UHGV virus genome: UHGV-0212075
DNA from: a virus
Length of the DNA stretch: 14,519 bases
Strand: one strand, 5' to 3'
Numbering within the stretch: the stretch's first letter is position 1; each line of letters begins with the position of its first letter. The notes below the pieces were generated by a model. The model searched no databases, was not told where the DNA came from, and saw only the letters and a list, made by a program, of their open reading frames with translations. Shown here one piece after another: positions 1-14,519 of the stretch. The position numbers were made by a program, and so were the translations under genes.

Positions 1-223
1 GTGCCTGTGCCCGGATGAAGACGGCAATATGCAGAACAGCCTGCCAGTCATCTTCATCCGTCATTTTTCCGGTGTACTGAGCATCACTCAGCCACACCGC
101 CACGGCAGGCAGTTCCTGCGCATCAATAAATGCCGGAAGCCCGTCAAAAAACGTGGCGCTGTCTCCACACTGTTCCCGAAGGCGTGCCAGTACGACCTGG
201 CGAATTTGTGTATGTCGGTTCAT
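1..223 (-). CDS. U: tail terminator protein, lambda gpU-like (3' end cut by window edge)
   Basis: Minus-strand reading frame starts at ATG 223..221, overlapping the Z stop (ATGA). Hand translation MNRHTQIRQVVLARLREQCGDSATFFDGLPAFIDAQELPAVAVWLSDAQYTG... resembles lambda U as recalled and sits where U follows Z in lambda. Not in the supplied ORF track because it is truncated. Confidence 0.6.
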   Translation of the reverse strand, partial: MNRHTQIRQVVLARLREQCGDSATFFDGLPAFIDAQELPAVAVWLSDAQYTGKMTDEDDWQAVLHIAVFIRAQA

Positions 224-810
224 CGTGTCAGCCATAACCTCAGTTGTTGTTTCAGGGCATACCCCAGCTGTTTCGGCATCTCGTTATCAATGACGCTTTT
301 ACGGGCATCCTCAAATGCCTGTGTCAGCGCTCCGGCCAGCGGGATTTTCACAACCTCCACAGGTAGACGATTTTTTTTCGGTCTTCCCTGATGGTCGCGC
401 CCTGTTGCGAAACGCGCTTCAGGAAGACGTCTCAGAACATGCCAGCGACCATTCGCCAGTTGCCGGATAAACGCGCCACGGAAAAAATATTTCCCCACCC
501 TCAGCCCGTCACCGGCACGCCGTCGCGTTGTGCTCAGTTTGATGGCGGGAAGGTTGCCACGGTTAATGCGGATCCGGGCATACATTTTTCCGGAAGGGCT
601 GGCACTCAGCATCCTGACGCGCCCCCTGACCAGTTTCAGGGGGATCCCCTTCACCTGGTTATCACCGGCTACGGTATCGCGGGCAGCCTGTCGGGTAGCC
701 TGAGAAATGGCTTTCTGTGCCACACGATTTATTGCCCAGGCGCTGGCCTGTGGCACCATACGGGTATCAAGGATGTCCAGATTACGGATGGCGTTTTCAA
801 GACCTTTCAT
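220..810 (-). CDS. Z: tail completion protein, lambda gpZ-like
   Basis: Within track ORF 220..924; chosen start is the internal ATG at 810 (MKGLENAIRNLDILDTRMVPQASAWAINRVA...), giving 196 aa versus 192 aa for lambda Z. Overlaps the FII stop by 14 nt; stop TGA at 220-222. Confidence 0.75.
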   Translation of the reverse strand: MKGLENAIRNLDILDTRMVPQASAWAINRVAQKAISQATRQAARDTVAGDNQVKGIPLKLVRGRVRMLSASPSGKMYARIRINRGNLPAIKLSTTRRRAGDGLRVGKYFFRGAFIRQLANGRWHVLRRLPEARFATGRDHQGRPKKNRLPVEVVKIPLAGALTQAFEDARKSVIDNEMPKQLGYALKQQLRLWLTR

Positions 811-1171
811 AATATCGCCCCGTACTGATATCACCCCGGGAACTGTCACACCGTTGCAGGCGGATATAACAGCATCCCCCGTCGTCCGGAGTAATGCGAT
901 CCACCCGAAAAAGATCCCCACCAACCTCCAGCGTATCCAGACGGCGCAGTCCCGTAATATCTGCTGTTTTCACAAACAAAGACGGTGAAGAATCTTCAAA
1001 CCGTACTCCTCCGGCAACGAACGAAATTTTTTCAGGATCATCAAAAACACCCCTGAGTGTTTTTCCTTCAAGCTGACCGGACGTAATTACCGCCGTAATC
1101 CCCATATGACAAAGAATGACCTCGTCAGCCATGGCGACGGCGGCATCAAACGGATTATCGAAATCTGCCAC
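797..1171 (-). CDS. FII: head-tail joining protein, lambda gpFII-like
   Basis: 124 aa; N-terminus (M)ADFDNPFDAAVAMADEV... and internal ...VFDDPEKISF...SSPSLFV...DRITPDDGG match lambda FII as recalled. Start codon is GTG at 1171..1169 (plus strand reads cac), preceded by a G-rich SD (GGGGGA). Confidence 0.8.
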   Translation of the reverse strand: MADFDNPFDAAVAMADEVILCHMGITAVITSGQLEGKTLRGVFDDPEKISFVAGGVRFEDSSPSLFVKTADITGLRRLDTLEVGGDLFRVDRITPDDGGCCYIRLQRCDSSRGDISTGRYYERS

Positions 1172-1184
1172 CTTTCCCCCGCAT

Positions 1185-1565
1185 TCAACACATTTTCACG
1201 AGGCCACTTTCTGCCATGCTGGCTGCCACCACGGCAGATACACGAAACACTTCTCCCGGACGTACAAATGCCACGGGGTTATCCCGTGTGGCGTGGAGTG
1301 CATTGACATGTAACATCACCACAGCTTTGACCATGACCATATCCACAGAATTTCGGTTCTCACTCTCCCCACGTTCGGATCGTGTTTCGTTTTTTTGTTG
1401 TGGTTCTTCATCATCCTTATACAGGCCGTCTGAACCATCACTTAATTCTTCTTCCCACTCCGCCAGGCGTTGTTCAAGATCAGCTTTAGAGCCTGAAATA
1501 TCGGCATCGCGCCCGAGTGCTGCCGCCAGCTCCTGAAGACGCGCTGTTATTTCTTCTTTTGTCAT
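1185..1565 (-). CDS. FI: DNA-packaging/head assembly protein, lambda gpFI-like
   Basis: Start moved to the internal ATG at 1565 (MTKEEITARLQELAA...), preceded by AGGAGA. C-terminus ...VMLHVNALHATRDNPVAFVRPGEVFRVSAVVAASMAESGL parallels lambda FI (...KLHTDALHATRDEPVAFVLPGTAFRVSAGVAAEMTERGL). Confidence 0.8.
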   Translation of the reverse strand: MTKEEITARLQELAAALGRDADISGSKADLEQRLAEWEEELSDGSDGLYKDDEEPQQKNETRSERGESENRNSVDMVMVKAVVMLHVNALHATRDNPVAFVRPGEVFRVSAVVAASMAESGLVKMC

Positions 1566-1582
1566 CACATCTCTCCTGTGCG

Positions 1583-1610
1583 ATAAAGAAAAAGGCGGGA
1601 ATATCCCGCC
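1583..1610 (-). terminator. putative intrinsic terminator/attenuator between E and FI
   Basis: Plus strand 1594-1610 ggcggg-aatat-cccgcc forms a 6-bp GC stem; on the minus strand it is followed by TTTTTCTTTAT. Lies 6 nt after the E stop and just upstream of the FI RBS. Confidence 0.4.
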
Positions 1611-1615
1611 TGACC

Positions 1616-2644
1616 TTATTTCACCTGAACCACCACAAACGCGTCCGGATCCGGCAACACCATCAACGGCGCAGACTGCGTCATGGTATATTCGCACCCC
1701 GGGTCCCCCACCTCTAACCAGTGTTTCGGATAACGAATTGCAGAGGTGATCCCTTCACTCAGCGCCTGGTTATCCTGGATTGCGCCATAACAACGGATCC
1801 CCTCCACCTGAGTGTTTCCAAGAATCAGTGTGCCTTCCGGCAGATAACGCTGCTCATCCCCGTTTTCATCAACATACGTTGTTTTCGCCACCATGATGGC
1901 CAGATCACCGTAATAACCTTTAAAAGAAACCACGGACCCCAGATCTTTCAGCGCGGTTTCCAGTTCAGATTTTGAGCCACGGCGGGTATCCAGTTTTTCA
2001 CGAAACAGTTTAAAACCGTTCAGCATACGCCAGACAGTACCGTCCATAATCGCAATATTGATGGTACCGGAAGCAAAATCGCAGTACGCATCCAGATCAT
2101 GCGTCGGATCAAAGGTGTCAGCATTCTGTTTTGACCATTCGCGTCCCCCTGCCTGCGTAATGTTATTGGCGGCAGAACGTCCAAAATCCACTTCCACCGT
2201 CTCAAACTGTTCACCGCTCATGGTGTACTTACCCTGCAGAACAGCGCTGACCGCCTGCATTTCTTCCACCTGCACAATCGCCTGTTCTTCCTGTTTCAGG
2301 TTGTCAGTCAGAATACGCAGGCGACGGTAGGCCGGGTCATTAAGACGGGCCGGATCTTCCCCCGGAAGACGCTCCACCGCCTGCTGATAATCCAGCCGGT
2401 GTTTTGGTTTAACATAGCCGGGGCGTAACACGCGGGTTTCACCACCACGACTGCGCAGTACCTTACCTGACACAACCGGAGACACATATGCCGCAACCGG
2501 CGTTTTTCCAGTGATTTTATCCAGCATCACTTCCTGAGTATGGAAAGTGACCGTACGACGAAAAAACAGCTCCAGAAACAGCGCACGGAATTTCACTTTC
2601 TGCTCGGTGTACCCGAGTAACTGACGCGTGGTAAATAACCCCAT
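1616..2644 (-). CDS. E: major capsid protein, lambda gpE-like
   Basis: 342 aa ORF with ATG at 2644. Long collinear similarity to lambda E (e.g. ...YVSPVVSGKVLRSRGG...PGYVKPKH...QVEEMQAVSAVLQGKYTMSGE...KLDTRRGSKSELETALKDLG...MTQSAPLMVLPDPDAFVVVQ). Confidence 0.92.
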   Translation of the reverse strand: MGLFTTRQLLGYTEQKVKFRALFLELFFRRTVTFHTQEVMLDKITGKTPVAAYVSPVVSGKVLRSRGGETRVLRPGYVKPKHRLDYQQAVERLPGEDPARLNDPAYRRLRILTDNLKQEEQAIVQVEEMQAVSAVLQGKYTMSGEQFETVEVDFGRSAANNITQAGGREWSKQNADTFDPTHDLDAYCDFASGTINIAIMDGTVWRMLNGFKLFREKLDTRRGSKSELETALKDLGSVVSFKGYYGDLAIMVAKTTYVDENGDEQRYLPEGTLILGNTQVEGIRCYGAIQDNQALSEGITSAIRYPKHWLEVGDPGCEYTMTQSAPLMVLPDPDAFVVVQVK

Positions 2645-2713
2645 AATTTATTTTCCTTCATAAACACAAACGAGCCGCATCGCGACCCGTTTTTTCAGTC
2701 AATCACTTCACCA

Positions 2714-3049
2714 TCAGGCGTGGCTGATGGCACTTCCCACAAATGCGTTGGCTTTTTTCACCGCATCCACAGAATCAGGCCAGACCAGCGACTCAGTGGC
2801 AAATGTACCGCTTTTGTAGTACGTCAGCGTGGGTTCTGTTCCGGCAAGCGCCAGAGCCAGCACGCCCACTGCCGTTCCTGCTTTCTGACCATCCCATGCC
2901 ACCAGTTTGCCGGTGGCGTCATCCAGCATCAGCGGCGTCAGTGCGGGCGTGGCAGCACTGATACCACTGGTGGCTGTTGCGGTATGCGCCGGATCGCTTC
3001 CGGCAAAAATATTCACATCCGCGCGCTTTTCTGTGGTTGTTTTAATCAT
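2714..3049 (-). CDS. D: head decoration protein, lambda gpD-like
   Basis: 111 aa; ATG at 3049 preceded by AGGAGA. Motifs SDPAHTATA...TPLMLD...KLVAWDG...YKSGTF match lambda D. Confidence 0.9.
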
Positions 3050-3086
3050 TTTCAGTCTCCTGATTTATCTGAATCACGGATAACGC

Positions 3087-4703
3087 TTACGGCATACTCA
3101 TCAGCAGATCTTCTTCTCCGTGCCCGGCAGCTCCACCACCGGAAACCGCACTGGCAGCATGCTGTGCCATAAAGCGATCAAAAAGTGTTTCCTGTGACGG
3201 CTGCGATGCCGTCGGCGCGGCTGCCAGCAACGTTTTCGCCTGCGCCACTGTCATTCCCGGTTGTTCTGCCAGTGCCTGTGCAAGTTGATCGCGACCTTTC
3301 GCCTCCGGCAGCGCCATAATCTGATCGCCGACACTTGCAGAACCGGCAACCGGTGCCGCCGCCAGTAACGTTTTTGCCTGGTCAACGGTCATTCCCGGCT
3401 GTTCAGCCAGCGCCTGCGCGAGTTGTTCACGCCCTTTAGCTTCCGGCAACGCCATAATCTGATCGCCTGTGCCTGCAGCACTGGCAGCAGGGGCTGCTGC
3501 CAGAAACGCTTTCGCCTGCTCCACCGTCATCCCCGGTTGACCTGCCAGCATCTGTGCCAGTTGCTCACGCCCCTTTGCTTCCGGCAGCGCCATAATCTGA
3601 TCACCCGTGCTGTCAGTACCGGCAACCGGCGCAGCTGCCAGCAACGTTTTCGCCTGCTCAACCGTCATTCCAGGCTGACCTGCCAGCATTTGCGCCAGTT
3701 GCTCGCGCCCTTTCGCCTCCTGACAATTCAGGATCCCCATCACGCGCTGATTTTCCTGGGCCACCGCTTCAGCAACGGTGAGATTTTTAACAGTCATTGC
3801 ATTCTCCTTCGTAACAGAGTCATTCAGTGCAGAAACCATTACATCAACGGCATCTGCAGCATTAATCAGTTGATCAGCCAGGCCTGTATCAATGCCTGCC
3901 TGACCGTCATAAACGGCAGCCTCGGTATTCATCACCACCTCTGAACTCAGCCCCGTATAAAGTGCCACCTTGTCGACAAACATCCGGCGGGCCTCATCAA
4001 TACGGCGCTGAAAATCCGCACGCACACCTGCCGGCAATGCCTGAATACTGTTGCCGTCAACCTTGTGCTGCCCGGAGTAAATCAGCGTGATATCCACCCC
4101 TTCCTGTGCCAGTTGTTTCTCGTAACTGGTGTGCGCCATCATCACACCAATCGAACCAATTTTTGCCGTCTGCGTGACCAGCCGACGCGTACAGGCTGCC
4201 GCCAGCAACATGGCGGCTGAACAGGCCATATCATTACACAGCGCCCACACGGGCTTCTGTTCCCGCAGGCGGTAAATCATGTCAGCACAGTCAAACGCCC
4301 CGGCAGCCTGACCGCCCGGGCTGTCGATATCCAGCAAAATGCCGCGCACATCCGGGTCATTCACCGCCATCTGAAGACGGGCTGTCAGGCCGTCATAGCC
4401 TGTCATGCCGGAGTAAGGGCGCAGGGTACCCAGTTTATGCACCAGCGTGCCGCTCACCGGCAGAATGGCGATGCCATTCTTCACCTGGTAACTCTTTACC
4501 GGGCGCTGACCGCCCGCCATATAGTCAGTCACAGCCAGTTGCATACCATCAGCATCAAGCTGAACAGCCTGCTGAGGAACGGCAAGGCTGCCGGCCCCCA
4601 TCTCTTTACCCAGCGCGCAAAAGAAAACCCGCGCATAGGCGGGCTCCAGTAAAAGCGGTTCATTAAATGCCATGGCGGCAATATGTGATAAATTACGACG
4701 CAT
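3087..4703 (-). CDS. C: prohead protease / scaffold, lambda gpC-like (ClpP/S49-type peptidase with C-terminal Nu3-like scaffold region)
   Basis: 538 aa; ATG at 4703 overlaps the B stop by 11 nt. N-terminus ...HIAAMAFNEPLLLEPAYARVFFCAL and core ...YSGMTGY...DSPGG...KPVWALCNDMACSA...LVTQTAKIGSIGVMM...LIYSGQHKVDGN match lambda C. The C-terminal region holds four tandem ~46-aa units related to the single MGILNCEEAHGRE... segment of lambda C/Nu3. Confidence 0.9.
   Translation of the reverse strand: MRRNLSHIAAMAFNEPLLLEPAYARVFFCALGKEMGAGSLAVPQQAVQLDADGMQLAVTDYMAGGQRPVKSYQVKNGIAILPVSGTLVHKLGTLRPYSGMTGYDGLTARLQMAVNDPDVRGILLDIDSPGGQAAGAFDCADMIYRLREQKPVWALCNDMACSAAMLLAAACTRRLVTQTAKIGSIGVMMAHTSYEKQLAQEGVDITLIYSGQHKVDGNSIQALPAGVRADFQRRIDEARRMFVDKVALYTGLSSEVVMNTEAAVYDGQAGIDTGLADQLINAADAVDVMVSALNDSVTKENAMTVKNLTVAEAVAQENQRVMGILNCQEAKGREQLAQMLAGQPGMTVEQAKTLLAAAPVAGTDSTGDQIMALPEAKGREQLAQMLAGQPGMTVEQAKAFLAAAPAASAAGTGDQIMALPEAKGREQLAQALAEQPGMTVDQAKTLLAAAPVAGSASVGDQIMALPEAKGRDQLAQALAEQPGMTVAQAKTLLAAAPTASQPSQETLFDRFMAQHAASAVSGGGAAGHGEEDLLMSMP
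3175..3726 (-). repeat. in-frame tandem repeat, period 138 bp (46 aa), ~4 copies, in the 3' part of the C gene
   Basis: The string gccataatct recurs at plus 3313, 3451 and 3589 (spacing exactly 138), with a degenerate copy near 3175. Protein units ALPEAKGREQLAQ(M/A)LA(G/E)QPGMTV(E/D/A)QAK(T/A)(L/F)LAAAP... repeat four times. Confidence 0.85.
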
Positions 4704-6264
4704 CGCCTTTTTCTCCCGTTGTCTGTCGGATCTGCTGCTGAAACGTATCCTTTATCCAGATGGGGCGGGGAAGACCAGCCGCCTGTCGCTCCTGGCTTTC
4801 ACGCAGTTGCTGGCGGAAAATCTCCTGATAGTCATCGCCCATCAGGGCCAGCTCCTTCTCGTACGTGCTCAGGCCACCTTCAATACGCATCACCGCCTCC
4901 TGCACCTCCTTAAGGCCATCAATCGCCATGCGACCGGCACCAATCCACTCGGCACGACACCACCCGGAACGGGCCTCCCAGAATGAGAAACGGGATTTCG
5001 GTGGGCGGATCACACCGCGAATAAGGGCTTCCTCCAGCCAGCAGGCAAACATCTGTGACGCCAGTCGGCTGGCCACAAATTTTCGTTTCCCCATAAAATA
5101 CCGCCACGACTCATTGGCGGATGCTCTGGCACTGGAATAACTGACCTGTGAATAATCGCGGGAAAGCTGCTCATAGGACACGCCCAGTCCGGCAGCGATG
5201 TAACGTAACAGCGCCTTTTCCAGTTCAGAAAAACCATTATCCGCATTCTGTGCTGTCTGCAGATTCAGTGAATCCCCCGGATAAAGATGCGGAATACGAA
5301 CCCCACCCATCTTTACCGTATTGGTGGCGTAATAGCGCGCATAGCCTTTCATGATGGTGTTCAGGGGATTTTTACCGCCATCTCCCACCCCGGCGATATA
5401 TTCAAATGCTTTTTCCGAATCCAGTGTGGATTCAATCGTGGCGGCATACATCGCCCGCACCACCGCCGACTGCAGTTGCGTGGCCTGTAGTGTGTCGAGC
5501 ATCTTGAGGCGCTCCATCACGGAATAAAACTGGTTGGCCCCGCGCGTCTGTCCGTCCTCCTGCGGCTGAAACACATGGATCATTCCCGGTCGCCCGGAGG
5601 GCAGCGTCGCCGCAATCCGTGTCCAGTTGCTGACACCGTAGCCAGGCCAGTCATCGTCCTGAACATGATAAGCCATCGCCTTTCCGTGACGGTTGATTTC
5701 CACTCCGGCACGCATAAAACGATCGCCGATGCCATAACCGGGCGTGCTGACGCGCTTCGGACTGATGGTCTTGAATTTTGTTCTGAATAATGACGTGGAT
5801 TCCGTATCCCATACGGGCTGGACAAAAATTTCACCGTTAAAAGTATGGACCCCCACCCCTTCACGAATAAATTCGGTAAACGAGCGACGCCCTTCCACAT
5901 CCATCGAACCAAATACCGGATCGCAATATTCCATCCACGCCACCTCAACATCTTCAATAAAAGCATGTGAATCTGCTTCCGACATCCCCAGCCAGCGCCA
6001 GTTGGGACGGTAACTCAGACGAAACATGTGCCCGACAATATGATCCTTATGAATTTCCACTGCATTCGATGCAATACCGTTGTTACGGACCAGATCATCC
6101 GCGCGGGCGTTACCCAGATGAATGGAAGGTAAGAGCGCCACGTCGGCACTTTCCGGTGCAGGCAGCCATTCTGCCATTTGCCCACCGAACCCGGAACCAC
6201 CACCAGAATATCCCATGCTTTGCCGTAAAGGCTGCCCATGAATATCCACCAGTTCCCCGTTCAC
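4693..6264 (-). CDS. B: portal protein, lambda gpB-like
   Basis: 523 aa with extensive similarity to lambda B (GGGSGFGGQ, NARADDLVRNNG, VFQPQEDGQTRGAN.FYSVME.LKMLDTLQ.TQLQSA, SLNLQTAQ, LLRYIAAGLGVSYEQLSR, IDGLKEVQEAVM). The first in-frame start is GTG at 6264, overlapping the W stop (GTGA); an internal ATG (MGYSGGG...) at 6216 is an alternative. Confidence 0.88.
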   Translation of the reverse strand: MNGELVDIHGQPLRQSMGYSGGGSGFGGQMAEWLPAPESADVALLPSIHLGNARADDLVRNNGIASNAVEIHKDHIVGHMFRLSYRPNWRWLGMSEADSHAFIEDVEVAWMEYCDPVFGSMDVEGRRSFTEFIREGVGVHTFNGEIFVQPVWDTESTSLFRTKFKTISPKRVSTPGYGIGDRFMRAGVEINRHGKAMAYHVQDDDWPGYGVSNWTRIAATLPSGRPGMIHVFQPQEDGQTRGANQFYSVMERLKMLDTLQATQLQSAVVRAMYAATIESTLDSEKAFEYIAGVGDGGKNPLNTIMKGYARYYATNTVKMGGVRIPHLYPGDSLNLQTAQNADNGFSELEKALLRYIAAGLGVSYEQLSRDYSQVSYSSARASANESWRYFMGKRKFVASRLASQMFACWLEEALIRGVIRPPKSRFSFWEARSGWCRAEWIGAGRMAIDGLKEVQEAVMRIEGGLSTYEKELALMGDDYQEIFRQQLRESQERQAAGLPRPIWIKDTFQQQIRQTTGEKGDAS

Positions 6265-6470
6265 AGCCCCACTCCTGCCGGGCCACGACGCCGTCCGGAT
6301 ACACCCAGCGCACTTTCCAGCTCTTCAATATACTGACGCAGTTCACCAATTGTCGCCCGCGAATACTGAACCTGACGCCCGTCCTTACTGACGGAAACCA
6401 CAGCACGTCCGATCATCAGTTCATGTAACGCCCGGCGGGCATCGCATAGCATTTCATGCGTATAAATCAT
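6261..6470 (-). CDS. W: head-tail joining protein, lambda gpW-like
   Basis: Start taken at ATG 6470 (MIYTHEMLCDARRALHELMIGRAVVSVSKDGRQVQY...), preceded by GGAGGA 6 nt upstream. Resembles lambda W (...[26 protein letters not shown]...QRRRGPAG). The track start at 6473 is a GTG one codon upstream. Confidence 0.85.
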   Translation of the reverse strand: MIYTHEMLCDARRALHELMIGRAVVSVSKDGRQVQYSRATIGELRQYIEELESALGVSGRRRGPAGVGL

Positions 6471-6473
6471 CAC

Positions 6474-8390
6474 TTATCCTCCACTCAGAGCAGCCGCGAT
6501 TTCTTCAATAGTCATTTCATCGTCGTCCTGTTCATCTCTTCTGGCGCGGGCCAGTGCATCCAGATCCAGTTGCCACCGCTGAACGGAAATGCGCAGCGCT
6601 GCATAGGCATACACCAGACAGTCCAGGGCTTCATTACGCCGTTTTCTGGCATCCCACTGGAGTTTCACCCGCCCGTTCACAACTTTTTCAACCAGCTCTT
6701 CTGCCACGAGTTGTTTAGCTTCAACATCAGAAAAAATGTCCGGGTTATCCGGAAAACGGAAGGTATACGGTGCGACTTCACTGGCAGATACCACCGGCAG
6801 GGCAAAACGCGCATACAGCATTTCCTTGACGGTATCGGAACCCACCTCACACAAAAACACCCCACGCTGGTTTCGCTTTTTTGGCATGGTGATCACCGGC
6901 TTGCCGTACACCGACGCCCCTTTGATGGGGAGCACAAAAAAAGTGCCGTGTTTTCTGGATCGCTGATACACAATGTCCTGGTCAATACCACCGGTATCCC
7001 AGCAGACGCGGGAAATGGAAATTTCAGTGCCATCTGCATGACGGTATTTTTTCCGGATCACGGCATCAACGCGTTTAAGGGTGTCCTCATCTTCCGGTCT
7101 CCCCATGATGATCTGCTTGTCAATCAGAAAAGCTTCTTCGCCGGGAGCCCAGCCCCAGACATAAATCTCATAACGGTTTTTCTGAGAGTCGATCCCTGCG
7201 GTCAGATAAACCACCCGCAGGGGAACCTGCGCATCATAGTGGCAGACTTTTTCCAGCAACAACTCAAAGCTCAGTTTTTCTGCCACAGCCTCTTCATAAG
7301 GCTCTCCCAGCGTGGTGTTAATGAACGTCTTGACGCCATTCGGATCCTTCAGTGCATCAAGCCAGTCATAAACAATCTGTACCCAGGTGGTGAACGGGCT
7401 GTATGCCGTCCAGATGTGGTACGAGATTGAGCGCGGTGGCTGGATTTCCTCATCACCGGCGCTGTAAAATGTCAGACCGTCACGCGTCCACATCCCGGTA
7501 TTGTCACAAATCCACCGCCCGTCGGTCTGGTCAAGTTCCGACTGACGGATCACGCAGCCATTATGTTCACACAGGTAATACACCGTCTCCGGCTTGCCCT
7601 TCTCCCATTTCAGGCCAAAGGTTGTCGCATCATCGCCAAACTTCAGATACTGGGCTTCACCACAATGAGGGCATGGCACATAAAACCGCATAAAATGTGC
7701 AGATTCGTTCGCGGCTTTTTCAATCTGGCAAAAACCTTTAATTTTGGGCGTTGAGCCGCGTATGGATTTAGGCCATACCGAACCTTCGATACGCTTATCG
7801 CCAAGCAGGGTTGGTGAACCTTCTTTTTCCACATCCGGTTCAAACGAGGAGAGTTCGTCATAGCAGACCACATCCACAGATTTTTCACGGTAGTTTTTGG
7901 CAGCAGCTCCGCCCAGACACCAGAATCCCACACCGGAGGAGAAACGTTTCAGGGTAAGCGTGTTGTCCCGATGTTTTCTGCCAAACCACGGAGCCAGCTC
8001 CAGTAATACAGGAACGTCTCTTATCGTTGGTTCGACATGGGATTTCATAAAATCTTCTGCCGCAGAATCTGTCGGCTGAAAAAGCAGGCTGTTACGGGAT
8101 TTGTGTTCAATAAAATAAGCCTCCACCCCCAACAGCATTTTGGTGTAACCAACACGCGCCGATTTAATCAGATTAACGGTGCGGATCCGGTCATTCCCCA
8201 TGCTGTTCATGATGGCAACCTGAAACGGCAGTGTTTCCCATTGCCCGGGAGTATATGAAGACTCTTTTGGCAGATAATAATGCTGATCAGCCCACTGAAC
8301 TGTCGTCAGTGGTACCGGAATATTGAGAGATACAAGCCCTGTTGCTATCGCACCGGCTGCATTAGTTGCCTTCTGTGCGTCTGAAATCAT
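6474..8390 (-). CDS. A: terminase large subunit, lambda gpA-like
   Basis: Collinear similarity to lambda A ([102 protein letters not shown]). Start taken at ATG 8390 (the track's 8393 is a TTG); overlaps the Nu1 3' end as in lambda. Confidence 0.92.
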
Positions 8391-8910
8391 CAATCCACCC
8401 GCCTACGTTCTCACCAGCTTTAGCTGCAACGTTGGAGGCTTTTGCGATTTCAGTTTTCACCACATCAAGGTGTGGTGGTGAAATATCCGGATATTTACGC
8501 TGTAATGTCAGCGGCACACGTACAAGTATCCCCGAAATCTCCTGTGCCACACGTTGCAGAATGAAGGTAAACAATTCCGTTTCCAGTACCAGCCCTTCTT
8601 CGCGGGCATTTTTCAGTTCCTGTGCATCAGCCTGTGCTTTTGTGAGTCGGTAGCGTTCATAGTCAATGGTGCCGGGTTGTAAATCTGATTCCGCAGCCGC
8701 ACGCAAATCCTCGGTCTCTTTACGGAGTTTTTCGTTTTCAATATCGGCTTCGCGCTGCGCATACCACTGAATTGCCACGGCGGTATCAAATACAGATTCA
8801 ACCCCCTTACTACCACCAGAGACACAAGAGAGCCCCTGAGACTGCCAGCGTTCAATCGTTCGTGGATCCACGTTGAAAATTTCCGCGAGCTTCTTTTTAT
8901 TAACCTTCAT
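8362..8910 (-). CDS. nu1: terminase small subunit, lambda gpNu1-like
   Basis: Start at ATG 8910 ([27 protein letters not shown]...). Strong similarity to lambda Nu1 (MEVNKKQLADIF..RTIQNWQEQGMP...AERDAEIENEKLRREVEELR...[28 protein letters not shown]). The winged-HTH N-terminus sits directly downstream of cosB. Confidence 0.9.
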
Positions 8911-9086
8911 AAAACATTTCCATATCAAATGCAGGGTCCGACATGGAAGTGCTCAAAAACGTCTTTTTCGGGCACTTTCATGTCGGACCTTTTACGGATG
9001 TGATTGATGAAAAAACAATGAGTTATACACGAGAAGTACCGACACGCTTTTTCCCGAAAAATTTTCATAAATAGCGAAAATCCGCG
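8911..9086 (-). other. cosB-like terminase binding region between cosN and the Nu1 start
   Basis: Minus-strand sequence right after the putative cohesive end reads CGCGGATTTTCGCTATTTATGAAAATTTTTCGG..., nearly identical to the first ~30 nt of lambda cosB as recalled (CGCGGGTTTTCGCTATTTATGAAAATTTTCCGG). The cosN-to-Nu1 ATG spacing (188 nt) is close to lambda's 190. Confidence 0.6.
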
Positions 9087-9098
9087 ACGCTCCCGCCC
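9087..9098 (-). other. putative cosN cohesive-end core (12 nt)
   Basis: Minus strand reads GGGCGGGAGCGT at the position homologous to lambda GGGCGGCGACCT. Placement follows from the conserved flanks; exact nick positions cannot be determined from sequence alone. Confidence 0.5.
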
Positions 9099-9361
9099 CG
9101 TGGCAGGCCACCCCACCGGAAGGACCCGCACAAATGAGAGCATTTATCATTAACATTTACAGATAAGATGACGTACATCATTGAAACGCTATTCAACCAT
9201 ATACCGGCAGCATTCGTAGTTGCACTCCGTAACCCTGCGACTAAGGTTGAAAGCATGGCCATCTTTTTGCCACCGGCAAATCTTCAATGGATTTCCCCTG
9301 CCGGTTTTTTATTTCTCACATTACAGCAGCCCCTTAGAGTGAAGGGCTGCTGTAATGCCTG

Positions 9362-9658
9362 TTACTCAGTAACTACCGCGCCTTTCGGTAATTCCATACC
9401 GGCAAATACCGGACAACCAGGATGACGATCATCTTCTGTTGCTTCCAGCATTGACTCACCAAACCACTCCGTCGTGGCGCGACCATCAGCTGCTTTGTAG
9501 TGGAGTAAGTACTGATTTTCGCCACCCGCATACTGAGCGCGAGCTTTAACCTCACCCCATTCATCACTGATGCATACTTCCACCAGTTGTGACAGTTCAA
9601 ACTTAAACGGAACAGCAGCGGCACCAATTACAACCGGTTTGTTTTCTGTTTTTTCCAT
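9362..9658 (-). CDS. hypothetical protein (accessory-island ORF X1, ~99 aa, acidic, no TM segment)
   Basis: ORF with three consecutive ATGs (9664/9661/9658) just downstream of a GGAG at plus 9665-9668 (minus strand); no family recognised. Bounded by a terminator upstream and a strong stem-loop downstream. Confidence 0.5.
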   Translation of the reverse strand: MEKTENKPVVIGAAAVPFKFELSQLVEVCISDEWGEVKARAQYAGGENQYLLHYKAADGRATTEWFGESMLEATEDDRHPGCPVFAGMELPKGAVVTE

Positions 9659-9672
9659 CATCATCTCCAGAT

Positions 9673-9698
9673 ATAAAAAAGCCCCGCATTTGCGGGGC
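9673..9698 (-). terminator. intrinsic terminator (minus strand)
   Basis: Plus 9681-9698 gccccgc-attt-gcggggc is a 7-bp GC stem with a 4-nt loop; on the minus strand it is followed by TTTTTTAT (plus A-tract 9675-9680). Lies between X2 and X1. Confidence 0.65.
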
Positions 9699-9720
9699 TA
9701 CAAACAGGCATCACAGCCAG

Positions 9721-9936
9721 TTAGCTAAGTCCGACAGACATAAAATCATCACTACCTAAACGATGGGAACCATAACGAACTTCATACTCCCCATTCAATT
9801 CAGAGCGTTTAGACTTTGCGCCATCCTCCGTTGCATAAATGCCGACCAGATGCCAGGGTTTGTCACGTACTACAGCCCAACCCAGAACCCATCCCTGATT
9901 ATCAGGATCAGCCTTCAGGTTATTTTCTACAAACAT
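9721..9936 (-). CDS. hypothetical protein (accessory-island ORF X2, 71 aa)
   Basis: ATG at 9936 preceded by AAGGAGAA (MFVENNLKADPDNQGWVLGWAVV...). No family recognised. Confidence 0.5.
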   Translation of the reverse strand: MFVENNLKADPDNQGWVLGWAVVRDKPWHLVGIYATEDGAKSKRSELNGEYEVRYGSHRLGSDDFMSVGLS

Positions 9937-9976
9937 AGTGTTCTCCTTTTGGGTACCCAGAGACATTCTATGTCAT

Positions 9977-10201
9977 TCATGAAATAGGCAACAACGTGGC
10001 CGTTACAATCCCCGCCATATTTGCGTTCAGATCACATTCAACAGAAATTTCTTCATCCGTGGCATCCACTTCATATGTCCGGGAATAACACTCCGTGCAT
10101 TTACCACTGAAGATATCCTTAACCAGAACACGTCCACGCTGCAAAACCCTGAATGGAATCGTTCCGTTAAAGGGCTTTACGGTTACCAGTAATCTCTTCA
10201 T
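9977..10201 (-). CDS. hypothetical protein (accessory-island ORF X3, 74 aa, CxxC-containing)
   Basis: ATG at 10201 preceded by GGAGGGG (MKRLLVTVKPFNGTIPFRVLQRGRVLVKDIFSGKCTECYS...). A longer N-terminal extension from ATG 10255 is possible but lacks an SD. 40-nt gap to X2 suggests co-transcription. Confidence 0.45.
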   Translation of the reverse strand: MKRLLVTVKPFNGTIPFRVLQRGRVLVKDIFSGKCTECYSRTYEVDATDEEISVECDLNANMAGIVTATLLPIS

Positions 10202-10464
10202 ATCCCCTCCGGATAAAAATGCCCCTTGCCGCCCGGGCTGTTGTTCAAAGTTCATCCTGATTCGGCAAGATTCAGAATGTATAAGACAAATTGACACACA
10301 CAGCAGAATTTCATGCTTTCCGGACGCTGGCGCATCCTTCATTTTTCAGCGAAATATTCTGCTCTTACAGGCGATCAGTTCTGCAGACACTGCCGGATGC
10401 CATCAATCAGCGGACAGGCCTGAGGAGCTGCATCAAATAATTGGCGCAGCCGGGACTTTACTTT

Positions 10465-10746
10465 TTATTTACTGGTGTGAGTGCGACATCTGGCTATTTC
10501 ATCCCGGGCTTTACTGTCACCGCGACAGATACAACGCACCGTGTCTCCGGTCAGTGTGGTAATGTAAACCTCATCCTCTTTTTCTACCGGAATACATGGA
10601 GTATTCCCGTCCCGGCAATACTCAATTTTTGCAGCAAGATGAGTGTCACGCGGATAGAACTCCAGGCGATACATATCCCCAAGGACATGCACTTCCTCAA
10701 CCTGGCGACCATCTTCAGTTACCGTAATTTTTTTCAGTGCGTACAT
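10465..10746 (-). CDS. hypothetical protein (accessory-island ORF X4, 93 aa, Cys-rich)
   Basis: ATG at 10746 preceded by GGAGGT (MYALKKITVTEDGRQVEEVHVLGDMYRLEFYPRDTHLAAKIEYCRDGNTPC...). Five Cys including a CxC; the longer track ORF from 10866 would run through a terminator. Confidence 0.5.
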   Translation of the reverse strand: MYALKKITVTEDGRQVEEVHVLGDMYRLEFYPRDTHLAAKIEYCRDGNTPCIPVEKEDEVYITTLTGDTVRCICRGDSKARDEIARCRTHTSK

Positions 10747-10775
10747 ACGTACCTCCGTTCTTTCGTTTTTTGAGC

Positions 10776-10803
10776 AATAAAAAAGGCCGCCGAAGCGACC
10801 TTT
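10776..10803 (-). terminator. intrinsic terminator (minus strand) after ORF X5
   Basis: Minus-strand RNA GGUCGC-UUCG-GCGGCC (6-bp stem with one G-U pair, UUCG tetraloop; plus 10785-10800) followed by UUUUUUAUU. Confidence 0.6.
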
Positions 10804-10825
10804 ACCATTAAGTTCACATCTTCTG

Positions 10826-11032
10826 TCAGGATGTATGGCAATCTCTACAGCACCAGTAACACCCATTTGCTCTTGTGTAGCCCAGATTTTTTGCAGCCCT
10901 CACAGCTGGCTCGCATGAGTTAAACTCACCCAGCTCCTTACGATTGTTTGCGTCAGGAAGTCGAAAACAAGTTTCTGTATGAACTTCGTGATCGTTCTGA
11001 GCATCTTCAAGAGTGTGAACATAGTACTTCAT
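10826..11032 (-). CDS. hypothetical protein (accessory-island ORF X5, 68 aa, six Cys)
   Basis: ATG at 11032 preceded by GGAGAA with a 6-nt spacer (MKYYVHTLEDAQNDHEVHTETCFRLPDANNRKELGEFNSCEPAVRAAKNLGYTRANGCYWCCRDCHTS). Followed by an intrinsic terminator. Confidence 0.55.
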   Translation of the reverse strand: MKYYVHTLEDAQNDHEVHTETCFRLPDANNRKELGEFNSCEPAVRAAKNLGYTRANGCYWCCRDCHTS

Positions 11033-11090
11033 ACGTATTTCTCCAATTGTTGCGTACGCATGGAGAAATTATCACCGGGCACAATCTAAC

Positions 11091-11288
11091 TCATTGATAA
11101 TGATCATTTATTTTAACGCAGCATCTAACAGCGTCGACAATTTCACAGACCTGAGAGGCTGTATCGAAAAGCTGACGCGCTTTATCCAGGCTGACGCATC
11201 CCACCAATAAAAAAGGCACCAGTATCTCTACCAGTGCCCATTTCGCCGCCGTTCGCGGCATTCTGTGCGTCCAGTGTTTTCTGCTCAT
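11091..11288 (-). CDS. putative small lipoprotein at the 3' end of the lysis cassette (possible non-canonical spanin-like component)
   Basis: Start at ATG 11288 (AGGT SD, 5-nt spacer). Basic N-region, hydrophobic WALVEILVPFLLVG, then a lipobox-like LVGC followed by a ~34-aa mature part with three more Cys. Directly follows the endolysin. Confidence 0.5.
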   Translation of the reverse strand: MSRKHWTHRMPRTAAKWALVEILVPFLLVGCVSLDKARQLFDTASQVCEIVDAVRCCVKINDHYQ

Positions 11289-11302
11289 AACACACCTGGT
11301 TA

Positions 11303-11680
11303 TCAGCGTTTCAACTGAAAGTGAGGCCCGTCTTTCAGTGTTTTCCAGTCCCCGCCCCATTCGATGGCAGTCCCCAGCTCTGCAGCAGCCTGCTTAAATG
11401 CCTGCGCGATTTTCTCGTACAGAGGCCAGTCCCATGACACCTGGCTGCCAATGTAGGCCACAACATCCACCGCATCACCGGTCAGGTGGCGGCTGTTCAT
11501 GGTCTGGCTTTTCCCTTCCGCGACCAGCTGTTTCTGGCGATACTTACTGCGCAGGCCTTCCGTAATACCGAAATCAACCTCCGTCAGCTCCAGCGCACGG
11601 CGAACGACAGCAACCAGCTGTGGTTTAACGCCCTCCAGATTCTTTTCGCTGCGACGACTAAATCTGAATTTACCCGACAT
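11303..11680 (-). CDS. endolysin, zinc-dependent cell-wall peptidase (peptidase M15 / L-alanyl-D-glutamate peptidase-like)
   Basis: ~125 aa with SRHLTGDAVD and a downstream DGPHFQ, matching the zinc-ligand motifs of M15 phage endolysins. Sits right after two membrane proteins. Start is ATG 11680 (a GTG at 11686 is the track start). Confidence 0.8.
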   Translation of the reverse strand: MSGKFRFSRRSEKNLEGVKPQLVAVVRRALELTEVDFGITEGLRSKYRQKQLVAEGKSQTMNSRHLTGDAVDVVAYIGSQVSWDWPLYEKIAQAFKQAAAELGTAIEWGGDWKTLKDGPHFQLKR

Positions 11681-11682
11681 AT

Positions 11683-11958
11683 TCACCTCAACAATGGAAA
11701 GATTTTTGTGACGTTCCCGCGTGCGCGTATCACCAGCACGCAGAACAGCAGGTTAAAAAACACTTCCAGCCAGCCCGTTGCTAACGGGCGACCACACAGA
11801 TAGCTGAGGGGCGCAAAGGCATACAGCAGCATCAGCAGCCAGGCCAGCCATGACATCAGCGGTTTATGTCTGGAATCACGGCGACGATAAAAAAAGAGCG
11901 TCAGCACGATAACCGTGCATAACGCCACATTCAGTAATCCGGGAAGGTTACTTAACAT
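11683..11958 (-). CDS. holin-like membrane protein (second small membrane protein of the lysis cassette; holin or antiholin)
   Basis: Start at ATG 11958 (MLSNLPGLLNVALCTVIVLTLFFYRRRDSRHKPLMSWLAWLLMLLYAFAPLSY...). 91 aa with three hydrophobic segments; overlaps the upstream holin 3' end by 11 nt. Confidence 0.6.
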   Translation of the reverse strand: MLSNLPGLLNVALCTVIVLTLFFYRRRDSRHKPLMSWLAWLLMLLYAFAPLSYLCGRPLATGWLEVFFNLLFCVLVIRARGNVTKIFPLLR

Positions 11959-12340
11959 TGCCGCCTCCTCCGCCACGCAGACGGGAGAACAGGCCGGACA
12001 CCAGTGATGCAATATCCTGCTGGTGGATGAATGACAGAATCTTCACCGACACCACTGACACCAGTACTGCACACAGTGCGTCAACAGGTGCACCGTCAAA
12101 CCCTGTATGCTTTACCAGCCAGGATGCCAGAACCTCTGCGCCCAGCACGCCGATAATGAACGACACCAGAAAATGCGCCGCCACACGCCAGGCTGAAAGC
12201 GCCTGCGGCATCGTTGCCACAAATAACGCCCCGGCGAACGCACCAAACACAATCCCGAAATCCGTTCCGGTAAACAGCCCGAATACCGTCGCCCCACCGA
12301 GCGCCGCAGCCGTGCCGGAACCGGACAAGGGTTCAGACAT
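11948..12340 (-). CDS. putative holin (multi-TM small membrane protein, first gene of the lysis cassette)
   Basis: ATG at 12340 preceded by AGGAGAA. 130 aa with Gly/Ala-rich hydrophobic segments (AAALGGATVFGLFTG, FGIVFGAFAGALFVA, FLVSFIIGVLGAEVLASWLV, ALCAVLVSVVSV) and a charged C-terminus. First gene after the leader terminators, immediately upstream of the endolysin. Confidence 0.7.
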   Translation of the reverse strand: MSEPLSGSGTAAALGGATVFGLFTGTDFGIVFGAFAGALFVATMPQALSAWRVAAHFLVSFIIGVLGAEVLASWLVKHTGFDGAPVDALCAVLVSVVSVKILSFIHQQDIASLVSGLFSRLRGGGGGNVK

Positions 12341-12354
12341 ACTTTTTTCTCCTG

Positions 12355-12383
12355 TAAATAAAAAAGGGCCGCCAGCGGCCCGT
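12355..12383 (-). terminator. intrinsic terminator at the end of the late leader (tR'-like)
   Basis: Plus 12366-12381 gggccg-ccag-cggccc (6-bp GC stem); on the minus strand followed by TTTTTTATTT, which runs directly into the holin RBS. Confidence 0.55.
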
Positions 12384-12511
12384 AATAAAACACCCCGTCG
12401 AAGGCATCCACCGATGTCTTTTATGTGATGTATTCAGATTCAATACACGTTGAGTGAAACGCAGATATAAAAAAGGCCCGCCGCAGCGAACCATAAAGAA
12501 ACGAGATTCTG

Positions 12512-12540
12512 AATAAAAAAAACCGCCGGATACGGCGGTT
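12512..12540 (-). terminator. intrinsic terminator within the late leader (upstream member of a tandem pair)
   Basis: Plus 12523-12538 ccgccg-gata-cggcgg with flanking A/T pairs; the minus strand has a TTTTTTTT run immediately 3' of the stem. Confidence 0.55.
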
Positions 12541-12901
12541 GGTCAATGCAAGAAATACATTCTTAATTGTAATAAAACCGAGGTGTCGGGTGCCTCCCGA
12601 AGTATTCCGTCCTGTATGAATACTGTGATTTCCCGTTAAACCGACTCTTTTAACCACCCTCGCTCTGAGGAACACCCCGGTGGTGTTATTTACAACACCA
12701 GAATGATGCATCACCGACCCTGCCAGGAAATACAAAATCTCCACCAGCAATGCACCATTCTGCTGTCGCAGAAAAATCAGCACTGAGGCTAACCTGGCCT
12801 CAAATCATAGCCAGAGAACAGAATGCTTTTTCAAAACAACCTGCTCCCACGTAATAAAAAATACGCCAGTGCTGCAATACAATAAGGCTTATTTCAAATG
12901 C

Positions 12902-12976
<75 letters not shown>

Positions 12977-12979
12977 ATA

Positions 12980-13055
<76 letters not shown>

Positions 13056-13116
13056 ATTGGTTCCTCAGGAAAAATAAAAATGACCGCGCTTTACATCTCC
13101 CTTGGAACCGCAGGGA

Positions 13117-13144
13117 ATATTAATGAGGACAGATACTTTTTCAA
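13117..13144 (-). promoter_or_regulatory. candidate sigma70 promoter driving the tRNA pair / late leader (possible PR'-equivalent)
   Basis: Minus strand TTGAAA (plus 13139-13144), 16-nt spacer, TAATAT (plus 13117-13122), about 55 nt upstream of the tRNA-Thr 5' end in an AT-rich region. Hexamer match only. Confidence 0.3.
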
Positions 13145-13223
13145 TTAAAAACTGTGTCAATATTCGTAAATATATGTATAAATTTCTATTATTCATGAAA
13201 TACAGAAATAATGATACACACAT

Positions 13224-14270
13224 TTAACGATTATTTTTTATTTCAATTACAGTCTGGTTAAATCTCTCTTCTTCCAGTTCCACACCTATTGCACGCCTTC
13301 CCAGCGATAATGCTGCTTTTATTGTTGACCCCGACCCCATAAAAAAATCAGCGACCAAATCTCCCGGATGGCTGCTGGCGGTAATTATCTGACGCAACAT
13401 ATCCGCCGGTTTCTCACAGGGATGTTTGCCGGGGTAATACTGCACAGGCTTGTGCGTCCAGACATCCGTATACGGAACGACAGCCGATACGGAAAAATAA
13501 CGCCGCAGGGATTTGTACTCATCCAGCAGACTGGCATATTGCCGGTTCAGTTCACTGTATGTGCTGACCAGCTGGTGGTGTGGCTTTTCCAGTTCACCGC
13601 GCTGATGTTTTTCTGCTGCAACACGCGCAAACAACGCCTGTAATTTCAGATAATCGCTTTCGTTCGGCAACTGCCACTGACTGATACCAAACCAGTGCGA
13701 AGCCATGTTTTTCTTTCCGGTGGCTTCCGCTATCTGTTTTGACGTTATTCCCAGTGATTCACGCGCATCACGAAAGTAAGAAATCAGCGGGGCCATGACG
13801 TGCTGTTTTAGTTCACGCCCCTTTGCCGCATAGCCGTCATTTTTGGGCAGGTATGGCCCCTGATAATGTTCTGCAAACAGAATGCGTTCTGTTGCCGGGA
13901 AATACGTCCGCAGGCTTTCCTTGTTGCATCCGTTCCAGCGCCCGGACGGCTTCGCCCAGATAATGTGGTTCAGCACATTAAAGCGTTCACGCATCATGAT
14001 TTCGATATCAGATGCCAGGCGATGACCACAGAACAGGTAAAGACTTCCGGCAGGCTTCAGTACCCGCCAGAATTGCGCCAGACACTGGTCCAGCCATTTC
14101 AGGTAATCATCGTCGCCCTTCCACTGGTTATCCCAGCCCTCGGGCTTCACTTTAAAGTATGGCGGGTCTGTGACTATCAGATCGACAGAGTTTTCCGGTA
14201 AGGTCTGGATAAATTCCAGGCAATCAGCGTTGATTAACTCACAACTGGATATTTTTACAGTATTAATCAT
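13224..14270 (-). CDS. DNA methyltransferase, beta-class amino-methyltransferase (N6-adenine or N4-cytosine), probably an orphan phage enzyme
   Basis: 348 aa; the N-terminal ...SVDLIVTDPPY (catalytic motif IV) precedes the C-terminal ...DLVADFFMGSGST (AdoMet-binding motif I), the beta-class order, with a ~250-aa intervening region. No adjacent restriction endonuclease candidate in the window. Confidence 0.8.
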   Translation of the reverse strand: MINTVKISSCELINADCLEFIQTLPENSVDLIVTDPPYFKVKPEGWDNQWKGDDDYLKWLDQCLAQFWRVLKPAGSLYLFCGHRLASDIEIMMRERFNVLNHIIWAKPSGRWNGCNKESLRTYFPATERILFAEHYQGPYLPKNDGYAAKGRELKQHVMAPLISYFRDARESLGITSKQIAEATGKKNMASHWFGISQWQLPNESDYLKLQALFARVAAEKHQRGELEKPHHQLVSTYSELNRQYASLLDEYKSLRRYFSVSAVVPYTDVWTHKPVQYYPGKHPCEKPADMLRQIITASSHPGDLVADFFMGSGSTIKAALSLGRRAIGVELEEERFNQTVIEIKNNR

Positions 14271-14405
14271 AGATCAATAAGCACTTCTCTGATAGGCTCA
14301 TTCCGCTTTTGCGCAAAGCAGATGGGCCTGAGGTTTGCTTGTGACCCCAACGCATGAGCAGATGGCTGGCAGGTGCCGCTAACACCCACCAGCCGCCCAT
14401 TACCA

Positions 14406-14434
14406 CAAATTAAAAAGCCTTCACTGAGGAAGGC
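14406..14434 (-). terminator. intrinsic terminator upstream of the methyltransferase gene
   Basis: Plus 14417-14434 gccttc-actgag-gaaggc; on the minus strand the stem is followed by TTTTTAATTT. Implies a separate minus-strand transcription unit ending just right of the methyltransferase. Confidence 0.5.
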
Positions 14435-14519
14435 GTCTGTAACAACCGAACTGATAATCTGCCAGACCCGCCATAACAAGCTGGGTCAGTATTAACTGGC
14501 AGCGTTCGCGTGAAAGGTA

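Follow-up and report, generated by a model that had tools for sequence, protein, structure and literature searches.

The stretch of DNA analysed here, hereafter the window (14,519 nucleotides of the UHGV virus genome UHGV-0212075), carries a head module recognised with Pfam as terminase A, W, portal B, C, decoration D, capsid E and FI, all encoded on the minus strand. The gene that concerns us here (3087..4703, minus strand, 538 aa) adjoins a lambda-family portal gene on one side and gpD-like and gpE-like genes on the other; it is a head maturation protease/scaffold gene, homologous to lambda C and to phage 21 gene 5, and it belongs to an enterobacterial prophage. Pfam places in it an S49 (SppA/ClpP-like) protease domain (Peptidase_S49, PF01343; 2.4e-33, 115.7 bits against a cut-off of 24.9) at 3834..4268 on the same strand (aa 146-290), PHROG 53 'head maturation protease' matches it with 3e-215, and its nucleotide sequence is 98% identical to a gene of E. 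coli 401651 that is annotated as S49 family peptidase. Both the domain and the portal and gpD-/gpE-like neighbours bear out the original prediction that this is a homolog of lambda gpC. Residues S162 and K214 are invariant in an alignment of 40 homologs, and we take them, from what is known of family S49, as the candidate catalytic Ser/Lys pair. By analogy with lambda, the product would also act as a scaffold that the protease removes at maturation (PMC3224144).

A second open reading frame, of the Nu3/gp6 scaffold type, is nested in frame within the gene (3087..3797, minus strand, 236 aa). It begins at an internal ATG (3795-3797, M303), with the Shine-Dalgarno sequence AAGGAG (3804..3809, minus strand) located 6 nt upstream, at the position of the ribosome-binding site annotated for phage 21 gene 6. 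This ATG lies 20 codons upstream of the first unit of the repeat described below, and an internal methionine is found about 20 residues before that unit in all 40 aligned homologs. Nested coding sequences are likewise annotated in lambda (nu3) and in phage 21 (gene 6). Two further PHROG families, 8399 ('head scaffolding protein') and 8940 ('capsid assembly protein'), match in four stretches apiece. Going by the sequence, the nested 236-aa product is probably expressed, and the repeat array would then be common to the protease and to the scaffold; as had been proposed, it falls within the region that the gene has in common with the nested Nu3-type product.

The C-terminal third of this 538-aa S49 protease/scaffold of the lambda gpC type contains four 46-aa modules in a row, a genuine array that is in frame throughout. 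In the DNA they appear as four 138-nt units, head to tail at 3186-3737 on the minus strand, without any indel and all in frame: unit 1 (3600..3737, aa 323-368; GILNCQEAKGREQLAQMLAGQPGMTVEQAKTLLAAAPVAGTDSTGD), unit 2 (3462..3599, aa 369-414; QIMALPEAKGREQLAQMLAGQPGMTVEQAKAFLAAAPAASAAGTGD), unit 3 (3324..3461, aa 415-460; QIMALPEAKGREQLAQALAEQPGMTVDQAKTLLAAAPVAGSASVGD) and unit 4 (3186..3323, aa 461-506; QIMALPEAKGRDQLAQALAEQPGMTVAQAKTLLAAAPTASQPSQET), followed on the same strand by a single-copy C-terminal tail (3090..3185, aa 507-538; LFDRFMAQHAASAVSGGGAAGHGEEDLLMSMP) to which the tails of lambda and phage 21 are homologous, and the first helix of which, 'FMAQH', resembles the start of a unit, 'QIMALP'. 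Tandem Repeats Finder delineates the array at 3213-3720 (period 138, 3.7 copies, 80% matches, 0% indels, score 594), a repeat search retrieves 231-nt copies spaced by exactly 138 and 138 nt, and the unit profile recovers all four units, each with E = 1e-31 to 4e-33. A two-unit super-repeat of 276 nt, at which Tandem Repeats Finder hinted, was discarded, as the pairwise identities do not alternate. The exact 138-bp period announced by the original prediction holds, with the marker GCCATAATCT found exactly at 3313, 3451 and 3589, and translation of the minus-strand gene, together with the profile matches, upholds its four in-frame units of about 46 aa. Its degenerate marker at 3175 has to be abandoned: no copy with two mismatches or fewer exists there, the closest look-alike being GCCATAAAGC at 3166, with three mismatches and an offset of 9 nt, in the segment encoding the tail helix 'FMAQH'. 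The fourth copy, which had been called degenerate, is a full unit at the protein level, and the span of 3175-3726 given to the array had the correct length of 552 nt, with boundaries displaced by some 11 nt.

Each module is predicted to consist of a short helix, a helix-loop-helix (EAKGREQLAQxLA - GQPGMT - VEQAKTLLAAAP) and a 9-aa linker made of Ala, Gly, Ser and Thr; the consensus ...EAKGRE..LA...PGMTVE.A...LAAAP is common to the units of the window and to a repeat annotated in phage 21 as Tri boxes. In a full-length model based on the 40-sequence alignment the units come out as helix-loop-helix with pLDDT 70-82 and the linkers with 49-61, the protease domain being poor and the overall pTM low, and a single-sequence model of the Nu3-like product displays the same pattern of units and linkers with poor confidence (pLDDT 56). 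The models thus predict the helical hairpin that had been expected of each unit. As for named domains, Pfam yielded only sub-threshold noise for the unit (Bac_DNA_binding, DUF732, T2SSK) and NCBIfam no relevant model; the named families matching the region are the PHROG scaffold and protease families only. Searches of solved structures returned no match by sequence, and only chance hits at E <= 10 when a profile of 38 diverse units was run against the PDB; Foldseek, used with the single-sequence model of pLDDT 56, gave no significant fold match.

The units are not recent copies. They differ more than the original prediction, which spoke of a few positions, had it: any two units are distinguished by 31-50 of their 138 nt (nucleotide identity 64-78%). 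Between-unit identity is 0.90-1.00 at codon positions 1 and 2 and 0.42-0.61 at position 3, amino acid identity in the core is 76-95%, and 27 of the 46 positions are invariant in every unit. Core dN is low (0.03-0.12) against a high dS (0.6-1.9), with dN/dS of about 0.03-0.14 between units, so that each unit is under purifying selection. The ratio and the third-position identity mark the units as old, and the claim that the array is no trivial recent duplication is sustained. In a tree of units, the first units are orthologous across lineages (unit 1 of the window clusters with the single unit of lambda and with phage 21 Tri1), and units 2-4 of the window lineage make up a clade of their own. 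Compared across loci, the units of an array resemble each other least at third positions in phage 21 and Gifsy-1 (identity 0.27-0.43), more in the window (0.49-0.59) and most at the P0043 locus (0.76-0.92), and in a gene with five units (P0001) two of the units are 100% identical across the 37-codon core. Duplication and homogenisation are recurrent, and the present array is the outcome of unit duplication and then of partial homogenisation, purifying selection at the protein level having since preserved each unit.

The closest named system is that of phage 21 (M81255; also OL657228), where portal, protease with nested scaffold frame, decoration and capsid genes follow one another in the same order, the products being labelled 'head-tail preconnector gp5/gp6' in M81255. 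The S49 domain is shared, with 68% amino acid identity over window residues 1-444 (tblastn; 73.7% at the DNA level), the internal start is M302 as compared with M303 in the window, both with a Shine-Dalgarno sequence, and a repeated module is carried at the same place. In M81255 the units within phage 21 gene 6 carry the label "Tri1/Tri/Tri3 box, function unknown"; the HMM made from the window units finds three units there (E = 2e-20, 1e-15 and 2e-13), which overlap Tri1, Tri and Tri3. The phage 21 units are spaced 50 and 47 aa apart and are mutually 46-59% identical, whereas the four units of the window follow each other at exactly 46 aa with the higher core identity given above. The copy number of three that 'Tri' conveys does not hold for the window, which has four units, and other members of its lineage have three or five. 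The array of the window is a copy-number variant of the repeat annotated in M81255. This direct precedent (phage 21 gene 5/6, three units, 'Tri boxes') had been omitted from the original prediction. A full-text literature search, the scope of which left out the original phage 21 head-gene paper, brought largely nothing on the repeat, and the precedent rests for this reason on the GenBank annotation of M81255.

Lambda C/Nu3 (J02459) has the same nested organisation of an S49 family protease and a scaffold (by tblastn, 54% identical to the window protein across residues 3-371 of the latter), with a single homologous unit at aa 363-408, ENSRIMGILNCEEAHGREEQARVLAETPGMTVKTARRILAAAP, a profile match that agrees with the original prediction in giving lambda C only one such segment. 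Its Nu3 start, M239, lies within the protease domain, and an acidic non-repeat spacer of about 60 aa precedes the unit. The four-fold expansion that had been proposed is therefore correct for the number of units and not for the length of the scaffold: since lambda Nu3 starts further upstream and includes this long spacer, the Nu3-type products measure 201 aa in lambda, 200 aa in phage 21 (gp6) and 236 aa in the window, with one, three and four units, respectively. Homologs of gpC in Gifsy-1 and other Salmonella prophages (NC_010392; proteins of about 500 aa) have three units at 46-aa spacing, strongly diverged and positionally orthologous to those of phage 21. The scaffolding protein of P22 has a C-terminal helix-turn-helix coat-binding domain in one copy and achieves valency via oligomerisation. 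The analogy with the window is functional only, in that a small helix-loop-helix sits close to the C-terminal end of a scaffold which is cleared once assembly is complete; unlike the P22 domain, the element of the window comes in several copies in cis, and the protease carries it too. We found no match to a P22-type coat-binding domain among PDB sequences, whether the query was the protein or the profile, and none with Foldseek at E <= 0.1 (model pLDDT 56).

Four units are what this prophage lineage normally carries. The gene is present in 105 of 5,426 complete E. coli genomes, and in 58 of the best 60 of these 105 the match is exactly 1,617 nt long, the other two departing from it by 1 nt. 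The concern that had been raised about slippage and assembly error is not confirmed for this array in view of this constant length; close relatives, with a capsid protein 95-97% identical, have three or five units, and show that copy number does change over evolutionary time. Of the 120 database proteins closest to the window protein, 77 have three units, the commonest number. When the Nu3 part by itself was used as query, most matches were partial proteins on short contigs, and none of them had an array exceeding four units. Further away, the unit profile, run against 1.84 billion representative proteins, matched 404 representative clusters, and one unit was found in 130 of the best 150 of these; the median distance following the last unit is 40.5 aa in full-length proteins of at least 380 aa. 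The norm across representative proteins is therefore a single unit some 40 aa from the C-terminus, and a distant one-unit homolog sits within the same gpA-gpW-portal-S49-gpD-gpE gene module. Across the 404 distant clusters, the best-conserved element is the unit and not the tail. Copy number in homologous C genes, a comparison that had been suggested, is one in lambda, three in phage 21 and Gifsy-1, three or four in E. coli relatives, and three, four or five within the lineage of the window; we saw no link between this number and the capsid protein, which has 342 aa and remains 95-97% identical across loci with three, four and five units. Lambda itself, with a major capsid protein of 341 aa of the same family, yet has one unit. 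Taking this capsid together with the near-identical ones associated with three, four and five units, valency cannot be tightly tuned, and within the range of three to five units copy number appears to be tolerated rather than critical.

What might such a module do? Our best guess is a flexible module through which the scaffold would make multivalent interactions. The modules could be independently folding interaction beads strung on flexible linkers and, with the single-copy tail, they may tether protease and scaffold inside the assembling procapsid by contacting the portal, further scaffold chains and/or the inner face of the major capsid protein; the valency or reach of a chain would grow with its number of units, and after assembly the S49 protease would degrade the whole region. 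Purified lambda gpNu3 was reportedly described, in the Journal of Molecular Biology around 2011, as largely intrinsically disordered, and if so the idea of independently folding beads is weakened. The moderate confidence of the models, with their low overall pTM, also counts against the scheme, as does the negative outcome of the sequence and fold searches for a solved coat-binding domain of any scaffold. In favour of a scaffold role, interactions of lambda Nu3 with E, B, C and Nu3 itself have been reported (PMC3224144). Taken as a whole, a genuine four-module array, duplicated and homogenised, the units of which act as interaction beads, is the explanation we favour, and we consider it reasonably probable. 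A bolder version, which we regard as rather doubtful, would have the module as an independently folding domain, the conserved 'business end' of lambda-type scaffolds and proteases, multiplied in cis to one to five copies independently by several lineages as an alternative to oligomerisation in reaching multivalent binding of the capsid; were it true, copy number would have been selected for avidity, and synonymous divergence for recombinational stability.

Other explanations have to be weighed against this one. Tandem repeats can be mis-assembled, and many partial database entries do end on very short contigs, but an expansion created by assembly hardly accords with 105 complete genomes that carry the gene at a constant length; moreover, units differing at 22-36% of their nucleotides can be placed by short reads, and artefact or collapse is effectively refuted. 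A feature that would not be that of the minus-strand protein, either a DNA-level element or the 173-aa open reading frame of the plus strand at 3423-3944, was likewise rejected, as divergence concentrates at third positions of the minus-strand frame, which rules out selection on the DNA or on the opposite frame; artefact and non-protein feature together are extremely improbable. It is scarcely more credible that the units are nucleic-acid-binding repeats of the helix-hairpin-helix kind, as in RuvA, RecR or Topo V. The only Foldseek hits, all weak (E = 0.7-9), are to proteins of this kind, these three among them, and LAxQPGMTVEQAKxLL is loosely reminiscent of that motif, with Bac_DNA_binding appearing below threshold in Pfam; but the hits are non-significant, with TM-scores <= 0.22 on a low-confidence model (pLDDT 56), Pfam gives no helix-hairpin-helix match, the units are acidic to neutral, and the scaffold is gone before DNA enters the head, a matter of established lambda biology (PMC3224144).

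An elastic filler is a more serious contender, although we still find it unlikely. The array would be a degradable, flexible spacer setting no more than the bulk or the length of the core, with specific contacts made by the tail and the first unit alone, and copy number would drift neutrally by unequal recombination. Capsid proteins that are almost the same with three, four or five units fit this scheme, as do the low complexity and low model confidence of the linkers, and the similar lengths of Nu3-type products suggest that length is conserved rather than unit number. Yet the dN/dS values and the 27 invariant positions reported above are unexpected for a pure spacer, and it is the unit, and not the tail, that is best conserved among distant clusters. 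It may also be, though this is improbable, that the array is a cleavage cassette, the unit boundaries (GDQIMALPEAKGR) being sites of the S49 protease so that pieces of about 46 aa leave the procapsid. The boundary motif DQIMALPEAKGR is near-exact in units 2-4, the array is common to the protease and its substrate, and in lambda the degradation of Nu3 ahead of packaging is ascribed to C (PMC3224144); however, the boundary of unit 1 differs (RVMGILNCQEAKGR), conservation extends beyond the boundary over the entire helix-loop-helix, and cleavage-site data for this family were not found in the literature retrieved. Such cleavage is compatible with the interaction module that we prefer.

The array is otherwise unremarkable, a variant in copy number of a feature for which the record of the phage 21 head operon has the first annotation. 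For annotators, the consequence is that 538-aa genes labelled 'S49 family peptidase' encode the protease and, as predicted from the nested start, probably a second product, and that their repeat is genuine and should not be taken for an assembly error. The lambda-type scaffold belongs to a textbook pathway of assembly, of which it is one of the least understood parts. Natural variants with one, three, four and five copies of the module, in the presence of near-identical capsid proteins, constitute a ready-made titration series, with which one could ask whether the partner of the module is the shell, the portal or the module itself, and if valency is relevant.

The repeat is real. It lies in the S49 peptidase gene (3087-4703, minus strand), which encodes a protein of 538 aa, and Tandem Repeats Finder describes it at 3213-3720 as 3.7 copies of period 138, with 80% matches and no indels; a separate repeat search of the window also gave copy spacings of exactly 138 and 138 nt. 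Read in the coding frame of the minus strand, this period resolves into four units of 46 aa: unit 1 at aa 323-368 (window 3600-3737), unit 2 at aa 369-414 (3462-3599), unit 3 at aa 415-460 (3324-3461) and unit 4 at aa 461-506 (3186-3323), 27 of the 46 positions being invariant across the four. The original prediction had followed the array with the marker GCCATAATCT, which is found exactly at 3313, 3451 and 3589, and it had placed a degenerate copy near 3175. That copy has two parts: one is a complete fourth unit, the other the helix DRFMAQH of a single-copy 32-aa tail that comes after the array, echoing with a 3-codon offset the start of a unit, DQIMALP. The feature had essentially been read correctly, and it is neither an artefact nor a recent duplication.

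The window carries the late region of a prophage, with all its genes on the minus strand. Along that strand, a DNA methylase gene and two tRNAs are followed by holins and an M15 endolysin, then by Nu1, terminase A, gpW, a lambda-family portal and the S49 peptidase gene, and finally by gpD-like decoration, gpE-like capsid, FI and FII-like genes. The portal gene (4693-6264) overlaps the protease gene by 11 nt (4693-4703), resembling the lambda B/C overlap. The FI ORF, as called mechanically (1185-1697, minus, 170 aa, starting at GTG), shares about 80 nt with the end of the capsid gene (1616-2644); because FI homologs in related loci have only 121-127 aa, translation probably starts at an internal codon. 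The adjoining tRNA-Gly(TCC) and tRNA-Thr(TGT) genes (12902-12976 and 12980-13055, minus) separate the methylase gene (13224-14270) from the lysis genes, and in the 98%-related prophage of E. coli 401651 only tRNA-Gly is annotated at this position. Heads and tails form a mosaic, one and the same type of lambda-like head module (MCP 95-97% identical) being joined to different tail genes: P2/Mu-like baseplate genes of a contractile tail in E. coli 401651 (L004, 35-6459; gpV, GPW/gp25, baseplate J-like, tail protein I), lambda-like siphovirus ones in Cronobacter (L009, 6741-7479; Minor_tail_Z, Phage_tail_U).

Pfam Peptidase_S49 matches aa 146-290 of the 538-aa protein, labelled head maturation protease by PHROGs, and the C-terminal 236 aa match the PHROGs 'head scaffolding protein' and 'capsid assembly protein', in four stretches each. 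An internal ATG (3795-3797, M303) is preceded 6 nt ahead by AAGGAG, methionine is kept at this position in 40/40 aligned homologs, and gene 6 of phage 21 is annotated as starting at the corresponding residue, with a ribosome-binding site of its own. Because of these features, and of the precedent of lambda C/Nu3, the locus most likely makes two products, a 538-aa protease and a 236-aa scaffold, both carrying the array; expression of the nested one is inferred.

Conservation acts on the protein. The window units share 64-78% of their DNA, and in their conserved core dN is 0.03-0.12 against a dS of 0.6-1.9, with identities of 0.90-1.00 at codon positions 1 and 2 and 0.42-0.61 at position 3. Purifying selection therefore acts on each unit as protein, the DNA sequence itself not being conserved. 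At the scaffold end of both products the array is a protein feature that is conserved and selected. Compared across loci, third-position identity between units is 0.27-0.43 in phage 21 and Gifsy-1, 0.49-0.59 in the window, 0.76-0.92 in the P0043 locus and 1.00 for two units of the five-unit P0001 gene. In a tree of units, the first ones are orthologous in all lineages, lambda's sole unit included. Those at positions 2-4 in the window lineage group in a clade of their own and correspond by position, as orthologs, to those of the five-unit gene. Overall, units have been duplicated and homogenised repeatedly and then retained over a long time.

Copy number varies among relatives. The 120 closest database proteins have three units in 77 cases, four in 41 and five in 3; a 492-aa E. 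coli gene, 91% identical, and a Cronobacter relative have three, and two E. coli proteins have five. E. coli, E. marmotae, E. albertii, Citrobacter and Salmonella all have the 538-aa four-unit form, whose clusters contain up to 826 sequences. The gene is present, at a coverage of at least 80%, in 105 of 5,426 complete E. coli genomes, and 58 of the 60 best E. coli matches measure exactly 1,617 nt, the remaining two being off by 1 nt. Taken with the three- and five-unit relatives, this near-constant length shows that the array is genuine and stable, yet changes over evolutionary time. Larger or hybrid rearrangements occur in the phage 21-type lineage: P0044 (657 aa) has a repeated 156-aa block, from the pre-unit leader through unit 2, and P0112/P0115 (551 aa) belong here too, P0112 having an extra chimeric unit (junction 'PGMT/EMTVEKA') suggestive of unequal recombination between the second and third units. 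The 610-aa E. coli protein P0041 begins as a C-type protein, breaks off within unit 3 (…EQPGMTV) and continues in frame into a sequence with the NCBI name 'phage baseplate assembly protein V'; either a decayed prophage would have lost its D, E, FI and FII genes by deletion, or the sequence would be misassembled. Hundreds to thousands of entries named 'S49 family peptidase, partial' (P0275, P0300, P0329, P0336, P0338, P0340 and others) sit on 0.4-2.5 kb contigs, so that contigs from short-read assembly evidently often terminate within this gene or close to it, which could be due to the array or to the presence of several similar prophages in one genome.

The module has precedents. Lambda C has exactly one unit (aa 363-408), and phage 21 gp5 and Gifsy-1 gpC have three each, as against four in the window. 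GenBank M81255, the phage 21 head operon, labels three repeat_regions of gene 6 'Tri1 box', 'Tri box' and 'Tri3 box', adding the remark 'function unknown; putative', and the unit profile matches exactly these segments. The repeated module was therefore already known, though unexplained, and the window array is a four-copy variant of it. When 1.84 billion representative proteins were searched with a profile built from the four window units, 404 clusters matched (E <= 1e-3). Among the best 150, 130 have one unit, and a median of 40.5 aa follows the last unit in full-length proteins (>= 380 aa). Conservation is higher in the consensus, ...ERxRIxxILxLPEAKGRExLAxxLAxxPGMTVExAKxxLAAAP, than in the tails downstream of it, and a distant one-unit homolog is located in the same gpA-gpW-portal-S49-gpD-gpE module. 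Multi-unit matches are mostly fragments from the phage 21, Gifsy and window lineages, with a few independent two-unit stand-alone proteins. The latter, of 163-223 aa (Bradyrhizobium locus L012, 5001-5492; also P0132 and P0238), lie in alphaproteobacterial prophage-like regions without a recognisable S49 gene nearby, and represent an independent duplication of the module outside enterobacterial lineages. Neither Pfam nor NCBIfam has a model for the unit, and sequence and profile searches of solved structures returned no relative of it.

AlphaFold2, with a 40-sequence alignment, modelled the protease domain poorly and predicted for each unit a short helix followed by a helix-loop-helix (pLDDT 70-82, against 49-61 for the linkers); a single-sequence model gave the units the same secondary structure. 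Foldseek found nothing significant in the PDB (best match E = 0.15), a few helix-hairpin-helix proteins appearing at a non-significant E of about 1-9. The units may be interaction beads joined by flexible linkers, which together with the tail would hold scaffold and protease within the procapsid and be degraded later; lambda Nu3 reportedly contacts E, B, C and itself (PMC3224144). Capsid proteins 95-97% identical, all of 342 aa, are paired with three, four or five units, and Nu3-type products are alike in length (201 aa in lambda, 200 in phage 21, 236 in the window). A range of copy numbers thus seems to be tolerated, with no tie to capsid geometry, and the main rival to interaction beads therefore stays alive, namely that the units act as a spacer or set a length. 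The conserved unit boundaries may also mark a cleavage cassette, which would be compatible with the other readings.

A Tri-box copy-number variant, common as it is in sequenced enterobacterial prophages, would be no surprise to a specialist. The remaining interest is in the module itself, for which nature provides a series of one, three, four and five copies with which it could be tested.

Follow-up and report, generated by a model that had tools for sequence, protein, structure and literature searches.

Spanins are regarded as near-universal in phages of Gram-negative hosts, with about 13–15% of these phages described as "spanin-less" and their exit route considered open (PMC6139136; bioRxiv 10.1101/515445). 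In phage phiKT, the disruptin gp28 has been described as a cationic antimicrobial peptide (bioRxiv 10.1101/515445). The survey of Kongari et al. 2018 assigned to phage PhiP27 a "separated" o-spanin of 51 aa, with a 30-residue mature part and a Jpred prediction of 83% helix, which constitutes a singleton family in that survey; its partner was given as an i-spanin of 64 aa at positions 20348–20542, and the pair is cited as the shortest spanin, with 62 periplasmic residues (PMC6139136).

Here, we analysed a stretch of viral DNA of 14,519 nucleotides (UHGV virus genome UHGV-0212075; hereafter, the window) whose lysis cassette is ~94% identical to genes L28–L30 of the Stx2e phage phiP27. The cassette ends with the gene of a predicted 65-aa lipoprotein. 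We propose, with a probability of roughly 0.45 and on the basis of sequence and comparative data, that this lipoprotein may serve as a stand-alone outer-membrane factor for the last step of lysis, acting without an inner-membrane partner.

Layout of the lysis cassette

The cassette comprises four genes, all on the minus strand, in the order holin, second holin-family protein, endolysin and lipoprotein. The features of the region are as follows.

12366–12540, minus strand: three tandem terminator-like hairpins (12540–12521, 12492–12475 and 12381–12366) upstream of the holin gene, from a structure scan
11948–12340, minus strand: holin, 130 aa, about three transmembrane domains (TMDs) and a basic C-terminal tail (Pfam Phage_holin_8, E = 1e-22; phrog_198, holin)
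11683–11958, minus strand: second holin-family protein, 91 aa, three TMDs (Phage_holin_3_7, E = 1e-21; phrog_217, holin)
11303–11680, minus strand: endolysin, 125 aa, without a signal or SAR segment (Peptidase_M15_4, E = 2e-12; phrog_465, endolysin, E = 2e-75)
11091–11288, minus strand: predicted lipoprotein precursor, 65 aa (phrog_7528; PHROG match plus pattern and hydropathy calls), with signal peptide 11199–11288, Cys31 codon 11196–11198, mature part 11094–11198 and stop codon 11091–11093
11214–11239, minus strand: conserved, terminator-like 11-bp hairpin followed by U6, within signal-peptide codons W17–L27 of the lipoprotein gene

The three hairpins ahead of the holin gene are probably the leader of a Q-antiterminated late operon; four terminators are annotated at the equivalent position in the HK639 record. 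The Phage_holin_8, Phage_holin_3_7 and Peptidase_M15_4 matches each score above the Pfam cut-offs, identifying a holin/endolysin module. The 91-aa protein begins at an ATG at 11958, within a longer ORF (11683–12012), with an 11-nt overlap between this start and the holin stop. The pairing of the two proteins, with its translational overlap, is conserved in 75 phage records, and a holin/antiholin relationship between them is plausible. The endolysin is read from the ATG at 11680, giving 125 aa (127 aa from an alternative GTG at 11686), and its homologue is a 378-nt gene in PGAP annotation. Residues H65, D72 and H120 would fit the zinc triad of M15 peptidases. Since the protein has no hydrophobic segment, it is expected to be a cytoplasmic, holin-dependent enzyme.

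The ATG of the lipoprotein gene lies 14 nt past the endolysin stop and is preceded by an SD-like AGGTG. A longer ORF of 89 aa (11091–11360) was rejected as the gene, the residues it adds coming from the end of the endolysin gene read out of frame; phrog_7528, whose function is given as "unknown", aligns to this ORF from residue 25 on. The predicted signal peptide combines a positively charged n-region with the h-region WALVEILVPFLLVG, and the lipobox reads L-V-G-C31. The initial annotation had described a four-gene cassette with a mature lipoprotein of ~34 aa; all four genes were recovered, and the mature part spans 35 residues, none of them proline, with cysteines at mature positions 18, 26 and 27. 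Signal-peptide, lipobox and TMD calls were made with our own hydropathy and pattern scripts in place of SignalP, LipoP and TMHMM, and the hydropathy script detected no hydrophobic segment after the signal peptide. Position +2 is occupied by Val and not Asp, that is, the Lol-avoidance signal is lacking, and Lol sorting to the outer membrane is therefore expected. The h-region of the window allele contains a Glu, which might lower export and counts against the stand-alone lysis reading. Export, lipidation and outer-membrane location, like any lysis role and mode of action, are what we infer for this product, whereas the data show its gene anatomy, conservation and linkage and the lack of an i-spanin.

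Neither the lipoprotein nor the downstream ORFs matched anything in Pfam, NCBIfam or PADLOC scans. In a promoter scan, the interval from the endolysin gene to the lipoprotein gene contained nothing promoter-like, the nearest match lying inside the lipoprotein gene. The adjacency to the endolysin gene, the SD-like sequence and the lack of a promoter-like site upstream support a role in lysis.

The lipoprotein belongs to a family of 139 clusters at 90% identity, and a profile search of 1.84 billion representatives recovered 23 clusters at 50% identity; the named sources are all Enterobacterales. No credible C-terminal TMD or added domain was found in any family member by this search, nor did it yield a longer relative pointing to where the family came from; the longer matches look like fusions or frameshifts. 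A sequence outside these sources, from a Silvanigrellaceae locus, showed 46% identity over 39 residues, a likeness that is probably confined to the signal peptide. The lipobox, defined by pattern only as L[LF][VA]GC, is kept in 114 of 120 cluster representatives, and the mature consensus is CVSLDKARQLFDTASQVCEIVDGVRQCxQN, with C1, C18 and C27 almost invariant. The dN/dS ratio was 0.16 for the whole gene and 0.12 for the mature part, compared with values above 1 in the two other frames; the lipoprotein gene is under purifying selection. It is also the sole credible lipobox ORF in six frames of the whole 14.5-kb window and, together with this selection, it is a gene beyond chance. Purifying selection and the near-invariance of the lipobox, C18 and C27 support the stand-alone lysis reading.

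AlphaFold2, run with a 24-sequence alignment, predicted one continuous helix spanning residues 12–63 (pLDDT 76), in agreement with the helical Jpred call of Kongari et al. and otherwise uninformative. The mature peptide shows a heptad-like hydrophobic stripe, is only moderately amphipathic and carries a net charge of about -1. Its hydrophobic moment was not significantly higher than that of shuffled versions (p = 0.13–0.23), which counts against the stand-alone reading.

The hairpin within the signal-peptide codons was found in 17 of 17 distinct versions examined, the most distant included, with 97% of cells paired. Covariation analysis revealed only one-sided, pair-preserving changes and no compensatory ones, and equally stable folding arose in just 1.7% of synonymous recodings of the region. 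The presence of a terminator-like hairpin inside the lipoprotein gene was counted against the stand-alone lysis reading.

The published phiP27 spanin and the search for a partner

Every start codon in six frames of the window was scanned for lipobox signal peptides and for one N-terminal TMD ahead of a soluble tail. No coding-strand ORF combined an N-terminal TMD with 25 aa or more of soluble tail, and the six-frame scan yielded no credible type-II inner-membrane protein, the few matches being antisense or internal fragments. Nor did the six-frame scans of the window reveal an embedded or overlapping +1-frame ORF for an Rz1-like lipoprotein. Furthermore, PHROG, Pfam and NCBIfam profiles gave no spanin match for any ORF of the lysis region. 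These scans and profiles bear out the view of the initial annotation that the cassette has no canonical Rz/Rz1 pair. Its suggestion of a spanin equivalent among the downstream accessory ORFs did not hold: orf68 (10826–11032), orf93/133 (orf93 within 10465–10866) and orf121 (9977–10342) were rejected as hidden spanins, having neither a TMD nor a signal peptide and occupying variable positions. In relatives, orf68 and orf93 can be found to either side of the lipoprotein gene, and the only PHROGs matched by orf68, orf93 and orf121 are of unknown function. The other lipobox pattern match in the window is internal to an ORF of 538 aa (3087–4703, a large ORF in the head-gene region) and was discarded.

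The 51-aa o-spanin of Kongari et al. matches positions 3480–3635 of locus L001 in our collection and is a direct homologue of the window lipoprotein. In the phiP27 record this homologue occupies positions 20673/20706–20861 and does not correspond to the annotated gene L31, an out-of-frame call. The 64-aa i-spanin proposed as its partner was rejected as an antisense shadow ORF. It is a TTG-start ORF located in an insertion of ~500 bp between the endolysin and lipoprotein genes, where it runs antisense to an ORF of 90 aa with a full-length phrog_36812 match (E = 5e-20); the "i-spanin" ORF itself gave no PHROG match. Diverged insertion copies (45% identity) retain an intact 90-aa gene, while their "i-spanin" frame is broken by an in-frame stop. 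Moreover, the window lacks the insertion, as do nearly all relatives. When the complete phiP27 genome was scanned in six frames, no type-II inner-membrane candidate and no embedded Rz1-like frame were detected, and a phiP27-like Stx2e prophage in E. coli STEC276 carries a compact four-gene cassette in which no Rz-like gene is annotated.

The "two-component spanin" of phiP27 is thus without a real i-spanin, and the published assignment is corrected here; the family had already been catalogued as an o-spanin, and what is new is that it is an orphan and that its i-spanin is an artefact. The lack of an i-spanin in both the window and the phiP27 genome, together with the antisense nature of the published candidate, supports a partner-free reading of the lipoprotein, while the independent classing of its homologue as an o-spanin by Kongari et al. 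supports a function in the last step of lysis.

The lipoprotein gene across related cassettes

Comparative data were drawn from 84 loci collected via the lipoprotein and 79 collected via the second holin. Across about 170 related loci, only the lipoprotein gene is constant in following the endolysin gene. The commonest architecture is that of the window, with Phage_holin_8, Phage_holin_3_7, M15 and lipoprotein genes in this order and an 18-nt spacing (at least 34 loci of the lipoprotein set and 35 of the holin set). The lipoprotein is present in about 70 of the 75 informative holin-sampled loci; the five loci without it have no intact ORFs past the endolysin or have a truncated endolysin. In some loci a GH108/PG_binding_3 endolysin replaces the M15 enzyme, and in some, one to three small single-TMD proteins, tm57/tm60 (phrog_4493/1115) and tm44, are encoded between the endolysin and the lipoprotein. 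Identical mature lipoprotein alleles adjoin M15, tm37, tm44 or tm60 and occur with either endolysin. Distant homologues (59–64% identity) belong to minimal three-gene cassettes in which one lambda-S-type holin replaces both holin-family proteins: Phage_holin_3_1, GH108 and lipoprotein in Lelliottia, and Phage_holin_3_1, M15 and lipoprotein in metagenomic contigs. In these relatives the gap between endolysin and lipoprotein genes is 6 nt, with a GAGG overlapping the stop. The constant position of the lipoprotein and its free combination with other holins and endolysins support the stand-alone lysis reading.

The slot of the lipoprotein holds other genes in more distant cassettes. HK639, which has a more distant two-holin cassette, carries an overlapped Rz-like pair (phrog_1026/1275) in this slot, the two-holin cassette of LMessi carries one annotated Rz-like spanin there, and mEp390 has two ORFs whose sizes equal those of the HK639 pair. 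The Rz-like genes of HK639 and LMessi in this slot support the stand-alone lysis reading. The LT-II prophages SerU-LTIIb and Rac-SA53, which possess the same holins and a GH108 endolysin and have no lipoprotein, count against the stand-alone reading.

It is improbable, in our judgement, that the lipoprotein is a true o-spanin whose partner has gone unrecognised, be it a host protein, a holin-family protein, a small tail-anchored protein or the product of a gene outside the window. Such an assignment would account for the outer-membrane lipoprotein signal, the short mature domain, the periplasmic cysteines and the last position in the cassette, and the phiP27 homologue has been entered as an o-spanin (PMC6139136). 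Additionally, tm57, tm60 or tm44 lies directly upstream in about half of the relatives, with a stop codon 1 nt from the lipoprotein ATG. These small proteins are missing, however, from the window and from about half of the loci, and loci with them can share identical lipoprotein alleles with loci that lack them. Their strongly basic N-termini and C-terminal TMD predict, by the positive-inside rule, an N-in orientation with essentially no periplasmic domain; absent from the window, predicted N-in and showing no allele coupling, they were rejected as non-canonical i-spanins. The holin-family proteins fit a partner role poorly, being replaced by an unrelated holin in the distant cassettes and co-occurring with Rz-like genes in HK639 and LMessi. 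The complete phiP27 genome held no type-II candidate for a hidden partner, and a helix of 30 residues, about 4.5 nm long, cannot bridge the periplasm.

We consider it rather unlikely that the lipoprotein is a moron-type accessory gene on the late transcript, concerned not with lysis but with superinfection exclusion, receptor masking (cf. T5 Llp, Cor), envelope modification or the tuning of lysis timing. The region past the endolysin is a known site of cargo insertion, with Stx2e and LT-II genes in or beside these cassettes and with orf68, orf93 and small TM genes shuffling there; furthermore, a family of 23 clusters at 50% identity is narrow, and phrog_7528 is of "unknown" function. Against an accessory role, the gene is tightly coupled to the endolysin with nothing promoter-like of its own in front of it, it stays in place as true accessory genes change position about it, and no PADLOC match was obtained. 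It also segregates with the lysis genes and not with tail or receptor-binding modules, accompanying at least two unrelated packaging/structural modules, one with a lambda-A-like terminase and one with the HNH/HK97-like set of phiP27. Its occurrence both in phiP27, which has an annotated tail sheath and baseplate, and next to head and terminase genes of the lambda type speaks against a receptor-specific blocker, and its travel with lysis genes across unrelated packaging modules supports the stand-alone lysis reading.

That outer-membrane disruption is simply missing, with the lipoprotein a decaying remnant of a former two-component spanin, seems very improbable. Many of the prophages are defective, one example being an IS150 insertion in a tail gene, and the want of an i-spanin and the five loci that have lost the lipoprotein would agree with decay. 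Against this stand the dN/dS values of 0.12–0.16, the lipobox and cysteines intact in about 95% of cluster representatives, the persistence of the gene across four cassette configurations and its presence in 352 of 5,426 complete E. coli genomes (about 6.5%), in up to 7 copies and always annotated as "hypothetical protein". Among the three alternatives of the initial annotation, namely a non-canonical short lipoprotein, a spanin equivalent downstream and a missing function, the comparative data support the first best.

Proposed mode of action and comparison with known systems

According to the stand-alone lysis reading, the cassette is a late-operon lysis module of the phiP27 type, in which one or both holin-family proteins would make the inner membrane permeable, after which the cytoplasmic M15 peptidase would degrade the peptidoglycan. 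The lipoprotein, processed by Sec/LspA and sorted by Lol to the outer membrane, would act from the inner leaflet of that membrane as a mature, predicted helix of 30–35 residues with two conserved periplasmic cysteines. In the most likely mode, the accumulated and possibly disulfide-linked lipopeptide would pre-weaken the outer membrane, which would rupture once the wall is gone. Our leading mechanistic guess is that it works as colicin lysis lipoproteins do. In function the lipoprotein would then be analogous to spanins and to the phiKT disruptin, and in mechanism it would be neither. We know of no phage precedent for a lone outer-membrane lipoprotein that disrupts the outer membrane, which counts against this reading, and literature searches for experimental work on the lipoprotein family or the cassette found none.

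The family offers a concrete candidate for spanin-less exit in E. coli, where a lambda Rz/Rz1 complementation assay exists. If the reading of a lone lipoprotein is false, the outer membrane may need no active breaking; if it is true, a third class of disruption factor would be carried by phiP27-type prophages, including Stx2e-converting phages. As the cassettes directly adjoin stx2e in toxin-converting prophages, outer-membrane opening may bear on toxin release.

With the two-component spanins, typified by lambda Rz1, the product shares the short outer-membrane lipoprotein, the position at the end of the lysis cassette and the periplasmic cysteines, here the conserved C18 and C27. The o-subunit is recognisable by pattern only, in the lipobox LVGC with Val at +2, whereas the i-subunit has no counterpart, neither the window nor the complete phiP27 genome encoding a type-II protein, and the 30–35 mature residues, having no partner, fall short of the length needed to span the periplasm. 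In sequence, the lipoprotein belongs to none of the known spanin families, matching phrog_7528 only and no Rz-like PHROG, Pfam or NCBIfam profile. Moreover, Rz1 is proline-rich and unstructured, whereas this phage lipoprotein is proline-free and predicted to be helical.

The unimolecular spanin gp11 of T1 likewise fills the spanin slot as one gene and bears a lipoprotein signal at its N-terminus; unlike T1 gp11, the lipoprotein has neither a C-terminal TMD nor a long, beta-rich periplasmic domain, and its mature part of 30–35 residues is too short to span the periplasm. The disruptin gp28 of phiKT is comparable as a small candidate for spanin-independent disruption of the outer membrane, from a phage that has no canonical spanin, but the lipoprotein is predicted to be lipid-anchored, has, unlike the cationic gp28, a net charge of -1 and is only moderately amphipathic. 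T5 Llp, Cor and lambda Bor are also small, phage-encoded outer-membrane lipoproteins, and lambda bor lies just past the lysis genes. The genes of Llp, Cor and Bor, however, are associated with receptor-binding modules or have their own promoter and strand, whereas the lipoprotein gene is co-oriented and coupled with the endolysin gene and moves together with the lysis module.

Colicin lysis (bacteriocin release) lipoproteins have mature parts of ~28–33 residues and an LL[VA]GC-type lipobox, are encoded last in their operon and permeabilise the envelope without an inner-membrane partner, in a quasi-lysis that depends on outer-membrane phospholipase A. Their genes belong to SOS-controlled colicin operons, whereas the lipoprotein described here belongs to a phage late operon, and the Pfam Lysis_col profile (PF02402) gave no match even at E ≤ 10. 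The likeness is one of size, lipobox, operon position and partner-independence, and not of homology. We tentatively entertain, as a possibility short of likely, that a lipid-anchored peptide of ~30 residues acting alone represents a third class of phage outer-membrane disruption factor, mechanistically nearer to the colicin release lipoproteins.

The phiP27 i-spanin candidate

Kongari et al. 2018 listed the phiP27 homologue of the 65-aa predicted lipoprotein as an o-spanin and paired it with the following reading frame:
L001 (phiP27 locus) 3799-3993, equivalent to phiP27 record 20348-20542: 'i-spanin'

This candidate was rejected, since its frame overlaps, on the opposite strand, a conserved gene of 90 aa (phrog_36812) and contains an in-frame stop in the diverged copies at loci L040, L114 and L170. 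On these sequence features, the published two-component spanin assignment for phiP27 looks wrong.

A hairpin within the lipoprotein gene

The lipoprotein gene of the window contains an internal element:
11214-11239, minus strand: terminator-like hairpin (11 bp followed by U6) inside the signal-peptide codons

The hairpin is kept in every version of the lipoprotein family, down to relatives of 59% identity, and only 1.7% of synonymous recodings reached equal stability; no compensatory covariation was found in it among the family versions. Relative to the consensus, the window's allele carries an A21E substitution within the signal peptide's hydrophobic core, at a codon (11226-11228) falling in the hairpin loop, as well as an extra Cys26. 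Its C-terminus (11091-11123) ends in an off-consensus CVKINDHYQ tail common to a small subgroup.

Gene content around the lipoprotein in the window and its relatives

Two accessory genes and another hairpin neighbour the lipoprotein gene:
10465-10746, minus strand: 93-aa protein (phrog_33497)
10782-10803: terminator-like hairpin between the two genes
10826-11032, minus strand: Cys-rich 68-aa protein (phrog_4298)

Both genes stand before or after the lipoprotein, depending on the relative. In approximately half of the relatives, small tail-anchored proteins with a single TMD are encoded directly upstream of the lipoprotein, between it and the endolysin. These families, tm57/tm60 (phrog_4493/1115), tm44 and tm49 (for instance at L002 3645-3818 and, among others, in loci L075, L078 and L057), are absent from the window and might represent holin regulators.

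In the LT-II enterotoxin prophages Rac-SA53 (L089) and SerU-LTIIb (L090), the toxin genes directly follow a GH108 endolysin, and neither the annotation nor the ORF list contains the lipoprotein or any spanin. PP818812.1, named Actinobacillus phage vB_Apl-pPE4, carries this E. coli-type cassette (~90% nucleotide identity), odd for a Pasteurellaceae host; host mis-assignment may be the source of this oddity.

The region upstream of the holin

Upstream of the holin gene, the window contains:
12366-12540, minus strand: three tandem terminator-like hairpins, just upstream of the holin
12902-13055: tRNA-Gly and tRNA-Thr
13224-14270, minus strand: N6/N4 DNA methyltransferase (PF01555, E=8e-45)

The tandem hairpins fit what would be expected of a Q-antiterminated late leader, and positions 12421-12783 gave no protein-family match. 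The methyltransferase lies upstream of the tRNAs, the same arrangement as in phiP27 (L24). The tRNAs and the holin of phiP27 flank stx2e; the window has its tRNA-Gly and tRNA-Thr but no toxin gene.
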